From Bdellovibrio sp. ZAP7 (GTDB lineage: Bacteria; Bdellovibrionota; FAC87; UBA2466): a stretch of DNA of 64,000 nucleotides. Position numbers and translations under genes: made by a program. How positions within the stretch are numbered: position 1 is the stretch's first letter; each line of letters opens with the position of its first letter. The notes below the pieces were generated by a model that saw nothing but the letters and a program-made list of their open reading frames with translations, made no database searches and had not been told where the DNA came from. Of this stretch, positions 1 to 64,000 are shown one piece after another. The stretch lies in NCBI GenBank assembly GCA_945878405.1, contig CAMCTJ010000001.1:70304-134303 (forward strand). Direction: 5' to 3'.

Positions 1-147
1 GTCAATGCATACCTCTTGGGACCTGGTAGCCACATGTGGAAGTCTGAGCCTGAGCGTTTCACGGGTCGCATTGAGTGTGCCGGCCTTTATTGGCATTTTG
101 TAGATTTGGTCTGGATTTTCTTATTTCCGATTCTTTATCTTCTGTAA
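1..147 (+). CDS. Cytochrome c oxidase subunit III (CtaE/CoxC), C-terminal fragment truncated at the window start
   Basis: Frame 1 from nt 1 reads ...[27 protein letters not shown] and stops at 145-147. The YWHFVD(V/L)VW(L/I)FLF tail is characteristic of cox subunit III. A subunit IV-like gene follows. Confidence 0.65.
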
Positions 148-159
148 GGAGAAGCACCC

Positions 160-480
160 ATGGCATCAGAACACATGTCCGTTGAGGAAGTGAAGAAACA
201 CATTAAGGTTTACTGGATGATTTTTGGCAGTCTGCTTGTGTTGACGGCAGTAACTGTGGGGATTTCCTACATCCACTTGTCCTTCACCTTTGCAGTGATA
301 TTAGCTCTCGTGGTTGCATCCACGAAGGCATCGTTGGTAGCTCTATACTTCATGCATTTGATCTCCGAAAAGACCGCTATTTATTTAACCTTGGCGCTTA
401 CAGCAGTTTTATTCGTGATCTTAATCGTAGTTCCTTGGATGATTCCCATGGGTGCGATGAGGAGTTGGCTTGTCTCTTAA
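160..480 (+). CDS. Small membrane protein, likely caa3-type cytochrome c oxidase subunit IV
   Basis: 106 aa with three predicted TM helices. Sits directly downstream of the cox III tail, and the N-terminal EEVKKHIKVYW resembles prokaryotic CoxIV family proteins. Confidence 0.55.
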   Translation: MASEHMSVEEVKKHIKVYWMIFGSLLVLTAVTVGISYIHLSFTFAVILALVVASTKASLVALYFMHLISEKTAIYLTLALTAVLFVILIVVPWMIPMGAMRSWLVS

Positions 481-880
481 GGTTGTTCATCTCTTTTTGA
501 TCCTGTGCTCAATTTTTCTCTCGGGATTTTTTGGAGTCTGGTCGCTTCAAAACTATACTTGGGATACGGATCCGTTACTGGTTTCTTTGGGATACTTGTC
601 CCTATCTGGAACAGGTGGCTTAGTTTTTTATCTTTTTTACTTTTTGAAGAAAACCAAAGGGTTTGGACTTCTCAGTTTGGTGTTGCTTGCTTCCGTTATT
701 CAGACCCAATCGGCCTGGGCTTGTGCTGTTTGCCAATTCGGCACTCCTGATTCTCCTCTTGTGCGAGCTATTAGAGAGGGAATTTGGGTTCTGTTATTTT
801 TGCTGGTTCCGGTTCTTGCCGGCTTTTTAGGCCTTTTTATTTTCTGGGCTAAAAGAGATAAAAAAATCTCCTCACTGTAA
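470..880 (+). CDS. Hypothetical integral membrane protein (4 TM, CxxC motif)
   Basis: 136-aa ORF overlapping the upstream gene by 11 nt. Hydrophobic segments throughout and a CAVCQFGTP motif. No family recognised. Confidence 0.4.
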   Translation: MSLKVVHLFLILCSIFLSGFFGVWSLQNYTWDTDPLLVSLGYLSLSGTGGLVFYLFYFLKKTKGFGLLSLVLLASVIQTQSAWACAVCQFGTPDSPLVRAIREGIWVLLFLLVPVLAGFLGLFIFWAKRDKKISSL

Positions 881-2008
881 CGTCACTTTAATCAGCTGGC
901 GATTCTCACTCTCATAAGATCCTTTTAACTTCGCAAGCACCAACAATGTTTTTCCATCACTGGAAAGCGCCAAGTGATGTTGATGAACGGGCCCGATGAT
1001 TTGATCCCGAAGGGGATGAAGGATAACGGGTTCACCATTCTCAAACGTGCGGGGATAAATCAGACTTAGCCCCTCTTCTTCACTCCAAACAGCAAGAGTT
1101 GTCTGACGAGGATTTAAAACCATGGGGATTCTTTGTCCAAAATTGTAAAAACGACAGCCATAAATACCGTCGTCCCATAAAAGATTCTTTTCAGGATGAT
1201 CTGTTCTTACAACGAACATGTTTTGATTTCCCGCCATAAGTTCCGGAAACTGGTAAACCTCTTTCACATTTCCAGGAATCAGAGTTGAATACTGGCCCGA
1301 TTGATAAAGCTTGCAAACAGGTAAACCGGCTAGTTCGCCTTCGATTTGGATATTAAAGTACGTCAACCGAGTGCATTGGTTTTCCTTCTTAACTCGATAG
1401 AGAAAAACGTTGGGATAGGAATGGCCTTCTCCAAGATGAAATACCTCTCCAACACTCGAGTAAAGGTTACAAATATGCGGCTTGACCCCTTTCTGACCAA
1501 AGGAATAGACCTCAATCTGTTGTTGGTTCGGCCGAACGATTGAAGAAGTGACGCTAAAAAGAGAATCTCGACCGAAAAATCGGTGCCAATAAAGATGCTT
1601 CACTCTTTTTTTAAGAGACCATTTCTGCCATCGCGGAGGATTCGTGCCGGTATCAAGTGCGATGGGAGAGCCGGCAAGAGTGACATACCGTTCGTCAGGA
1701 TCCTTCACTTTTGAGAGTGAAACAGAACTGGAACCCAACAGGAAACTTTTTCCACTCTTGAGATCCAACCGAAAGATTTTTCCTAATTGATTCCGATAAA
1801 CGATCTGATTTTTTCTTTCCCAAAAGATAAATTCATGAACGGTTCCTTTCACATCAAAGACATTAACGCCCATGTTTTGAATTTTGGTAATATCTGTCAA
1901 AGGATTGGGACCATCTCCGCCCAAACACTTAATTGAACCAATCTCAGCGGCGTTGATTTGAGCAACTAAACAACAAAAAAGACCTATAGCGAACTTCAGG
2001 TTTCTCAT
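872..2008 (-). CDS. Secreted hypothetical protein, copy 1 of the duplicated cassette (paralog of 3099..4175)
   Basis: 378-aa ORF. N-terminal signal peptide MRNLKFAIGLFCCLVAQINAAE. Its ATG overlaps the upstream regulator stop as ATGA (2005-2008). Distant similarity to the 3099..4175 product. Confidence 0.6.
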   Translation of the reverse strand: MRNLKFAIGLFCCLVAQINAAEIGSIKCLGGDGPNPLTDITKIQNMGVNVFDVKGTVHEFIFWERKNQIVYRNQLGKIFRLDLKSGKSFLLGSSSVSLSKVKDPDERYVTLAGSPIALDTGTNPPRWQKWSLKKRVKHLYWHRFFGRDSLFSVTSSIVRPNQQQIEVYSFGQKGVKPHICNLYSSVGEVFHLGEGHSYPNVFLYRVKKENQCTRLTYFNIQIEGELAGLPVCKLYQSGQYSTLIPGNVKEVYQFPELMAGNQNMFVVRTDHPEKNLLWDDGIYGCRFYNFGQRIPMVLNPRQTTLAVWSEEEGLSLIYPRTFENGEPVILHPLRDQIIGPVHQHHLALSSDGKTLLVLAKLKGSYESENRQLIKVTLQ

Positions 2009-3078
2009 ACTTCTCCCTCGCGAATCGTAACTTTAGGAACTAGGCGATACCCGCCCTCTTCAAAAGAAATTGGGTCCGAATCAAAATCTAGCTCTAACAG
2101 TATTTTTCTTAAGCAATGAATCTGATAATGCAACCTGCCATCGTCAGATGCAGGTTCATATTCTTTTTTAAAAATCTTTTTGGCTAATTGTGATTTGTCG
2201 ATCCACTCTTTTTTCGTAAAGACCTCAAATATTTTTGCGGGGATGGTTTGATAGCTAAGTTCAATCCTTTTATCGTTACAGAAAACTGTCCATCCTTGTA
2301 TCCCGTTTTCACAAAAAAGTTCTGGAGTAATCGGCGTTGTATTTAATTTCTTTTCCAGAGCTGAGATTTGGGCCTTTAATGTTTTAAAGGGGCTTTTGTC
2401 GACAATCGCTTTTGTTTCAACCAAGAGTTTTTCAGCTTGTTCTTTATCTCCACGAAGTAGGTAAAGCCCGCCCAGAATGATTTTCCCGGAAAAATAGGCA
2501 TACCAATCTAGAATGGGGTCCACCCCTTCGAAAAACTTTGTTATTTTCCTTTCAGCTAGTTCGAGTTTACCCTCGTCTCGTAGCATTTTTATGCGCCACA
2601 ATTCCAAATTAAGTTGTGTGGGTCGATCTTTTGAATCCACGATAGAGTCGATTATTCTTCGACAGGCATCTACGCTATCCCCTTCGCAATCGTAGCAGTA
2701 GGCGAGCAACATTTTGGCCTTCGTGTGCAGGTACCCTGAGTCTGGGTTGGCAATAACCTTTGTTAGAATCTCTTTCGCATAAGTCAGATTTCTTTTACTG
2801 CCTAGAATCGAGACTTCGGCTAGTTGATAATAAAGCTCATCCGTTTGCCATTTTAATGAAAGGGTCTCGATCTGGTTGAGGTAAAAGTTGAGTTCTCGTT
2901 CTTTTCCTAACTCTAATAGACAGCGAATAAAGTAACTTAAATAAAGCGCATGTTCTGGCTGAGGCGAAAAAGGAAGACGATCAAAGAACCGACGGAAGAT
3001 TGCATAAGCGTCATGGAGCTTCCATGAAAAGAATAACTCCTTCGCTTTGTCTAGGTCCTTTGTATGCTTCTCAAGCAT
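2005..3078 (-). CDS. Transcriptional regulator, N-terminal TPR-like helical domain plus C-terminal OmpR/PhoB-type winged helix (copy 1)
   Basis: 357 aa. The C-terminus RLHYQIHCLRKILLELD...GGYRLVP matches the trans_reg_C pattern (V.VHI..LRKKL...GYRL). The N-terminal roughly 250 aa is helical-repeat-like. No receiver domain. Paralog of 4172..5251. Confidence 0.6.
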   Translation of the reverse strand: MLEKHTKDLDKAKELFFSWKLHDAYAIFRRFFDRLPFSPQPEHALYLSYFIRCLLELGKERELNFYLNQIETLSLKWQTDELYYQLAEVSILGSKRNLTYAKEILTKVIANPDSGYLHTKAKMLLAYCYDCEGDSVDACRRIIDSIVDSKDRPTQLNLELWRIKMLRDEGKLELAERKITKFFEGVDPILDWYAYFSGKIILGGLYLLRGDKEQAEKLLVETKAIVDKSPFKTLKAQISALEKKLNTTPITPELFCENGIQGWTVFCNDKRIELSYQTIPAKIFEVFTKKEWIDKSQLAKKIFKKEYEPASDDGRLHYQIHCLRKILLELDFDSDPISFEEGGYRLVPKVTIREGEV

Positions 3079-3098
3079 CTTGTCGTTAACTGTGTTTT

Positions 3099-4175
3099 CT
3101 ATCTGTTTAATCCCTTTAAACTAACCGTGTGGAGCGCGCGGCCTCCCGACTTATCTCTTCGCTCTTTGGTGCTAATAAAAAGTCGTTCTGCTTCTGAATC
3201 GACCCAAATTTGATTTCCTTCGAGAAATCCTCTATCGACTGAGAGTTCCAGGGTGAAATACCGACCGGTCAGCAGCGAATAAACACCAACTCCTTTTTGT
3301 CGATTAATATTAATTACAAGTGGACTTTTATGGTTGGGAATATAGGAAAGCCCTGCAGGTAAATTTGCGACTAAAAAGGCGCCTGGCTTACCAAAATACA
3401 TATTGGTTGTTTCATGATCCGTTAAAACTGCTAACTCTTGCCCGCCAAATGCCCAGTTAACCGAAGTTACATTCCCTTTTACTAATTCGGGCTCTTTAGA
3501 TTGAACTTCAATCTGGCACTGACCATTTCGCATTCTGAGGTCTAGTGTATAAAAGTTTAACTCGGCACCTCCCTCAATACTCTTTTCACTGTAGAGCAAT
3601 AGGTGCGAGGCTAGGTGGCCAGCACCGAACTTGAGATTCTTGGGATTGTCGTTAGGAACAAAATCACAAGTTTTATGTCGAATCTGATTCTTTTCTTGGT
3701 CGTAAATAAAATAGGATATCCGCCAGGCTTCACTATTAAGCCGTTCTAATTTCTTAAGTAGGTACAGTTCATTTTGATCCCAGTAAAGAAATCGAACAGA
3801 ACCTGGTAAACGGATCTCCTGCCCCTTATTTTTACCCACCACTCTGAAAATATTCTTTAAGTCGGAAGAGAGAACCATTTTTCCATCGGCACCAGAAATG
3901 GGGAAGAGTTCATTAATGAATCCTCCAAATTGTTGCTCCTCGCTGTTATTAAAATCGTAAACACGCAGCTTTAATCTTGAATCAACATACGCCAGTTTGT
4001 TCCTTCCCTCTAAAACTGAATAGGAGGTAATCATTCCCTGGAGAGGGATAGTGACTTTTCTAGGTGCGGGAATTCGAGAGAAAGGAGTAGGTCCGTCACT
4101 CCCAATGATTTCAAAAGCAATTAAACCTTTAGATAAACCTAATAAAATAAACGCCCAGAAAAAAATAGATCTCAT
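3099..4175 (-). CDS. Secreted hypothetical protein, copy 2 of the duplicated cassette
   Basis: The ORF track starts at 4214. The internal Met at 4175 gives the signal peptide MRSIFFWAFILLGLSKGLIA and an ATGA overlap (4172-4175) with the upstream regulator stop. Confidence 0.55.
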   Translation of the reverse strand: MRSIFFWAFILLGLSKGLIAFEIIGSDGPTPFSRIPAPRKVTIPLQGMITSYSVLEGRNKLAYVDSRLKLRVYDFNNSEEQQFGGFINELFPISGADGKMVLSSDLKNIFRVVGKNKGQEIRLPGSVRFLYWDQNELYLLKKLERLNSEAWRISYFIYDQEKNQIRHKTCDFVPNDNPKNLKFGAGHLASHLLLYSEKSIEGGAELNFYTLDLRMRNGQCQIEVQSKEPELVKGNVTSVNWAFGGQELAVLTDHETTNMYFGKPGAFLVANLPAGLSYIPNHKSPLVININRQKGVGVYSLLTGRYFTLELSVDRGFLEGNQIWVDSEAERLFISTKERRDKSGGRALHTVSLKGLNR

Positions 4176-5251
4176 GAAATATCCTCCCCCACTTCGGACA
4201 CTTCGGGAACCCATCGATACCCAAATGATTCCTTGGTTACAAGTTTTTGCGAGAATCCCAATTTGAGAAGGTGTTTTTTGAGAAGATGCAGCTGACCATA
4301 AATTAACTTATCGTCTTTCTTAGACCGGTAATTTCTGCGATATAATCGCTGTATGATTTCCTGCTTCGGAAGAACCTTTTCGCGAATGAGGGAAAGAAGC
4401 AATTTCTGCCAAGGCTTATCCCCGTTGAGCTGTAAAATTCTATCTTCATATTTCAGAACGCTCGAGGTTCTGGTGCGCTCCCAAATTAAAGGAACAGAAT
4501 GATTATGTCCCTTGATTTGGTCCGCTAAGTGATCGATCTGCCTCTTGATAGTTCTTAGTGGATATCGGTCACAATAAGCTCTTACTTCCTTGATAATAGA
4601 AAGCAATCTATCAAATCGCTCTTGGCGCAGGTACACGCCCCCCAAAATTACTTGGCACGATAGATAAGCATGCCAATGAAAATGAGCTTTGACAGTAGCC
4701 AGGAAAGTTCCCAGTGCTCGCTCTGCATCTTCAATCTGACCCGAATCTCTCAATATTTTGGCTTTCCACACGGAAACCAAATCGACTAGATAGGGATCTA
4801 ATCCATCCAAATTGATGGATGAGATGATCGAGTCACAAACCTTCCAATCTCTCGAAATGATGTCGTGACAGGTGGCTAACCCCATCTTAGTTCGTGCCAA
4901 CAGATTGACATCCTGACTCTTAAATAAAATTCTTTCAAAGGTCTCTCGAGCCAATTCAAGATCGCCCGATTCCTGAGTTAAATAAGAAAGCCCCACTTGA
5001 TAATCTAGTTCGGGAGTTCGTTTTTTTTCTGGAACAGTCACGAGCTTTTGTCGGTAACTTTTTAAATCTTCATCTTTGCCCAACTCATAGAGAGTCCGTA
5101 TGAACATTGAAAAGAATTCTACAAGTTCACAACTTTCCTCAATGCTCATGGAATCAAATGTTTGTTTGAAGAGCGGATACGCTCCTTCCAGTCTGAGCTC
5201 ATAATATAAGGAGCGAGCTTTCATTAAATGGGAGGGGATTTGGTAATTCAT
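4172..5251 (-). CDS. Transcriptional regulator, TPR-like N-terminal domain plus C-terminal OmpR-type winged helix (copy 2)
   Basis: C-terminus LIYGQLHLLKKHLLKLG...FGYRWVP (trans_reg_C-like). Aligns along its length with 2005..3078 (AYPLFKQTFD vs AYAIFRRFFD; ILGGVYL vs ILGGLYL). Start chosen at MNYQ (5251) by paralog alignment; the ORF track start at 5323 is the alternative. Confidence 0.55.
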   Translation of the reverse strand: MNYQIPSHLMKARSLYYELRLEGAYPLFKQTFDSMSIEESCELVEFFSMFIRTLYELGKDEDLKSYRQKLVTVPEKKRTPELDYQVGLSYLTQESGDLELARETFERILFKSQDVNLLARTKMGLATCHDIISRDWKVCDSIISSINLDGLDPYLVDLVSVWKAKILRDSGQIEDAERALGTFLATVKAHFHWHAYLSCQVILGGVYLRQERFDRLLSIIKEVRAYCDRYPLRTIKRQIDHLADQIKGHNHSVPLIWERTRTSSVLKYEDRILQLNGDKPWQKLLLSLIREKVLPKQEIIQRLYRRNYRSKKDDKLIYGQLHLLKKHLLKLGFSQKLVTKESFGYRWVPEVSEVGEDIS

Positions 5252-5416
5252 TTTGGGGAAAAGTACCACATTCACAGGGTAGGTGTAAAAAACGTTTGGA
5301 GGGGTGGCGCGTCGCACCAACAACCCGCAAAGGGATTGACTCAGTCAGCCTAGATTGAGCTTCGCAGCAAGTGCGATCATATTGAGGTAGTTTCCTCATT
5401 CTCTCACTCTGCACTC

Positions 5417-6052
5417 ATGAACATACTTTCACACCGAGGACTCTGGAAAGAGCCTCACAACCAAAACCAACTGTCGTCTTTTGCGACGAGTCAGGTCGAG
5501 GGATTCGGAACTGAAACCGATCTGCGTTCTTACTCCGGAGAACTGTATCTTTCTCATGATCCGATTGGTTCTCCCTCCGGGAAGCTCAAATTTGAAGATT
5601 TATTAACCCTCTGGGTCAAGCGCCCTGAATTGCCTCTTTTTCTCAATATCAAAGAAGATGGCCTTCTTCCGTTCCTAAAACCGTATCAACCCTTATTAGA
5701 GAAGCTGAGAGTGGTTTTTTTCGACATGAGTGTTCCCCAGCTCGTTCAGTTTTCAAAAGTTTTTCCCAGAGAAATGTTAGCTACTCGTTTTTCCGAATAT
5801 GAACGAGAGCCATCAGCTCAAGATCTTTGCAACTGGCTTTGGGTAGATAGCTTTAATTCAGATCCAGAACTCGATGTCTTAAGGCCGTTTGTGAGTGAAA
5901 AGAAAATGTCGCTCGCGATTGTTTCGCCCGATCTTCACGGTCGCGATCCGAAACCTATTTGGAGAAGGCTCAGAACTGAAAGAGCATTCCCCAACGACTC
6001 CCTCTATCTCTGTACAGACGCACCCCACGAATTTTCAAAGGAATCAGTATGA
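5417..6052 (+). CDS. Glycerophosphodiester phosphodiesterase (GDPD)-like protein
   Basis: N-terminal ILSHRG...EGFGTETDLR...LSHDP reproduces the GDPD catalytic HRG / E-x-D / HD spacing. Stop overlaps the next gene start (ATGA at 6049-6052). Confidence 0.55.
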   Translation: MNILSHRGLWKEPHNQNQLSSFATSQVEGFGTETDLRSYSGELYLSHDPIGSPSGKLKFEDLLTLWVKRPELPLFLNIKEDGLLPFLKPYQPLLEKLRVVFFDMSVPQLVQFSKVFPREMLATRFSEYEREPSAQDLCNWLWVDSFNSDPELDVLRPFVSEKKMSLAIVSPDLHGRDPKPIWRRLRTERAFPNDSLYLCTDAPHEFSKESV

Positions 6053-7440
6053 TCAAAGCCGTTATTTTTGACTTAGATGGCGTTCTTGTTGATGCGGTCA
6101 CTTTGCACTATCAAGCATTTAGTCGAGCCATAAACTTGTTTGGCTTTGAAGTTCCTCCGGCAATTCATGGTTTTAACTATAATGGGTTACCCACGACGGT
6201 AAAACTGGAGATGCTCTCTCAGTTTTCCGCTCTTCCGAGAGGGTTACATGCCTTCATCAATGAAATGAAACAGGTTTACACTCAGGAACTCTTGAACCAA
6301 AAATTAAAGCCCTCCCTAATCCAAATCAATTTACTAAAAACACTTCGCGATCGAGGAATGAAGTTGGCCGTAGCTTCGAATTGCACCCGAAGCACCGTCG
6401 ACCTGGTTTTAGAAAAACTTCAGATCCGACCATTTTTTGATGTCATTCTCTCCAAAGACGATGTCAGCAAATCTAAACCTGATCCTGAAATGTATTTGAA
6501 ATGCTTTAAACAACTCGGAATAAATGGAGATGAAGCTCTCATTTTGGAGGATTCTCGACCCGGTGTTATAGCGGCACAGAAGGCTACTTCAAACGTGTCC
6601 ATTGTAAAAAGTCCCACCGAAGTTAATCTCTCTTATTTAAATTCTCAAATAGCGAAATTTAGAGACCAGACCTATTTAGATTCGCGAACAGTTGAAATTG
6701 TAATTCCGATGGCAGGTTTGGGCTCTCGCTTTTCGGATGTGGGATATGTGGATCCCAAGCCCCTCATTAAAGTAAATGGCAAACCCATGATCCAATGGGT
6801 CATCGAGAATCTGAGTTCGCAGAATTATCGAACCCACTTCAACTTCATTGTTAATCGAACTCATTTGGAAAACTTTGATTTAGAACGGCGCCTTACCGAA
6901 CTTGCACCGGGCTGTCAGATTATTTCTGTGCCTCAGAAGACGGAAGGAGCGGCCTGTACGGTACTTTTGGCACTCGATCGAATTGCTCTGGACAGACCAC
7001 TCATCATTGCCAATTCGGATCAGTTCGTCGAAAGCTCTTTCGAGGAATTTCTGAAGACGGGTTTAGAATCAGATAGAGACGGATTGATCATGACGTTCCC
7101 AGCAAAAGAGACCAAGTGGAGTTATGCCCGTATAGATGAGCAAGGGTTAGTGGTTGAAGTGGCTGAGAAAAAACCCATTAGTTCTCATGCGACAGTCGGA
7201 ATTTACTATTTTAAAACGGGAGAACTTTTCCAAAGAGCGAGTTATTCAATGATTCGCTCGAACATGAGAACTAACAATGAGTTTTACGTGTGCCCTGTCT
7301 ATAATGAACTTATTCAGGCGGGTGGCAAAGTAAGCATTTTTCCCATTCCCGCAGAAGCCATGCATGGCCTGGGGACCCCGGAAGATCTAGACATTTTTCT
7401 CCAGCGTTCAGTTAAACACTCTCAGCCTCTGGCTGCGTAA
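6049..7440 (+). CDS. Bifunctional protein: N-terminal HAD-superfamily (beta-phosphoglucomutase-like) phosphatase fused to a C-terminal sugar-/alcohol-phosphate nucleotidyltransferase (LicC/MobA-like fold)
   Basis: N-terminus MIKAVIFDLDGVLVDA (HAD motif I), with later ...SKSKPDPEMY... and ...ILEDS... motifs. The C-terminal half begins EIVIPMAGLGSRF (G-x-G-x-R nucleotidyltransferase signature) and ends ...HGLGTPEDLDIF, as in LicC/IspD-type NTP transferases. Confidence 0.65.
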   Translation: MIKAVIFDLDGVLVDAVTLHYQAFSRAINLFGFEVPPAIHGFNYNGLPTTVKLEMLSQFSALPRGLHAFINEMKQVYTQELLNQKLKPSLIQINLLKTLRDRGMKLAVASNCTRSTVDLVLEKLQIRPFFDVILSKDDVSKSKPDPEMYLKCFKQLGINGDEALILEDSRPGVIAAQKATSNVSIVKSPTEVNLSYLNSQIAKFRDQTYLDSRTVEIVIPMAGLGSRFSDVGYVDPKPLIKVNGKPMIQWVIENLSSQNYRTHFNFIVNRTHLENFDLERRLTELAPGCQIISVPQKTEGAACTVLLALDRIALDRPLIIANSDQFVESSFEEFLKTGLESDRDGLIMTFPAKETKWSYARIDEQGLVVEVAEKKPISSHATVGIYYFKTGELFQRASYSMIRSNMRTNNEFYVCPVYNELIQAGGKVSIFPIPAEAMHGLGTPEDLDIFLQRSVKHSQPLAA

Positions 7441-8143
7441 CTAACTCGGCAAGCGCATTAGCTATCTCGGCTTTGGTCCTTAATTTCTGAACCTGTCCCT
7501 TTTTGGTAACTATCCAGAGCGGGTGACTTCCCTTTTTTATTTGGGGAAGAAAATTCACACAGACCGCATGGTGTTTTTTTCTCGCTAAAAGGTCGTGTGC
7601 AAATTCTAAAAGTTCCTTTCGATTTTTTCGCTCCCATTCCAACTTGAAGCCAATTCTTTTTATTCGGGGGTAGCTCTGGCCCACTCGATCAATGATTTTC
7701 GGGGTCGGAACTAATTCAATTTTCCATTTTTTGTTTTGTGAGCTGACTTTACCCGAGATTACTTTCTGCGGTTTAAAATCCAAAACAGCAGCGGCAAAAA
7801 TTGCGTAATCCGGTTTGTAGGCGCGACAGAGCTTCAAAGTGGCATCAGCCATTTCATCTGCTGTTTCCACCTCTACCAGCTTTTTGAATGAAAGTTTTGA
7901 AAAGGGTTGTTGAGTCGGACCTACCACTGCAAAAAGCTCAATTCCTTTTTTGGTAAGTGCTTGGGATAAGCAAAAACCTAATTCTCCCGTCGAGTAATTG
8001 CTCAGGTATCTGACGCTATCAAGATACGCTCGAGTCGGCCCTGCCGTGAGAACTACGCGGATCGGGCGTTTTTTCTTAGGTTTTTGTTTCAAAACTTTAC
8101 CCTTTCTCGTCAAAAAGATGACTCTGTCCGTTGGAATAAACAA
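7412..8143 (-). CDS. coaB: Phosphopantothenate--cysteine ligase (CoaB domain of the Dfp family), stand-alone
   Basis: VVLTAGPTRAYLDSVRYLSNYSTGELGFCLSQA matches the CoaB ITAGPT...D.VR.I.N.SSGK.G core. No CoaC flavoprotein half is present. Confidence 0.7.
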   Translation of the reverse strand: MFIPTDRVIFLTRKGKVLKQKPKKKRPIRVVLTAGPTRAYLDSVRYLSNYSTGELGFCLSQALTKKGIELFAVVGPTQQPFSKLSFKKLVEVETADEMADATLKLCRAYKPDYAIFAAAVLDFKPQKVISGKVSSQNKKWKIELVPTPKIIDRVGQSYPRIKRIGFKLEWERKNRKELLEFAHDLLARKKHHAVCVNFLPQIKKGSHPLWIVTKKGQVQKLRTKAEIANALAELVTQPEAESV

Positions 8144-8453
8144 ACGAGCGCGTTGCGTTAATTTGTTTCTGCTTCACTCTGAGAACTAACAAAAAGCATT
8201 TTAAAAACAAAGTGTTTTAAAGTTCCACTCAAATCACAGTGCAGCGCAACACAAAAACACGACGCAACATGTTGTTTTTTTTACTAAACTTATATTCTCG
8301 GGCGTCGAAGAAGTGTTTGGCAGACGGAAAATTTTTAGAGAATAACTCTCTAGCTGTCGGCCCACTCTGCAAGGAAGTAGCAGAGCGCTCTTAAGAAATA
8401 AAAGAGCGATTCACAAGGAAGGAGGTGCAATTAGGTAAAAGGGGGTTACTCCC

Positions 8454-9287
8454 ATGGGCTTAAGAATTAACACTAACGAACTCAGCCTTGCGGCTCAACG
8501 CAATTTGGAACAAACCGAAAGGCGAATGCACTCCGTTGTGGAACGCCTCGCCAGCGGAAGCCGAATCACAAAGGCTTCTGACGATCCAGCCGGTCTATCA
8601 ATTTCTGACGCTTTAAATGCTCAAGTACGAAGCTTAGGCCAAGCCATTAGAAATGCCCAAGATGGTATTTCACTGGTCCAAGTGTACGAAGGTGGCACTA
8701 ACGAAATCAATAATATGTTGGTCCGCATGAGAGAGCTAGCCATGCAATCGGCCACAGATACTGTGGGCGATAGAGAGCGCTCCATGATCGATAACGAAGT
8801 CCAACAGTTGAAAATGGAAATTGATCGAGTAGCTAAGTCTACCAAATATGCTAGTCGAGAACTTCTTGCCGGTGAACAAGTCCGCCTTGATTTCCAAGTG
8901 GGCATCAACAATGAAGATAATGTAGATAGAATCACGTTTGACCCAGGAAACACTAATCTGACAGCCTCTGGGATTGACGTCGATGGAATCTCAGTTACCG
9001 ATAAGGATGGAGCCCAAGGTGCTCTTTCAGCAGTGGACGAAGCTTTGGTTAAAGTGAATGATATTCGCTCACGAATCGGAGCGATTCAAGGCCGTTTAAA
9101 TTCGACTCAGATCGCGCAGAGCATCTTCCAAGAAAACCTATCAGCTGCACGATCTCGAATTCGCGATGCTGATATCGCTCAGGAGAGCGCAAACTTGGCG
9201 AGAGAATCTATTTTGAGACAAGCTGGTGTATCAGTACTGACTCAAGCAAACCAAACACCCTACTTAGCACTCAATTTGCTGAAGTAA
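8454..9287 (+). CDS. fliC: Flagellin
   Basis: N-terminal MGLRINTNELSLAAQRNL...RLASGSRITKASDDPAGLSISD and the C-terminal conserved flagellin helix ...ILRQAGVSVLTQANQTPYLALNLLK. Good SD (AAGGAAGGAGG) upstream. Confidence 0.95.
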   Translation: MGLRINTNELSLAAQRNLEQTERRMHSVVERLASGSRITKASDDPAGLSISDALNAQVRSLGQAIRNAQDGISLVQVYEGGTNEINNMLVRMRELAMQSATDTVGDRERSMIDNEVQQLKMEIDRVAKSTKYASRELLAGEQVRLDFQVGINNEDNVDRITFDPGNTNLTASGIDVDGISVTDKDGAQGALSAVDEALVKVNDIRSRIGAIQGRLNSTQIAQSIFQENLSAARSRIRDADIAQESANLARESILRQAGVSVLTQANQTPYLALNLLK

Positions 9288-9355
9288 CAAAAGGACTAAG
9301 GGCGGACCACCTGAGGGAAGAGCTGACACGGTTGGGCGTAGACTTTAATTAACCC

Positions 9356-10294
9356 GTGCTAAAATATTCTTTTATCCCCTCTCGGCCACTTATGACAATC
9401 GAACAACTTCCGCAACTAGCACAGTCAGGTGTTTATCTTATCTCAAGAGACAAAAAGGTTTCTGTCTCTCTTGAAGATTTTCTCGTAATCACTCTTCATT
9501 CACCTTCCAGTACTTCCACTGCCCTGATCTTACAAAGCGCTGGTGAACACCGCGCAGATTTTCTAAATCAGTTAGATAAGGTTTACGAAAAATATGCCTC
9601 GTTATCCGATGTCGATTCCAATCTTATTCAAGGTAAGGTTTTTGGAGCGGGCAATCGATTTTCATTACTATTAACTACCTTGCGTAGCTGGTTAAAAAGA
9701 AATCATATTCCGGTTGTGGCAAGTGACCTAGGTCGGGCCCTACCAGGTGAACTCGTTTTAGACGGCTCCTCCGGACGGATAGGAATTCAGTACAGGAAAA
9801 ATGATTGGGACCAGGGGGGATCTCTTCTCTCGACTGGAACGGCTCGAAATCGCTCTTACCAGAGTCCCTCATCACATCAGGTTTTGGTTTTATCTAAGAG
9901 TTCAGTGGTCAGGACGTTAGCTCAACAATCGATTGAGGAGGAAGCTCAATGGTCTGCGTCTTGCCCAGAATCCCTAGATGATACCACCCTCTCGACCTTA
10001 GCTAAAACCAAGTGGTCAGCCATTATCCTTTCAGATGAGTTAAAAACAGAAAATAAGATCATGAACACTCTGGTTAAATATTCCGAAGCTAATCCCAATG
10101 TACCCATGGCTTGGATTGGGGCAGAACTTCCGTCTTGGAAAAATGAAATCAGTCGACTTCGTCTTCTGCCTCCACTCGAACCTTTCTTGATTCCTCATTT
10201 CAAAAGAATCCTCAAGCAGAGCATGTTAGATTCGTCGATGTCCGAAACTTCTGAGACGCTAAACTTCTCTAAGCGAAAAAAATCCGGTTCTTAA
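9356..10294 (+). CDS. CheD-like (chemoreceptor glutamine deamidase) domain protein with a roughly 160-aa C-terminal extension
   Basis: Residues about 90-150 (IQGKVFGAGNRFSLL...RNHIPVVASDLGRALPGELVLDGSSGRIGIQY) follow the CheD C-terminal motif K.FGGA.MF...GI.VVAEDLGG..GRKV.F...G.V.V. The rest is unrecognised. Sits immediately downstream of fliC. Confidence 0.4.
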   Translation: MLKYSFIPSRPLMTIEQLPQLAQSGVYLISRDKKVSVSLEDFLVITLHSPSSTSTALILQSAGEHRADFLNQLDKVYEKYASLSDVDSNLIQGKVFGAGNRFSLLLTTLRSWLKRNHIPVVASDLGRALPGELVLDGSSGRIGIQYRKNDWDQGGSLLSTGTARNRSYQSPSSHQVLVLSKSSVVRTLAQQSIEEEAQWSASCPESLDDTTLSTLAKTKWSAIILSDELKTENKIMNTLVKYSEANPNVPMAWIGAELPSWKNEISRLRLLPPLEPFLIPHFKRILKQSMLDSSMSETSETLNFSKRKKSGS

Positions 10295-11397
10295 GCTGAT
10301 TGATCGAGAATTCTTTTCTCACTGGCTTCTCTAAGAACAATCGTTACCGTTTCTAATTTTCTATTCCTATAAAACTGAACCCGAACTGAGTCTCCCACTT
10401 TTTTTTCACTTAAAAAATCGCGGATATCTCGAAGAGAGCCTACAGCGACGTCATCTAGTTGAACGATAACATCTCCATCAATAGGGATTCGGTAAAACCC
10501 CACAATTAATTCTTTCGTGGCCGCCTTAAGGCCTGAACGATTTGCGGCTTCACCTTTCATTATTTGCGTCACCATGACGCCCGCCTCTTTTGGAATTTTT
10601 AAGTAAGCAAGAACTCTTTGATCCAATCCAACGCCATAGAGTCCCAGTTCTGGGCGGGTCACTCGACCAAATTGAATGAGTTGATCCACAATTTTCTTTA
10701 CCGTTTTCCCGTTAATGGCAAATCCAATCCCTTCGTTTCCCCCACTTTTTGAGACAATCTGAGCGTTGATACCAATTAATTTCCCAGCGCTATCGAGCAA
10801 AGGGCCGCCAGAGTTTCCCGGGTTAATAGCTGCGTCTGTTTGAATCACATCTTTTAAAAGTCCCTCAGAAGGAGTTCGAATGTCTCTTCCCAGCGAACTG
10901 ATAATGCCAACCGATAATGAACCACCTAAACCAAAGGGGTTACCGATAGCCAAAACTTTTTGTCCGACATTTAAGGAACCTAAGTTGTAATCAAGAACAC
11001 TCATCCGGGTGGGGGGGTTTATTTTTAAAACAGCTAAATCTGTACTGGGATCCGTCCCAACTACTTTGGCTGGCAAGGTTGTTTTGTCATGCAAAGTAAC
11101 TTCAACGTTTTGGGCGTCTCCGATGACATGATCGTTAGTAACGATATACCCATCACTTCGGATAATGGCCCCACTGCCCACCCCCCGTTGTGGAATAATG
11201 TCGAAAAAGAAATCTCGTCTCAAAGTGGTCGCTGTAATATTCACCACCGCGGAATGACATTTTTGATAAACTTCGATGTTATTTTTTTCATCCGTCGAAT
11301 TTCCAAAGGCCATGACTCCCGCAATGCTCACCCAAAAACTCAACTTTTTAAAAATCCTCATTTTTTCCTCTGAATATGCTTTTGCTATGATTGACAC
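10291..11397 (-). CDS. Periplasmic serine endoprotease, HtrA/DegP/DegQ family (trypsin-like domain plus PDZ)
   Basis: Catalytic triad motifs present: TNDHVIGD, DLAVLKI and GNSGGPLLD. C-terminal PDZ-like region. N-terminal signal peptide. Confidence 0.9.
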   Translation of the reverse strand: MSIIAKAYSEEKMRIFKKLSFWVSIAGVMAFGNSTDEKNNIEVYQKCHSAVVNITATTLRRDFFFDIIPQRGVGSGAIIRSDGYIVTNDHVIGDAQNVEVTLHDKTTLPAKVVGTDPSTDLAVLKINPPTRMSVLDYNLGSLNVGQKVLAIGNPFGLGGSLSVGIISSLGRDIRTPSEGLLKDVIQTDAAINPGNSGGPLLDSAGKLIGINAQIVSKSGGNEGIGFAINGKTVKKIVDQLIQFGRVTRPELGLYGVGLDQRVLAYLKIPKEAGVMVTQIMKGEAANRSGLKAATKELIVGFYRIPIDGDVIVQLDDVAVGSLRDIRDFLSEKKVGDSVRVQFYRNRKLETVTIVLREASEKRILDQSA

Positions 11398-11466
11398 CCC
11401 TCAGACCACTTACTAGACTCCGGGGCGTAAATTTAAATTATTTTACTATTTTTCAAAGGTGTCCAT

Positions 11467-12690
11467 ATGGCTCAAATGGGTGAAAAAATTACTTTTAGTG
11501 GTAACCGAATAATTCAAGTTCCAGATTGCCCTATCATTCCTTTCATAGAGGGCGACGGAACGGGCCCCGATATTTGGAAAGCATCCCAGAAAGTATTTGA
11601 TGCTGCGGTGCAAAAAAGCTTCGGTGGCAAGAAGAAGATCGTATGGAAAGAAATTTTGGCCGGAGAAAAGGCTTTTAAGAACACAGGAAATTGGCTTCCT
11701 GAAGAAACCCTAGAAGCTATTAAAACCTATTCGGTAGCCATTAAAGGGCCTTTGACCACACCTGTCGGCGGAGGGATCCGTTCTCTCAACGTAGCTTTAC
11801 GGCAACTGCTCGATTTGTACTCATGCATTCGACCGGTTCGTTATTTTCAAGGTGTGCCTAGCCCAGTAAGAGAACCGGAAAAAGTTGATATGGTGATTTT
11901 CAGAGAAAACACAGAAGATGTTTATTCTGGCATCGAATGGAAGAGCGGAACTCCCGAAGCTAAGAAAGTTATTGATTTTTTGAATTCGGAAATGGGGACT
12001 AAGCTAAAAGCGACAGCTGGAATCGGTATTAAACCGATTACCCCTGAAGGTACAAAACGCCTGGTCCGAATGGCCGTCGAATATGCCCTAAAACGTGGTC
12101 GAAAGAGTGTAACCCTTGTCCATAAGGGTAACATTATGAAGTTCACGGAAGGAGCATTCAAAGAATGGGGATATGCCCTAACCAAGGAAGAATTTGCAAA
12201 AGAGACCATTACAGAAGATGACGTTTATAAGGATCATCAAGGTAAAACACCCGCTGGAAAACTTTTGATCAAAGATAGAATTGCGGACAATATGTTCCAA
12301 CAAGCTCTTCTTCGACCTGAAGAATATTCTGTTTTGGCGACTCCCAATCTTAACGGGGATTATCTGAGTGATTTACTAGCTGCTCAGGTTGGGGGACTCG
12401 GAATTGCCCCCGGAGCCAATGTGGGCGATCATGGTGCGGTATTTGAAGCTACTCACGGAACAGCCCCCAAATATGCTGGCCTAGACAAAGTTAATCCCGG
12501 GAGCGTCATCCTCAGTGGAGTGATGATGCTTGAGTATCTGGGTTGGGATGCTGCTGCAGACGCGATCACCAAAGCAATGGAAAAGACGATTACTCAAAAA
12601 GTTGTGACTTATGATTTTGCGCGATTGATGCCCGGAGCTAAAGAAGTCAAATGCTCAGAGTTTGCAGACGCGATCATCAGTAACCTTTAA
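11467..12690 (+). CDS. icd: Isocitrate dehydrogenase (NADP-dependent)
   Basis: [14 protein letters not shown] near the N-terminus plus ...NLNGDYLSD...[11 protein letters not shown] motifs. 407 aa is typical of prokaryotic homodimeric IDH. Confidence 0.95.
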
Positions 12691-12707
12691 AAGAAAGTAG
12701 GTTCGTT

Positions 12708-13649
12708 ATGTTAAGAAGACCGAAAGTCTCCATTATTGGAGCAGGAAATGTCGGTGCAACTGCCGCTCATTGGATTGCTGCTAAGGAATTAGCCGACGTA
12801 GTGCTTGTCGATGTCGCCGAAGGAATTCCGCAAGGAAAAGCGCTAGACCTTCTTCAGTCAGGTCCTGTGGAAGATTTTGACGTGAAAGTCATCGGAACGA
12901 ATGATTATGGTCCTACTGAGAACTCTGACGTAGTGGTGATTACAGCGGGTCTTCCTAGAAAACCGGGAATGTCTCGAGATGACCTTCTTAAGATCAACGC
13001 TAATATTGTGACGCAGGTCACTCAGCAAGTTTGCAAATACTCTCCTAATGCAATTTTAATCGTGGTGTCGAATCCTCTCGATGCGATGGCTTATGTTGCG
13101 AAAAAAGTATCGGGTTTCCCCCGTAATCGAGTCATTGGAATGGCTGGGGTTTTGGACTCAGCTCGCTTCTGCACTTTCGTTGCTGAAGCTGCTGGTGTGA
13201 GCGTCGAGGATGTTCATGGTTTTGTTTATGGTGGGCATGGTGACACCATGGTGCCAATGACAAGGTTCTGTTCCGTTGCGGGTGTTCCCTTGGATAAGTT
13301 CTTAAGCCAGGAAAAAATTGCACAGATCGTAGACAGGGCTAAGAACGGCGGAATTGAAATTGTTAACTACCTCAAAACAGGTTCTGCTTACTACGCTCCT
13401 TCCGCATCAGCAGTCCAGATGGTTGAAGCCATCATTAAGGATAAGAAGAGAATTCTTCCCTGTGCTGTCTGGTTAGAAGGGGAATATGGAATTTCTAATC
13501 TCTTCGTTGGAGTTTTGGCAAAGCTGGGCGCTAACGGAATGGAAAAAGTAATCGAGTTAGATTTGAACGAGACGGAAAAGGCTGGTCTTCATAAGTCAGC
13601 TGAAGCCGTTAAATCCCTAGTGAACGTTTTGGAAGGATCCGCTTCATGA
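12708..13649 (+). CDS. mdh: Malate dehydrogenase (LDH-like MDH)
   Basis: N-terminus [15 protein letters not shown] (Rossmann fold) and ...[18 protein letters not shown]...IVVSNPLD... 313 aa. Confidence 0.95.
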
Positions 13650-14815
13650 AAATTCACGAATATCAGGCAAAAGAACTGTTCAGAAAATATCAGATCCCTG
13701 TTCCTAATGGAAAAGCTGCGTTTTCTGTAGACGAAGCAATAGCTGTCGCAAAATCACTCTCGGAAAAAGGTCCTTGGGTAGTAAAAGCCCAGATCCACGC
13801 TGGTGGCAGAGGCAAAGGTGGCGGCGTTAAAGTAGCAAAGACAATGGATGAGGTAACCCAATACGCAAAAAGTATTTTGGGAATGAACCTCGTTACCATC
13901 CAAACCGGTCCCGAAGGCAAAGTAGTTCAGCGACTATTGGTTGAGGACGGAGCTCAAATTGCTAAAGAATATTATGTAGCAATTACTTTAGATCGTGCCG
14001 TCTCCAGACTTTGTATCATGGCCAGTCCTGAAGGGGGCATGGACATCGAGGAGGTTGCCGCTAAAACCCCAGAACGCATTTTTAAACAATGGGTTCATCC
14101 CACACTCGGCCTAAGAGATTTTCAAACAAGAACTCTCGCGAGCCAAATGGGATTCACTGGACCTGCAGCAAAGCAGTTTCAGGACATTCTGAAAAAGCTC
14201 GTTCGTCTGTACATGGAAAATGATGGAACGTTAGTTGAAGTCAATCCTTTGATTCAAAGCAAAGATGGCAGTCTCATGGCTTTGGATGCGAAAGTAGATT
14301 TTGATGAAAACGGCATGTTCCGACACCCTTCTTTTCAAGAACTTCGAGATCTCAATGAAGAAGATCCCAGTGAGACAGCAGCCAAAAAATTTGATCTGAG
14401 TTACATCTCATTGGATGGAAATATCGGATGCATGGTAAATGGCGCGGGTCTTGCGATGGCCACCATGGATATCATAAAGTTAGAAGGCGGAAGCCCAGCT
14501 AACTTCCTCGATGTCGGTGGGGGAGCCACAGAAGAAAAAGTGAAGGAAGCCTTTAAGATCATCCTCCAAGACTCCAAGGTAAAAGCAATCTTGGTGAATA
14601 TCTTCGGCGGAATTATGAAATGTGATGTGATTGCTAAAGGAATCATGGGAGCTGCTCGAGAGCTTAAGCTAACTGTTCCACTCGTTGTTCGCCTTGAAGG
14701 AACAAACGTTCAGCAAGGAAAAGAACTGCTCGAAAAATCAGGACTCAAAATCATCACAGCAACCGGAATGAAAGAAGCGGCTCAAAAAGCAGTCGCAGCT
14801 GCGGAGGCTCACTAA
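13646..14815 (+). CDS. sucC: Succinyl-CoA synthetase beta subunit
   Basis: [15 protein letters not shown]...[21 protein letters not shown]-grasp N-terminus. ATGA coupling with mdh at 13646-13649. Confidence 0.95.
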
Positions 14816-15690
14816 TGGCCATTTACGTTGATAAAAATACTCGTTTATTAGTTCAAGGAATCACGGGACAGGCAGGCGCCTTTCATACAAAGGCGTGCAA
14901 GGAATACGGGACCCAAGTAGTTGGCGGCGTCACACCTGGAAAAGGTGGAGAAACGTTTGAGGGTACTCCTATCTTCAACTCAGTAAAGGAAGCGATTAAA
15001 AACACTGGGGCTAACGCCACTATGATTTATGTTCCCGCTGCTTTTGCTGCTGACGCTATTGTGGAAGCTGCAGATGCCGGAATTCAGACGATAGTCTGTA
15101 TTACGGAAGGTATTCCGCCTCTGGATATGATTGCAGTAAAAGAATACTTAAAGACCACTGACAGCGTTTTGATTGGTCCCAACTGCCCTGGAGTTATCAC
15201 TCCCGGACAATGCAAAATTGGAATTATGCCCGGATATATCCACAAACCTGGAAACATTGGCGTAGTTTCCAGAAGCGGTACATTGACCTATGAGGCGGTT
15301 CACCAGCTGACTCAAAGAGGGATTGGTCAATCTACGTGTGTGGGAATAGGCGGAGATCCTGTTCAGGGAGAAGCTTTTATCGATGTTCTGAAGAGATTCA
15401 ATCAGGATCCCGAAACTCATGCGGTAATTATGATTGGGGAGATTGGCGGCTCCGCCGAAGAGGCGGCAGCTGATTGGATTAAGTCGCATATGAAAAAGCC
15501 AGTCGTTGGTTTTATCGGTGGCCAGACTGCTCCCCCTGGAAAACGTATGGGTCACGCTGGAGCGATCATCAGTGGTGGTAGTGGAAAAGCTTCAGATAAA
15601 ATCGCGGCTTTAGAAAAAGCTGGAGTCTTAGTAAGTCTGAGCCCTGCGTCTCTTGGTGAGACCATGGAAAGAGCTTTAAAAAATAGATAG
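14815..15690 (+). CDS. sucD: Succinyl-CoA synthetase alpha subunit
   Basis: ...[12 protein letters not shown]...[10 protein letters not shown]... with the active-site His in ...[10 protein letters not shown]. Start overlaps the sucC stop. Confidence 0.95.
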
Positions 15691-15700
15691 GAGTAATCAC

Positions 15701-16099
15701 ATGGAAAGAACCTTAGGAATTATTAAACCTAACTCTGTTAACAATAATCACGTTGGTAAGATTTTGGCCATCGGCGAAGAAGCTGGCCTGAAGATTGTTG
15801 AAATGAAGATGAAAAAGCTTACCAAAGAAGAAGCTGGTGGCTTTTATGCTGAACATAAAGAGCGTCCATTTTATCAGAGCTTAGTGAATTTCATGACCAG
15901 TGGACCAGTAGTACTTCTTGTTTGGGAAGGAAACGGAGCTGTTGAGAAATGGAGACAGGTAATGGGAGCTACGGACCCCGCAAAAGCCGCTCCTGGAACC
16001 ATTCGAAAGTTGTTTGCAGATAGCATCGAAGCAAACAGCGTTCATGGCTCGGACAGCGCTGCTTCTGCTAACAGAGAAACTGAGTTCTTCTTTCACTAA
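15701..16099 (+). CDS. ndk: Nucleoside diphosphate kinase
   Basis: [10 protein letters not shown]...NSVHGSDS (active-site His) is canonical NDK. 132 aa. Confidence 0.95.
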
Positions 16100-17682
16100 G
16101 CAACTTTTTTTCCCTTTTTTCTGCTCAACTCTTGAAATTGGGTCATTGCTCGCTCGAAGTGTGTCCGCTCCAACGGAAGACGGAGATTTCCGTCAATGGT
16201 GGAGTTTTCTCGATTGATGGGAAGGAGATTTTCGGGCGATGCACAGGCAAAAATGGGGATGTTCTGCATTTGAAGATCATGTTTGAGTATCTTTGCGGCA
16301 TTTTCGTCACTGAGCTTATTAAGATTAGAACCAACTAAAATAACTTGGGGTTGATGAAAGTGGGCCATTGTGACCATCTCAATGCCATCTTTTGCAAAGA
16401 CTGGCTCAAAGCCCCAGCGAGTGACAACGTCGCTTAGACTCTGCAATTGATCCTTGCCTGCGTCCACCAACAATATTTTTGAAGTCTTCTTTGTTCCTTT
16501 TTCCTGTCGTTTTGTTTCACTGAGCACGTGAGGGAAAAGAACAAAGAAGGTCGACCCTTCTCCCTCAACACTTTTCACCCACAGGTTTCCGTCGTGAAGA
16601 TGGGAGATCTGTTTAGCCACACTCAAACCAAGGCCACGTCCTTCCACCCGGCTGTAATCTTTAATTTGGCTAAATCGATTGAATATCTTTTGAACTTCAG
16701 CTTCCGGGATTCCCCTACCCTCATCGCGAACTCCCACAATAAGCATGGGATAAGGAGGATCTGCTTTTCTTCTCCCTTTGAAGCTGAGAACAGAAAGATA
16801 GATTCGCTTTCCAGGATCTGTAAACTTTATGGCATTCACTAATAAGTTTTGGAACAACTGATGGATTCTATCGGGATCGATGAGGACTTTCCAATTTGAG
16901 AGCGGATTGTCATATCTGAGCTCGATGTTTTTTTGTTTGGCTTGGAAAGCGTAATCCTGATGAAGATTTTTCAGGAACTTATCTAAATCAACCATCTGGT
17001 ACTCAGGTTTCAGGCCTTGCTCATAGGCCATTACATCCAGAAGATCATTTACCAGACGAATTCCGTGTTCCGCTTGGCGTTTTGATCGATCCACTAGCTC
17101 TGTTTGAGTAGGGTTTAACTGATTGGTCTCTGAAAGCAGCAAAGACAAACTGGAATGGATCAACCCTAAGGGCGATCGTAAATCGTGGGCACAAACACTT
17201 AAGAACTCCTCTCGTTGAGAAAGAACCGTCTCAGCTCTTGCCTCTTTCATCAAGAGCTCTCTTACTTGCCGTTTGAGTTCAGATTTCTGATAAACACGGA
17301 GAGACCGGAGCTCTAGTCGAAGCCCAAGGTCCTCGGTGTTATCCCGAATGCAAATCATTTCATCCAAACCAGAGCCTTCAAGGGTACCGAGCTGATCTTC
17401 CGTGGGTTTGTCATAAACCCACGTGTTCACTCGGCTTGGATTGCCAGGCAAAAGCCCCATCACTTCTAAAATTTTTCGAACCCATCGCAGGTCTGGCTCA
17501 CTGAAGAAAATATATTTTTGGTCTTGGGGAACGTGTTGGTTCAACCAATCAAAGGTAGGAATTTCATCGGGTACGTTGAGAGAGGTGACTTGATGTTCTG
17601 ATTTTTCTAATTTTGAAACGAACTCGGCAAAAGGAGGAGCAAGCGGACTGGTTCCCCTAATAATCCATAGAATCGACGCCAT
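16096..17682 (-). CDS. Hybrid sensor histidine kinase (HisKA plus HATPase_c) with a C-terminal receiver-like domain that lacks the conserved phospho-acceptor Asp
   Basis: H-box ...[12 protein letters not shown]. Downstream ATPase N, G1 and G2 boxes ([27 protein letters not shown]). The C-terminal [10 protein letters not shown]...QVILVGSNL is REC-like, but the phospho-acceptor position reads G. No TM segments. Confidence 0.8.
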
Positions 17683-17744
17683 CTTTCCCCCAAGGATGAA
17701 ATTCCTTAATAAGGATCGGAAAAAAGTGGGAACTTCTTGATGGA

Positions 17745-18368
17745 TTAAGGTGCTTTGTGAAGAAATGTTTTCTTAAGGCGGGCTAGATTTTCCTGATGCC
17801 GAAACACCATTATAACGCACAAAGTCACAATCATGATTCCTATGGCGTTTCCGGGCCATCGGAAAATCAAATAGAGAATGCAACTAACAACCCCGGCCAA
17901 TGAACCAACCGCACTGATGCGGCTTAACTTAAGAAAAACTAAGTAAACAAGGCCTCCTATGAGTGCACAATTGGGATCTACGACCAAAATACACCCCAGA
18001 CTAGTTGCTACTCCCTTTCCGCCTTTAAATCCTAAAAAAACGCTGAAACAATGCCCCAAGACAAGAGCAATTCCCATAAGGCAAATAAGCCAAGGCAACT
18101 CTGGGTACAAAGCACGAATCCCCCAGAGTGGGAGTGCCCCTTTTCCCAGATCAATTAAAAACACGAGGATTCCCGCATACCAACCAAAAATCCGCCTTAC
18201 ATTAGTGGCTCCAATATTTCCACTTCCCATATCACGGACATCTAACCCGTACTTTCTTTTGGAAATAAAGACACCGGTTGGAAAACTGCCAACGAGGTAG
18301 GCCAATAAAATAACCACTAGGTATGTCATCTGAGCCGTTAATCTACGTTGCTTTCCTTTGATTTCCAA
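17745..18368 (-). CDS. plsY: Glycerol-3-phosphate acyltransferase PlsY (acyl-phosphate dependent)
   Basis: GSGNIGATNVRRIFGW...LGKGALP plus later HCFSVFLGFKGGKGVAT motifs. Multi-TM, 207 aa. Confidence 0.9.
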   Translation of the reverse strand: MEIKGKQRRLTAQMTYLVVILLAYLVGSFPTGVFISKRKYGLDVRDMGSGNIGATNVRRIFGWYAGILVFLIDLGKGALPLWGIRALYPELPWLICLMGIALVLGHCFSVFLGFKGGKGVATSLGCILVVDPNCALIGGLVYLVFLKLSRISAVGSLAGVVSCILYLIFRWPGNAIGIMIVTLCVIMVFRHQENLARLKKTFLHKAP

Positions 18369-18416
18369 CTTTTCAAATGGCTCTAACTGTGGAAGGTTTG
18401 GGACTTCGATTTTAAG

Positions 18417-18493
18417 GGGCGGTTAGCTCAGCTGGATAGAGCACATGGCTTCGAACCATGGGGTCAGGAGTTCGAATCTCTTACCGCCCACCA
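18417..18493 (+). tRNA. tRNA-Arg (anticodon TCG)
   Basis: Cloverleaf read by hand: acceptor GGGCGGT/ACCGCCC, D arm GCTC-AGCTGGATA-GAGC, anticodon stem CATGG/CCATG around loop CTTCGAA (anticodon UCG), T arm AGGAG-TTCGAAT-CTCTT, discriminator A, encoded CCA. Confidence 0.85.
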
Positions 18494-18501
18494 TTTTTGT
18501 C

Positions 18502-18969
18502 ATGTCGAAAGAATTATCACTTCAAGAAAAATACTCACCTCAAGGAACTTGTTTTGGGTGCGGGCCTGCAAACCCGAAGGGGCTTCATGTTCGAAGTTTT
18601 CCCGAAGGAGAAAAAGTCGTGGCCGAATGGAAAGCCGAAACCATGCACGAGGCTTTTCCCGGGATAGTCAATGGCGGCATTATTGGGGCGCTTTTGGATT
18701 GCCATTCAAATTGGACTGCTGCTTACACTCTCATGAAAACTCAAGGACTCTCCGCTCCTCCTTGTACGGTAACCGCTGAATTTTCAGTTAAGCTGCACCG
18801 CCCCACTCCTAGCCAACAAGTGATGCGTTTAGAAGCGCGAGCAATCGAAGTAAAAGAAGATTCGGTAATCACTCACGCCGAACTCATCGTGAATGGAAAA
18901 GTTTGCGCTTCGTGCCGAGGAACTTTCGTAGCAGTTAAACCAGGACACCCCGCTTATCATCGTTGGTAG
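18502..18969 (+). CDS. Hotdog-fold acyl-CoA thioesterase (PaaI/4HBT-like)
   Basis: The ORF track extends to 18445, which would overlap the tRNA. Start placed at the internal ATG 18502 (MSKELSLQEK...). ...GIVNGGIIGALLDCHSNWTAAY is typical of the PaaI family. A CFGCGP motif lies near the N-terminus. Confidence 0.65.
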   Translation: MSKELSLQEKYSPQGTCFGCGPANPKGLHVRSFPEGEKVVAEWKAETMHEAFPGIVNGGIIGALLDCHSNWTAAYTLMKTQGLSAPPCTVTAEFSVKLHRPTPSQQVMRLEARAIEVKEDSVITHAELIVNGKVCASCRGTFVAVKPGHPAYHRW

Positions 18970-19217
18970 CCATAAATCTAGCACGATGAGTCGCATAGAT
19001 TCTTTGACAGTAACATACATTACATTATCCTATATCTGTACAAAGCATCGATTGAATCAATCGGCTGTTTGAAAATTTGAAGGTTTGGGATCACGAACTA
19101 CATCTAGATACTTCAGCTTTTGAGTGGTCCCAGTTTTTCCTGGTTTCTGTTTTCATCAAGTTTTCATCTTGAAAAAACATCTTAGAAATCATCCGAGTTA
19201 AAACAGGAAATAGGAAC

Positions 19218-19262
19218 ACAAGCGGGAGCTTCTGCACGGAAGACTCCCGCTTGTTTGTTTTT
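19218..19262 (+). terminator. Rho-independent terminator (plus-strand orientation)
   Basis: ACAAGCGGGAG-(15 nt)-CTCCCGCTTGT perfect 11-bp stem (19218-19228 / 19244-19254) followed by TTGTTTTT. Lies about 250 nt downstream of the thioesterase stop and abuts the dam stop. Confidence 0.5.
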
Positions 19263-20070
19263 AATAAGATTTTGCCAGAATTTCCTCGACCAAACCTCGA
19301 CGATCGCCCTTAGAGTTAATTGATCGGCGAGAAACAATGGTCACCAATTCCCAATTTCGGAATAGCTTTTTTACAAAGGGGGCTGAAGAGTTTGAGATAG
19401 CGACTTGAGCTCCTCGAGCGACAGCTCTTTCAGAAGCTTCCAAGAGCCGGATCTGGTCCTTCTTATTAAATCCTTTAAAAGTGTAACTATTAAAAGAAGA
19501 AGTCACTGAAAGCGGTTCATAGGGAGGATCACAGTAAATAAAATCTCCTGGTCCTGCCAAATCTATGACTTCTTCAAAATCTAAATTGAGCAGTTTGGTT
19601 TTCTTTAACCGCTTAGAGAGTTCCATGATCTGAGGGCGTTCGTAGATTTTGGGCAAACGGGGCCTTTTTCCAAAAGGGACATTAAACTCCCCTCGGGAAT
19701 TTTGACGATAAAGCCCGTTGAAGCAGGTTTTATTAAGAAAAAGAGTGCGTGCCGCTTTCTTTACGTGCAATTTCGGTTTGGCAGCTCTTAATTCGTAGTA
19801 AAACTTTTCTGAATATTTTTCGCCAAGAAGATCTAACTCCCGCATCAGCTGGCGAGGCTCATCGCGAATGATTTCATAAAGATTAGTAATCTCGGTATTA
19901 AAGTCGTTGATCACCGATTTCTTTGCTTGGTCCAGTGCTAAAAAGACTGCCCCTCCCCCAAGGAAAGGTTCAAAGTAGCGATTAAAAGATTGGGGAAAGT
20001 GTTTAATAAGCTGTGGAATGAGGCTCGTCTTTCCACCTGCCCACTTCAAAACCGGTTTCATGACTGGCAA
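19261..20070 (-). CDS. dam: DNA adenine methyltransferase (Dam family, D12 class N6-adenine MTase), orphan
   Basis: N-terminal PVLKWAGGKTSLIPQL (motif I region), FEPFLGGGAV, and the catalytic DPPY tetrapeptide in IYCDPPYEP. No restriction endonuclease gene is adjacent. Confidence 0.85.
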   Translation of the reverse strand: MPVMKPVLKWAGGKTSLIPQLIKHFPQSFNRYFEPFLGGGAVFLALDQAKKSVINDFNTEITNLYEIIRDEPRQLMRELDLLGEKYSEKFYYELRAAKPKLHVKKAARTLFLNKTCFNGLYRQNSRGEFNVPFGKRPRLPKIYERPQIMELSKRLKKTKLLNLDFEEVIDLAGPGDFIYCDPPYEPLSVTSSFNSYTFKGFNKKDQIRLLEASERAVARGAQVAISNSSAPFVKKLFRNWELVTIVSRRSINSKGDRRGLVEEILAKSY

Positions 20071-20134
20071 ACCTTAGAATCAAATTTAGGAAAAGTCCAA
20101 AAACAAAGGTAAAATACTAAAAAAAGGGGGCTCC

Positions 20135-20776
20135 ATGAAATTAGTCATTCTGAGTTTATTCTTCCTCTGCCTGAGTGCCTCGGTATTCGCCGCTGATCCG
20201 GAATCCTTAGTCGGTCAGAAAGCTCCTTATAAATTGGATAAAAATCCCAAGAGAACCACTTCCATGCTTAAAGATGGAACCTTCCTAGCAACAATAAAAA
20301 GCTATCACGCTAATTTAAGTTCAGGGCCCGCAATGGAAGTCGACCTGGATTATAAGTTCAACGTTCAGTTCATGGGCGAACAAACGGGAGTAGAAACTGG
20401 CTTTCTCGACTACGAATACTTTACCCCCGAATTCATGGAGAAACTTCGAAAAGACGGTAAGTACGAATCCGAGAACTTCAAAGCAATCCACCAAGGCTTT
20501 AAAAATGTAAAAACCCTTCAAGGGAAATCGTATCCGAACTGCGATGTGGTTCTTTTGTATGACATTAAAGACAGCGTCAACAATCGTCTGAAAAGTATGC
20601 TCTCCGAATTTTTAGCTACCATTGTTCAAGCGGAGACTAAGGCTGATATCCAAGACATGAAAGTTTTAGTTCACATCTATCCAAGCATCCCCGTGCTCAG
20701 CGCAGCCCTCATCGATGTTAGCGGAAAATACGATGGAATGGCTGTGAAGGCCGGGGCTGATTACCAAGCACCCTGA
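20135..20776 (+). CDS. Secreted hypothetical protein
   Basis: Signal peptide MKLVILSLFFLCLSASVFAADP. No recognisable domain. Good SD (AAAGGGGG) upstream. Confidence 0.5.
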   Translation: MKLVILSLFFLCLSASVFAADPESLVGQKAPYKLDKNPKRTTSMLKDGTFLATIKSYHANLSSGPAMEVDLDYKFNVQFMGEQTGVETGFLDYEYFTPEFMEKLRKDGKYESENFKAIHQGFKNVKTLQGKSYPNCDVVLLYDIKDSVNNRLKSMLSEFLATIVQAETKADIQDMKVLVHIYPSIPVLSAALIDVSGKYDGMAVKAGADYQAP

Positions 20777-20785
20777 ATTTGAACC

Positions 20786-20977
20786 ATGGGACACGAGCAG
20801 TTTTTCAATTGCCCCTATTGCCATGAAACGATTTCCATGGTCCTTGACACCTCCATCGAGGGCTTTCAAGAATATATCGAGGATTGTGAAGTTTGTTGTC
20901 GGCCGATTCAGATTGAATATGAATCGGATGGAAATGAAGTGATCAGTTTTGAATCTCGGGGCATTCAACAAGGATGA
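20786..20977 (+). CDS. Cysteine-rich CPXCG-family small zinc-binding protein
   Basis: 63 aa with CPYCHE...(34 aa)...DCEVCCRP. This spacing and the CC-R-P motif match the Cys_rich_CPXCG family. Stop overlaps the next start (ATGA 20974-20977). Confidence 0.55.
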   Translation: MGHEQFFNCPYCHETISMVLDTSIEGFQEYIEDCEVCCRPIQIEYESDGNEVISFESRGIQQG

Positions 20978-21618
20978 GCCCCGAACAGAAATGCCCTCTC
21001 TGTGGTGAGCTCGGCCAGTTTTCCGCGGTAACTAACCTGAAGCGAGTCTTTTTCAGGTGTCCTTCATGTGATCTTCTTTTTGTGGATCCCTCTCACCTTC
21101 TTTCACCAGAAAAAGAAAAGAAACGTTACGAGAGTCACAACAACGATATTCAGGATCCCCGCTATCAAGATTTTCTAAGACCCCTCTACGAAGTCGTTCA
21201 CCAAACATTTCCCCCGACAGCTAAGGGGTTAGACTTTGGTGCAGGTCCGGGCCCTGCACTGAGTGAAATGCTAAAGAAGCAGGGTTTCGAAATAGAGTTG
21301 TATGACCCCTTTTTTTGGCCCAATAAAAAAGTGCTGGATACCCAGTATGATTTTATTTCTGCCTCTGAAGTCGTAGAACATTTTTCAGATCCCAGCAGGG
21401 AATTCAAATTACTCAGATCGCTTCTAAAACCGGAGGGGGCTCTCTTTGTGATGACCTTACCCCACACCCCGGAAGTTGACGTGAGCCAGTGGTATTACTT
21501 AAAAGATCCGACTCATGTTTGCGCTTACTCGAAAACTACTTTTGATTGGGTCCAACGCAACTTTGGCTTCAGAAAACTCCAGTTTCAAGAACCTCGAATT
21601 GTCAGCTTTTTCACTTAG
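20974..21618 (+). CDS. Class I SAM-dependent methyltransferase with an N-terminal zinc ribbon
   Basis: N-terminus CPLCGE...(17 aa)...CPSCD (four-Cys ribbon). Then GLDFGAGPGPALSEM (motif I, GxGxG) and an acidic-residue motif II (ELYDPF). Translationally coupled to the CPXCG gene. Confidence 0.65.
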   Translation: MSPEQKCPLCGELGQFSAVTNLKRVFFRCPSCDLLFVDPSHLLSPEKEKKRYESHNNDIQDPRYQDFLRPLYEVVHQTFPPTAKGLDFGAGPGPALSEMLKKQGFEIELYDPFFWPNKKVLDTQYDFISASEVVEHFSDPSREFKLLRSLLKPEGALFVMTLPHTPEVDVSQWYYLKDPTHVCAYSKTTFDWVQRNFGFRKLQFQEPRIVSFFT

Positions 21619-21693
21619 AATTTTCACAATTCTCAAATCAAGTTTTACTTCCGAAACCCGATAACGCATGGCAGTGCCTAGTAAGGGGGAAAC

Positions 21694-22821
21694 ATGCGTC
21701 TTTTCTTGATTCTTTTGGCTCTTATTTCTTTCACGGGTTTTTCTCAAGAATGTTCTCACCTTTGGCAATCTGACTTAGCTACTGGAACTATAGGCCCTAA
21801 AGGCTATTTGGGAGACACACACGCAGCTTATGGGATCCAGGCTTTTTTAAATGATGGAACAAAATACTATGTCGTGAAAGGCCGATTTCCAAAGGCACGC
21901 TTTTTTAGTGTAGAAACCTACGAGGGAAGAAAAAATGGAGCGGGTAAATCCGTTTTTGACTCAAACATCATTCCGGATTCTGGTTCGGTGAATCCTTTCA
22001 CCGATGGCGTTGCGCTCAATGCTGAACCAAGAGATTACACTCTCTTTATTGCTCCTGAGGGTTCTCCCCAATTTGGTCCCAATCAGCTGAACTTCAACAA
22101 ACGGCAAAGATATATCTCTTTTTATATTCGCTATTATGTACCCAGCTTTGGAGCACAAGTTACCGTTGCCGATCTACCACAGGTGGAAGCGTATGATCTG
22201 AAGACACGCCAACCTACTTCTTGTTCTAAATCTTGGCCTGTCGAAAATTTTACGAACTACCCCCAATTTCTGGGTAGTCTTTCCCAAAAACCAGAAGGGG
22301 TTTTTTCTTTTGGCCAAGCAAAGTGGAACAAAGGCGCCAACTCGGCTGTGGGAAAGTACGCCGAGGGCCACAGTGAAATGCGTTTTGATGAAGTCGCTTT
22401 GATTCGATTTAAAGCGCCTTCCTTTTTCAATTCATTTTCGGGACTGGGTACTTTTAATAACTCAGCTCAAGTGCGGTACTGGTCACTTTGCGAAAAGAAT
22501 TTTCCGAATAATCAGGGATTGGTTTGCTTGGCAGATTATTTAACTCCTCCTGACAAAAATGGATATGTAACTGTGGTTACTGGGAGCGGTGAGGACATCA
22601 AAGCCGAAGCCGGTAGAAGAGGTTATTATTTCATGCCCGATATGCGCCCAAAAAATGCAGTGATGATCCTTTTTGCATTTAGAAATATTTTGCCATCTGC
22701 TGATTTCAAACAGAATGACCAATACAAGGGAGACTACAATCCTCAAATGAGAATCTGTAAGGAATCTGAGTTTCTCGAGGGAAGCTGTGAGTGGTGGTCG
22801 ACTAATCAGGCTTCAGAGTGA
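21694..22821 (+). CDS. Secreted hypothetical protein
   Basis: Signal peptide MRLFLILLALISFTGFSQE. 375 aa, no family recognised. Confidence 0.5.
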   Translation: MRLFLILLALISFTGFSQECSHLWQSDLATGTIGPKGYLGDTHAAYGIQAFLNDGTKYYVVKGRFPKARFFSVETYEGRKNGAGKSVFDSNIIPDSGSVNPFTDGVALNAEPRDYTLFIAPEGSPQFGPNQLNFNKRQRYISFYIRYYVPSFGAQVTVADLPQVEAYDLKTRQPTSCSKSWPVENFTNYPQFLGSLSQKPEGVFSFGQAKWNKGANSAVGKYAEGHSEMRFDEVALIRFKAPSFFNSFSGLGTFNNSAQVRYWSLCEKNFPNNQGLVCLADYLTPPDKNGYVTVVTGSGEDIKAEAGRRGYYFMPDMRPKNAVMILFAFRNILPSADFKQNDQYKGDYNPQMRICKESEFLEGSCEWWSTNQASE

Positions 22822-22825
22822 GAAG

Positions 22826-23533
22826 CTAGGCGGCTTTTTTTCTAGATGAAAGCAACTCAAGCTGCTCCTGGAAAAATTTTCTCATCTTACCGTTTGTCTC
22901 AAGAGCAACGCACTTTTGAAAGGCAGTTGCTGCTAACTGTGGGTTGTCTAGCTCTTTGGAAATAGCAGCTAAGCAAGCCCAAGCCCGCAAGAATTGGGGC
23001 CGGACCCGTAGACATCTTTCCAAGTAAGGTATTGCAGCTACCGAATTCTTGTCATGCCAAAACAAATGCGCTCCTAAGGTAAAGAGGGCATGAGGATTCT
23101 CAGGAGAATGTCTAAGTACCCGCTCCAGAATCTCAACTCCTTTTTGGCAGTTATCCGAAGATAATTCAAAACGGGCTTGTATGATTTCGAGATAGTCATT
23201 GATTTCTGTATTGTTGGGACTTTTCATGAGAGCCATTCCCAATAGTGCCCGAGTGCGGCCGTTGGGACCCTCGCTCTCAATCATGATTTTTGAACAAAGT
23301 AACAAGAGGGCGGGATCATCCTCGTATTTTTCAGTAGAACGCAGAACCTCTTGTATATAAGTTAAGGCCGATTCGATTTGGCCCTTACGGTAAAGTTTGA
23401 GAAGCGTGGAATAGGCAGGAGTCTGCGATTTTTCAAGACCGGCACCTGTCATAACCGATTTGCAATAGGGGCAGATTCCTAAAGAGGGGCCGCTAGTTGC
23501 CCCGCAATTGTCACAAACTGTTTGAAAACTCAT
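22826..23533 (-). CDS. Zinc-ribbon plus TPR-repeat protein
   Basis: Start set at MSFQTVCDNCG (ATG 23533-23531), which forms an ATGA overlap with the upstream SPFH gene stop; the ORF track gives 23560. N-terminus CDNCG...(9 aa)...CPYCK. The remainder is TPR-like helical repeats. Confidence 0.55.
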   Translation of the reverse strand: MSFQTVCDNCGATSGPSLGICPYCKSVMTGAGLEKSQTPAYSTLLKLYRKGQIESALTYIQEVLRSTEKYEDDPALLLLCSKIMIESEGPNGRTRALLGMALMKSPNNTEINDYLEIIQARFELSSDNCQKGVEILERVLRHSPENPHALFTLGAHLFWHDKNSVAAIPYLERCLRVRPQFLRAWACLAAISKELDNPQLAATAFQKCVALETNGKMRKFFQEQLELLSSRKKAA

Positions 23534-24504
23534 AGGAGTTCCTTTCCACATTTCGGACAAAATTTAAAATCAGAAGCATTCGAAGAACCACATTGGCACA
23601 GTTTGGTCGAACTAACCCCAGCAGGTATTTTCTCAGGTTTGGGGCGATTATCTACACCAGCAAAAAGATTTCGACCTAACATGAGCCCCATCATCATATG
23701 CATAGGATCACCCTTGGCACCACTCGAACTGCCTCCAGCATTAAGCGACTCTAAAGTAGAAGCGGCTTTGTAAAGTAAGTACTCTCGGTTATCACCAATG
23801 AGCTGCATAGCTGCGCTCGCATCCATAGCCGACAAAATTTCTTTCGAAGGAAGGACAGAGAGGAGTTGGAGATCCTCTAGCCTAATACCATAAACACCCA
23901 ATGAATCGCCCACAAGATCGCTGAGTTCTCTAGCAATCATGGGCTGTCTCGTGCTGAGTTCGGAAAGGTGGGCAACTCCTTTTAGAGCTATCGGTAGGTT
24001 TTGGATTATCGCTCCTTGAACCAATTCCTCAATATCCGTAATGCTGAAGGCCGTTCGACTTCCCATCAGTTTTAGAAAAAACCTTTTGGGATTTGATATC
24101 TGAATATTGTATTGCCCAAAAGCTCGCACCGGAATCGAGCTACCGGAGATTTCAACAACGGCCGGATGGCTGGTACCCCACCGTCTCGCAGTGAATTGGC
24201 TCGCCGAAAAAAAATAAAGTTCGGTTCTCACTGGACTTTGAAACCCAAATTTCACATTCTTTATCTTCGTTAGGATGGGAAGGTTTTCAGAAGTGAGCAA
24301 ATGGGTTCCCGGACCCAAAAAATCGGTTATTTGCCCTCGATGAACAACTAAAACTCCCTGGTTTGGTCGGACAATGACGGCCGTTCCTTGATAAAGATCT
24401 GCCAAACCTTCGAAAGGAACTCGGGCACAAAGTATGCTGCCGGAAGGATCCTGATACTCGTAGATGCCACGAAAGAAGAGACTTTGTTGAGCGACTTTAG
24501 GCAC
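23530..24504 (-). CDS. SPFH/Band-7 family protein (Band_7_1 type) with a C-terminal zinc ribbon
   Basis: VIVRPNQGVLVVHRGQITDFLGPGTHLLTSENLPILTKIKNVKFGFQSPVRTELYFF follows the Band_7_1 family core (...VFGPG.Y.L.TDNLPIL..LKGWKYGF.SPF..EVYF). Ends in ...CQCGSSNASDFKFCPKCGKEL. Confidence 0.7.
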   Translation of the reverse strand: MPKVAQQSLFFRGIYEYQDPSGSILCARVPFEGLADLYQGTAVIVRPNQGVLVVHRGQITDFLGPGTHLLTSENLPILTKIKNVKFGFQSPVRTELYFFSASQFTARRWGTSHPAVVEISGSSIPVRAFGQYNIQISNPKRFFLKLMGSRTAFSITDIEELVQGAIIQNLPIALKGVAHLSELSTRQPMIARELSDLVGDSLGVYGIRLEDLQLLSVLPSKEILSAMDASAAMQLIGDNREYLLYKAASTLESLNAGGSSSGAKGDPMHMMMGLMLGRNLFAGVDNRPKPEKIPAGVSSTKLCQCGSSNASDFKFCPKCGKELL

Positions 24505-24710
24505 AGAAACCTCCTGGAAGGCTTGTCTGTATTATTAACCCCACTTAATCCTATCAGAGTTCGTATTTCGCACCCTAAGCATCAATTGTGAAGATTTATA
24601 AGTTCATGAATCTGCAAAAAAAAGGCACTGCTTCGTACTTGTTGGACAATTGATAACGGTATTTCGGAAAACCAGATAGGCTTCTGAGCGAAATGCGGTA
24701 ATGTCAGAGG

Positions 24711-25025
24711 ATGGTGAAACTTTTGGTTCTCATCTCCTTTGTTATCCCATTGCTCACTTCCGCGGCACACGCTTGCTGTTGTAGCAAGGAAGAATCAAAG
24801 TCAGACCAGAGCTCGCACTCCTCCTGCCACGAAGTATCTTCGCAAAGCAAAGGCGATGTCGAGCAGCCAAAGACCCAGTGCCCGAAGACCTGCTGCACGC
24901 TGGTAGCTCTGGCCACTAAATATAGCTTCTCTATCACTGCATCGTCTGAGCTTCTTTCAACTTCTCTTGCTCAGATGCCTGCGAACGTCTTCTACGACTC
25001 GCAGAAGCCACCTCCTAGAGTCTAA
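24711..25025 (+). CDS. Small secreted cysteine-cluster protein (hypothetical, possible metal-binding)
   Basis: 104 aa. Signal-like N-terminus MVKLLVLISFVIPLLTSAAHA, followed by CCC...SSCHE...CPKTCC clusters. Confidence 0.4.
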   Translation: MVKLLVLISFVIPLLTSAAHACCCSKEESKSDQSSHSSCHEVSSQSKGDVEQPKTQCPKTCCTLVALATKYSFSITASSELLSTSLAQMPANVFYDSQKPPPRV

Positions 25026-25118
25026 GACCTCCGCATTTTTGCTTAATCAAGAAAGGTGGAACGACCCTCTCCAAGGGGAGTTGTGTCCTGCCCACCACAA
25101 ACATAATTGGAGAATCTG

Positions 25119-25370
25119 ATGAAACAGTTAACGGTTACAGGGCTGCTGTCTTTGATGGCGGTCACATTCATATCAATGTATTCGCCCAGCGCGCTCGCTT
25201 CCCACGAAGGGAACGAACACGCGGTAAGCGATAACCAAACAAAGGCCCCTTGCCACTGCGTGGACAAGGAAAAAGCCGGAGGTTGTGAGTCGTGTGAGTG
25301 TGAAGAAGGATGTGATTGCTGCGAAGAAGGCTGTGGCTGCGATTGCTGCAAGCCTGAATCGAAGCAGTAA
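25119..25370 (+). CDS. Small secreted Cys-rich protein with a metallothionein-like C-terminal cluster
   Basis: Start at the ATG at 25119, with GGAGAA SD 6 nt upstream; the ORF track's 25107 is a TTG. Signal peptide MKQLTVTGLLSLMAVTFISMYSPSALA. C-terminus PCHCVDKEKAGGCESCECEEGCDCCEEGCGCDCCKP has 13 Cys in about 37 aa. A terminator follows. Confidence 0.5.
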   Translation: MKQLTVTGLLSLMAVTFISMYSPSALASHEGNEHAVSDNQTKAPCHCVDKEKAGGCESCECEEGCDCCEEGCGCDCCKPESKQ

Positions 25371-25387
25371 TTGAATCCGTAGTTCCG

Positions 25388-25424
25388 GCGGCCGGTTGTT
25401 ATGCGACCGGCCGCTTTTTATTTT
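25388..25424 (+). terminator. Rho-independent terminator
   Basis: GCGGCCGGT-(9 nt)-ACCGGCCGC stem (25388-25396 / 25406-25414) followed by TTTTTATTTT, 18 nt after the stop of the Cys-rich gene. Confidence 0.7.
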
Positions 25425-25575
25425 CTGGACAGAACGATACTCAGATTTCTGAAACGGGCGGCAACAGTTATCGTTATACTCTGCTGAAAGTTTTTCTGAT
25501 TTTAATGTAAATCCGTTGGGCATCTTCTGCATTGTTTTGACGGCTGAATAAGCCTGTGAAAGAGCGGAATATCTT

Positions 25576-26532
25576 TTGCACCTCTTTATTATGCTATTTA
25601 GAAATAGATTTTTCTCGGCGTTTTGTTTGGTTTTGGCTTTAAGTCTACTGAGCGGGTGTGAGTTTGACCTGGCTGGACTGTTTCCACCCACACCTTCTGA
25701 TCCTCCAGAGGTTTGTGCTTACCTGCAAACTAGTGTTGTTACAGATATGACTGAAGGATACGCTGCTGGCAATTTGGAAATCGACGAATCATCCAGTATG
25801 AATAAGTTTCCTCGGTCTGCTGTTGTTTCATCCGGGGAATGCACTAGTCCACTTATAAGATTGGTGCTTTCAGATTTCGAGAGTTCATTTCATTTGGGAC
25901 CTGACGGCGCCACACTCTCTGATGTAATTATTTCTTTTCATCCAAACGTGATACTCAATAAGGAGTATATTTTAAATTCTTCTGAGGAGGAAAGTCCGAT
26001 TCAAGTGGAAATGCATTCGGTAGAGAGGAATTCTTGCTTGTCCATCGTGCGCGTTCACTTACTAGAAGAGGCCCGTATCAAGATCACCGCGCTACCCCAA
26101 AAGATCACGGAACCAGATGAGATGAAGCTTTCCTTTTCTCTATCCATTGATGGAAGTCATGTTCTGAAAGGTCAGTTCTCAGGAGTGGTTCCACTTCCAA
26201 GAGATAGTTATTTCTCGAATTCGGACCCGGTACAATGCGAGCGTGAATATAATGCGGTTTCGAATTATCAGTCTCAGCTAGCGACAGTAGACTTGTGTCA
26301 GAGAAATAGCGATTGCATCCTGAGCGATATTACTCGTAAGAATAGTTGTATGCCTCTTTCGGTTAACAAGAATGCCACAAGCCTCGATGCTTTACGAAGT
26401 GCCGTTGAAGAGTACGAAGAGGTGTTTCCCTCTTATTATAACCGTTGCTATTATTATGGCGTTAACAGTGTCGTCTTGCCTGCCTGCGGAAATGGCCATT
26501 GCAAATCGGGTCTATACGAAAAAGTTTACTAG
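25576..26532 (+). CDS. Cys-rich lipoprotein (hypothetical)
   Basis: Lipobox ...LALSLLSGC-EFD. 318 aa with at least 12 Cys scattered through the sequence. No family recognised. Confidence 0.5.
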   Translation: MHLFIMLFRNRFFSAFCLVLALSLLSGCEFDLAGLFPPTPSDPPEVCAYLQTSVVTDMTEGYAAGNLEIDESSSMNKFPRSAVVSSGECTSPLIRLVLSDFESSFHLGPDGATLSDVIISFHPNVILNKEYILNSSEEESPIQVEMHSVERNSCLSIVRVHLLEEARIKITALPQKITEPDEMKLSFSLSIDGSHVLKGQFSGVVPLPRDSYFSNSDPVQCEREYNAVSNYQSQLATVDLCQRNSDCILSDITRKNSCMPLSVNKNATSLDALRSAVEEYEEVFPSYYNRCYYYGVNSVVLPACGNGHCKSGLYEKVY

Positions 26533-26541
26533 ATTTTTATC

Positions 26542-26633
26542 TGGCGGAGAGGAGAGGATTCGAACCTCCGATACAGTGTTACCCGTATAACGGTTTAGCA
26601 AACCGCCGCCTTCGACCACTCGGCCACCTCTCC
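26542..26633 (-). tRNA. tRNA-Ser (anticodon GCT)
   Basis: Reverse complement folds as GGAGAGG-TG-GCCGAGTGGTCGAAGGC-G-GCGGT-TTGCTAA-ACCGT, a long variable arm, then GGAGG-TTCGAAT-CCTCT-CCTCTCC-G-CCA. Anticodon GCU. Type II (long variable arm). Confidence 0.85.
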
Positions 26634-26691
26634 ACAAGCTTGGAAAGAAACTAAACTTTTATCACCTGACTCCCGCTCATTCAAACACTTC

Positions 26692-26781
26692 TGGCGGAGA
26701 GGGGGGGATTCGAACCCCCGATACCCTTACGGGTATAACGGTTTTCAAGACCGCCGCTTTCAACCACTCAGCCACCTCTCC
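26692..26781 (-). tRNA. tRNA-Ser (anticodon TGA)
   Basis: Reverse complement gives the same acceptor, D and T arms as the neighbouring tRNA-Ser. The anticodon loop is CTTGAAA (anticodon UGA). Long variable arm. Encoded CCA. Confidence 0.85.
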
Positions 26782-26800
26782 TTGGAGTCAACAGAGCCCT

Positions 26801-28024
26801 ATGTTATATCTCCCCCTAGCGATGACGGCTATTCCAAATTTACAATTTCCTTGGGCTACTTTGCGAGTGCCATTAGAAGGGATGTCGTGCCTTGACATAC
26901 CGCGTCTATCTATCCGCACCATGGAAGAGGCAACGGCTTTCATCCAAGCTTACGGGTTTGATCCCAACCAAAAGGGAGACCTGATTCTTCTGTGGAAATT
27001 TTTTGATGATGCTGTGGATTTCCTGGAAAAATCACTGAACGATCCTGATTACCCAAAAGTTCCCGATCATTTACGCAGTCGCGAATCCATTCAAGATATC
27101 CGGCGGCTCCTCATTCTGGCATCGGGGGAACTGGGAACTCTGGAACAGACTTTTAGCTGCGCGATTTTGAGGATCATGCACGGTTTGATTCACTTATCGT
27201 TTGATCCTCGCCACAAATTTTTTCATCAAATGCAGATTCAAGTGTTATCCCGATTGGATCGGTATCTCCATGTCGATGCAGAATCCGGAGCAACCTACTT
27301 AGGTAAGGGCATCGAGGGCGAGGAGGGCATTAAGCTTCTCTTTTTCAAAAAGAAAGAAAGAAAAGATCGCTCGAGAGAAATGATTAAATTGCTTCACAAA
27401 GCAGATAGCGTTGTCGAAGAAATTTATGATCGAGTTGGGATTCGCCTGGTCACAGAAACAAAGCTGGATGCTCTTCAAGCAGTTAACTTTCTGATTGAGA
27501 AAAATATCGTGAGCATGCCCAATATTCGCCCAGCGCGCTCGAGAAATCGCCTCATTGATATCAAACGACTGAAATTTGAAATTGATAGAATTGCGACCCA
27601 TTTAAAAAAACAAGCTGAAACGCAGCCTTATGTAAAAAAGATGTTCAATCGTTTGGAAAGTCGAATTGGAACGCGACAACCCGGACGTAGCATTTTTAAC
27701 CCTCATAGCAGTGAGCACTATCGTGCGATTCAATTTACTTGTAGGGAGCTAGTGAGAGTTCAAAATCCCCTTCACCAAGCCTATACGGCAATTCAATCTC
27801 ATATCGAAAGCATTCCCGAGGGATCTCACCTGATCCAAGAGCTTTTTCCGGTCCCGCCAGCCACGCATGAGTTTGGATTTTTCCCTTACGAAGTACAAGT
27901 GATGGACGTGAAAGCCTATGCAGACAGCATTTTTGGAAAGAGCAATCACGACGAATACCGAAAGAAGCAACTTGACGCAGCAAGAAAACGTGTTTTTGGC
28001 CGAGAGCTCAACCCGCAAGACTGA
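26801..28024 (+). CDS. Hypothetical protein with weak RelA/SpoT-like nucleotidyltransferase motifs
   Basis: 407 aa. YDRVGIRLVTE resembles the D..G.R(I/V)(I/V) synthetase-domain motif. FPYEVQVMD...HDEYRKKQ resembles the E(I/V)Q(I/V)RT...HW.YK segment. The spacing between the two is longer than in canonical RelA. No other domain recognised. Confidence 0.45.
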   Translation: MLYLPLAMTAIPNLQFPWATLRVPLEGMSCLDIPRLSIRTMEEATAFIQAYGFDPNQKGDLILLWKFFDDAVDFLEKSLNDPDYPKVPDHLRSRESIQDIRRLLILASGELGTLEQTFSCAILRIMHGLIHLSFDPRHKFFHQMQIQVLSRLDRYLHVDAESGATYLGKGIEGEEGIKLLFFKKKERKDRSREMIKLLHKADSVVEEIYDRVGIRLVTETKLDALQAVNFLIEKNIVSMPNIRPARSRNRLIDIKRLKFEIDRIATHLKKQAETQPYVKKMFNRLESRIGTRQPGRSIFNPHSSEHYRAIQFTCRELVRVQNPLHQAYTAIQSHIESIPEGSHLIQELFPVPPATHEFGFFPYEVQVMDVKAYADSIFGKSNHDEYRKKQLDAARKRVFGRELNPQD

Positions 28025-28049
28025 TTACGCCGTGATATAATAATTACCT

Positions 28050-29438
28050 ATGAGCGCTTCAGATCACGGCCCAAATACTGACTACTTTCTGGGAGTTGAG
28101 GGCGAACAGACTGGCCCCTACTCTGAAGCAGATCTTATTAGCCAAATTTCAAAGGGAATTCTTTCTCAAGACACTTTAATTTGGTGGGAAGGCCAAAGCG
28201 ATTGGGAGCGCATTGGCGATATTTATAAATTTAAGGATTTGTTCGGGGCTCCCTCCAAAACGGCTCCGAAAGTTACTACGAGCACAAAAAGCCCTTCTCT
28301 TGAGGATTATACTTCGGGAGGCTCTCACCCCTCTTTAGATTGGATAGCTACTTTTGCGCGAACGGGAAAAGAGCCCATTCCAGTATATGACTCTAAAGAA
28401 GGTTATTTTAAACATGAAAAGGCCATTCCCGTAAAATCCGCCGTGTTGGCCCTAGCAATCTGTTTGGTTGGCTTTGGGGTTTGGGCGGTCTTAAAATTTA
28501 CAGGCCCTTCTGAGCGCAAATCGACCAAAAAACAGATCGCCCCGAAAGAACAAGCACTTCAAAAAAGAAGACAACTTTTGGCTCAAGCCACCAGCCAGCT
28601 GCTGTTGAATCCCAGCACTTCAATTCAGCAACTCAACGAATTGATTAATCAGAACCCAAAAGATAATGAAGGCAAAGAAGCTGCTGAAGCGTTACTCAAC
28701 TATTACCGACAAAACAAGCAAATGGAATCGGCTGGAGATTTGCTGAGCAAATTGGAGCGCTACTCCGATGCAGCTAAAGCTTATTCTTCAGATCCCCGAT
28801 TAGCGTTAAAGACGGAAACAGCCCTATTTAAGGCGTTTCAGGGAAGCTCGGGAAAAGAAAGCGCTGACTTTCTTCTTGAAGATATTCGCTTGCTGATTAA
28901 ACCCCTCGACAGACTAGACCTGGCAAAAGACAGAATCGCTCTTTTCGAAAAAACCTTTCCTGGGCTCACACACCCCTATAGCTATTATCAGATTCCCTTG
29001 GACCAACAGATTACAAACATTTTCACCAGGCTCTCCTCGTCCCTTGTGGGGATGCTAACTAAACATATTTCTGATGAATTTCCTCAAATCACATTGGCTA
29101 GTCGCCCCTTGGTAGAAATAAAAAGAAATTCTGCAGGCGGATTGCGAATTATCGGTCGCTATAACGGAGATCTGATACTTCGAAGTGATCGAGTAAAGGG
29201 AATTTTCTTTCTGTACTGGCTTGTCGAAAACCAGTGGCTTTTGGTGGATACCAATCTGACTACTGATAGACAACGTTTTGCGGCGGCTACTCGAAAAAAA
29301 TATGAGGGCGCAGTTCTACAACCTGGACAAATGCTTAACTTCCTTGAAGGTCAATTTAAACAGCTCTACCCCAACCAGGGACTCCATGAAATGATATTAA
29401 CCGAGCCCAAAGCAACCAAATCTCCGTCAGGAGATTAA
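28050..29438 (+). CDS. Membrane protein with an N-terminal DUF4339 (GYF-like) domain and a C-terminal helical region
   Basis: YFLGVEGEQTGPYSEADLISQISKGILSQDTLIWWEGQSDWERIGDI matches the DUF4339 pattern (W.Y...G.Q.GP.....L..L...G.I...TLVW.EGM..W). One TM helix (AVLALAICLVGFGVWAVL). Confidence 0.6.
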   Translation: MSASDHGPNTDYFLGVEGEQTGPYSEADLISQISKGILSQDTLIWWEGQSDWERIGDIYKFKDLFGAPSKTAPKVTTSTKSPSLEDYTSGGSHPSLDWIATFARTGKEPIPVYDSKEGYFKHEKAIPVKSAVLALAICLVGFGVWAVLKFTGPSERKSTKKQIAPKEQALQKRRQLLAQATSQLLLNPSTSIQQLNELINQNPKDNEGKEAAEALLNYYRQNKQMESAGDLLSKLERYSDAAKAYSSDPRLALKTETALFKAFQGSSGKESADFLLEDIRLLIKPLDRLDLAKDRIALFEKTFPGLTHPYSYYQIPLDQQITNIFTRLSSSLVGMLTKHISDEFPQITLASRPLVEIKRNSAGGLRIIGRYNGDLILRSDRVKGIFFLYWLVENQWLLVDTNLTTDRQRFAAATRKKYEGAVLQPGQMLNFLEGQFKQLYPNQGLHEMILTEPKATKSPSGD

Positions 29439-29451
29439 TTCCTAATTACGA

Positions 29452-31941
29452 ATGTTGAACGCTCTCTACGAATTCATCGACAAGCTCTGGCAGAAATTAT
29501 CCAATCTCATCTTTGTCCGCTTTGCATTTGATATTCCGGTGGATTCTTTTCCCCAGGTTAAGAAGACACGAAAATTAGTTTTCTGTTTAACCCATGGCGG
29601 GCTTATTGAGTGGTTGATCCTATCTAGTTGGTGTCGAAAAAATGGGTTGGGTGCCATTCTTGTAGCTAACAGAAAGAGGATTCTTTTCTTATCAAAACCT
29701 CTTTATTTTCTTCAGACTATTTTTACAAAACGAACTCTTTCTGACCTTTTTCTTTCACAAGAGCAAGGACCACGCCTCATTTTTTGCCCTCCCGGTGAAC
29801 GTAAAGAGCTGTTTAAGCCAACCGAAACTGAAGGGCTAATCGCGGATCTTTATAACTTTGAGAAACAATCTGGGGAAGAAATGTGTTTTGTCTTTATCCC
29901 AGTTTTTATTTGCTGGAGAAAGCACTTAAGGGGAACCTCTCGTCAGTTAAGCGAGTACTTTCTCGGGTTAAGTTCTCGACCCAATTTTTTTGGAAAGATT
30001 TGGTACCTGGCACGCAAGCGCACAGATAGCACAGTGAGAGCTCTGACCCCGATTCTTTTTTCAGCGACAGACCCCACTGACATATCAGACGATATCGATG
30101 GGATTGATGCCACACGTATGGCACGCATGGTGCGTAGAAAAGTGCTGGTTGAGATAAGTCAGGAAATGCGAGTAGTGCTTGGGCCTCGTTATTTCTCCCC
30201 GTACTTGATTAAAGAAAACATCATGCGAGATCCCCAGATCCTGCAGCTCGTAGATCAAATCTCCAAAGACAACAACACCGATAAGAGAAAAGTCATGGGG
30301 CAGGCTTATACTTTTCTTACCGAAATTGCTGCTAATTACACTTTTCGGTTTGTAGAAGTGATGTATGGTGTTCTCACTTGGCTCTTTGGAAAGATTTTTG
30401 AAGACGTCGTTGTCGACCCGAACCAAGTTCAATCACTCCGTGAAACATTAAAAACTCGCTCCGCAGTTTTTGTCTCTTGTCATCGAAGTCACTTAGATTA
30501 CATGGTGGTTCCTGGAGTGCTGTTTGTTCAAGATATCGTAACTCCTCATATTGCGGCTGGGGTTAACTTATCCTTTTGGCCAGTGGGGCCTTTCCTCCGG
30601 ATGGGTGGAGCATTTTTTATTCGCCGATCTTTTCGAGGTGAACCCCTCTATGCCCTTTGCCTTCAGAAATACATCGATTGGCTAATCAAAAATCGTATTA
30701 ACATCAAATTTTTCATCGAAGGCACACGCAGTCGAACCGGGAAAATGTTGCCTCCGGCTTATGGGCTTTTGAAAATGGTTTTAAACCCCTTCCAACAAGG
30801 TCAAATAGAAGATCTCGCATTGATTCCCATTTCAATTTCCTATGACGAGGTTCTTGAAGAAAAATCCTACGGTAAAGAGCTAGCTGGTGCTCAAAAGGAA
30901 AAAGAATCCGCGAAGGGATTGGTTCAATCACGAAAGCTATTTCAACGAAACATTGGAAAAGTTTACGTGCGTTTTGCCCCTGGGATTTCTGTTAAAGGGG
31001 AGACTCAACTGGGAACTGATCAAGGGCTCGATTCAGCGCTCATGCTCCAAAAGCTGGCATTTCAGATTTGCAAATCAATTAACGACGTTACTCCTGTAAC
31101 ACCAAAGTCTATCTTGGCGAGCGTTCTTTTATCTCATGAACGGAACTCGCTAAGCCTGGAGGAGATCCTCAGAGCCTCTCACTTACTCGGGCGTTACGCT
31201 ACTTGGTCCCGCGTAGAACTCAGCTGCGGGGATGAGCCAGAACAGTTAAAGAGAGCCGTAGAGAGCAATGTAAAAAAGCTTTTGGGAAACCAGACTCTCC
31301 AATCAGAAACAACTGTTCCTGTTCGATACTTTTTAGAGGAACGCAAACGTATCAATATGGTTTTTTATAAAAATAATGCCATTCACTGCTTTGTTATCCC
31401 GAGTATTACTAGCCTCTCAATGGCCAGATCCCAAAGCCAACAACGGGATCAGATCCTAAAACACGCCTTTACCTTGAGAAACATTTTCAAGTTTGAGTTC
31501 TTTTTTAGTCCCTCAAGTACTTTTAGTGACGAGATCAGCCGAAATATTGATTACTTAAACCAGCCGGTTTTCACTGGCGATCACTCGGTTTTCCTGAGGC
31601 TTAATCGGGATCTTATTGAAAGTTATCTCATTGCATTTGAAACCATCCAGAAGGAAGCCATTGGCGAACAGGAAGTCAAAACGGCTTTACAGAAAGTCGT
31701 GCGAGGAGCAGTTTTACGGGTCGAAGAAAACAAAGGCTTTGCGACTGAGTGTGTTTCTACACAGAATTTCACCAATGCGTTTAAGTTAATGGAAAATATC
31801 GGGCTTCTTGAGTTTAAGCGCGATTCAGAACAAGTTTTGATCTTTCTAAAGCCCTGGAATGAGGAAGCTTCCTCTATCTTAACTGAACTACGGGCTTTCT
31901 ACGCCACACTCATGAATCCACCCGGCAGGAAGAATAATTAA
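29452..31941 (+). CDS. plsB: Glycerol-3-phosphate 1-O-acyltransferase PlsB
   Basis: 829 aa. Acyltransferase blocks VSCHRSHLDYMVV (HX4D), GGAFFIRRSF and FIEGTRSRTGKML are the PlsB signature motifs. The length fits PlsB (about 800 aa). Confidence 0.85.
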   Translation: MLNALYEFIDKLWQKLSNLIFVRFAFDIPVDSFPQVKKTRKLVFCLTHGGLIEWLILSSWCRKNGLGAILVANRKRILFLSKPLYFLQTIFTKRTLSDLFLSQEQGPRLIFCPPGERKELFKPTETEGLIADLYNFEKQSGEEMCFVFIPVFICWRKHLRGTSRQLSEYFLGLSSRPNFFGKIWYLARKRTDSTVRALTPILFSATDPTDISDDIDGIDATRMARMVRRKVLVEISQEMRVVLGPRYFSPYLIKENIMRDPQILQLVDQISKDNNTDKRKVMGQAYTFLTEIAANYTFRFVEVMYGVLTWLFGKIFEDVVVDPNQVQSLRETLKTRSAVFVSCHRSHLDYMVVPGVLFVQDIVTPHIAAGVNLSFWPVGPFLRMGGAFFIRRSFRGEPLYALCLQKYIDWLIKNRINIKFFIEGTRSRTGKMLPPAYGLLKMVLNPFQQGQIEDLALIPISISYDEVLEEKSYGKELAGAQKEKESAKGLVQSRKLFQRNIGKVYVRFAPGISVKGETQLGTDQGLDSALMLQKLAFQICKSINDVTPVTPKSILASVLLSHERNSLSLEEILRASHLLGRYATWSRVELSCGDEPEQLKRAVESNVKKLLGNQTLQSETTVPVRYFLEERKRINMVFYKNNAIHCFVIPSITSLSMARSQSQQRDQILKHAFTLRNIFKFEFFFSPSSTFSDEISRNIDYLNQPVFTGDHSVFLRLNRDLIESYLIAFETIQKEAIGEQEVKTALQKVVRGAVLRVEENKGFATECVSTQNFTNAFKLMENIGLLEFKRDSEQVLIFLKPWNEEASSILTELRAFYATLMNPPGRKNN

Positions 31942-33104
31942 GCAGCCTGGTTTTGTGATCCTGGGGGATTTTGTTTTTTATGGAACATCTCTTTTGGAAA
32001 AGGGAGCTGATTTACCTCTATTTCCCTCATAAAACTCGGTAGGTTTCCCGTGGGGTTTAGAATTCCTAGAACTTTTCCGTCTTTGTCTCGGCCCCACTGC
32101 TCGAAAAGATAAATATCATTAGTTTGATAGTTTCCCTGAAGGTCCATCCCCAAACATTCTGAAATATGGGTTACTTTTCTGGATCCGTCTTGAAGACGAG
32201 AAAGCTGAAGGACAACTTGAATCGCAGATGACACTTGAGCTCGGACCGCCTGAACGGGCACTTCTGAATCCGTCATAAGGGCTAATGTTTCAAGACGCGT
32301 TAAACATTCTTTGGGATTATTTGAGTGGACGGTTCCCATAGAACCCGAATGTCCTGTGTTCATCGAACTGATCAGGTCGAGAGCTTCCCCACCTCGTACC
32401 TCTCCCACAATCACTCTATCGGGTCGCAACCTAAGTGATGACTTCACCAGATCTCTCAGGGTTACAGTACCCTTTCCATACTCGTTCGCTGGTCGACCCT
32501 CAAAATAAACGACATGCTTGTTGTGAATCCTTAATTCCGAGGAATCCTCAAGCACCACAATACGCTGTTCGGGCTGACATCGGCTCGCCAGAATATTTAA
32601 AATGGTGGTCTTTCCGGAGCCCGTGCCTCCAGAAACGATGATATTTTTTTTCAGATAAAGACAGACATCGATGAATCGAGCTGCATCGGGAGTAAGCGCT
32701 CCACGTGAAATCAGATCTTTAAGCTCCAATTTATTCTTGGAAAACTTTCGAATACAAACGGTCGTTCCGTTCTTTGCCACCGGAGGAACAACAGCATGAA
32801 TTCGAGATCCGTCCGGCAAACGGGCATCTAGAAAAGGGGCTTCTTCCGAAATAGGTCGCCCAACATATTGGGAGATGTTTCTGACAGCAGCCATAAGAGC
32901 CTGCTCATCCTCAAATTTTGCTTCCACCATTTCTACTTGTCCTGCTCGCTCAATGAATATTTGTTTCGGTCCATTGATCATAATTTCTGTCACAGAATCG
33001 TCTTTGAGATATTGTGCAACGGGACCTAGGAAAACCTGGACTGATGTTTCGAAAACTGACATGTGGTGGCTCTTTCTACTCGACTTTGATTTCGCCTCGA
33101 GCAC
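31938..33104 (-). CDS. cpaF: CpaF/TadA-family secretion ATPase (Flp pilus / type II-IV secretion NTPase)
   Basis: Walker A IIVSGGTGSGKTTILN. Asp box and Walker B (VVLEDSSEL...RPDRVIVGEVRG). His box (NTGHSGSMGTVHSN). 388 aa. Confidence 0.8.
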   Translation of the reverse strand: MLEAKSKSSRKSHHMSVFETSVQVFLGPVAQYLKDDSVTEIMINGPKQIFIERAGQVEMVEAKFEDEQALMAAVRNISQYVGRPISEEAPFLDARLPDGSRIHAVVPPVAKNGTTVCIRKFSKNKLELKDLISRGALTPDAARFIDVCLYLKKNIIVSGGTGSGKTTILNILASRCQPEQRIVVLEDSSELRIHNKHVVYFEGRPANEYGKGTVTLRDLVKSSLRLRPDRVIVGEVRGGEALDLISSMNTGHSGSMGTVHSNNPKECLTRLETLALMTDSEVPVQAVRAQVSSAIQVVLQLSRLQDGSRKVTHISECLGMDLQGNYQTNDIYLFEQWGRDKDGKVLGILNPTGNLPSFMREIEVNQLPFPKEMFHKKQNPPGSQNQAA

Positions 33105-33948
33105 CGCTCAAAGCATCGTAATATTCATAAACCCCTGGCTCTGCATCGAATTCAATCTCCGTGACTTTGGAAGTACCGACTTCGCGGTATTCTTCCACGG
33201 ACTTACTGTCTGATTGACTTGCTATCCAGCGTTGGATTCTTGGCTTAACAAAAACTAGAGCTGCTGGCTTGGCACCGGTAGTAACAAATAGAAGCCGGTT
33301 TTTGTTTCCGTTTTGTTTCATCCGAATGACAGAGGGGAAAAACTGTTCTCCAGATAAGATAATCGAATAATCGGTCACTCCAGGCAAAGCTACCATTTCC
33401 GATTTTACTAGTTCGGGCTTAGGCTCTGGTGGGCCAGCAACTTCTGTCGCTGCTGGCATTGCTTCCGCGACTGGCACCGGCGGCTCTACTGGAGCCACTG
33501 AAACAGCTGGCGCTGCTGGGACTTCAGAAACTTTTACTTCTTTTTCTTCGACAACTGGTTTTTCCTCAACCGGAGCTTCTGAAATTTTTATTTCCATTTC
33601 CTCAACAGCAGGCATTTCGGGTACGGGCGCTACCGTTACTGGTTCAACGATTTGTGGGGTTGGCTCAACTATCTGAACGGGAGCCTCCTCGACCGCGGGT
33701 GCGACAGCTTCAGGGGCGCTAGCTGGTTGACGCTCCTCAGGAGGTGCCTCCACATAGGTTGAAGGATCCAAAAGTAGAGAAGGATCCTCATTATATTTAT
33801 CAAGAAGTTCAGACTCAGAAGAACCGGCATAGCAAGGCTGCACTAACAAGAGCCCAATCATTCCAAGTAAAATAGGTGACTTAAGCATAGTTCCCTCAAC
33901 TCTCCTTATCGACCAGTTTGAGCCGGCGCCTAAACAAAATGTCTTCAA
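33076..33948 (-). CDS. Secreted protein with a Pro/Glu/Val/Ala-rich low-complexity spacer and a C-terminal cupredoxin-like (ligand-less) domain
   Basis: Likely true start at MLKSPILLGMIGLLLVQPCYA (about 33888). The central roughly 120 aa is PEVA-rich. The C-terminus ...EFDAEPGVYEYYDALSGARGEIKVE resembles a cupredoxin strand pattern but lacks Cys/His copper ligands. Overlaps cpaF by 29 nt. Confidence 0.45.
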   Translation of the reverse strand: MKTFCLGAGSNWSIRRVEGTMLKSPILLGMIGLLLVQPCYAGSSESELLDKYNEDPSLLLDPSTYVEAPPEERQPASAPEAVAPAVEEAPVQIVEPTPQIVEPVTVAPVPEMPAVEEMEIKISEAPVEEKPVVEEKEVKVSEVPAAPAVSVAPVEPPVPVAEAMPAATEVAGPPEPKPELVKSEMVALPGVTDYSIILSGEQFFPSVIRMKQNGNKNRLLFVTTGAKPAALVFVKPRIQRWIASQSDSKSVEEYREVGTSKVTEIEFDAEPGVYEYYDALSGARGEIKVE

Positions 33949-34099
33949 TGTGTAAAGCTATGGCCGCGGTGTTTAAAACTTAGCGAAAATCGAGAGTGTA
34001 TTCAGAAAGAACACTGTTGCAACCATTTGTTTTTATTGGAATATTATGCTCTGGCTCAGGGGGCGACTTTGGCAGACTTTCTGCAACCAGAATAAGCCA

Positions 34100-34738
34100 A
34101 TGAAGTTTCCTTTTCACAATTTAATGGCTTTGCTGCTCCTCGGTCATTTGGCTCTAGCCAATGAATCAGTCACACCCGAAGAACGGAAAGCAGAATTTGC
34201 AAAGCCTCGAGGATTGTCAAAGTCATCGTCCTCAAGCCCCTCAAGTTCTTCAGGTGGCCGAACAAATAGTGCTCAACCCTCTCCGATGGCGGCTTCAGTC
34301 GCAGATGTTTACAGCAAAATGGGGGAAAGTTTTTCTAAAGAGATCGCTACGCTGGGCAAAAATTTTTCACTTCCAAAGATTCAAGAAGAACCCAGTTACC
34401 TTGAGGAATTAGGAAAAGCTAGTAAGAGCCTTGATTCTACAAGTGACCCAACTGACGGTTCCGGTTCTTCATTGATCGCTCAATATACCGAAGCCTTCAT
34501 TGCCACTCTTCAAGAGCTTACGCAAATGCAGATTGAATTTGAGATTTCGAAAACGAACCGAGAAATAAAAACCTTAAAAGAAAAATCCCCAAACCATACG
34601 CCCTCAGTGCAGAATAGTATCTCCCCCTCGCCCATCTCTCTTCGAACGAGAATCAGTAGTCCCCAAGGAAAGGGCAAAGGTCTCTTTCCAAGTGAGCTCG
34701 ATGCCCTTAGCGCAAAAGCTTATAACCCACCCAAGTGA
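34100..34738 (+). CDS. Secreted hypothetical protein (Ser-rich)
   Basis: Start moved to MKFPFHNLMALLLLGHLALA (ATG 34100), which gives a signal peptide. Poly-Ser tract and a coiled-coil-like C-terminus. Confidence 0.45.
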   Translation: MKFPFHNLMALLLLGHLALANESVTPEERKAEFAKPRGLSKSSSSSPSSSSGGRTNSAQPSPMAASVADVYSKMGESFSKEIATLGKNFSLPKIQEEPSYLEELGKASKSLDSTSDPTDGSGSSLIAQYTEAFIATLQELTQMQIEFEISKTNREIKTLKEKSPNHTPSVQNSISPSPISLRTRISSPQGKGKGLFPSELDALSAKAYNPPK

Positions 34739-36054
34739 TTTCCTGACATCCAAGTATGAAGATCCCGCTGGGAACGTAAAGCGTAGCGAGCGTACTTAGC
34801 TTTTTTGTCCTTTTTTCCGGTGAAGTCGTCTGGAGGAAGAAGCCCCATATTTACGTTTGATGGTTGAAAGTCTTTCCGATTGGAATCCGTAATGGAACCG
34901 AGAAGCGCCCCTAACATCGTTGTTATCGGTAGAACCAGCAAATCAGATCCCTGAATAAGTCGAGCTGCATTCATTCCCGCCAAAAGCCCGCCAGCCGAAG
35001 ACTCCAGATATCCTTCAGTTCCAGTCAATTGGCCCGCAATGAAAACACGCAAGTGTTGCTTCAGTTGGAGCGTGGGAAGCAAATGCTGGGGGGAATCGAT
35101 AAAAGTATTTCGGTGCATAGAACCTAATCGAAGAAACTCTGCCTCCTGAAGCCCGGGTAAGGTTCTAAAAATTCTTTCTTGTTCTTTGTACCTAAGCTTA
35201 GTTTGAAACCCTACAAGGTTATAAGCTGTTCGAAAGCGGTTTTCAGCCCGAAGTTGGATAACGGCATAGGGCATTTTTCCAGTTTTGGGATCGGGTAAAC
35301 CCACTGGCTTCATGGGACCAAAAGCCAGAGTTCTAGGTCCCCGACTGGCAATGGCCTCAATGGGCATACAGCCTTCAAAATATTTTTCTTCTTCAAAATC
35401 ATGAGGAAGTACAACCTCCCCTCCTAGAATATCCTGAATAAACTGGTCATACCGTTCTTGGCTGAGTGGAATATTGAGAAAATCAGGGGTCTCACCCTTG
35501 TTATATCGATTTGCAAAAAACATCTGCGAAAGGTCCAAACTGTCAGTTGCGACAATGGGAGAAATCGCATCGTAAAAATAAAGAGACTTTGTCCCCAGAA
35601 GACTTCCCAAAGAGTTACTAAGGGAATCGGATGTGAGGGGTCCTGTTGCCAGAACGACGACTCCCTCGTTTGGTATTTCAAGGACCTCTTCTCGCTTGAT
35701 CTTAATTTTGGGATGACTCGATAAACGTTCGGTCATCATCTGAGCAAACAAATTTCTATCCACTGCCAATGAGGCTCCGGCAGGTACCGAACACTCTCGA
35801 GCAACTTCTAGAGTAAGAGAACCCATGGACCGGATCTCATCTTTGAGCATTCGGGATGCAGAGCCAGGATTATCGCTTCCAAAACTATTACTGCAGACCA
35901 ACTCACTGAATTGATCCGTTTTATGAGCCGCAGTAGGTCGAACTGGCCGCATTTCATAAAGCTCTACTTCAATTCCGTGCTGCGCTATTTGCCAGCTAGC
36001 CTCGCTTCCGGCGATTCCGGCGCCGATGACCACTACTTTTTTTTCTTGCTGCAC
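34720..36054 (-). CDS. trmFO: Methylenetetrahydrofolate--tRNA-(uracil-5)-methyltransferase TrmFO
   Basis: N-terminus KVVVIGAGIAGSEASWQIA (FAD Rossmann), ...ELVCSNSFGS... 444 aa, typical of TrmFO/Gid. Confidence 0.9.
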   Translation of the reverse strand: MQQEKKVVVIGAGIAGSEASWQIAQHGIEVELYEMRPVRPTAAHKTDQFSELVCSNSFGSDNPGSASRMLKDEIRSMGSLTLEVARECSVPAGASLAVDRNLFAQMMTERLSSHPKIKIKREEVLEIPNEGVVVLATGPLTSDSLSNSLGSLLGTKSLYFYDAISPIVATDSLDLSQMFFANRYNKGETPDFLNIPLSQERYDQFIQDILGGEVVLPHDFEEEKYFEGCMPIEAIASRGPRTLAFGPMKPVGLPDPKTGKMPYAVIQLRAENRFRTAYNLVGFQTKLRYKEQERIFRTLPGLQEAEFLRLGSMHRNTFIDSPQHLLPTLQLKQHLRVFIAGQLTGTEGYLESSAGGLLAGMNAARLIQGSDLLVLPITTMLGALLGSITDSNRKDFQPSNVNMGLLPPDDFTGKKDKKAKYARYALRSQRDLHTWMSGNHLGGL

Positions 36055-36119
36055 CGTGCCTCCTTGACGCTACCAGAAGGGTCTCTTACACTAAATCCTC
36101 AAAACATTTCAAGAACATC

Positions 36120-36878
36120 ATGATTTGGACACAAATAGCATTTGCTGAAACAACAAAAGAAGCGGCTACTTCTCTTAATACGTGGGATCTGATTCTTCAG
36201 ACGGGCCCAATCGTATTTCTCGTACTGCTTTTGCTCTTATCTTTTTCCGTTCTGAGCTGGGCAATCATCTATACTAAGTGGAAGACCATAGGCCAGCTAG
36301 CAGCTCTCTCAGAAGAGTTCCTGGAAGTCTTTTGGAGTGGACGAAGCCTTGATTTTATTTACGGGGAATCCAAGAAGTTTTCTACTGCTCCGGCGGCCAA
36401 GATCTTTCAGGCCGGCTACAAAGAACTTCAAAAATTGATAGAGAGACAAAAGCAAAAAGGGGAAAAAATAACAGGCGTTAGCGATGTTTCCCAAATCATT
36501 CCGCCGGAATCCTCTATTCACAATTTGGAACGCGCTCTAAGCACTGCGAGTCGGAATGAGGTTTTGAAACTAGAAAGCTCGATGACTTTTTTAGCAACGA
36601 CCGCCAGCTCTGCTCCCTTTATCGGACTTTTTGGAACTGTTTGGGGAATCATGAGTGCTTTTCAAAACATTGGAAATCAGGGGGGCGCAAGTCTTGCAGT
36701 CGTCGCCCCTAGCATTTCGGAAGCTTTAATTGCCACTGCGGTAGGTCTTTTTGCCGCTATTCCAGCTTCGATGGGCTATAACTATTTCAACAGCAAAATC
36801 CGCAACCAAAAAGCTCAGATGGAAAATTTCGCTGGCGATTTTCTAAATATCGTAAAGAGAAATTTTTTATCTCAGTAG
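36120..36878 (+). CDS. tolQ: Tol-Pal system protein TolQ (MotA/TolQ/ExbB proton channel)
   Basis: Three TM helices. C-terminus ...ALIATAVGLFAAIPASMGYNYF is typical of TolQ/ExbB. Followed by tolR, tolA and tolB. Confidence 0.85.
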   Translation: MIWTQIAFAETTKEAATSLNTWDLILQTGPIVFLVLLLLLSFSVLSWAIIYTKWKTIGQLAALSEEFLEVFWSGRSLDFIYGESKKFSTAPAAKIFQAGYKELQKLIERQKQKGEKITGVSDVSQIIPPESSIHNLERALSTASRNEVLKLESSMTFLATTASSAPFIGLFGTVWGIMSAFQNIGNQGGASLAVVAPSISEALIATAVGLFAAIPASMGYNYFNSKIRNQKAQMENFAGDFLNIVKRNFLSQ

Positions 36879-36884
36879 ATAACT

Positions 36885-37319
36885 ATGGCAGGTTTTAAAA
36901 CCAGTTCAGATGATTCTCAGCCACTTTCTGAGATTAACATCACACCATTTGTAGACGTGATGTTAGTACTCTTGATTATTTTCATGGTGGCTGCCCCTCT
37001 GATGGAGTCGGGAATTTCTGTTCAACTACCCAAAGCTGCTACCAAATCCCTTCCCATGGAATCAGATCCAGTCGTTCTGACCATTACTAAAGATAAAAAG
37101 TTGTTTTTAGGAAAAGCTGAGATTTCTAGAGATTCACTTGAGAACAAGCTGAAAGAGACCTTCAAAAAACGTGAACAGAAAGAGATTTTTATTCGGGCAG
37201 ACTCTGACTTGGCCTACGGTATCGTGGCCTCAACAATGGCTTTGATCAAAAATAGTGGTGTTCACAAAATTGGGTTGATGACGGAAGTTTCGTCTCCGTC
37301 CCAGAGCAGCAAAAAATAA
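36885..37319 (+). CDS. tolR: Tol-Pal system protein TolR (ExbD/TolR)
   Basis: INITPFVDVMLVLLIIFMV is the canonical ExbD/TolR N-terminal TM motif. 144 aa. Confidence 0.85.
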   Translation: MAGFKTSSDDSQPLSEINITPFVDVMLVLLIIFMVAAPLMESGISVQLPKAATKSLPMESDPVVLTITKDKKLFLGKAEISRDSLENKLKETFKKREQKEIFIRADSDLAYGIVASTMALIKNSGVHKIGLMTEVSSPSQSSKK

Positions 37320-37333
37320 CTGGGCACTCTCCA

Positions 37334-38125
37334 ATGGAAATGGCCTCCCATCAATTCATTAAAATTCCAAAGCCTGCTCTGATTGGCTCGCTCTTATTTC
37401 ACTTCATTTTAGCCGGTACGGTCATTTTTATGTCGAGCACCAAGGGAATGTCTCTAGCGGACCTCCTCTTTGGTAAGAAGTCTGAGATTTCAGCGCAGTC
37501 TTTTGTGCAAGTGGATGTGGTCGGATTGCCGGACCAATTAGTGAATGAAAAGATTAATCCCCTACTTCCCGAGGTGGCTAAGCCTGAGACTTCGACTCAA
37601 AAGCCCGTCGAAACTAAAACAACCCCGAAAGACGTGATGGAAGATGCTCTTTCCAAAACCAAAAAAGAGAAGGCATCTGATAAGCTGAAAGAGAAAGAGC
37701 AGGAACGCGAGCAGGCACTTCGAGAAGCTTTAGAAGAAGCAAAGAGAGAGCAGGCGCTTAAAGGACTTCAAAACAAGGGCGGAACAAAAGGTCGAGGCAA
37801 GATCAAAGGCAATAGGTTGTCCGAAGGAACTTCGAGCTCTGGAGTCGTGGGGACCGCAAAAGATAAATATGTTGGGATACTCACTGAAAGTATCAAGCAG
37901 CAATTTAATATCTTCTCCTGGCAGCAGAAGAAGGGTCTGGTCGCTGAGGTAAAATTAATGCTTTTATCGAATGGTCGAGTGAAATGGAGAAAGATCGTAA
38001 AGCCATCCCGTGATCTGCTCTATGATTCTGCGGTTCTTCAAGCTATTGATGATGCGCAGCCCTTTCCGATTCCGGAAGATCGAGGTTTGATCGAAGATGA
38101 AATCACCATAAACTTTAAACCCTAG
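37334..38125 (+). CDS. tolA: TolA-like protein (TonB/TolA C-terminal domain)
   Basis: N-terminal TM anchor, a long Lys/Glu-rich helical linker, and a C-terminal TonB_C-like domain ending ...ITINFKP. Position between tolR and tolB. Confidence 0.6.
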   Translation: MEMASHQFIKIPKPALIGSLLFHFILAGTVIFMSSTKGMSLADLLFGKKSEISAQSFVQVDVVGLPDQLVNEKINPLLPEVAKPETSTQKPVETKTTPKDVMEDALSKTKKEKASDKLKEKEQEREQALREALEEAKREQALKGLQNKGGTKGRGKIKGNRLSEGTSSSGVVGTAKDKYVGILTESIKQQFNIFSWQQKKGLVAEVKLMLLSNGRVKWRKIVKPSRDLLYDSAVLQAIDDAQPFPIPEDRGLIEDEITINFKP

Positions 38126-38133
38126 GAATAAAG

Positions 38134-39525
38134 ATGAGATTATTAACATTCTGTTTTCTCTTAATCGGGACTCTCTGTCAGGGCGAAATCTATCTGTCAG
38201 TAACAGGGGCTGGTGTACGAAGAGCAAAAATTGCGGTGGGGGAAATTAAAAATCTGGGCGGAGGAGGCGACACGGGTCATGCGAGTCGCATACGAAGCCA
38301 GATTATGTCCGACCTAGAATTCATAAATCTCTTTGAATTTATTCCCGACTCAGCCGCTATTGCTGCGGATAAGGAATCAGGAAGTGACATAGATTACACG
38401 AAGTGGTCACCCCTGGGAGCCACTTTTGTACTCCGAGTCGGGTATCGCCTAGAGGCAGATAGGGTTTCTTTAGAAGCTCAGTTCTTCGATATCCCTGGCC
38501 AAAAGCGTATTTTCGGACAGACCTATCAATCGGGTTCAAATAATACAACGCGAATCATTCATGAGCTTTCTGAGAATATTCTCAAAGCATTAACAGGAGA
38601 AAAAGGATTATTTAAGAGCCGGATTTTGATGGTCTGTCATGATCTTTCACAGCGGCGATCACCCGCAAAGGAAATTTACATTGCAGATTCGGATGGAAAT
38701 AACCTGCTTGCTCTAACCGCTGACAAAACACTTTCACTCAGTCCTGCCTGGATGAATGACGGGTCAAATATTTCTTATACGCAATTTGAGTTTCTGATTT
38801 CGCGCGGAGTGCGAAAGCGAGGCGCAGTTCTGAAAAAGCATAACCTGGCTACGGGAGCAAGAAGCGTACTTTATTTTAAGGACGGTATGAATAGTGGCGC
38901 TGCTTGGAGCGAGAACGGAAATCGAGGAGTGGTCACTATGAGCTTTACTGGAAAACCAGAGCTCTATTTTATTTCGCCTAATGGCTCATCTGAGCCGGAA
39001 CCCCTGAGCAGAAACTTACAGCTCAAATCGATGACCCAATCAGCTCCCCAAACAGTTAATCCGAATTTGCTGTTTGAAGTAGAGGCGAGCTGGTCCCCCA
39101 ATGGCCGAGAGCTGGTTTTCTCAAGTGCGAGAAGCGGAAGCCCCATGATTTATATTGCCGATCTGAATTCAAATCTAACCCGCCAGATCACTTTTGCCGG
39201 AAAGTACAATGCCACACCTGCATGGTCCCCTAAGGGAGATAAAATTCTCTTTGCAGCCCAACGGGCTCCCAATGGGAATTTTGATATTTATTCAATTGAA
39301 CCCAGCGGAAATAATCTTTCCAGAATTACTGTGGGAGACCAGGGAAGAAGAAGAATTAACCACGAAAATCCGTCTTGGGGACCTACAGGAAGACACTTTG
39401 CCATCGCAAGTAATGAGACGGGAAATTATGCCATTTACGTCCTTACAGACGATGGAGCACTGAAAAGAAGAATATCTCCAGAAGGAAAAGAGTGTAAAAG
39501 TCCTAAGTGGGGCCCCGCTGAATAG
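38134..39525 (+). CDS. tolB: Tol-Pal system beta-propeller protein TolB
   Basis: Signal peptide, then repeated WSP(D/N)G...IYF beta-propeller blades (PAWSPKGDKILFAA, SWSPNGRELVFSS, PSWGPTGRHFAI). Confidence 0.9.
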   Translation: MRLLTFCFLLIGTLCQGEIYLSVTGAGVRRAKIAVGEIKNLGGGGDTGHASRIRSQIMSDLEFINLFEFIPDSAAIAADKESGSDIDYTKWSPLGATFVLRVGYRLEADRVSLEAQFFDIPGQKRIFGQTYQSGSNNTTRIIHELSENILKALTGEKGLFKSRILMVCHDLSQRRSPAKEIYIADSDGNNLLALTADKTLSLSPAWMNDGSNISYTQFEFLISRGVRKRGAVLKKHNLATGARSVLYFKDGMNSGAAWSENGNRGVVTMSFTGKPELYFISPNGSSEPEPLSRNLQLKSMTQSAPQTVNPNLLFEVEASWSPNGRELVFSSARSGSPMIYIADLNSNLTRQITFAGKYNATPAWSPKGDKILFAAQRAPNGNFDIYSIEPSGNNLSRITVGDQGRRRINHENPSWGPTGRHFAIASNETGNYAIYVLTDDGALKRRISPEGKECKSPKWGPAE

Positions 39526-39544
39526 AGGCCCCCAAGGAAAATCT

Positions 39545-40639
<1,095 letters not shown>

Positions 40640-40844
40640 TTAGTCTAAGCCAAGAGCTCGAAATATACTGAGGCATTTCAAGGCAGTCACGCGGATTTCT
40701 TGAAATACTTACAATTCTCTAGCCTAATATAATGCGTCAGGTCAAGAACACGACCAAAAGTGACAGATCTTATTGAATATTTCTGGGGAAATTACCGAAA
40801 ACACTTATGGAGGATTGTGGAGTTTGGATTTCAAACCTTACAAA

Positions 40845-43037
40845 ATGGGAAAGTACCTGCTACTAGAACGGCTTGCCACTGGCGGCATGGCCGAGGTCTA
40901 TCGAGCAAAATCTACCGGTGCAAGCGGTTTTGAAAAACACCTCGCCATCAAGAGAATCCTCCCCGATCACCTTGAAGACGATACTTTCCGCAGAATGTTT
41001 GAAACAGAGGCTCGAATTGGTAGCAGTCTCCAACATTCTAACATTGTTCAGATCCTAGATTTCGTAAAATTTGGGGAAACTTTTCTGCTCGTTATGGAGT
41101 TTGTAAACGGAAAGAACCTCAGACAGGTCGTCAATAAGTTGAAGAAACTGCAGTACTCTCTGCCTATTGAATGCACGCTCTTTATTATTAATGAAACCTG
41201 TAAGGGCTTAGATTATGCCCACAGCAAAAAAGATGATTTCACAGGACAGCCTCAAAATATCATTCATCGAGACATGTCTCCGCAAAACATCATGTTGTCC
41301 TATGATGGGTCGGTTAAAATCGTAGACTTTGGAATTGCTAATTGGAAAGACAAGCTAGAACAAACTAAGTCTGGAGTGATCAAAGGAAAATTTGGTTATA
41401 TGTCCCCTGAGCAAGCAGCTGGGGAACCCATTGCCCATCTCACAGACCTGTTTTCTACAGGAATTATTTTTTGGGAACTTCTCGCTGGAAAAAGATTATT
41501 TACAGCAGAGAGTGACCTATCCACCCTTCGACTGATTCAAGATTGCGTTGTTCCTCGCCCCTCTCAATTTAATCCGAAAGTGACTCCCGATTTGGAGCGA
41601 ATCGTAATGAAGTCGCTCTCCAAAAATAGCACGCAACGCTACCAATCGGCTGGAGCGATGCAACGCCAGATTCAGGAGCACTTGAATAAGCACTATCCGG
41701 GCTTTCGAGAAAATGAGCTGGCAAATATGATGCAGCGACTTTTCAAAGATGAAATTACAACTGAGAAAAAACGTATTGAGGTTTTAACTCGCCAATCAGT
41801 ACCGTTTTCACAAGGCAATTCAGAAGCTCCAGAATTGGCGGCTAATGAATTTGAGATAGACAATTCAATTGGCGAGGGGTCCATCACAGCATCAGATCAG
41901 GACCGAGTAAGCCACGTTACTTTTATCGATCAAGACAGCGTCCCTTCGGCGGTAGTTCGACTGGATGATGTTGATTCTAAAACAAAAGAAACTCATCCCC
42001 CACTTGAATCGAAGTCTCAATCCACCGCAAAAAACACTCTTTCAGATACAAATCCCGAAGGAGACATCGATGTTCCCGAGACAATAGCGAAAACCATCGT
42101 TGCGCGACCAGCGACTCCGGCCCCAAGCCCACCTTCCCCAACTAGAGTGACCCAATCGAAGTCTTCAACTCTACAGAAAATCGTAGAGAAAAGAGTCGAG
42201 ACAAATAAGCTTGATGAGTCAAAAGATGTCAGTCTTATTACGACACCGGGTGGAATTAAGCTGGATACACATTCGATTACCAATCAAGACATCTCGAAAG
42301 ATACTTGGGGTTCAATAAATTCAGACGCGCAGAAGCTAAACCAAGATGATGATCTCCCTCAAGGGCGAGTTTCAGGCCTCGCAAAAGTCGTTGCGGCCTC
42401 GGGGCTGATTGCAGTAACGGCCTATCTTTACCATATGCTCTTATCAGGACAGACAGTCATTCCGGTAAAAATCGAAACACAAGATCCAAGACTGATTGGT
42501 TCTTGTGATCCGGCGAAAAATCCCAACTGTTCCGTAAAGGCCACAAAGTCGACGGTTCCTGCTGCAGTCAATCCGCAAGTCATCAACAACTGTGAACTAC
42601 GATTTGAAACCGATCCGCCAGGGGCTATCGTCATCATTGACGGTGTTGAAAAGCTTGCGACACCCGGAACCGCTCTGGTTCCTTGCGACACTTCCATCAA
42701 CTATTCAGTCCGTCTAAAAGACCACGAGACAGTTGCTGAAAATGTTTTGGTTAAAAGCAAAATGCGGCCCATTTCTAGAACCTTGAAGAAAGTTGAACTG
42801 GGTGACTTAGTTATTGTTACCAATCGACGAGTAAAAGTCTTTAGCGATACCGAACAATTAGGGGAAACAGAACCAGGCAAACCATTTAGAGTTGAAAGAC
42901 TGCCCGCCAATCGCACTTATAATATCCATTTTGTGAATGAAATTTTTGGTATCGATGATAACCGACCCCTCGAAGTCAAGCCGGGGGTCAGTAATCTCTA
43001 CGAAATTCGCCTCGATGACAAACCAGACAAACGCTAG
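40845..43037 (+). CDS. Serine/threonine protein kinase with a C-terminal PEGA domain
   Basis: G-loop LATGGMAEVYRA, catalytic loop IIHRDMSPQNIM, DFG (VDFGIA), APE-equivalent (MSPEQ). Thr/Ser/Pro-rich linker, a TM segment, and a C-terminal ...FETDPPGAIVIIDGV PEGA motif. Start set at MGKY (40845); the ORF track has a TTG at 40773. Confidence 0.8.
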   Translation: MGKYLLLERLATGGMAEVYRAKSTGASGFEKHLAIKRILPDHLEDDTFRRMFETEARIGSSLQHSNIVQILDFVKFGETFLLVMEFVNGKNLRQVVNKLKKLQYSLPIECTLFIINETCKGLDYAHSKKDDFTGQPQNIIHRDMSPQNIMLSYDGSVKIVDFGIANWKDKLEQTKSGVIKGKFGYMSPEQAAGEPIAHLTDLFSTGIIFWELLAGKRLFTAESDLSTLRLIQDCVVPRPSQFNPKVTPDLERIVMKSLSKNSTQRYQSAGAMQRQIQEHLNKHYPGFRENELANMMQRLFKDEITTEKKRIEVLTRQSVPFSQGNSEAPELAANEFEIDNSIGEGSITASDQDRVSHVTFIDQDSVPSAVVRLDDVDSKTKETHPPLESKSQSTAKNTLSDTNPEGDIDVPETIAKTIVARPATPAPSPPSPTRVTQSKSSTLQKIVEKRVETNKLDESKDVSLITTPGGIKLDTHSITNQDISKDTWGSINSDAQKLNQDDDLPQGRVSGLAKVVAASGLIAVTAYLYHMLLSGQTVIPVKIETQDPRLIGSCDPAKNPNCSVKATKSTVPAAVNPQVINNCELRFETDPPGAIVIIDGVEKLATPGTALVPCDTSINYSVRLKDHETVAENVLVKSKMRPISRTLKKVELGDLVIVTNRRVKVFSDTEQLGETEPGKPFRVERLPANRTYNIHFVNEIFGIDDNRPLEVKPGVSNLYEIRLDDKPDKR

Positions 43038-43040
43038 CCG

Positions 43041-43589
43041 TTAGACAGACTTCCACCACACGCTTACCCATTGATAAATCGATTCGAGAGCCTCTTTTTC
43101 TACGTGCTTGTCGATGAGAAGGGGGCGGTGATGGTTTGGATACACCACGACTCTCCAATGGCCTCGGATGAAATATTGGGGATCATCATGAAATTGGGGA
43201 GCTAGATTGGGCGCAGGCTTTTGATTCAAAAGAACGACTTCCTTAACATCCTCTCGATTCACTTTTCTCAGGACTAAGGGATACCCAAAACAAAAATAAC
43301 CCGTTTGTAATTGGGTACCAGCGACCCGAATAAAGCGGCGAAGAGCAGCCATCTTAAAGCCGACAGCCCCAAATAACAAAATAACCAGGGCAAGAATTCC
43401 CAAAATAAGCAAATCCCAAACCGTACCGGCACTGAGAAGGTCCCCCAAAACCTGATAGGCAGCAGCCATCATGCAGCCAACGGCAAAAACAGCAATTGCA
43501 TAAAGAATCCAATAGGTCTTAGGCGGCGGAACTTCTCTAAATTCCTCACGCTTTGTTGGCTCGGGGACAAGCTCTAAATAAAAACCCAT
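43041..43589 (-). CDS. Hypothetical membrane protein
   Basis: 182 aa, two TM helices. No family recognised. Confidence 0.45.
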   Translation of the reverse strand: MGFYLELVPEPTKREEFREVPPPKTYWILYAIAVFAVGCMMAAAYQVLGDLLSAGTVWDLLILGILALVILLFGAVGFKMAALRRFIRVAGTQLQTGYFCFGYPLVLRKVNREDVKEVVLLNQKPAPNLAPQFHDDPQYFIRGHWRVVVYPNHHRPLLIDKHVEKEALESIYQWVSVWWKSV

Positions 43590-43667
43590 GTTGTTCTTTT
43601 ACATTCCCTTCGTTGAAAATCAAGGGGGGTGGTCATATAAACCCGACAGTGCTACATTGCGGCTCCT

Positions 43668-44876
43668 ATGAAACTGACCGATTCCCTCATTGAAAAAGCT
43701 GAAACCTTTGGTGCCCATAATTACCATCCCCTCCCCCTAGTGCTTCGGCGGGGTGATGGAGCCAAAGTGGCTGACGTTGAAGGCAAAGAGTACATTGATT
43801 TTTTATCCTGTTATTCAGCCCTCAACTTTGGCCATCAACACCCGAGAATCGTTCAAGCACTGCTAAATCAGCTACAAAAATTAGCGGTTTGCTCTCGAGC
43901 TTTTTATGCAGAAGAGTTTGGCTATTTTTCAGAAGAACTGGCTAAATTTGTTGGCTTAGAAATGGTTCTTGCGATGAACAGCGGGGCTGAAGCTTGCGAA
44001 ACTGCGATTAAAATTGCTCGAAAGTGGGGTTACGAGAAAAAAGGGGTCGATGCGGATCAGGCCAATATTATTTGTGTTGAAAATAATTTTCATGGAAGAA
44101 CGGTGACCATCGTTTCCTTTTCTACAGATCCCGCTTATCGAGATGGATTTGGTCCCTTTACTCCGGGTTTCAAAATAGTTCCTTTCGATAATGCCGATGC
44201 CATCGAGAATGCTATCGATAAGAATACTGTGGGGGTTTTTGTTGAACCGATCCAAGCGGAAGCAGGTATTCTATTACCTAAGTCCGGATACCTAAAAGAT
44301 CTGAGAAGGATTTGCGATAAGTATGAAGTTCTACTGATGGTCGATGAAATCCAGACCGGTCTGGGGCGAACGGGCGCAGATTTTTGTTTTCAACACGAAA
44401 ACATACAGCCCGATCTATTGATTCTGGGCAAATCTTTGGGTGGGGGACTTCTTCCTATTTCAGCTGTTGTGGGAAGAACCTCTGTTATGGAGGTCATAAA
44501 ACCTGGCCAACATGGTTCGACCTTTGGAGGAAATCCGCTCGCGTGTTCCGTCGCGAGAGCCTCGTTGAAAGTTCTTAAAGATGAAGACCTCTCCAAGCGC
44601 TCCCTTGAGCTGGGAAATGAAGTTCTAAAAAAGTTAATGAAGATTTCTTCTCCTTTAATCAAAGAAATCCGGGGAAAAGGTCTCTTGATTGGAATCGAGC
44701 TCGAACCGTCGGCAGGCGGAGCCCGAAAATACTGTGAGATTCTGGCTCAACAAGGGGTCCTGTGTAAGGAAACCCACGATCATGTTATTCGAATAGCTCC
44801 CCCTTTAAATATTGAACCTTCCTTGCTGGATCAGGGAATAAATTCGGTTATTTCCGTGCTTTCAAAGGGCCTCTAG
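43668..44876 (+). CDS. rocD: Ornithine aminotransferase (class III PLP aminotransferase)
   Basis: FGAHNYHPLPLVLRRGDGAKVADVEGKEYIDFLSCYSALNFGHQHP closely follows the OAT N-terminus (YGAHNYHPLPV...DVEG..Y.DFLS.YSAVNQGH.HP). PLP-lysine region ...LILGKSLGGG. Confidence 0.85.
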   Translation: MKLTDSLIEKAETFGAHNYHPLPLVLRRGDGAKVADVEGKEYIDFLSCYSALNFGHQHPRIVQALLNQLQKLAVCSRAFYAEEFGYFSEELAKFVGLEMVLAMNSGAEACETAIKIARKWGYEKKGVDADQANIICVENNFHGRTVTIVSFSTDPAYRDGFGPFTPGFKIVPFDNADAIENAIDKNTVGVFVEPIQAEAGILLPKSGYLKDLRRICDKYEVLLMVDEIQTGLGRTGADFCFQHENIQPDLLILGKSLGGGLLPISAVVGRTSVMEVIKPGQHGSTFGGNPLACSVARASLKVLKDEDLSKRSLELGNEVLKKLMKISSPLIKEIRGKGLLIGIELEPSAGGARKYCEILAQQGVLCKETHDHVIRIAPPLNIEPSLLDQGINSVISVLSKGL

Positions 44877-44909
44877 ATACCCGTTCGGCCCTGTGGTACA
44901 ACCCCCGGC

Positions 44910-45029
44910 ATGAAAAGGTTCCGGGTCGTACTATTAAGCCTCTGTTTTAGTTTGCTTTGTGGCTGTGGTGTAAAAGGAGATCCGACTCCCTACGTTGACC
45001 CAATTAAAGAAACTCAGAAAAGAAAGTAA
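44910..45029 (+). CDS. Small lipoprotein, LptM (YifL)-like, absent from the ORF track because it is under 60 aa
   Basis: 39-aa ORF MKRFRVVLLSLCFSLLCGCGVKGDPTPYVDPIKETQKRK with lipobox LL-CGC-G and a GxKGxL/P motif. Ends 2 nt before dapF. E. coli yifL/lptM occupies the same position immediately upstream of dapF. Confidence 0.5.
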   Translation: MKRFRVVLLSLCFSLLCGCGVKGDPTPYVDPIKETQKRK

Positions 45030-45031
45030 GC

Positions 45032-45898
45032 ATGGAATTTAATTTCATTAAAATGCAGGGATGCGGAAATGATTTTTTGTTTATGGATTCGATGCAAAGT
45101 GAACCGAGTCCATTTTACCCAAGAGAAATTTCCTGGCTATGCGATAGAAATTATGGAGTAGGTGCTGATGGGTTAGTGGTTCTAACGAAATCAGAAAAAT
45201 ATCACGCGAAATGGATTTTCTATAATTCGGACGGCAGCCAAGCTGAAATGTGTGGCAACGCTGCTCGATGTGCCATTCGATATTTAACAGAAACCTATTT
45301 TCCTAATGATGTACCCATCTGTATTGAAACAAAAGCTGGCGTGATCAAAGGCCAAATGAAGGGCCCGGGATTAGTGGAAGTAACTCTAACACCCAAAAGC
45401 TACGAGCGATTTGAATACGAACAAAAAGTAGTCGCAACAGATAAATACAGTGTTGAAGTAAGTTTGATCAATACCGGCGTGCCCCATGCCGTAGTAGAGG
45501 TGAAGGACCTTAACAGTTATCCTATTTGGCAAGTTGGAAAAGATCTGCGAAGCCATCCTGCGATGGGTCCTGAAGGAGCGAACGTTACTTTTTTTGAGCG
45601 GTTGGTAGGTCCGAGAATTAAGGCAACCACTTTTGAAAGAGGGGTAGAAGGCGAAACACTCGCTTGCGGGACAGGTGCAGCCGCTGCCGCAATTATTTAT
45701 TCCGAAACTTATCTCCAGCCACTTCCGATTGAAGTGATCGTACCGGGTGGAGAACTTGTTGTGGATATCAGTCCAGTCTCTAAGATGTTGCTGCTTCAAG
45801 GTCCAGCGAACTACTGTTTCACAGTCAACATTCCAGAAATAATGACGGGCTTTGAAAAAGTTTTTACTTACAGCCAAGGCAAAAGGCCGAGTGTATGA
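45032..45898 (+). CDS. dapF: Diaminopimelate epimerase
   Basis: N-terminus FIKMQGCGNDFLFMD, catalytic Cys pair (...MCGNAARC... and ...ACGTGAAAAA). Confidence 0.9.
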   Translation: MEFNFIKMQGCGNDFLFMDSMQSEPSPFYPREISWLCDRNYGVGADGLVVLTKSEKYHAKWIFYNSDGSQAEMCGNAARCAIRYLTETYFPNDVPICIETKAGVIKGQMKGPGLVEVTLTPKSYERFEYEQKVVATDKYSVEVSLINTGVPHAVVEVKDLNSYPIWQVGKDLRSHPAMGPEGANVTFFERLVGPRIKATTFERGVEGETLACGTGAAAAAIIYSETYLQPLPIEVIVPGGELVVDISPVSKMLLLQGPANYCFTVNIPEIMTGFEKVFTYSQGKRPSV

Positions 45899-46782
45899 AC
45901 TTTCAGGGTGTTTGGGTCGCAACGACCACCTTTTTTAATCAGGCGGGGGCTGTCGATCTAGGCTCTTTTGAAAAACACTGCTCGTGGCTATTGGATTCTG
46001 GAGTAGAGGGCTTGGTTCCCTGTGGAACTACAGGTGAAGGCCCTACTCTGTATGCAGAGGAGAGAAAGCTTCTCATTCAGACGGCGGTTAGACTTGCTTC
46101 AAATAAAAAGAAAGAGGTCATAGCTGGTTGTGGAGGAAATAATACCGACTCTGTTTTGAAACTGATTCTCGAGGCAAAAGATTTAGGAGCCCATGCGGCT
46201 CTAGTTGTGACCCCCTACTATAATCGGCCCACGCAAGAAGGGCTCGTCGCTCATTATCAGTACCTTGCAGATAAAAGCCCGATTCCCCTGGTTCTCTACA
46301 ACGTGCCTTCTCGAACCGGAGTAAACCTGCTTCCCGAAACGGTTTCTCGTCTTTGGCAACACCCCAACATCAAAGGATTAAAAGAGGCCACTGGCCTTCA
46401 TAGTCAGTGGCTTTCTTTGTTTGCCTCTCCTCTGCCCGAGGGAAAATCTATTTTAGCGGGTGATGATGATGCTTTTGCGACTTTGTTTTCTTTAGGTGCG
46501 AACGGGATTATCTCTGCTTCTGCTAATATTATTCCCGCACAGTTTGTTCAGCTCGATTCCCTTTTGAGGTCGGGGAAGTTTCAAGAGGCCTTTATACTTC
46601 AGAAAAAGTTATCCCCTTTGATAAAAACACTTTTTGCGGAAACCAATCCCGCCCCCCTCAAATTCGCTTTAGAAAAGATGGGGCGCGGCCTAAATCAGCT
46701 TCGCCTTCCGTTGGTTCCTGTTCAAAAGGAAACCCAAGAAAAGATTTATCAACAACTCTTGAGCTTGGAGTTGGTCTCGTGA
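45895..46782 (+). CDS. dapA: 4-hydroxy-tetrahydrodipicolinate synthase
   Basis: GVWVATTTFF...VPCGTTGEGPTL...LYNVPSRTG, the DapA TIM-barrel motifs. ATGA coupling with dapF. Confidence 0.9.
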   Translation: MNFQGVWVATTTFFNQAGAVDLGSFEKHCSWLLDSGVEGLVPCGTTGEGPTLYAEERKLLIQTAVRLASNKKKEVIAGCGGNNTDSVLKLILEAKDLGAHAALVVTPYYNRPTQEGLVAHYQYLADKSPIPLVLYNVPSRTGVNLLPETVSRLWQHPNIKGLKEATGLHSQWLSLFASPLPEGKSILAGDDDAFATLFSLGANGIISASANIIPAQFVQLDSLLRSGKFQEAFILQKKLSPLIKTLFAETNPAPLKFALEKMGRGLNQLRLPLVPVQKETQEKIYQQLLSLELVS

Positions 46783-47498
46783 TCTATAAGGTCGGACTTC
46801 TTGGAGCCACTGGCCGAATGGGACAAGAGCTTGCCTGTCTGTTAGAGCCGGGATTTGTGTTAGGGGAAGATAGACTCGAGTTCTGCGATGCTATTGCGAA
46901 TAAGCGCACTGTTCTTTCGCTAGAAACTATTCCTGTAAGGCAGTTATCTGATCCTGCTAGAGAACCTGTTCATGTGTGGATTGACTTTAGCCGTCCAGAG
47001 GCCACGCTTGAGCTCCTTGAGAAGATCCAAGAACCGATAGTTATTGGCACAACAGGATTTACCCCATCTCAAATTGAAAAAATAAAAACCTACTCAGGAA
47101 AACATCCCGTTCTGATGACGTCTAATACAAGCCCGGGAATGAATCTCATGATGAAAATGCTGGAGCACTCTTCAGTAGCAGCAGTATTGGGATACGACGT
47201 ACTCGCTTCTGAAATTCACCACAGAGGAAAAAAGGACTCGCCGAGTGGAACGATGAAATCCCTTCTGCAGATTCTGCAGGCACAGGGAAATAAAAATATT
47301 CAAGTGCAATCGGCACGAGCAGGAGACGAAAAGGGAACCCACACCATTTCTTTCTTTTCAGAAGACGAAGAACTCACCCTCACCCATCGAGTGAATCACC
47401 GAAGAGTTTTTGCTAAAGGGGCTTTAATTGCAGCCAAATTCATTGCGGGTCAAAAAAGACCAGGGCTTTATTCTTTTCAAGACATGGAGAAATTATGA
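46779..47498 (+). CDS. dapB: 4-hydroxy-tetrahydrodipicolinate reductase
   Basis: MIYKVGLLGATGRMGQEL N-terminal Rossmann fold. 239 aa. Translationally coupled on both sides. Confidence 0.85.
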   Translation: MIYKVGLLGATGRMGQELACLLEPGFVLGEDRLEFCDAIANKRTVLSLETIPVRQLSDPAREPVHVWIDFSRPEATLELLEKIQEPIVIGTTGFTPSQIEKIKTYSGKHPVLMTSNTSPGMNLMMKMLEHSSVAAVLGYDVLASEIHHRGKKDSPSGTMKSLLQILQAQGNKNIQVQSARAGDEKGTHTISFFSEDEELTLTHRVNHRRVFAKGALIAAKFIAGQKRPGLYSFQDMEKL

Positions 47499-48673
47499 AT
47501 GGATTTCAGCAATCTCAACGTCTATTGAGTCTTCCTCCTTATATTTTTAGCGAAATTAATAATATTAAAGCAGAGGCCCAGAAGCGGGGTGTGGATTTAC
47601 TGAGCCTTGCTATTGGAGATCCCGATCAGCCGACTCCAGAGCCAATCATTCGCGAGTTACAAAAGGCCTCCGCGGAGCCTCTTAATCATGCTTATTCCCC
47701 CTATGAGGGAACACTTTCTTTTCGGACTGAAGTTGCGAAATGGTTTCAAGGCCGATTTGGGGTTCAGTTAAATCCTGAAAATGAAGTGCTTGCACTCATT
47801 GGATCCAAAGAAGGAATTGCCCATTTTCCTTTGGCCTTTGTAAATCCTGGGGACAAGTGTCTTTACCCCTCTCCTGGCTACCCCATTTTTTCAACCGCGA
47901 TCCAATTAGCGGGTGGAATTCCCATTCCCCTTCCTCATCGTTGGGAGAATCAGTTCCAACCTGACTTAAACGAGTTGGAAACTCTTCTTCTCATTCATCA
48001 ACCCAAATACATTTTGGTCAATTTTCCATGCAACCCTACTTCCGCGACTTGCTCCAGAGAAGTCATGACGGAAATGGTGGCTTTGGCCCGAAAACACCGA
48101 ACGATACTCGTTTCAGATAATGCCTACAGCGAAATGTATTTTGACAAAAAAGATAAGCCACTGAGCCTTTTGGAAATTCCGGGCGCCAAGGAAGTAGCCA
48201 TTGAGTTTCACTCGCTTTCAAAAACATTCAACATGACGGGCTGGAGAATTGCTTTTGCGGTAGGAAATCCGGAGTTAATTGCAGGCCTTCTCAGAGTAAA
48301 AACAAATATTGATTCGGGCCCCCTTCTTGCGGTTCAAAAAGCTTCAGAATTTGCACTGGCAAACGCTGAGCCCCTAATTGAGCCGATCCGAAAGCTTTAT
48401 TTTGAACGACGCGAAATCGTCCTGAACGAAATGAACCGGATGGGCATTGAAACTTTTTATCCGAAAGCAACTTTTTTTGTCTGGGCAAAAGTGCCAGGAA
48501 AAGAATTGTCGATGGATTTTGCGAAGCGCCTCATTGCAAATCAGGGACTGGTAGTCACACCAGGGATCGGCTTTGGAAAAGAGGGAGAAGGCTTTTTCAG
48601 ACTCGCTCTTACCGTTCCGACTGCCCAGCTGAAAGAAGCTATGATCCGACTAGAAAAGGCTTTAAAAAGTTAA
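47495..48673 (+). CDS. dapL: LL-diaminopimelate aminotransferase (DapL-type class I aminotransferase)
   Basis: LPPYIFSEINNIKAEAQKRGVDLLSLAIGDPDQPTP mirrors the DapL N-terminus (LPPYLFAEI...G.D.I.LGIGDPD.PTP). PLP-Lys in ...SLSKTFNMTGWR. Sits within the dapFAB operon. Confidence 0.75.
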   Translation: MNGFQQSQRLLSLPPYIFSEINNIKAEAQKRGVDLLSLAIGDPDQPTPEPIIRELQKASAEPLNHAYSPYEGTLSFRTEVAKWFQGRFGVQLNPENEVLALIGSKEGIAHFPLAFVNPGDKCLYPSPGYPIFSTAIQLAGGIPIPLPHRWENQFQPDLNELETLLLIHQPKYILVNFPCNPTSATCSREVMTEMVALARKHRTILVSDNAYSEMYFDKKDKPLSLLEIPGAKEVAIEFHSLSKTFNMTGWRIAFAVGNPELIAGLLRVKTNIDSGPLLAVQKASEFALANAEPLIEPIRKLYFERREIVLNEMNRMGIETFYPKATFFVWAKVPGKELSMDFAKRLIANQGLVVTPGIGFGKEGEGFFRLALTVPTAQLKEAMIRLEKALKS

Positions 48674-50607
48674 TCTTCGATGAGCTCTATCAAAGCTTGA
48701 TTTTCCAGCGTCGTAGTATCTCCCGTAGGTTCTTTTCCTTCGGCGAGATCTTTTAAAAGCCGACGCATGATTTTTCCGCTTCGAGTTTTAGGAAGTGTTC
48801 TCGTTAACTTAATTTCGTCGGGACGGGCAATTGCTCCAATTTCTCTGCTAACGTGTTCTTTTAGCTCTCGTACTAACTCTTTCACCGAAACTTTTGTTTC
48901 ATCTCCACGAGGCGTAACAAAGGCAACCAAGGCCTGCCCCTTAATCGGATCCGGACGCCCCACAACGGCCGCCTCGGCTACCGCTGGATGACTCACCAGA
49001 GCACTTTCAACTTCCATGGTACCGAGCCGATGTCCTGAAACATTGATGACATCATCGACTCGACCTTTAATCCAAAAATAACCGCGATCATCTCGGTGCG
49101 CACTATCGCCAGTAAAGTACATGCCTGGAAATTTGGTCCAGTAGGCCTCTTTGTACCTTTCCGGATTCTTGTAAATTCCTCGGAGCATTGAGGGCCAGGG
49201 ATGTTTAATCACTAGATATCCTCCCTCATTAGGAGAACAACTCTTTCCTTCTTCATTTACGACATCGGCCAGAATTCCAGGAAAGGGTTTTGTCGCTGAG
49301 CCAGGTCTGGTGGTAGTTACGCCGGGGATTGGAGAAATGAGAATACAACCGGTCTCGGTCTGCCACCAAGTATCAACAATCGGGCAGCGCCCTCTTCCGA
49401 TTTCCGTGTGGTACCACATCCAAGCCTCAGGATTGATAGGCTCCCCGACACTGCCCAAAAGACGAAGAGTAGAAAGTTGATATTTCCTGGGGTGCTCATC
49501 CCCGGCCCGCATAAATGCACGAATGGCTGTGGGAGCAGTGTAGAGGATCGAGACTTTGTGTTTATCAACAATTTCCCAAAATCGTCCGGGATGCGGGTGA
49601 AACGGAGCTCCTTCATAGAGAACAATAGTGGCCCCGTGACTGAGAAGTCCGTAAACCACATAGCTGTGCCCGGTGATCCAACCGATATCTGCAGTACACC
49701 AAAAAACGTCTGTTGTTTTTAGATCAAAAATCCACTTAGCGGTGGTACTGACTCCGACTAAATAGCCACCCGTGGAATGAATAATTCCTTTAGGCTTGCC
49801 TGTTGTTCCGCTCGTATAAAGAAGAAAAAGAGGGTGTTCTGAATCAAAGGGCTTGGGAAAGTGAGTTTTGGCCTCCTGATCTACCAACAGATTCCAATCA
49901 CTGTGCTTTTCTTTTAAAACCGTGTCTGTTTTTCGCTTAAGAACAAGTACGTTTTGGACCGTGGGCATTTCAGGCATGACTGAATCAATCGTTTTTAAAA
50001 GTTCAATCTCCTGACCACGACGATACCCGACATCGGCGGTCAAGATAACTTTACATTCAGCATCTTGAACTCTATCTCGAATGGCAGGCCCACTGAATCC
50101 ACCAAAAATCACACTATGGACAACCCCAATCCGCGCACAGGCCAGCATGGCAATAATCGCCTCAGGCACCAAAGGCATGTAAATAGCAGCCGTGTCCCCG
50201 GGCTTTAGTCCAAATTTAACTTCAAGAACGTTCGAGAGCTGACAAACTTTTTCAAATAACGCTTGGTAACTCAGATTTTGGGAAGAGCCATCCTCGCCCT
50301 CCCAAATAATTGCCGTTTTATTACCAAGTCCTTCTTTTAAATGTCGATCAAGGCAATTGTAAGCTGCATTGGTGGTACCGCCTTCAAACCATTGAGCGTA
50401 GGGCTCTTTCCAAATCAGAGGTCGCTTCCAACGACTAAACCAAGTGATGTTTCGTGCGGATTCTTCCCAAAATGTTACTGGATCTGCTTGAGCCTGTCTC
50501 CAGATAGTGTCGTACTCAAGTCTGTTCCCAATATGGGCCTCTGCGGCGAAAGTTCGACTTGGCTCGAAAGTTCTCAGCTCAAATAAGACTGTATCGATCG
50601 ATCCCAT
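48670..50607 (-). CDS. acs: Acetyl-CoA synthetase (AMP-forming)
   Basis: 645 aa. LYTSGTTGKPKG AMP-binding motif, ...WQTETG..., and ...GDSAHRDDRGYFWIKGRVDDVINVSGHRLGTMEVESAL... Confidence 0.95.
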   Translation of the reverse strand: MGSIDTVLFELRTFEPSRTFAAEAHIGNRLEYDTIWRQAQADPVTFWEESARNITWFSRWKRPLIWKEPYAQWFEGGTTNAAYNCLDRHLKEGLGNKTAIIWEGEDGSSQNLSYQALFEKVCQLSNVLEVKFGLKPGDTAAIYMPLVPEAIIAMLACARIGVVHSVIFGGFSGPAIRDRVQDAECKVILTADVGYRRGQEIELLKTIDSVMPEMPTVQNVLVLKRKTDTVLKEKHSDWNLLVDQEAKTHFPKPFDSEHPLFLLYTSGTTGKPKGIIHSTGGYLVGVSTTAKWIFDLKTTDVFWCTADIGWITGHSYVVYGLLSHGATIVLYEGAPFHPHPGRFWEIVDKHKVSILYTAPTAIRAFMRAGDEHPRKYQLSTLRLLGSVGEPINPEAWMWYHTEIGRGRCPIVDTWWQTETGCILISPIPGVTTTRPGSATKPFPGILADVVNEEGKSCSPNEGGYLVIKHPWPSMLRGIYKNPERYKEAYWTKFPGMYFTGDSAHRDDRGYFWIKGRVDDVINVSGHRLGTMEVESALVSHPAVAEAAVVGRPDPIKGQALVAFVTPRGDETKVSVKELVRELKEHVSREIGAIARPDEIKLTRTLPKTRSGKIMRRLLKDLAEGKEPTGDTTTLENQALIELIED

Positions 50608-50671
50608 ACCTCTCCTTGAAACCTGCGTCCTGATTCCCTATGATTCTAAAGATAAACTGGAGCAGACACAA

Positions 50672-51769
50672 TTGCATCCCCTACTTGATCCCATACTTTT
50701 AGTCGATGATGAAAAAGATAACTTGCAGGCACTCAACCGGCTATTGAGAGGTCTTTTTCAAGTCACGACCACCACTTCTCCGCTGGAAGCTCTCCAATTA
50801 ATGGGGGCTCAGAGATTTCATGTGATCGTATCTGACCAAAGAATGCCGGATATGTCAGGGGTTGAGCTTTTGGAAAAAGCAAAAAAACTTAGTCCTCATT
50901 CGACTCGAATCCTACTGACAGGCTACACCGATATCGAATCTGTTATTGATGCAATCAATCGAGGGCATATTTATCGCTATATCGCCAAACCATGGGATCC
51001 TGAAGAGCTGAAACTGACTCTCAAACAGGCGAATGAAGCTTTTCAGCTGAGACGGGAATTAGAGGAAAAGAATCGTGCCCTAGAGAAAAGTCTCTCGGAG
51101 TTGTCCATTTTAGATAAAGCTAAGGCACGTTTCCTATCTTTGATCTCTCATGAACTAAACACTCCCCTCACCGTGCTGCAATCATTCATGTCTCTTCTGT
51201 CGCAGTCACAGGCAGAATTGAGTAAAGATCTTCAAAAGTCAGTCTCTGCTCTTTCTGGGGCAGTTCACCGCTTTTCTGAAATTGTGACTGAAGTTTTAAC
51301 CTACACTCGGCTTGAATCGACGGGAAAATTAAAATTGGGTCAAATCGACTTGGATAAACAGATCCAACAAATGTTGGAAGAACTCAAGTCCAGTGCACAA
51401 AACAAACATCTGAAGTTTGAGTATTCCTCAGAACAGGTAGGGCAAGAAAAATTAGATTGGGAAAAAATGGAGCTTGCTCTAAACCGAATTATTACTTCAA
51501 TCATTTCTCGCGCCCATCCCGGCACTTCAGTTTCTTTAAAAACGCGAAATGAAGCGGGACACATTGTTCTGAGTATTTCTTGGAATGGGGAGTCACTCCC
51601 GGAAGATGCTTTCAAACCTTTTGAGACAGGCTCTTCTGAAATGCACCATCATAAAAACTTAGGTCTTTCACTGGCAATCGCAAAGCTCATCATTGAAAGT
51701 CACGGTGGAAAGATCATGGACTCACGCGCCTCTTCCACCGAAAACTGCCTTACGCTTCAACTAAAGTAA
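50672..51769 (+). CDS. Two-component hybrid protein: N-terminal receiver domain fused to HisKA plus HATPase_c
   Basis: REC: ILLVDDEKDN...DVIVSDQRMPDMSG...KP. HisKA H-box ...ISHELNTPL. G-boxes near the C-terminus. Start placed at the TTG at 50672; the track ORF from 50507 would overlap acs by 100 nt on the opposite strand. Confidence 0.65.
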   Translation: MHPLLDPILLVDDEKDNLQALNRLLRGLFQVTTTTSPLEALQLMGAQRFHVIVSDQRMPDMSGVELLEKAKKLSPHSTRILLTGYTDIESVIDAINRGHIYRYIAKPWDPEELKLTLKQANEAFQLRRELEEKNRALEKSLSELSILDKAKARFLSLISHELNTPLTVLQSFMSLLSQSQAELSKDLQKSVSALSGAVHRFSEIVTEVLTYTRLESTGKLKLGQIDLDKQIQQMLEELKSSAQNKHLKFEYSSEQVGQEKLDWEKMELALNRIITSIISRAHPGTSVSLKTRNEAGHIVLSISWNGESLPEDAFKPFETGSSEMHHHKNLGLSLAIAKLIIESHGGKIMDSRASSTENCLTLQLK

Positions 51770-52919
51770 CGCTTTCGAAAGATTTTAAAATACTGCTCGC
51801 GAATTGTTCTGGTTGGTAGCCTTTTAAAACTAATGCCCGAGCATTCATTCCCCAGGTTTTGGAAATCGAACAGTCTTTCACTAATCGACTGATTTTTTCT
51901 GTCGCGGCTTTACAGTCACCCACCGGATAAATATCACCCGTTTGTCCGCTTAAGACCAAATCTCCTGCAACTCCACACTGATCGGTAACCAAAGCAGGAA
52001 GCCGGCAACTGAAGGCCTCATTAACTACTAAGCCCCAAGTCTCAAAATCAGAAGGAACAACGAGCAGATCTGCTGCATAGTAAAAGTTTTTAATTTCATT
52101 TTGATTTTTAAATCCAACAAAATGAACATTCGGCATTCCCTCTGCTCTGGATTGAAGAACTTCGCTGAGTTCTCCATTGCCCACAAAAACGGTGTGAATC
52201 AGTCCCTGTTTTTGTAAATTCAGATGAATCTCCAGGAGGTCTTGCGGGCGCTTTCTGTCAAAGAGGCGCCCCACAAACAGAAGTAGAAACGCATCAGGGG
52301 AAATCCCTAGATTTTTTCGAATTTCAGACCGAACGGTATTCGCCTCAGGTTCAGACAAAACAAAAGGGGCAAGGTCAGTGCAGTATTTAGCAGAGGTAAT
52401 TTTTGAAGGGGAGACACCCCACTGCCGATAGTAATCTACCGTTCGCTTACCGATAGCGATGAAACCCGCGACCTTTCGGAAGAAGTAATTGATGAGAACT
52501 CGCTTAATACCTCTGCGCAAAAGAGAGCCCCGCCAATCGAAAGTTTCTCCGACGAAAATAAGCGGAATTTTTTTCTGAGCACAGAGAATCCGCAAAATCC
52601 AATGTTCGACTTGATAATAGCCATAAAAAAGGACTGCCTGCGGTTTCTCCTCTCCCAAGACCCGATTGAGTGCCGCTACTTTTTCTATGAAACTCAGCTT
52701 TTGGGTCTCTAGGGTTCGATTCCGATAGCCGCTCTCAAGCGGAAGGCCAAACTCTTGTTTTGGGATCTTATCTACCTCTTGGAACCACCATTTTTTTCCG
52801 TCAAATCGTGAGTTAAAAAAAACCACCTCCGCCTGGGGTAGTTTTTTCATGAGCTCGCGAAAGACGGGTGCTCGGTATTGAATGGGGTGGGTATCAAAAA
52901 TGAGAAGGGAAGAGCTCAT
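51750..52919 (-). CDS. Glycosyltransferase, GT4 family (GT-B fold)
   Basis: C-terminal half contains ...ADLLVVPSDFETWGLVVNEAFSCRLPALVTDQCG..., the GT4 EX7E-type motif. Confidence 0.8.
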   Translation of the reverse strand: MSSSLLIFDTHPIQYRAPVFRELMKKLPQAEVVFFNSRFDGKKWWFQEVDKIPKQEFGLPLESGYRNRTLETQKLSFIEKVAALNRVLGEEKPQAVLFYGYYQVEHWILRILCAQKKIPLIFVGETFDWRGSLLRRGIKRVLINYFFRKVAGFIAIGKRTVDYYRQWGVSPSKITSAKYCTDLAPFVLSEPEANTVRSEIRKNLGISPDAFLLLFVGRLFDRKRPQDLLEIHLNLQKQGLIHTVFVGNGELSEVLQSRAEGMPNVHFVGFKNQNEIKNFYYAADLLVVPSDFETWGLVVNEAFSCRLPALVTDQCGVAGDLVLSGQTGDIYPVGDCKAATEKISRLVKDCSISKTWGMNARALVLKGYQPEQFASSILKSFESVTLVEA

Positions 52920-53006
52920 AAATAAGTTCTTATTTTACCATGGGAAAGGCTTGCGAGATGTTTCCCTGATGTAGCATAATTATCGCACAGCATAAGGAGA
53001 CTGAAT

Positions 53007-53246
53007 ATGAAGGGTCCCATGGAATGGGGAAACTGGGCGCTCATTTTGATTGGCTTTGGTTTGATCGCCGGTGGACCATGGATAGTGTATCGAACCATTG
53101 AAACAATTCGAAAAATCCGTCGAGAAGATCCAAAAGCTAGTATCCAGCCGTTTAACAATGGATTTAATATTTTAATTGGGGTTCTTTTCTTCGGTTCGGG
53201 GATACTTTTCGTTCTGAATAATCTTCGAGGAAATCCTCTTCATTAG
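53007..53246 (+). CDS. Small membrane protein (2 TM), hypothetical
   Basis: 79 aa. Strong SD (AAGGAGA) 7 nt upstream. Two hydrophobic helices. Confidence 0.4.
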   Translation: MKGPMEWGNWALILIGFGLIAGGPWIVYRTIETIRKIRREDPKASIQPFNNGFNILIGVLFFGSGILFVLNNLRGNPLH

Positions 53247-53334
53247 GGGACTTGTGCTCGACAAATAAGGCCCGGGAGTGTTAGACCTTTTGGGCGAAAT
53301 AGCTTAAAGTATTCATGATTTTTCGAGGTGCCAG

Positions 53335-54138
53335 ATGCCAGTCACGTTAAGTCTTATTCTTGCTCTTCTTGCCGCTGGTGGCTTATTTTTTTCCCTCTAT
53401 GCGGTGATTACTGCCCTAGTGGGTGGAAAACGCGCAAAAGCGAGCCCCAAAATGGGCATTTCTCCGGGAGATGTCAGAGGCGCTCTCAACGTGTGGGTTG
53501 TTTGGGATCCCGCCCAGTTTAATGTCCAGGTTTATCGACTCATTTTTAGATTTGCGAGTCCCTACAGTTCTCAGAAAGAAGGGATCTTCTGTGTCACTTA
53601 TGACAATGCTCAGGTAGCCCCATTTACTCAAATAGTAAAAGTTCCGGATCGGTTTGTGGATCTCATCCAAAACTCAAAAGAAAAGTTTCTCATGACAGTG
53701 GAAATGAAAACAGTCGAAGAGTTAACTCTGATGAAGACTGTGACCTCCGCAAAACTAAAGGCCCTTTTCACCGGTACTGGAGATCAGCCCGAAATTGCCA
53801 ACAAATTGGCTTTGGTCGAAGAAGACAAAGCCGCTGTTTATACTTTGGACTTTTCTGAATTACAGGTACGTCGTAAAAAATTACGCGACCTAGAGGCTCA
53901 AGCACAAGCAAAGGCCAAAGCAAAACCTGCTGCAGCTCCAGCGAAACCAGCAGCCGTTGCACCTGCTCCAGCAACAGCCGCAGCAGCAGCTCCTACTCCA
54001 GCTCCAGCCGTTCCGACGGCTCCGGCTCCAGTGGCTGCGCAAGCTGCTGACAAGAGTCCTGTCGAGACTGCGGTCAAATCTGTTCGCGATTTAGTAGCAG
54101 CTTCAAATGCTGCTAAAGCTCCTGTTGAAAAACCTTAA
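53335..54138 (+). CDS. Membrane-anchored protein with an Ala/Pro-rich C-terminal tail, hypothetical
   Basis: N-terminal TM helix (LSLILALLAAGGLFFSLYAVITALVGG). C-terminal roughly 90 aa is a low-complexity AKPAAAPAKPAAVAPAPATAAAAAPTPAPAVP stretch. Confidence 0.45.
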   Translation: MPVTLSLILALLAAGGLFFSLYAVITALVGGKRAKASPKMGISPGDVRGALNVWVVWDPAQFNVQVYRLIFRFASPYSSQKEGIFCVTYDNAQVAPFTQIVKVPDRFVDLIQNSKEKFLMTVEMKTVEELTLMKTVTSAKLKALFTGTGDQPEIANKLALVEEDKAAVYTLDFSELQVRRKKLRDLEAQAQAKAKAKPAAAPAKPAAVAPAPATAAAAAPTPAPAVPTAPAPVAAQAADKSPVETAVKSVRDLVAASNAAKAPVEKP

Positions 54139-54149
54139 GGATTTAAACC

Positions 54150-54401
54150 ATGGCAGATAAATTAGATTTTTCGACTCTTGTTTTGTCGTTCGCAACCAGC
54201 TCCCTAATGAACATGGGACATGCCCCAGATCCTCAAACTGGAAAGAAAAACAAAAATATTGAGTTAGCCAAACAGAACATTGAAATCTTGGCAATTCTTG
54301 AGGAAAAAAGTCGCGGTAATTTAACCAAAGAAGAAGCGGAGCTGCTTAAGAACATCCTAGCTGAAGTCCGATTACGTTTTGTTGAGGCGTCTAAATCTTA
54401 A
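54150..54401 (+). CDS. DUF1844 domain protein
   Basis: 83 aa. LDFSTLVLSFATSSLMNMG...LAKQNIEILAILEEKSRGNLTKEEAELLKNILAEVRLRFVE matches the DUF1844 pattern. Confidence 0.6.
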   Translation: MADKLDFSTLVLSFATSSLMNMGHAPDPQTGKKNKNIELAKQNIEILAILEEKSRGNLTKEEAELLKNILAEVRLRFVEASKS

Positions 54402-55696
54402 TGTGGTTCATTAGTTTTTTTGTTTTTTCCCAACTGGCTCTGTCCGCTCTGGTTCCACCCGCGATTGATCAATCCCCGATTACGAGTGCTTCGGAGATCC
54501 TAGGCTGGGTGAAAGGCGCCGAACCAGAAGTAAAAACAGTGGAAGAATTGCTGGAACGGCTACCAGAGGCCTATCGGACCTATTTTGTTCTTCAGTACGA
54601 CAGTCACAGCAATCACAGTTCCAATGCAACTCATCCTCGAATTATCTTTTTTGGACCCGACGCCAAACTGCTCCTGGCCTTATCGGGCTTACCCAGTGAT
54701 AGCTTTTACGATACGGCAGAGATGATCGAATATGAGCCCGCCACCGCCTCCTATGCTTTTTACAGCATTCACTTTAAAACCCAAGAGCCCGCTCAGGTAG
54801 AAGTAAATCCAACGGATTGCTTACGTTGCCATGGAGCAGATCCCAAGCCGAATTGGGAGCCCTACAGTCTGTGGCCGGGAGCTTTTGGCAGTTTACATGA
54901 CCGGATTTTACCCGGGACAAAGGAACACCATTCCTTTGAAGAGTTTCTGAAGGGTTACCAAGACTCTCCCCGATATCGATTTCTTCCTCGACCTTTTCAC
55001 GTTGAAATTCAGGATTCTCCAGGGACTAAAAAATATTATCTCTGGAATGGCGGCGTGGGTCCCGGTTCCTCGCTCTCTATTCTTTTAGGATTTCTAAATC
55101 GGGATCGCATTGCAAAAAAGTTAGTGGCAAGCGATGGGCATTCCCGATATCGGCCAGCCCTCACTGCGGCTCTCATCGGTTGCAAAGAACCGATTGAAGA
55201 TTTTTTACCGACCGATCTGAGACGCAATCATCCGGAGAGATTCTCCGAAGTGCTTTTTGAAACCCAGATGTACATGGAAAAAGATTTGGGAAGAAAAAAG
55301 AGAGCTCTCGTCAATTATTTGGAAACAGATGAATCTGTGATTTCAGAAAATGCAGATCTTTTTGGTTTCCGACAGGCAGAAGTCGAGAGAATCGCTAAAC
55401 TGCGTTACTTACTTACCAAAAGAAGAAACTCGATTAATTTTGATCGCTGGGCTTCAAGCATTTCGAAGACGTCTTTGGATTTTAACGACGGAGTAAGTGG
55501 GCTTGAAAACCTGATTGGACATTATTTGATGATCGCTTATCAGGAAGACGAACCAATTCGAAAGGCTATTCCCATTCGAGAGTATGCTTTTTCTCCCACT
55601 TCTTTCACGATCACCACGTATTCCGTGATGGAAAGTCCAGACCTTGCTTGCGAACTTCTTCTGAAAGAAGCCAAAGCGGTCTCATTAGTGGAGTAA
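54401..55696 (+). CDS. Secreted hypothetical protein carrying a single CXXCH motif
   Basis: Signal-like N-terminus. CLRCHG at about residue 140 (a possible c-type heme site). No other recognisable domain. Confidence 0.45.
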   Translation: MWFISFFVFSQLALSALVPPAIDQSPITSASEILGWVKGAEPEVKTVEELLERLPEAYRTYFVLQYDSHSNHSSNATHPRIIFFGPDAKLLLALSGLPSDSFYDTAEMIEYEPATASYAFYSIHFKTQEPAQVEVNPTDCLRCHGADPKPNWEPYSLWPGAFGSLHDRILPGTKEHHSFEEFLKGYQDSPRYRFLPRPFHVEIQDSPGTKKYYLWNGGVGPGSSLSILLGFLNRDRIAKKLVASDGHSRYRPALTAALIGCKEPIEDFLPTDLRRNHPERFSEVLFETQMYMEKDLGRKKRALVNYLETDESVISENADLFGFRQAEVERIAKLRYLLTKRRNSINFDRWASSISKTSLDFNDGVSGLENLIGHYLMIAYQEDEPIRKAIPIREYAFSPTSFTITTYSVMESPDLACELLLKEAKAVSLVE

Positions 55697-56503
55697 GAGT
55701 TTTCGAGCTTCGGCAATGTTGGCTACGGGCCTGCCGACTTCATTTGCAATTCGAACGATTCTCTCGACGAGCTGAGCGTTGCTTTTCGCAGGCATTCCCT
55801 TGGAATAAAAAATATTATCTTCTAAACCAACTCGAACGTGTCCGCCCATCACAAGGGAATGGACAGCCAAAGGAAGTTCATACCGACCAATTCCAGCTAC
55901 CGCCCAAGTAGATTGAGCTGGCAGATTCTGAACCAGAAAAGTCAACGATGAAAACTCTCCCGATAAGGCTCCGGGAACCCCCAACACGAATTGACAGTGA
56001 AAGGGGGGGTGCAGAAGCCCTTCCTTGATGAGTTTTTTTAGATTGTCTAGGTGGCCAGCTTCGTAGATTTCAAATTCAGGAATAATTTTGTTCTCATGAA
56101 ACGATTTCGTAAGAGCTCTCATGTCAGAGAAGGTATTTACAAAAATCTCTTCGCCAAAATTGATGGTCCCTAAGTTAAATGAGGCCATTTCGGGTTTTAA
56201 AGTTAAAGGAGCCACCCGATTTGCGATGTTTTCCCCCACTGCACCCCCAGTTGAAAATTGAATTACCGGCTCATTTCCTTTACAGGCACGTCGAATTGCC
56301 TCCACCGACACTTTGAAGTGCTCAAGCTTTTGGGATGGCCTCCCCTGCTCGTCGCGAACATGCAAGTGAATCACTGAAGCACCAGCATCTACTGCTTCTT
56401 TAGCTGCTGCAGCTTGTTCTTCAGGAGTCACAGGAAGTGCGGGACACTGAGCCTTAGATAATTCAGCTCCCGTGATCGCCGCTGTGATAATAAGTTTTTC
56501 CAT
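55685..56503 (-). CDS. BKACE-family enzyme (3-keto-5-aminohexanoate cleavage enzyme-like, DUF849)
   Basis: MEKLIITAAITGAE...PVTPEEQAAAAKEAVDAGASVIHLHVRDEQGRPS is the characteristic BKACE TIM-barrel N-terminus (I.TCA.TG....P.TP.E.A..A..A..AGA...H.H.RD..G.P). Confidence 0.8.
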   Translation of the reverse strand: MEKLIITAAITGAELSKAQCPALPVTPEEQAAAAKEAVDAGASVIHLHVRDEQGRPSQKLEHFKVSVEAIRRACKGNEPVIQFSTGGAVGENIANRVAPLTLKPEMASFNLGTINFGEEIFVNTFSDMRALTKSFHENKIIPEFEIYEAGHLDNLKKLIKEGLLHPPFHCQFVLGVPGALSGEFSSLTFLVQNLPAQSTWAVAGIGRYELPLAVHSLVMGGHVRVGLEDNIFYSKGMPAKSNAQLVERIVRIANEVGRPVANIAEARKLLLH

Positions 56504-56572
56504 AGTGAATATAGATTATCGACTCCTGATTCACTTTAAAAGGGAAACTCCTTCGCCTATAATGAAGGTCCT

Positions 56573-57532
56573 TTGAACAAATTCGCTGACACCTTAAGAC
56601 AGAACCGTCGCTTTCTTATCTCCACCCATGTCCAGCCCGATGGAGACGGAATTGGCTCGGAAATAGCCCTCTACCATCATTTAAAAAAAACTGGAAAAGA
56701 AGCTTGGGTCATCAACCCCTCTCCCACCCCGGAAAAATTCGAAGTTATTGACCCCTCACGCATCATCCAGGTTTTTAGCTCGGGACTGAAAGTTCCGGAG
56801 GTAGATGCAGTCATTATTGTGGATACCAATGAAGTAAAAATGCTGGGGACACTGGCTCCTGTCGTTGAAAACCTGAAGGTTCCCATCCTCTTCGTCGATC
56901 ACCATGTGAAAGAATTACAAGATACCTCAGGCCACCTCATCGATGAGAAATCGGGTTCTTCGGGTGAGATCGTCTACCGATTCATTAAAAGCGAGGGGAC
57001 CGAACTTACTTTCGAAATGGCCCAAGCGCTCTACGTAGCTATTCTGACGGATACAGGAAATTTTCGGTTTCAAAGAACATCGCCTTCGACTCATGAGACA
57101 GTTGCGGATCTCTTGCGCACGGGAGTCAAACCTGAACAAGTATTCCAGAGCGTTTTTGGCAAAGACAGTGCAGAGAAATTAAGACTCTTGGGGAAAACCC
57201 TGCAAACGCTCAAGCTTGAGTGCCAAGGTCAGTTTGCTTGGGTGAGCATCAGTAAATCCGATCGTGATCAAAGCCAAGCCACGATTGAAGATACTGAAAG
57301 TTTCATTGGCCATCTCACTGTTCTTCGGGATGTAAAAATCGTAGCTCTTTTTCGCGAAGAAGATAATGGAACAACCAAACTCAGTCTTCGGGGTTTGCAT
57401 AATCAACCGGTTGTTGAAATTGCAAAAAAGTTTGGCGGAGGCGGGCATAAATTTGCTGCTGGAGCAAAAATTCAAAAACCAATTCAAGAAACGGTTGATC
57501 TCGTTCTTAAGGAAGTTTCTTCCAAGCTTTAA
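56573..57532 (+). CDS. nrnA: DHH-family phosphoesterase (NrnA-like oligoribonuclease/pAp phosphatase)
   Basis: ISTHVQPDGDGIGSEIAL, DHH motif (FVDHH), and a DHHA1 C-terminal domain with GGGH (KFGGGGHKFAAGA). Confidence 0.8.
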   Translation: MNKFADTLRQNRRFLISTHVQPDGDGIGSEIALYHHLKKTGKEAWVINPSPTPEKFEVIDPSRIIQVFSSGLKVPEVDAVIIVDTNEVKMLGTLAPVVENLKVPILFVDHHVKELQDTSGHLIDEKSGSSGEIVYRFIKSEGTELTFEMAQALYVAILTDTGNFRFQRTSPSTHETVADLLRTGVKPEQVFQSVFGKDSAEKLRLLGKTLQTLKLECQGQFAWVSISKSDRDQSQATIEDTESFIGHLTVLRDVKIVALFREEDNGTTKLSLRGLHNQPVVEIAKKFGGGGHKFAAGAKIQKPIQETVDLVLKEVSSKL

Positions 57533-58142
57533 TCTGATCTTCAAAAATATGGATCAGGTGATCTCGGGCTCCTGATTTTTCCCCTAGAGCCTCCAAAGCT
57601 AAGGCAGTTGCTTCAATCGTTGATAGCAAACCCGAACGCGGCTCTTTTCTGATGTTTCCGTATAAAGAGGGTTCCGAGGGGTTCAGAACAATGCGCTTTA
57701 ATTTCAAAAGCCAGGGGTTTCTCCACCAAAGAGTTTTCGATTGTTTCCAGTTTCCATCCAAGACTACGAGACCTTTCAAACCATCCCAGGAAACGGCATT
57801 GCCCTTTCTATCCACCACCTCAAAGGGTTTGTTTTGGACTATTTTCTCCGAATTTTTCTGAGTTCCCACGAACAGAACGGCCCAGTTGTCAGGCTTGGCT
57901 TCTTTCTTCAAAGCCGCTTTGAGGGAGCCCCAGGAAAACCCCACCCGATGGGTACAATGATCAAGCCCCAGGGCTAAAAGCCGGCTAGTGGTTAACGGGG
58001 AACGGGCCTCTTGCGGGTGTTGGAGAATTAAAACCTCAAGAGTGTTCTGAATCGGCTGAATCTGAGCACAAATGCAGCTTTCTGGCTCTTTCCAGCAGTT
58101 AGCGCATTTTGTCTCTGGTTTCATGGGCTGCCCTTGTATCAA
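57507..58142 (-). CDS. DTW-domain protein (tRNA-uridine aminocarboxypropyltransferase TapT/TuaA family)
   Basis: N-terminal Cys cluster CANCWKEPESCIC, followed by LILQHPQE and a DTW-like region (...DGNWKQSKTLWW). Confidence 0.7.
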   Translation of the reverse strand: MIQGQPMKPETKCANCWKEPESCICAQIQPIQNTLEVLILQHPQEARSPLTTSRLLALGLDHCTHRVGFSWGSLKAALKKEAKPDNWAVLFVGTQKNSEKIVQNKPFEVVDRKGNAVSWDGLKGLVVLDGNWKQSKTLWWRNPWLLKLKRIVLNPSEPSLYGNIRKEPRSGLLSTIEATALALEALGEKSGARDHLIHIFEDQIKAWKKLP

Positions 58143-58204
58143 AGGCTATGACTTTTCGCTAACGCAAAGTGTGAAACTTTGGTATAAACCTACTTCTTTT
58201 AATC

Positions 58205-60040
58205 ATGTCACACACGAACGACAAAATTCGCAATATTGCCATTATTGCCCACGTTGACCATGGCAAAACCACTTTGGTGGACGGGCTCCTCTGGCAAGCT
58301 GGTACTTTTCGCCAGAACCAGCAGGTAGCTGAACGAGCCATGGACAGTCTCGATCTCGAAAAAGAGCGCGGGATTACTCTGGTCGCTAAAAACGGATCCG
58401 TTATTTATAAGGGCGTTCGAGTAAACCTAGTAGACACCCCTGGCCACGCTGATTTCGGAGGTGAGGTTGAGCGCGGATTAGAAATGGTCGACGGAGTTCT
58501 TCTTCTGGTCGATGCAGCTGAGGGTCCACTCCCTCAAACTCGATTTGTTCTTAAGCACGCCATGGAACGCGATTTAAAAATCGTGGTCGTCATGAATAAG
58601 ATCGACCGACCCGATGCGCGGCCCAAAGAAGTTCTCGATGAAGTTTACGGTTTGTTTTTAGATTTAGATGCGAAAGATCACCAAATTGACTTTCCCATTA
58701 TTTACACGAATGCGCGAAAGAGAATCGCGGTAAAAGACCCCGAAGACCGAGAAAACGGAAAAGATCTCACATTACTTTTCGATGCTATCTTAGAACATAT
58801 TCCCGGACCAAAAATTGAAGAAGGTCCGCTTCGAATGTTAATCACCAATACGAATTATAGTGATTACCTAGGCCGTTTGGCTGTTGGAAAAATTTTTTCG
58901 GGACAAGTAAAAATCGGAGACAAGGTCATTCTTTGCCAAGAAAATGGCGCCTCCCCTGAGACAAAGATTACTGCTCTTTTTGCCTACGAAGGACTGAAGA
59001 CTGTACCCGTTGAAGTAGCCGGCGCTGGAGACATTGCGATTGTCGCCGGAATTGAAGAACTTAAAATCGGAGATACGGTTTGTGAGGCAGGAAAGCCCGA
59101 ACCTCTAAAACGTATTTACGTTGAACAGCCCACCATTTCGATTGAGATGCTCGTCAATGGCTCTCCCACAGCGGGCAGAGATGGGAATCGTTTAACTTCC
59201 AGAGTGCTTTGGGATCGTATTGAGAAAGAATTAAGAACCAACGTTTCTTTACTTGCGGAACGCGGACAAACCAGTGACGTAATTATTTTGAGAGGTCGCG
59301 GAGAACTTCAGTTTGCAGTGCTTGCTGAACAAATGCGTCGAGAAGGCTTTGAGTTCATGTTGGGAAGACCTAAAGTAATCAATCGCGATAATAATGGGGT
59401 TTTAGAAGAGCCTCTAGAACACGTCGTTATGGATATCCCTGAAAACTGTGTGGGCGCCGTCACAGAAAAGTTAGGCATTCGAAAAGGGGAGATGACCAAC
59501 CTTCAGAAAATGGGAGCTGATCGAGTCCGTTTGGAGTTTGATATTCCTTCACGAGGTCTGATTGGTTTTAGAGCTCAATTTCTGAATGACACTCGCGGAC
59601 TTGGATTGATGAGTTCCTATTTTAATGGATACATTCCTCATAAAGGGCACATCATTGATCGTATCAATGGAGCCTTGGTTGCGGATCGTCCTGGTAAAAC
59701 CACTCCTTACGCTATTTTTAATCTCGAAGATCGTGGGAAAATGCTGGTTAAAGAAGGCACTGAGGTCTACGAAGGCATGATCATCGGGGAGAATAATCGC
59801 CCCAATGATATTAACGTAGACATTACCCGCGAGAAAAAGCTTACGAATATCCGAGCTGCAGGAAGCGATGAAAACATCATCTTGACCCCTGTTCCCGCGC
59901 TCACTTTGGAATGGTGCATTGCCTGGTTAGCAGATGACGAAGTCGTTGAAGTGACCCCAAATCACTTACGTTTGAGAAAGCGCGTCCTTGCGTCCAATAA
60001 ACGTTCCATCATCCGAACGCCTAAAGACGAAAAAGACTGA
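58205..60040 (+). CDS. typA: Translational GTPase TypA/BipA
   Basis: [22 protein letters not shown]...[14 protein letters not shown]...NKIDR. 611 aa, EF-G-like domain layout. Confidence 0.95.
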
Positions 60041-60091
60041 TCTCCACTTCTTGCCTTAATTTTCTGAAAAATCTATAATTTAGGATACTTT

Positions 60092-61222
60092 ATGGCTACG
60101 TCTGTCGACATTCGAAAACAAATTGGTCAACTCTTCTTAGTAGGTTTTGACGGTTACACTGTTCCCGCAGATTTCAAAAAAGCGATTCAAGAATTCAATA
60201 TCGGTGGAACCATTTACTTCCGGAGAAATGCTGAATCTCCAGTTCAACTAGCAATGCTGTCGAATAGCCTTCAGTTTGAGTGTCGCTTGAAAGATTCCCC
60301 CCCTCTCCTCATTTCCATTGATCATGAGGGAGGAAAAGTGAATCGCCTTTCTCCACCTTTTACACAATTTCCAGGAATGGACCTCGTTGGCGAAATCGGT
60401 TCTCCCAAATTGGCCTTTCATTTGGGGCTAGCAATGGGAGAAGAACTGACAGCGATTGGTGTGAACGTCGACTTTGCTCCAGTAGCAGACGTACTGACGA
60501 ACCCCAATAATCCCATTATGGCAGGGAGAGCTTTTTCTTCCGATCCTGAAATGTGCGCCAAGATGGGCTCAGGAGTCTGTCGTGGTTTACAAAAAGCTGG
60601 GGTTGCAGCAGTAGCTAAACATTTCCCCGGACATGGAGACACTACAGAGGATTCTCACTTAACTCTTCCCTTTGTGGATAGAAATTTTGATGACTGTGAA
60701 AAAATCGAATTCATACCCTTTCGTCGATTAATCAGAAGCCGAGTCGAAGCTATCATGACGGCTCATTTGATTAATAAGAGTCTGGATCCCGATTTGCCAG
60801 CTACACTTTCTCCCAAAATTATTAATGATATTTTGAGAGCTCAACTCAGATTCCAAAAAGTCGTTTTTTCAGATGATATGGAAATGAAAGCAATTGCTGA
60901 TAACTACGGAGTCGAGGAGTCGGCGGTTATGGCCATTCAAGCTGGCTGTGACATGCTCATCTACCGAGGCGATGCGGGATTTCCAGTGGCTGCGTATGAA
61001 GCTTTAGTCAAAGCAGTAGAGAATAAAAAGATCTCCAAAGAGCGCATTGAAGTTTCTGCTCAAAGAGTTCTGAATTTGAAAAAGGGCTATGCAACTCAGC
61101 AGCGCCCAATCGAGATGGCTCAACTTGAAAAAATGATCGGCACTCCAGAACACTTAGCTCTTGCACAAGCAATCGCAAAAAAAGAAATGCCCCAGTTTTT
61201 AGAGGGTCAAGACGAAGAATAA
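60092..61222 (+). CDS. nagZ: Beta-N-acetylhexosaminidase NagZ (GH3)
   Basis: LLISIDHEGGKVNRL, KHFPGHGDTTEDSHL, ...VFSDDMEM... GH3 N-terminal domain only (376 aa), typical of NagZ. Confidence 0.85.
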   Translation: MATSVDIRKQIGQLFLVGFDGYTVPADFKKAIQEFNIGGTIYFRRNAESPVQLAMLSNSLQFECRLKDSPPLLISIDHEGGKVNRLSPPFTQFPGMDLVGEIGSPKLAFHLGLAMGEELTAIGVNVDFAPVADVLTNPNNPIMAGRAFSSDPEMCAKMGSGVCRGLQKAGVAAVAKHFPGHGDTTEDSHLTLPFVDRNFDDCEKIEFIPFRRLIRSRVEAIMTAHLINKSLDPDLPATLSPKIINDILRAQLRFQKVVFSDDMEMKAIADNYGVEESAVMAIQAGCDMLIYRGDAGFPVAAYEALVKAVENKKISKERIEVSAQRVLNLKKGYATQQRPIEMAQLEKMIGTPEHLALAQAIAKKEMPQFLEGQDEE

Positions 61223-61226
61223 ATCG

Positions 61227-61871
61227 TCAGCAAGTTGAAAACAAATCTGGCTGTTCCAGAGATTGCTCTAGGCGACTGCACACGTAATCAAAATCTTCTT
61301 TTCTGTTTTTGAGATCGAGATTGTCGGCTTGGACCGTTAAAACTTTTCCAATTTGGTATTTCTCTATCCACTCGTCGTAGCAAACATTGAGTTGATCCAA
61401 GTAAGAATCAGGGATGTTTTTTTCGTAATCCCTTCCTCTTTGAGCAATTCTTTCCTGCAGACAGGGAACTGAACGCCTCATATAAACCACCAAATCGGGT
61501 GGCGGCAGAAGCTGAGTCATCGTGCTGTACAACTCATAATAATTTTCGTAATCGCGCTTTTCCATCTTGCCACTTTCATAAAGTGCTCTTGCAAAAATAT
61601 GCGCATCTTCGTAAATGGAACGATCTTGGATAGCGGAGCTGGGCCCATAAACAATTTTTTGATGGGCTTGAAAGCGCTTGGAAAGAAAGAAAACCTGCAG
61701 CTGCAAAGACCACCGAGGCATGTTTTCGTAAAAATCCGCCAAATAGGGATTCTCCGCAACGACTTCAAAGTGAGGTTCCCAGCGATATCTCTCTGCTAAA
61801 AGCTGAGTCAAAGTGGTTTTACCCGAACCAATATTTCCTGCAATCACGATAAAACGCTTCGAATTCGCCAT
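61227..61871 (-). CDS. Deoxynucleoside kinase (dAK/dGK/dCK family)
   Basis: FIVIAGNIGSGKTTL P-loop, ...ENPYLADFY..., ...RSIYEDAHIFA... 214 aa. Confidence 0.85.
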   Translation of the reverse strand: MANSKRFIVIAGNIGSGKTTLTQLLAERYRWEPHFEVVAENPYLADFYENMPRWSLQLQVFFLSKRFQAHQKIVYGPSSAIQDRSIYEDAHIFARALYESGKMEKRDYENYYELYSTMTQLLPPPDLVVYMRRSVPCLQERIAQRGRDYEKNIPDSYLDQLNVCYDEWIEKYQIGKVLTVQADNLDLKNRKEDFDYVCSRLEQSLEQPDLFSTC

Positions 61872-61966
61872 GCCTTTTTCTTACTTGGCTCGTTTAAGAA
61901 GGTCAAAGGGTCAGCGTCGTCTGAATACGACTTGGCGTATTAAAAAGAAATGAGTAATTTGTTCGG

Positions 61967-63022
61967 GTGTTAAAAGAAAGAAATAAAAAGGGAGACGCCT
62001 TTGGTGTCCATCGAGTTTTAGATTCCTCAGCCACCCTTCCTCAGGCTGCTGAGCGTCTGGATAATAGCCTTCCCGTTTATAACAATGAAATTTTGATCGA
62101 GGTTGAACGCCTCAACATCGATGCAGCCAGCTTCGTTCAAATGGAAAAAGAAACGGCAGGGAACGCTGAGCGAATTGGCGAAATCATCTTGGAAAATTGT
62201 AGAACGCGGGGAAAACAACAGAACCGCGTAACCGGATCGGGAGGAATGCTTGTTGGTCGGGTAAAGCAAATAGGTTCTCGTTATTCAGGTCCCTTGAAAT
62301 TCAAGGTGGGAGATCGCATTGCAACCCTGGTTTCTCTTACCTTAACCCCCTTACATCTTGAAAAAATTACTTCTATCGACCTGAAAACCCATCAAATTGC
62401 CGCGACAGGTCATGCTGTTTTATTTGAAACGGGGATGGCAACCAAAATCCCTACTGATTTACCCGAAAAAATGGCCATGGCACTTTTCGATGTAGCTGGA
62501 GCCCCTGCGTTGGTTCACGCAACAGCTCGAAAAGGCCAAAGTCTCCTCGTTATTGGAGCCGGAGGAAAAGCGGGTGTCTTAAGCTGCGTTGCTGGGCGTA
62601 ATAAAGTAGGGCCCAAGGGAAAAATTTTTGCGATTGAACCGCACCCTCAGGCAGCCAAGGACCTCAAAAAGCTGGGAGTCTGTGATGCGGTTTGGTCTGT
62701 AGACGCCACCGATCCCTTGGCCGTGCGCAGAATGGTAGAGAAGGCAACGCGTGGTAAACTATGTGATGTAATCATCAACGTTGCAAGCGTTCCCAATACC
62801 GAAGTCAGCGCTTTAATCAGTTGCGGTTTAACAGGAAAAATCATTTTTTTTAGCATGGCCACTTCGTTCACCAAGGTTGCCTTAGGGGCGGAGGGCATCA
62901 GTTCTTCGGCAGAACTTCTTTTTGGTAATGGTTACTACCCAAAACATGCCGAATTTGTAGTGAAACTTGCTAGAGAAAATGAACACTTGAGAAAACTTTT
63001 CATCAGCCGCTACGATCACTAA
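61967..63022 (+). CDS. NAD(P)-binding Rossmann-fold dehydrogenase-like protein, hypothetical
   Basis: 351 aa. LLVIGAGGKAGVLSCVAG dinucleotide-binding motif in the centre. N-terminal region unrecognised. Start codon (GTG at 61967) is uncertain. Confidence 0.45.
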   Translation: MLKERNKKGDAFGVHRVLDSSATLPQAAERLDNSLPVYNNEILIEVERLNIDAASFVQMEKETAGNAERIGEIILENCRTRGKQQNRVTGSGGMLVGRVKQIGSRYSGPLKFKVGDRIATLVSLTLTPLHLEKITSIDLKTHQIAATGHAVLFETGMATKIPTDLPEKMAMALFDVAGAPALVHATARKGQSLLVIGAGGKAGVLSCVAGRNKVGPKGKIFAIEPHPQAAKDLKKLGVCDAVWSVDATDPLAVRRMVEKATRGKLCDVIINVASVPNTEVSALISCGLTGKIIFFSMATSFTKVALGAEGISSSAELLFGNGYYPKHAEFVVKLARENEHLRKLFISRYDH

Positions 63023-63043
63023 AGCCAACCAGGAGAAATCCGA

Positions 63044-64000
63044 TGCAAGGCTCCCTTTGTGAAGTCATCGCTCTCGGCGAATTCAGCCCTTGGGCGAAAC
63101 AGTTATTAAATCACTGGCAATCAGACGACCTGATACAGATTTCATTTGAAAGTAGCATTGCAAGTTTTTGCAACCGCGCGCCTAGCTCGCAAAAAGTGCA
63201 GATTGTGATGATGGAAAACGGACCTGCGAGCAAAACAGGAATTTCACTCTTGCGATCATCTCCCCATGATTTGCTGATTGTCTGGATGGGGCAATCCTTC
63301 ACAAAAGAAGATTGTTCCTTCGCTCTTGAAAACAAATTATTTGGCATCATGGAAAACCCCCAGCTCTCAGATAAAAAAGCACAGGATCTTCTCGTTCGCG
63401 CAGCGGAAATGCGCTCGCAGAAAAATCAATTAACTCACCTGATCCACTCTCTAAAAGGTCTTATTCTTCAATCAGAATCTAAAAACACTGATCAGGAATT
63501 GGTTTCAGAAATGAAAACCGGCCTGGGCAAAGTGGAAAAACTGGTTCACCAATCAAACGTTCATTCGGGATCTTCGATTTTACCTTTAGCCCAGTCACAA
63601 GGGTTAGGAGATGTTCTTCTCACGCTTTCCGAACTTGAAAGAACGGGCACTCTCTGGATTCGAGGTGCGCAATCAGGCCAGGAAGGAAAAGTTGATTTTC
63701 TTCAAGGAAAAATTACATTCGCAGAAACGGGTTCGGTCCAACAGCTAAAGGCTATTTACCGAATGTTTAGTTGGGATACTCCTCGATTTCTTTTTAATCG
63801 CAAAGCCCCAGAGGCCTACGAAAATGGGCAATTGATTCCTCTTGAGATGGGTTTATTGGTTCAAGAAGGGGAAAAACAAGCCCAAAGATATAAAAGGATC
63901 CAAAAACAAATTCCCCCTCTCGAATTGAAAGTAGACTTTGTGGCGCAATCTCTCACCGTTAAAACCGCCCTATCACCCAATGATTTTCACACCCTGGTTC
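63044..64000 (+). CDS. DUF4388-domain protein, N-terminal part (truncated by the window end)
   Basis: ATG at 63044 reads in frame to the window edge (319 codons). ...LSELERTGTLWIRGAQSGQEGKVDFLQGKITFAETGSV...YRMFSWDTPRFLF matches the DUF4388 pattern (L...L....tG.L.......G.i.f..G.i..A......G..A......W..G.F.F). Confidence 0.5.

Follow-up and report, generated by a model that had tools for sequence, protein, structure and literature searches.

A duplicated pairing of TPR–winged-helix regulator and tagged exported protein in Bdellovibrio, a candidate signalling cassette

Near one end of a 64,000-nt stretch of Bdellovibrio sp. ZAP7 DNA, which we call the window, lie four minus-strand open reading frames that make up two tandem copies of one two-gene module. 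Read in the direction of transcription they are regB (4172..5251), secB (3099..4175), regA (2005..3078) and secA (872..2008). The reg genes encode cytoplasmic regulators of 359 (regB) and 357 (regA) aa, and the sec genes their exported partners of 358 (secB) and 378 (secA) aa. Within each module the stop codon of the regulator and the start codon of the partner overlap as ATGA, at 4172-4175 and 2005-2008, exactly as an earlier sequence-only reading by a model had described and as we could read directly. Both partners have a GGAGG-like Shine–Dalgarno sequence inside the 3' end of the preceding regulator gene: GGAGG at 4183-4187 in regB for secB, and GAGGGAG at 2013-2019 in regA for secA. The four frames of the earlier reading stand, but its outer limits of 872-5323 most likely have to be drawn in. 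The mechanical frame of regB reaches back to a TTG at 5323 (383 aa); the ATG at 5251 is the most likely start because its methionine lines up with residue M1 in regA and in every member of the family. For secB the start is the ATG at 4175, not 4214.

Only 20 bp separate the secB stop from the regA start (3079..3098, minus strand), with neither a promoter-like site nor a terminator, so the four genes, judged from their sequence, are probably one operon. A candidate promoter, read by eye, lies ahead of regB on the minus strand at 5262..5289: TTTACA (5284-5289), 16 nt, TGT-GGTACT (-10 at 5262-5267). It went undetected in a consensus scan and is conserved in two related loci, L001 and L002 (as GATACT). 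With 10 nt between its end and the regB ATG, the mRNA would be nearly leaderless. Directly 3' of the secA stop, a weak minus-strand hairpin (GAGAT/ATCTC) with a T-run at 851..871, also read in the sequence, may be a terminator; it falls under the G+C criterion of our terminator scan. The window contains no further copy of the cassette, its neighbourhood yielded neither an Opp-type importer nor a dedicated protease, and no operator for the regulators could be defined.

An alignment of the two regulators covers their full length (30% identity over 345 aa, E=1e-44), as the sequence-only reading had it. Each is a TPR superhelix of about 250 aa followed by a C-terminal winged helix-turn-helix (wHTH) of the OmpR/PhoB/ToxR type. 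In regA, the TPR domain occupies residues 1-246 (2341-3078, minus strand) and the winged helix residues 253-352 (2023-2322); alignment to those residues puts the regB winged helix at approximately 4187..4489. The N-terminal domain matches TPR_19, TPR_12 and TPR_MalT in Pfam, kinesin-light-chain TPR in the PDB and TPR structures in Foldseek. Among the Foldseek matches are Rap, NprR and MalT domain III (TMq 0.54); APC6 and further TPR proteins of a generic kind score at least as well as Rap and NprR.

At the C terminus, the Pfam Trans_reg_C profile (PF00486), proposed earlier as a check, gives a divided answer: against a cut-off of 26.2 bits the window regulators reach 13.9 and 14.0 (E about 0.05), whereas 14 of 30 family members match at E<=0.01 (the best at 1.4e-6) and the distant relatives tested pass without exception (48 of 48). 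When a profile of only the C-terminal domain was compared with the PDB, its matches were exclusively DNA-binding domains of the OmpR/PhoB/ToxR type (ToxR at 6e-4, BaeR, SaeR and AdeR), and hhalign to a sequence of the PhoB DNA-binding domain gave E=1.8e-5. The AF2 model of regA (pLDDT 88, about 90 in the wHTH) shows the order beta-sheet/α1/α2/α3/beta-hairpin, and the columns of highest conservation in the family include the recognition-helix motif DD..IYY.IH.LRK.L and the G-Y-R hairpin. Pfam searches found no receiver domain in the regulators, and no BTAD or ATPase match in the window proteins, the family or the distant relatives. Neither regulator has a transmembrane segment (maximum KD19 about 1.0), and 77 of 78 regulators lack one at a threshold of KD19>=1.6. 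Profiles, relatives and model thus agree with the receiver-less layout originally suggested, and on sequence and modelling together we class the regulators as soluble, cytoplasmic one-component transcription factors.

The paralogy of the two partners is weak but genuine (21% identity, E=4e-6 pairwise; secB orthologues match secA by phmmer at 1e-8 to 1e-17), in line with the distant relationship first proposed for them. Partners evolve faster than the regulators, at a mean identity of 24% versus 36%. Their signal peptides, called like all others here by heuristics rather than SignalP, are MRNLKFAIGLFCCLVAQINA in secA (1949..2008, minus strand; KD19 1.67), with A-x-A ahead of a predicted cut before AE..., and MRSIFFWAFILLGLSKGLIA in secB (4116..4175, minus strand; KD19 1.91), cut before FE.... 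A beta-propeller had been guessed for the partner. The AF2 model (pTM 0.81) bears this out with an all-beta, 7-blade structure whose matches are beta-propellers, periplasmic YncE included. Four cysteines are conserved in secA, C28, C180, C232 and C285, of which secB lacks the C28/C285 pair. Across the partners, cysteines are lost pairwise (C28+C285 in four sequences, C180+C232 in one), implying two disulfides and with them an oxidising compartment. We take the partner, as predicted from these data, to be a Sec-exported beta-propeller with putative disulfide bonds.

The feature we consider most informative was absent from the sequence-only reading: a short tag, G-[GS]-D-G-P-x-P-[LF], at the mature N terminus just past the signal peptide. 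In secA, it reads GGDGPNPL (residues 30-37; 1898..1921, minus strand); across the partner family, no other stretch of eight residues is conserved as strongly (conservation 0.74 versus a mean of 0.36). In secB, it is GSDGPTPF (residues 25-32; 4080..4103, minus strand). These paralogue-specific variants are fixed, each in five of five orthologues, while the B-type bodies drift to 31% identity. The background used to judge how specific the tag is was the surroundings of these genes, about 650 kb in all, rather than whole genomes. In 321 kb of it, read in six frames, there are 27 occurrences of the strict pattern, every one in the gene that follows a regulator, and a relaxed pattern is found in 33 of 69 distant partners against 4 true background matches in 332 kb. 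Across the superfamily a related Gly/Asp...P-x-P-hydrophobic/aromatic tag recurs (GGDGRPWPW, for example), and it is kept where the partner bodies are unrelated. In the AF2 model of the partner the tag is a low-confidence tail (pLDDT 40-66). It adjoins Cys28 in most propellers, apparently disulfide-bonded to Cys285, which suggests that it acts tethered to the body in the periplasm and not as a released peptide.

The architecture had been called unusual. The layout is there, but it is not peculiar to this locus: 75 cluster representatives match it at E<=1e-30 and 136 at E<=1e-10, and it was confirmed in 233 metagenomic loci. The organism labels we saw were all either unspecific or those of Bdellovibrionota, bacteria of the predatory type. 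These regulators share only 13-21% identity with regA, and typical members are already auto-annotated 'winged helix-turn-helix domain-containing protein'; on the profile and alignment evidence, the TPR-wHTH architecture defines an uncharacterised superfamily. The survey for the same pair that had been recommended turned up a partner directly downstream in 24 of 24 core modules (18 genome loci; a 19th, L009, ends at the regulator and is outside the count), nearly all with the 4-nt overlap. Among eight distant relatives viewed singly, five have a coupled signal-peptide frame, two lie on contigs that end too early and one has none. In the metagenomic loci, 69 of the 73 that could be evaluated have a downstream frame, 33 of these overlapping the regulator, 61 looking signal-peptide-bearing and 56 with P-x-P-hydrophobic near the N terminus. 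Relatives without a coupled partner are few (L025, L066, L097 and L103); of 100 related loci looked at, about 90 have the pairing. The partner body, by contrast, is interchangeable: a propeller here, an unrelated domain of ~160-200 aa in most relatives, with no hhalign match between the two. The distances among regulators go along with those among their partners (r=0.89; Mantel 0/2000), and both genes of the pair were duplicated together, as had been supposed. No third gene is conserved beside the pair among the clades compared; the flanks vary by clade (caa3 oxidase, M14 and trypsin-like peptidases, HAD-nucleotidyltransferase and others).

Of known systems, the RRNPP(A) family of Bacillota (Rap-Phr, NprR-NprX, PlcR-PapR, PrgX) is similar in that the gene for a cytoplasmic TPR protein adjoins or overlaps one for a Sec-exported protein. 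There, a 250-500-aa TPR receptor, often DNA-binding, has an exported neighbour carrying its cognate short peptide, and the binding of short peptides by such TPR regulators is established (PMC10075063). Four of the five signature criteria of that paper apply to our cassettes, and paralogous cassettes in both cases have distinct peptides or tags. In contrast, the partners here are 358-378 aa (131-235 aa in relatives) rather than 10-100 aa, what is conserved lies at the mature N terminus and not at the C terminus, the wHTH is C-terminal and OmpR-type rather than an N-terminal XRE-type HTH, and the hosts are diderm Bdellovibrionota, for which release and re-import of a peptide is only proposed. 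We found no sequence homology to RRNPP(A) proteins beyond generic TPR.

ToxR/ToxS and VtrA/VtrC also join a receiver-less OmpR/ToxR-type wHTH to a partially overlapping downstream gene for an exported, fast-evolving partner (for VtrA/VtrC, see 10.1101/2022.04.08.487670). The regulators there are membrane proteins of bitopic topology that carry the wHTH at the N terminus and form a periplasmic dimer with the partner, unlike the soluble TPR proteins here with their C-terminal wHTH. MalT and the LAL regulators (STAND ATPase, TPR-like sensor, C-terminal LuxR HTH) likewise place a helical-repeat sensor N-terminal to the DNA-binding domain, and TPR_MalT matches occur in 5 of 30 core members and 28 of 49 in the distant-relative alignment; our regulators differ in having no STAND ATPase, an OmpR-type rather than LuxR-type domain and one third the size. 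SARP/AfsR/EmbR and HilA-type regulators combine a receiver-less OmpR-type wHTH with TPR-like helical repeats in the reverse order, the wHTH first and then BTAD (and NB-ARC/TPR), and to our knowledge have no coupled exported partner. In type III secretion circuits (IpgC-MxiE, SicA-InvF), transcription depends on whether a secreted protein has left the cytoplasm, and a TPR protein binds a short proline-containing N-terminal motif of that substrate. The TPR chaperone and AraC-type activator are separate proteins there and export is via the T3SS, whereas in our cassette one protein contains both the TPR and the DNA-binding domain, and its partner starts with a Sec signal peptide.

A leading regulator gene overlapped by the next one is an arrangement typical of signalling partners (ToxRS, VtrAC, Rap-Phr, sigma/anti-sigma). 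The reading we favour, tentatively and at something short of an even chance, is that regulator and tagged protein form a self-contained signalling cassette, the exported protein being the regulator's cognate signalling partner and not mere cargo. The TPR domain, a peptide-binding fold, would probably recognise the tag. It might bind the tag on precursor not yet exported, so that transcription would report export capacity, or a tag fragment might be freed by periplasmic proteolysis and re-imported, following RRNPP-like logic. Whether the winged helix sits on DNA or is free would then depend on tag occupancy; the cassette would thereby feed back on its own promoter, and perhaps on other genes, and cassettes with distinct tags, GGDGPNPL and GSDGPTPF, could act as insulated channels. 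The original suggestion of a sensor co-expressing its ligand or effector is compatible with the data. Counting against a TPR domain that reads the tag, regulator and mature partner occupy different compartments.

That separation is equally a point for a plainer scheme, a serious possibility even if we doubt it on balance, in which the regulator responds to some unrelated ligand or protein in the cytoplasm and drives its own operon. The exported protein would be a regulated product, such as a periplasmic or prey-directed binding protein, and the tag would have an extracytoplasmic role of its own (sorting, envelope docking or a plug tethered by C28-C285). The tag's position beside a disulfide-forming cysteine, the lack of an importer or transducer in the operon and the generic likeness of the TPR domain to peptide receptors all fit, and shared ancestry alone predicts that adjacent genes co-diverge. 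Left unexplained are the survival of the regulator-first overlap and the tag through replacement of the whole body, the near-absence of the tag from unlinked frames (about 650 kb) and the distinct, fixed variants of the paralogous cassettes. An unlikely variant makes the partner a periplasmic sensor or adaptor and puts a membrane protein from an unlinked gene between it and the regulator: this transducer would relay the partner's state, and the TPR domain would bind the transducer's cytoplasmic tail instead of the tag. Docking onto protein tails is common among TPR domains, and strict pairing and co-divergence would be reconciled with topological separation, but the pair has no conserved third gene and its flanks differ between clades.

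Could the regulator not be a transcription factor at all, its winged helix decayed and the protein a TPR chaperone or scaffold for export of the partner? The sub-threshold PF00486 scores of the window proteins point that way, but the conserved recognition helix and G-Y-R hairpin, the confidently predicted fold and a profile that matches solely DNA-binding domains make it quite improbable. A membrane-tethered co-component of the ToxR/ToxS or VtrA/VtrC type, forming a periplasmic heterodimer with the overlapping downstream product, is prompted by that overlap and by ToxR as the best PDB match of the wHTH, and is refuted by regulator topology (no transmembrane segment or periplasmic domain, and a C-terminal wHTH), the partner moreover being a propeller and not lipocalin-like.

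The favoured cassette, then, looks like an undescribed signalling unit. What is constant across its superfamily is the coupling of regulator to partner and a short tag, not the body of the partner.

Four minus-strand open reading frames fill the region 872–5323, and they are two copies of one module: a regulator gene followed by the gene for an exported partner. The order of transcription is regB (4172–5251), secB (3099–4175), regA (2005–3078) and secA (872–2008). Within each pair the stop and start codons share an ATGA, at 4175..4172 and 2008..2005, which we read directly from the DNA, and before each overlap, inside the upstream gene, lies a GGAGG-like Shine–Dalgarno sequence (4183–4187 and 2013–2019). 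The sequence-only reading had described this four-gene, two-module arrangement, and its open reading frames, its overlaps and the paralogy of the copies all hold. Two of the gene starts had to be moved. The secB gene begins at the overlap ATG at 4175 (358 aa), not at 4214. For regB the likeliest start is ATG 5251 (359 aa), whose methionine lines up with Met1 in regA and in all other family members, and the TTG at 5323 probably lies too far out. Between secB and regA there are just 20 bp (3079–3098, minus strand), and since a consensus scan found no promoter- or terminator-like site in that spacer, the four genes probably form a single operon. Across the region, the scan returned three promoter-like sites, fewer than the 7.5 expected by chance. 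By eye, we picked out a candidate promoter, TTTACA-16-TGTGGTACT (5262–5289, minus strand); it stops 10 nt short of the regB ATG, and the closest relatives keep it. A transcript from it would, we infer, be nearly leaderless, which fits the absence of a Shine–Dalgarno sequence before regB; none is obvious in the 20-bp spacer before regA either. The G+C level is flat, about 0.38–0.45 throughout the locus and its surroundings, and a tblastn search of the whole window found no further copies of the module.

Upstream of the operon lies a divergent gene (5417–6052, plus strand) whose 211-aa product matches nothing in Pfam or NCBIfam. A non-coding block, ATGATCGCACTTGCTGCGAAGCTCAATCTAGGC (5348–5380), is almost invariant across the window and the related loci L001–L004, the flanking proteins being only 52–66% identical in the more distant L003 and L004. 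The block sits some 35–70 bp upstream of the divergent gene and is probably its promoter or operator, which we preferred to the idea that it serves the cassette. Nor did GTTAAC survive as a general operator: it is in the window's spacer (3085), reads GTTAAT in L001 and is missing from L002. One clade (L006, L008, L009, L011–L013, L018) carries a palindrome, TGTTAACA, 117–134 bp upstream of the regulator start, with TGTTGAAA 10 bp beyond it in several of those loci. Its distance to the regulator start is steadier than its distance to the divergent gene, and it is a candidate operator for that clade; L019, where the regulator start is uncertain, has a further match at −62. The palindrome is absent upstream of the window operon. 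Further out, a second plus-strand gene (6049–7440) overlaps the divergent gene by 4 bp and encodes a 463-aa protein in which, unusually, a beta-phosphoglucomutase-like HAD phosphatase is fused to a sugar-1-phosphate nucleotidyltransferase. Beyond it, on the minus strand (7412–8143), is a stand-alone CoaB-like phosphopantothenate–cysteine ligase matching only the C-terminal half of CoaBC, its mechanically assigned TTG start overlapping the end of the preceding gene. Rfam has no match in or beside the cassette; at gathering threshold its only matches in the whole window are tRNA genes at 18417–18490 (plus), 26545–26633 (minus) and 26695–26781 (minus).

What kind of proteins are the regulators? 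The regA (357 aa) and regB products are clear paralogues, 30% identical over 345 residues (E = 1e-44). Taken singly, their Pfam matches are faint: TPR_19 is sub-threshold at 18.6 bits, and neither protein reaches the 26.2-bit gathering score of Trans_reg_C (PF00486; regA 13.9, regB 14.0, E~0.05). The claim that they end in an OmpR-type winged helix is therefore borderline on the two proteins alone, and it is the family that decides in its favor. Trans_reg_C matches appear in 14 of 30 aligned core members, the close relatives, at E ≤ 0.01 (best 1.4e-6), and in all 48 second-tier proteins tested, more distant relatives in which the domain follows canonical TPRs (best 2.6e-15). A profile of the C-terminal 105 residues matched only OmpR/PhoB/ToxR-type DNA-binding domains in the PDB, with ToxR first (6e-4), then BaeR, SaeR, AdeR, CarR and PhoB-family chains; hhalign against a hand-entered PhoB DNA-binding-domain sequence gave E = 1.8e-5. 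An AlphaFold2 model of regA (pLDDT 88) folds residues 1–246 into a TPR superhelix of 13 helices. After it come three strands (253–275), helices at 279–289 and 295–303, a long third helix (309–328) and a C-terminal hairpin (337–352), at pLDDT ~90 and in the order of the OmpR family. For the N-terminal domain, Foldseek matched APC6, Rap, NprR, NlpI and MalT domain III at a generic TPR level, so that Pfam, PDB and fold comparison all back the TPR assignment. Arg52 and Glu56, by the concave groove of this domain, are conserved. Pfam has no Response_reg match even at E ≤ 10, and an all-helical superhelix stands where a receiver would. Because no hydrophobic segment is in sight (the maximum 19-residue Kyte–Doolittle window is 1.01 in regA and 0.92 in regB, and just 1 of 78 family members reaches 1.6), both regulators are predicted to be soluble and cytoplasmic.

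The partners are another matter. Their N-termini have a basic n-region, a hydrophobic core and an A-x-A-type site, which makes Sec export likely. Pfam, even at E ≤ 10, and NCBIfam match neither secA nor secB, WD40 and propeller repeats included, and NCBIfam matches none of the four cassette proteins. The two are weak paralogues (21% identity, E = 4e-6), their kinship firmer through orthologues (phmmer, 1e-8 to 1e-17); with the regulators aligning as they do, the homology of both pairs stands as first proposed. A suggestion that the partner might be a beta-propeller has also fared well. The AlphaFold2 model of secA, built on a shallower alignment, has pLDDT 84.9 and pTM 0.81; it is all-beta and made of about 30 strands, and Foldseek gave 511 PDB matches at E ≤ 1e-3, propellers throughout among the matches listed, including WDR5, Cdh1, G-beta and the periplasmic YncE of E. 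coli (TM 0.4–0.57). By this model the secA product is a generic propeller, probably of about seven blades, a number taken from the Foldseek matches rather than from coordinates. Four conserved cysteines (C28, C180, C232, C285) vanish in pairs: C28 and C285 are jointly absent from four sequences of the secB type, C180 and C232 from L006. This pattern implies two disulfides, C28–C285 and C180–C232, and hence folding in an oxidising compartment. A profile search with a mixed alignment returned only orthologues of secA and secB, so the partner family could be extended only through genomic context.

Genomic context proved generous. A scan of GTDB species-representative genomes yielded 19 loci, all MAGs, labeled Bdellovibrionota, Bdellovibrionales, Pseudobdellovibrionaceae, Bdellovibrionaceae or (Delta)proteobacteria. 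A partner homologue directly follows the regulator in 18 of 18 loci with downstream DNA (the sequence of L009 stops at the regulator and is outside this count), almost always with the 4-nt overlap, and six loci have the tandem double module. Pairwise identities of regulators and partners rise and fall together (r = 0.89; Mantel, 0 of 2000 permutations), the partners evolving faster (mean identity 24% versus 36%). Regulators and partners give matching nearest neighbors, so the two genes were duplicated together, as the sequence-only reading had proposed. The cassette is convergent with a caa3-type oxidase cluster: subunit IV (TIGR02229) lies at 160–480 on the plus strand, and a plus-strand membrane ORF of 136 aa (470–880) shares 9 bp with the 3′ end of secA. 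The arrangement is found again in 9–10 genome loci (the window, L001–L003, L007, L012–L014, L017, L018), and the conserved chromosomal position points to vertical inheritance rather than mobility.

Beyond these genomes, the family profile, run with HMMER against 1.84 billion cluster representatives, picked up 136 proteins at E ≤ 1e-10. The 75 at E ≤ 1e-30, nearly all ~355 aa, make up the core family. A second tier, at 1e-20 to 1e-10, consists of proteins of 360–440 aa matched from the TPR region to the C-terminus; NCBI lists one of them as a winged helix-turn-helix domain-containing protein. A metagenome scan confirmed a further 233 loci. With 136 relatives, Trans_reg_C in 48 of 48 and 233 metagenomic loci, the TPR-first, winged-helix-last layout is real, fairly common and uncharacterised; within this superfamily the window proteins belong to a divergent branch. 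Taxonomic labels are mostly missing for the distant relatives, and restriction to Bdellovibrionota is drawn from the 19 genome loci and the one NCBI name. Literature searches found no relevant description of the architecture or the pairing in Bdellovibrio.

Distant relatives keep a partner of a different kind. Of eight second-tier regulators examined singly, five are followed by a tightly coupled ORF whose product has a signal peptide, is small (132–158 aa where complete) and is not a propeller; two contigs run out inside the next start codon or just past it, and one regulator has no partner. A downstream ORF is present in 69 of 73 evaluable metagenomic loci, its start −25 to +76 nt from the regulator stop; 33 of these ORFs overlap the regulator gene and 61 have a signal-peptide-like N-terminus. 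Complete metagenomic partners concentrate at 160–200 aa, and complete called downstream ORFs in relatives span 60–235 aa, nearly all 134–235. The small partners match nothing in Pfam or the PDB, and hhalign finds no homology with the propellers beyond one short tag. In L025, L066, L097 and L103 (possibly L100), more than 400 bp of sequence holds no ORF directly downstream; such regulators either are orphans or have their partners at another place in the genome. Longer distant partners occur in L036, L091 and L029 (226–235 aa or cut at the contig end), where Ala/Ser/Pro-rich low-complexity linkers separate the signal peptide from a GPFP-type tag, so that its distance from the mature N-terminus varies. 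Peptidases turn up nearby in some genomes. In L005, L006, L008, L009, L011–L013, L018 and L019 the divergent neighbors ~200–280 bp upstream are a secreted carboxypeptidase (Peptidase_M14, Pfam 4.7e-70) and a serine protease of the trypsin-like type (8.6e-10); L010, L014 and L017 share the second of these genes. In L020 the gene after the small partner is a Peptidase_S8, and L024 has S41 and S49 peptidases on its flanks. Such enzymes could process the tag, but we did not use them as evidence: the M14 and trypsin-like genes are syntenic in one clade only, the window lacks them, and these genomes are protease-rich.

The tag was the unexpected find. The sequence-only reading had the anatomy right; it drew the distribution too narrowly and missed the tag. 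Soon after the signal peptide, propeller and small partners alike carry a related motif: GGDGPNPL (secA) and GSDGPTPF (secB) in the window, GGDGGTPF and GGDGPKPM in other core members, and GGGDGPYPL, GGDFPFPL, GGDGRPWPW and GSDGAPWPF in small partners, where it usually runs on as G-x-E-x-PFPW-x-x-IQG-x-W. Peptides spanning the tag region read xCLGGDGPNPLTD and IIGSDGPTPFSR. A strict pattern occurs 27 times in the six-frame translation of 321 kb, every time in the gene after the regulator; a relaxed one hits 33 of 69 distant partners against six matches elsewhere in 332 kb, two of the six being one partner mis-assigned by the ORF heuristic. Among all 8-residue windows of core partners, none is as well conserved as the tag (0.74 versus a mean of 0.36). 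The two paralogous cassettes hold different variants, each fixed in five of five orthologues, and secB-type bodies drift to 31% identity while theirs stays fixed; variation is almost entirely clade-bound. All this is evidence for a specific tag under selection. In the secA model it lies in a low-confidence N-terminal tail (pLDDT 40–66), the predicted behavior of a linear motif.

How does this compare with what is known? OmpR-family response regulators begin with a receiver bearing a phospho-acceptor Asp; regA and regB have a TPR domain instead. SARP- and HilA-type regulators use the same two domain types in reverse order. In AfsR, DnrI and EmbR the winged helix is N-terminal and BTAD follows; here it is C-terminal in the AlphaFold2 model, and BTAD is not among the Pfam matches listed for core or distant members, so the proposed reversal of the SARP layout stands. 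MalT shares the order of sensor then DNA-binding domain, with a STAND ATPase and a LuxR-type HTH. RRNPP systems are recognized by five criteria, including a 10–100 aa propeptide, Sec export, a 250–500 aa TPR receptor and gene adjacency (PMC10075063). Receptor size (357 and 359 aa), TPR content and direct adjacency agree, whereas the window partners, at 358 and 378 aa, are far from small propeptides; the DNA-binding domain, its position and the host's envelope type differ too. VtrA/VtrC-type co-components have the same class of winged helix and an overlapping exported partner (10.1101/2022.04.08.487670), whereas ToxR and VtrA are bitopic, with an N-terminal winged helix, one transmembrane helix and a periplasmic domain. 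Our locus belongs to none of the RRNPP, VtrA/VtrC, SARP/HilA or MalT systems. Its parts are known, their arrangement is new, and the conserved link to a partner has not been described before.

Across the superfamily, then, a cytoplasmic protein made of TPRs and a winged helix co-evolves with an exported protein that carries the tag and is translationally coupled to it. Placing the regulator gene first, with the next gene overlapping it, is a hallmark of signaling partners rather than of regulator and cargo, TPRs are a fold specialized in binding short proline-rich motifs, and a short proline-rich motif is the sole element to survive replacement of the partner body. For these reasons we favor, tentatively, a self-contained cassette in which the TPR domain of the regulator would read the N-terminal tag of its own partner. 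It might do so on the un-exported precursor, giving an export-coupled transcriptional switch of which type III secretion has an analogue in its TPR chaperone/activator circuits; or a tag fragment might be released in the periplasm, re-imported and then read, as in RRNPP. The compartment barrier between regulator and exported partner, and the Cys28–Cys285 tether adjoining the tag, fit something plainer, a periplasmic role for the tag in an operon the regulator merely drives, and this too is possible, if somewhat doubtful. A relay through an unlinked membrane protein seems to us improbable. A ToxR/VtrA-type mechanism, whatever the likeness in winged helix and gene overlap, is excluded because the regulators lack a transmembrane segment. 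Returning to the TPR domain as reader of the tag, the fuller proposal of a Bdellovibrionota-specific peptide- or precursor-sensing system, with an OmpR-type regulator reading its own partner's tag before export or after re-import, is rather unlikely as a whole. Under it, several paralogous cassettes per genome would each form an insulated channel, perhaps with a link to the predatory life cycle.

Regulation in the Bdellovibrionota is poorly understood, including how a predator senses prey entry or the state of its own envelope and secretion, and for few transcription factors there is the signal known. The cassette's anatomy and conservation stand on firm ground and should come as a surprise to specialists; the mechanism is inferred, though open to test, and its units are convenient: an 8-residue peptide, a TPR domain of ~250 aa and a winged helix. 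The locus leads to a superfamily of one-component regulators, as yet uncharacterised, hundreds of metagenomic loci strong and almost always tied to an exported, tag-bearing partner. If the TPR domain does not read the tag, the tag still marks an unrecognized class of exported proteins. If re-import is true, this would be the first RRNPP-like receptor/pro-peptide system in a diderm, with another DNA-binding domain and protein-sized carriers. And if the TPR domain reads the tag by either route, receptor/pro-peptide or secretion-coupled transcription logic would reach a new phylum in a new architecture, with a set of naturally orthogonal regulator/tag pairs.

Follow-up and report, generated by a model that had tools for sequence, protein, structure and literature searches.

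Organization of the locus

Two short genes encoding cysteine-rich proteins with predicted signal peptides lie in tandem on the plus strand of the window, the whole 64-kb stretch of DNA that was analysed. An earlier note on this DNA had drawn attention to a reading frame at 25119-25370 and to a second small protein immediately upstream, and both (ORF2 and ORF1, respectively) were found where it had placed them. The observation was upheld, in that both are real genes under purifying selection. They belong to a compact unit with the following features.

~24647-25422, plus strand: two-gene unit, from putative promoter to terminator; the block common to relatives, whose flanks differ
24650-24657, plus strand: TTGATAAC motif at the left edge of the unit; a possible -35 element or operator
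24711-25025, plus strand: ORF1, 104 aa, a putative metal-sensing arrest peptide with a signal peptide, a Cys motif and a PPPR end
24879-24896, plus strand: CPKTCC (CxxxCC) codons, residues 57-62, the putative metal-binding motif of ORF1
25008-25025, plus strand: PPPRV and stop codons, the arrest-like C-terminal motif of ORF1, conserved as PPPR-x-stop
25026-25118, plus strand: ORF1-ORF2 spacer, 93 nt, with a conserved stem-loop at 25055-25096
25109-25112, plus strand: Shine-Dalgarno (SD) sequence GGAG of ORF2, located 6 nt ahead of the ATG and unchanged across four aligned sequences
25119-25370, plus strand: ORF2, an 83-aa metallothionein-like protein, predicted to be Sec-exported, with a signal peptide and a Cys-dense tail
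25251-25349, plus strand: Cys-dense tail of ORF2, CHCVDKEKAGGCESCECEEGCDCCEEGCGCDCC, with 12 Cys in 33 residues (C45-C77)
25387-25425, plus strand: intrinsic terminator closing the unit, with a 13-bp stem (9 GC pairs) at 25387-25415 and then a T-run

In the same-species contigs L001-L003 the unit is the sole common block within 22797-26539, with 95% identity compared to 98.8% in the flanks, and it stays intact while the flanks differ between near-identical strains. It is likewise the sole block shared within ±10 kb with a Pseudobdellovibrionaceae MAG locus, L006; the window and L006 have nothing else in common. The neighbors named in the earlier note were confirmed: the unit is divergent from an SPFH operon (SPFH/Band_7 gene at 23530-24504 on the minus strand), and a Cys-rich lipoprotein follows (ORF 25576-26532, lipobox LLSGC, 12 Cys in 318 aa). 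Because the SPFH/TPR operon and the lipoprotein are both strain-specific, being missing or replaced in strains with 98.8% identical flanks, we rejected them as functional partners of the unit.

The TTGATAAC motif lies 60-63 nt 5′ of the ORF1 start in the window as well as in L006, L008 and L009. A promoter scan upstream of ORF1 returned no sigma-70 match and no convincing -10 element, and ECF-like and cop-box readings of this region were dropped, as they were inconsistent across lineages. At the other end of the unit, an Rfam search of 24400-25600 gave only a sub-threshold sRNA match over the terminator (24.8 bits vs. a gathering score of 100), which was taken as chance.

Both reading frames are conserved genes

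The earlier note had proposed that loss of the reading frame in relatives would count against its claim. This comparison was run against L006, the proteins of which are 58-72% identical, and gave dN/dS values of 0.20 for ORF1 (dS 0.84) and 0.12 for ORF2 (dS 0.67), with both frames conserved. Every indel in the two ORFs is a multiple of three, including in-frame indels of 27 and 222 nt. Non-coding identity to L006 is 80% in the spacer hairpin, 85% at the SD and 87% in the terminator, compared to 63-70% at synonymous (third codon) sites. The terminator mentioned in the earlier note is real, as seen from its stem and T-run, and L006, in which it is this well conserved, is a distant relative.

These data bear on the reading in which neither or only one of the ORFs is a gene and the cysteine richness reflects chance composition or another gene read in antisense. 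Such a reading could appeal to the gene callers, which pass over ORF1 in the window lineage and place an antisense ORF over ORF2 in L008, and to the open antisense frames of TGC/TGT-rich DNA. It is opposed by purifying selection in the frames given above, by the 27- and 222-nt indels that keep the frame, and by conservation of the signal peptides, SD and terminator, and we consider it effectively refuted, with a negligible residual probability. The behavior of the gene callers reveals an annotation gap instead, with ORF1 missed in the window lineage and the wrong strand called over ORF2 in one relative.

ORF2 resembles a metallothionein with a Sec signal peptide

The signal peptides of both ORFs were judged by eye only, from a Lys-containing n-region, a hydrophobic core of 15-18 residues and an A-x-A type site, and by the same inspection these features are conserved in every lineage. 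In ORF2 the signal peptide comprises residues 1-27 with cleavage at ALA|SHEG, leaving a mature protein of 56 aa with a pI of ~4.5 that contains 12 Cys (21%), three His, no Met and no aromatic residues. The count of 13 Cys in about 37 residues given in the earlier note was slightly off, as the tail carries 12 in 33 residues, and its statement of high cysteine density was correct. This density lies well beyond chance expectation. ORF2 exceeds in this respect all stop-free 35-residue stretches in the six frames of the window; only one other stretch comes close, on the minus strand near 53997, and it is antisense to an Ala/Pro-rich gene.

Cysteine content is variable within the ORF2 family. Members carry 9, 10, 12, 33 and at least 24 Cys, and even within 90% identity the changes C47Q, C61W and C76G alter both number and parity. 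The tail has grown by CxC-rich repeats in L006, where the mature protein reaches 130 residues, and in L008; contig L010, which is chimeric after CCDGG, was left out for the ORF2 C-terminus. The variation in Cys number together with the repeat expansion argues for metal-thiolate binding over a fixed disulfide fold.

Searches of ORF2 against Pfam and NCBIfam at E values up to 10 yielded no matches, and scans of both ORFs with PADLOC, Pfam and NCBIfam returned nothing significant. The PDB search with ORF2 brought up only a fish metallothionein beta-domain, a resemblance in pattern that is not significant (E 3.3), and AlphaFold predicted no confident fold and no helices. ORF2 shares with metallothioneins (SmtA/BmtA, MymT and eukaryotic MTs) its small size, a Cys content of ~21-25% arranged as CxC, CC and CxxC, the lack of aromatic residues and of a predicted fold absent metal, and a length that varies through repeats. 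It differs from them in being very acidic, in having no sequence homology to any MT family, and in a conserved N-terminal H-x-H...PCH segment. The characterization in the earlier note as an exported, acidic, Cys-dense metallothionein-like peptide therefore agrees with our analysis of a conserved gene with a signal peptide by inspection, and the sequence features point to ORF2 as an acidic, aromatic-free, Sec-exported protein that probably binds metal.

Bacterial metallothioneins are regarded as cytoplasmic, and we found no description in bacteria of an exported Cys-rich protein of this kind. ORF2 is likely to act outside the cytoplasm on the basis of its Sec signal peptide (by inspection). A metallothionein-like state in the periplasm is putative, since free thiols are unstable in that oxidising compartment.

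ORF1 has the architecture of a CutF-like leader

The upstream gene had been described in the earlier note as a second secreted protein with cysteine clusters. The signal peptide (by inspection) and the clusters are present, and the protein is more than this description suggested, as it has the architecture of a CutF-like leader. The sequence of ORF1 reads MVKLLVLISFVIPLLTSAAHACCCSKEE...CH...CPKTCC...KPPPRV, with Cys at residues 22-24, 39, 57, 61 and 62 and a probable signal peptide cleavage at SAA|HACCC. By inspection, five lineages retain the n/h/c regions together with a small-x-small cleavage site of the form [SAG]-x-A | [HQ]-x-CCC. C57, C61 and C62 of the CxxxCC motif are invariant in all six family members, as are C23, C24, H36 and C39, and C22 is found in five of the six. 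The PPPR-x-stop ending is common to the window (KPPPRV), L001, L006 and L008 (PPPRA). Four lineages have a distance of 37 aa from the Cys motif to PPPR and a fifth has 38, and the ending and the 37-residue spacing persist at 32% identity. Between the window and L006 the C-terminal half is nearly invariant, and the 3′ half of the gene is a C>G region within the top 4% of the window. AlphaFold gave no confident fold beyond the signal-peptide helix.

The nearest known systems are CutF of Rhodobacter capsulatus and the CutF-like or DUF2946 uORFs, such as CruR of Bordetella pertussis and CopL of Xanthomonas. The rules by which CutF-like proteins were delineated (PMC9973294) ask for a length below 150 aa, a signal peptide, PP among the final 15 residues and, on the same strand, a gene that begins less than 100 nt downstream; ORF1 agrees with all of them (signal peptide by inspection). 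R. capsulatus CutF ends in GPPPRL-stop, and its PPP is needed for stalling. ORF1 is like CutF in its length, its Sec signal peptide, a CxxxC-type motif with upstream Cys and the PPPR-x-stop ending. It is like the CutF-like uORFs in the short spacer with a stem-loop that leads to a same-strand gene, putatively exported and metal-related, and like cruR in its C-rich, G-poor 3′ part. On Dinoroseobacter pDSHI06, a uORF that precedes a multicopper oxidase ends in SPPPRS-stop, which resembles the KPPPRV-stop of ORF1.

Several differences set ORF1 apart. Conserved motif spacing is a hallmark of DUF2946 uORFs, at 45 ± 2 residues, and is ~40 in CutF, whereas ORF1 has 37; the family values (37, 37, 37, 37 and 38) match the 38 of the Dinoroseobacter uORF and lie below the DUF2946 range. 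None of the six family members matched Pfam DUF2946 (PF11162), even at E values up to 10, and NCBIfam CopL_fam (NF033807) weakly matched only the L006 member (E 0.0046, 17.6 bits vs. a cutoff of 40). With hhalign, the ORF1 profile aligned to CopL and to the Dinoroseobacter uORF only at the PPPR end. The target gene is also unusual, as ORF2 is a Cys-rich mini-protein outside the neighbor classes named for CutF-like proteins, a list limited to classes with 20 or more occurrences (multicopper oxidase, RND efflux component, TonB-dependent transporter, PCuAC, CusF, HupE/UreJ and NosZ). Furthermore, no shielding of the target SD is visible, unlike in CutF-like systems, and the lineage is Bdellovibrionota-like, which goes unmentioned in the CutF-like paper. 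On the basis of the CutF-like leader architecture ending in PPPR-x-stop, the pair is probably a sensor and its target.

The spacer between ORF1 and ORF2

The spacer stem-loop has an outer stem GGUGG/CCACC and an inner hairpin CUCC-AAGG-GGAG at 25069-25080. Its 3′ end lies 12 nt before the ORF2 SD and so excludes it. The 93-nt spacer of the window corresponds to 96 nt in L006 and 123 nt in L008, always with the Cys-rich ORF2 downstream. Folding energies were no better than those of shuffled sequences (z-scores of +0.65 and +0.67). Accessibility of the ORF2 SD is ordinary, at 0.40 compared to a window-gene median of 0.44 (35th percentile), and blocking the mRNA up to 12 nt past the ORF1 stop hardly shifted it (0.38 to 0.48). 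The only pairing found for the SD is with CUCC at 25012-25015, within the PPPR codons; this 4-bp CUCC:GGAG contact is present in the RNAalifold consensus with no covariation. Overall, MFE, ensemble, ribosome-blocked and RNAalifold folds revealed no significant stability, covariation or unusual SD occlusion, and covariation has too little variation to draw on, as there are only about four independent lineages. Since the folding analyses gave no support, we do not claim the CutF stem-loop mechanism for this unit. A manual comparison hinted at a small hairpin with the lineage variants CUCC/GGAG, AACC/GGUU and CCCC/GGGG; the L008/L009 alignment is too ambiguous to count.

Relatives and genomic context

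Relatives of the pair are few. A HMMER search with ORF1 against 1.84 billion representatives identified only two, at ~32% identity. Among the matches listed by word-indexed searches with ORF1, ORF2 and an ORF2 profile, only P0001 (90% identical) and the marine fragment P0004 were relatives. A metagenome scan with the ORF1 alignment, for which N-terminal search patterns were poor, detected at least one near-identical locus, and tblastn of ORF1 against 72,556 plasmids gave no match. The order of ORF1, a 93-123-nt spacer and ORF2 is found in the window lineage, in L006 and in the marine contigs L008 and L010, with ORF1 identity down to 32%. L009 carries an ORF1 homolog on a contig that breaks off within the first few codons of the following reading frame.

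In L006 the immediate neighbors of the unit are a multicopper oxidase and a Cu P-type ATPase that contains YHS and HMBD domains, and in the marine L008 an ArsP_1 permease is divergent from it. Metal-related genes occur in two of three independent contexts of the pair. In the window there is no copper ATPase or oxidase within 64 kb, and the copper context rests on one genome, L006. For the metal sink suggested in the earlier note, these neighbors in relatives support a role in metal handling, with binding itself being predicted. Judged from sequence and context, the metal is most likely copper.

A model for the unit and its alternatives

In the model that we infer for export, metal binding, metal identity, stalling and mode of coupling, the ORF1 leader would be exported during translation, such that CxxxCC emerges on the periplasmic side while PPPR-x, 37 residues behind, is still at the peptidyl-transferase center. 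Metal, most likely Cu(I), on the emerging cysteines would alter ribosome pausing at PPP codons 100-102, and this pausing would set the amount of ORF2 made. Coupling might proceed through an opened RNA structure in the 93-nt spacer or through control over whether Rho reaches the 3′ half of ORF1, which is rich in C and poor in G. ORF2 would be the output, a periplasmic metallothionein binding soft metal ions via thiolate clusters. If it is made only with metal present, its thiols could be loaded before the oxidising periplasm forms disulfides. We give about an even chance to the 0.8-kb segment (~24647-25422) being a self-contained, portable two-gene metal-stress unit with a CutF-like leader and a periplasmic metallothionein-like output. 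A stronger proposal, tentative and in our judgment rather doubtful, would make ORF2 the first metallothionein known to be exported naturally by a bacterium via Sec, with its synthesis gated during translation by a divergent, hitherto unrecognised branch of CutF-like arrest peptides, and would make the unit an autonomous, horizontally portable sense-and-sequester cassette.

Both proteins could instead be stable periplasmic Cys-rich metal binders acting together, for example with ORF1 as a chaperone that loads or protects ORF2; there would be no cis control, and PPPR would be a structural or protease-protective tail. The near-invariant C-terminal half of ORF1 also fits a folded or interacting domain, the ORF2 SD is not detectably shielded, and ORF1 fails the DUF2946 and CopL HMMs, all in keeping with this arrangement. 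However, AlphaFold gave ORF1 no confident fold past its signal-peptide helix, CutF itself undergoes degradation after export, and retention of PPPR-x-stop and of the spacing at 32% identity is better explained by an arrest peptide. We consider two stable partners unlikely. A sensor-target architecture serving a metal other than copper, such as As(III), Cd(II), Hg(II), Zn(II) or Ag(I), is a further alternative that we hold to be quite unlikely. The marine version beside an ArsP-type permease, the capacity of all-thiolate sites to bind many soft ions and the lack of copper genes in the window are compatible with it, yet CutF-like proteins with Cys motifs sit mostly upstream of Cu genes, and L006, the sole long-context relative, has its copper genes directly beside the unit.

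ORF2 might also be no metal binder at all and represent a disulfide-rich secreted peptide (toxin, antimicrobial or signaling) or a RiPP precursor. It is small, predicted to be secreted and rich in Cys, its host is probably predatory and Bdellovibrio-like, and the RiPP precursors of bufferins also have Sec signal peptides and Cys (PMC11626156). Shifts in Cys number and parity between close relatives are incompatible with a fixed disulfide framework, however, and the protein is strongly acidic with expanding repeats. No MNIO/DUF692, DUF2063, radical-SAM, protease or ABC-exporter gene lies beside the pair in any of its three contexts, and ORF2 has no DUF2282 or bufferin Pfam match. The earlier note had listed a RiPP precursor among its options, and with no modifying enzyme accompanying the pair in three unrelated contexts this option lacks support; a disulfide-rich or RiPP identity is altogether improbable. 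We retain the proposed metal-gated leader and its metallothionein-like target as the preferred reading.

Comparison with known copper buffers and implications

Known periplasmic copper buffers comprise Met/His sponges, folded Cys bundles and enzymatically modified peptides. Methanotrophs use Csp1 as a high-capacity store of Cu(I) outside the cytoplasm; this Cys-rich protein is exported via Tat and folds into a four-helix bundle whose core is lined with Cys. ORF2 is similarly Cys-rich, predicted to be exported and placed outside the cytoplasm, but it has a Sec-type signal without a twin-arginine motif, MT-type CxC/CC spacing, no predicted helices and no Pfam match. The comparison with Csp proteins raised in the earlier note did not hold, as AlphaFold predicts no helical bundle for ORF2. 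PcoE and SilE, which metal stress induces, serve as first-line metal buffers in the periplasm; both are small and disordered and bind via Met and His. ORF2 would resemble them as a putative small periplasmic metal buffer and differs in that its mature form has 12 Cys, only three His and no Met. Bufferins are MNIO-modified RiPP metallophores, small Cys proteins with a Sec signal for periplasmic copper buffering; they depend on neighboring MNIO (DUF692) and DUF2063 genes, and their Cys, few in number and fixed, are turned into thiooxazoles (PMC11626156). ORF2 is likewise small and Cys-containing with a Sec signal peptide (by inspection), but its Cys are many and variable. Neighbors in the window, L001 and L006 have no MNIO (DUF692) or DUF2063 domains, and with no Pfam match ORF2 falls outside the DUF2282 and BUF_6/12Cys families.

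An unmodified Cys-dense protein exported via Sec would be a fourth solution to periplasmic copper buffering. It raises the question of how a dozen or more thiols stay reduced or metal-loaded in an oxidising compartment, to which the pairing with a CutF-like leader offers a testable answer, namely synthesis of ORF2 only when metal is there. As the cassette is only 0.8 kb and has its own putative promoter and terminator, it is directly synthesisable and testable, and it may be of use in bioremediation or as a small metal biosensor. If the model is true, the mechanism of nascent-chain metal sensing, itself a recent discovery, would reach a new phylum, a new sequence family missed by current HMMs and a new class of regulated target.

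Two small genes in a portable unit

The two adjacent small plus-strand ORFs described in the earlier note were found where it had placed them, and the strong terminator it had read at the end of the second gene is also present.

24711-25025, plus strand: ORF1, 104 aa
25109-25112, plus strand: Shine-Dalgarno (SD) sequence GGAG, read ahead of the ORF2 start
25119-25370, plus strand: ORF2, 83 aa
25387-25415 (stem), plus strand: strong intrinsic terminator with a T-run, 3' of ORF2

No significant match for either protein was obtained among the Pfam, NCBIfam and PADLOC models. Both reading frames are intact in the same-species metagenome contigs L001-L004 and L007. Frame conservation in relatives, a check set beforehand, held in L006, a locus from a distantly related Pseudobdellovibrionaceae MAG. 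This locus carries both genes with amino-acid identities of 72% (ORF1) and at least 58% (ORF2), in-frame indels of 27 nt (ORF1) and 222 nt (ORF2), and dN/dS values of 0.20 (dS 0.84) and 0.12 (dS 0.67), respectively. Judged from these comparisons, ORF1 and ORF2 are genes. ORF1 was left uncalled by gene callers in the window lineage, and in one marine contig an antisense ORF was placed over ORF2; protein databases therefore probably contain too few members of this family.

Between 22797 and 26539, only 24647-25422 is common to the window and to strains with 98.8% identical flanks. The SPFH/TPR operon (SPFH/Band_7 and TPR/zinc-ribbon proteins, 22826-24504) is missing from contigs with such flanks, and the 318-aa lipoprotein (25576-26532; 12 Cys, lipobox LLSGC) is swapped in related strains for an 85-aa ORF and a 631-aa ankyrin/LprI protein, or for nothing; both are strain-specific. 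The hypervariable islet they make up sits beside two tRNA-Ser genes, which share 83% identity. Its left border is a protein that is kept in related strains and has no Pfam match.

21694-22821: 375-aa secreted-looking protein with N-terminal MRLFLILLALISFTGFS, left border of the variable islet
26542-26633 and 26692-26781, minus strand: tandem tRNA-Ser pair, anticodons GCT and TGA, right border of the variable islet

Within 10 kb on either side, similarity between the window and L006 is limited to the unit, from the TTGATAAC motif to just beyond the terminator. In all four lineages the motif (24650-24657) is found 60-63 nt 5' of the ORF1 start, and it marks the exact left edge of the unit. No conserved -10 element matching it was found across the four lineages, and a sigma-70 promoter, an ECF promoter or an operator site are possible roles. 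Non-coding identity to L006 reaches 80% in the hairpin between the genes, 85% at the SD and 87% in the terminator, compared with 63-70% at third codon positions. In the marine contigs L008 and L010, an ORF1 version with 32% identity is followed 123 nt on by a Cys-rich ORF with a predicted signal peptide and ECTCENC-type repeats resembling those of L006. On this sequence evidence, ORF1 and ORF2 form one portable unit. The 33 nt past the terminator (25423-25455) are closer to the distant L006 (78% identity) than to same-species L001 (47%), suggesting exchange or insertion of the unit with right ends that differ slightly.

ORF2 as a putative exported metallothionein-like protein

The predicted signal peptide of ORF2 is canonical, with cleavage at ALA|SHEG, and that of a marine orthologue is of textbook form (KKK-LLALLAVLLM-ISA|E). 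The mature protein of 56 residues (pI 4.5) contains 12 Cys, 3 His and 14 Asp/Glu, with no Met and no aromatic residues. The Cys-dense tail claimed previously is present, but its 13 Cys in about 37 residues should read 12 in 33. This tail has the highest Cys density among stop-free 35-residue stretches in all six frames of the whole window. The runner-up, on the minus strand at about 53890-54000 (11 Cys in 35, stop-free), was rejected as a gene, being merely antisense to the Ala/Pro-rich part of a plus-strand ORF (53335-54138).

Cys positions vary among close relatives (C47Q, C61W, C76G), leaving 9, 10 or 12 Cys; in the L006 protein, CxC-rich and GGTC[SQ] repeats bring the count to 33 Cys in 130 residues. 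The variable number and parity argue against a fixed disulfide scaffold, while Cys variability, acidity and repeat growth favor metal-thiolate clusters, as in metallothioneins. AlphaFold gave no confident fold for ORF2, and the sole similarity in a PDB search was a match in pattern, not significant, to a fish metallothionein. The earlier note had also raised a RiPP precursor. None of the contexts examined shows a RiPP-type enzyme (MNIO/DUF692, DUF2063, radical SAM), a protease or an exporter alongside the pair, which makes a bufferin-like or other RiPP product unlikely.

ORF1 resembles CutF-type leaders

Rhodobacter capsulatus CutF and the upstream ORFs (uORFs) of the CutF-like/DUF2946 type are small Sec-exported proteins in which a Cys motif of the nascent chain senses periplasmic copper while a C-terminal proline motif is located within the ribosome, controlling the downstream gene in cis (PMC9973294, PMC9426467, bioRxiv 10.1101/2025.02.05.636593). 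All class-defining features of CutF-like proteins (PMC9973294) are found in ORF1: 104 aa, a predicted signal peptide, PPP within the last five residues and a same-strand gene 93 nt downstream. ORF1 ends in KPPPRV-stop (PPPRA-stop in relatives), matching GPPPRL-stop, which is experimentally required in CutF, and SPPPRS-stop of a Dinoroseobacter shibae uORF. ORF1 has CxxxCC with further Cys upstream, as CutF has CxxxC with two upstream Cys. Despite 32% identity, 37 residues separate the Cys motif from PPPR in four lineages, and 38 do so in a fifth lineage; the Dinoroseobacter uORF also has 38. Fixed spacing is likewise a hallmark of DUF2946 uORFs, but there it is 45 +/- 2.

AlphaFold predicted no fold for ORF1 besides the signal helix. 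No ORF1 family member matched Pfam DUF2946, only the L006 protein matched NCBIfam CopL_fam, below threshold, and profile alignment with CopL and the Dinoroseobacter uORF was confined to the PPPR end. Because the architecture matches while these family and profile matches fail, we propose that ORF1 works like a CutF-type leader without assigning it to DUF2946. This architecture replaces the previous view of ORF1 as a mere second secreted Cys mini-protein.

Two related sequences were noted. The "hypothetical" protein at 1822-2163 of plasmid pDSHI06 (L012), 5' of a copper-resistance multicopper oxidase, has a signal peptide, C-x6-C, the 38-residue spacing and SPPPRS-stop; by sequence it is a clear CutF-type uORF, not annotated as one. 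At L009 394-444, an ORF1 homolog has RPPRS in place of PPPRA-stop and continues in frame for 12 codons. Coverage of this contig is low (about 3x), and the altered end reflects either an error in sequencing or loss of the terminal motif position in this lineage.

How ORF1 might act on ORF2 was considered at the RNA level. A conserved stem-loop (25055-25096), predicted in every lineage, ends 12 nt short of the SD. RNAalifold paired the SD GGAG with CUCC at 25012-25015, inside the proline codons, a pairing with no covariation support because those bases never vary. Fold energies were no better than those of shuffles, masking the mRNA under a stop-codon ribosome shifted SD accessibility only slightly, and accessibility of the ORF2 ribosome-binding site (0.40) is ordinary for the window (median 0.44). 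Rho-type attenuation of ORF2 would be equally possible, since the ORF1 3' half resembles the cruR rut region in its excess of C over G: the stretch 24860-25040, with the stop codon, is C-rich and G-poor, and its GC skew, down to -0.37, falls within the window's top 4%.

Metal and proposed function

No copper genes were found in the 64-kb window. In L006, the one genome with a copper context, the unit adjoins a minus-strand operon for a multicopper oxidase, a methyltransferase and a P-type ATPase that contains YHS and HMBD domains; past this operon lies an ECF-type sigma factor. The three cupredoxin domains of the oxidase end near residue 530; its last ~190 residues, which lack a Pfam match, may represent a CopB-like outer-membrane portion fused to it.

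L006 11174-13345, minus strand: multicopper oxidase, 723 aa, adjoining the unit
L008 2-1060, minus strand: ArsP_1 (PF03773) permease, divergent from the unit

CutF-like leaders of the Cys type are associated mainly with copper (PMC9973294). On the basis of this link and the L006 neighbors, Cu(I) is our best guess for the metal, and other soft ions are possible; the ArsP_1 neighbor hints that some versions may handle arsenic or other thiophilic ions instead of copper.

The nearest known regulatory system is CutF/CruR/CopL. The nearest products to ORF2 include metallothioneins, which are cytoplasmic, Csp1, a Tat-exported helical bundle, and the Met/His sponges PcoE/SilE, as well as bufferins, which are enzyme-modified. 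Full-text searches for "periplasmic", "exported" or "secreted metallothionein" found no paper, and the matches listed for "extracellular metallothionein" were almost all mammalian. The CutF survey mentions neither metallothionein nor Bdellovibrio (PMC9973294).

The earlier observation of two Cys-rich small genes is confirmed, and its interpretation partly so: sequence supports a metallothionein-like exported ORF2, not ORF1 as a plain Cys mini-protein nor a RiPP. From about four known lineages, the pair appears to consist of a leader that is CutF-like but divergent and a target of a new class, an exported metallothionein-like protein whose export and metal binding are predicted. ORF1 would sense the metal and ORF2 would sequester it, and we see about an even chance that the unit is such a portable sense-and-sequester cassette.
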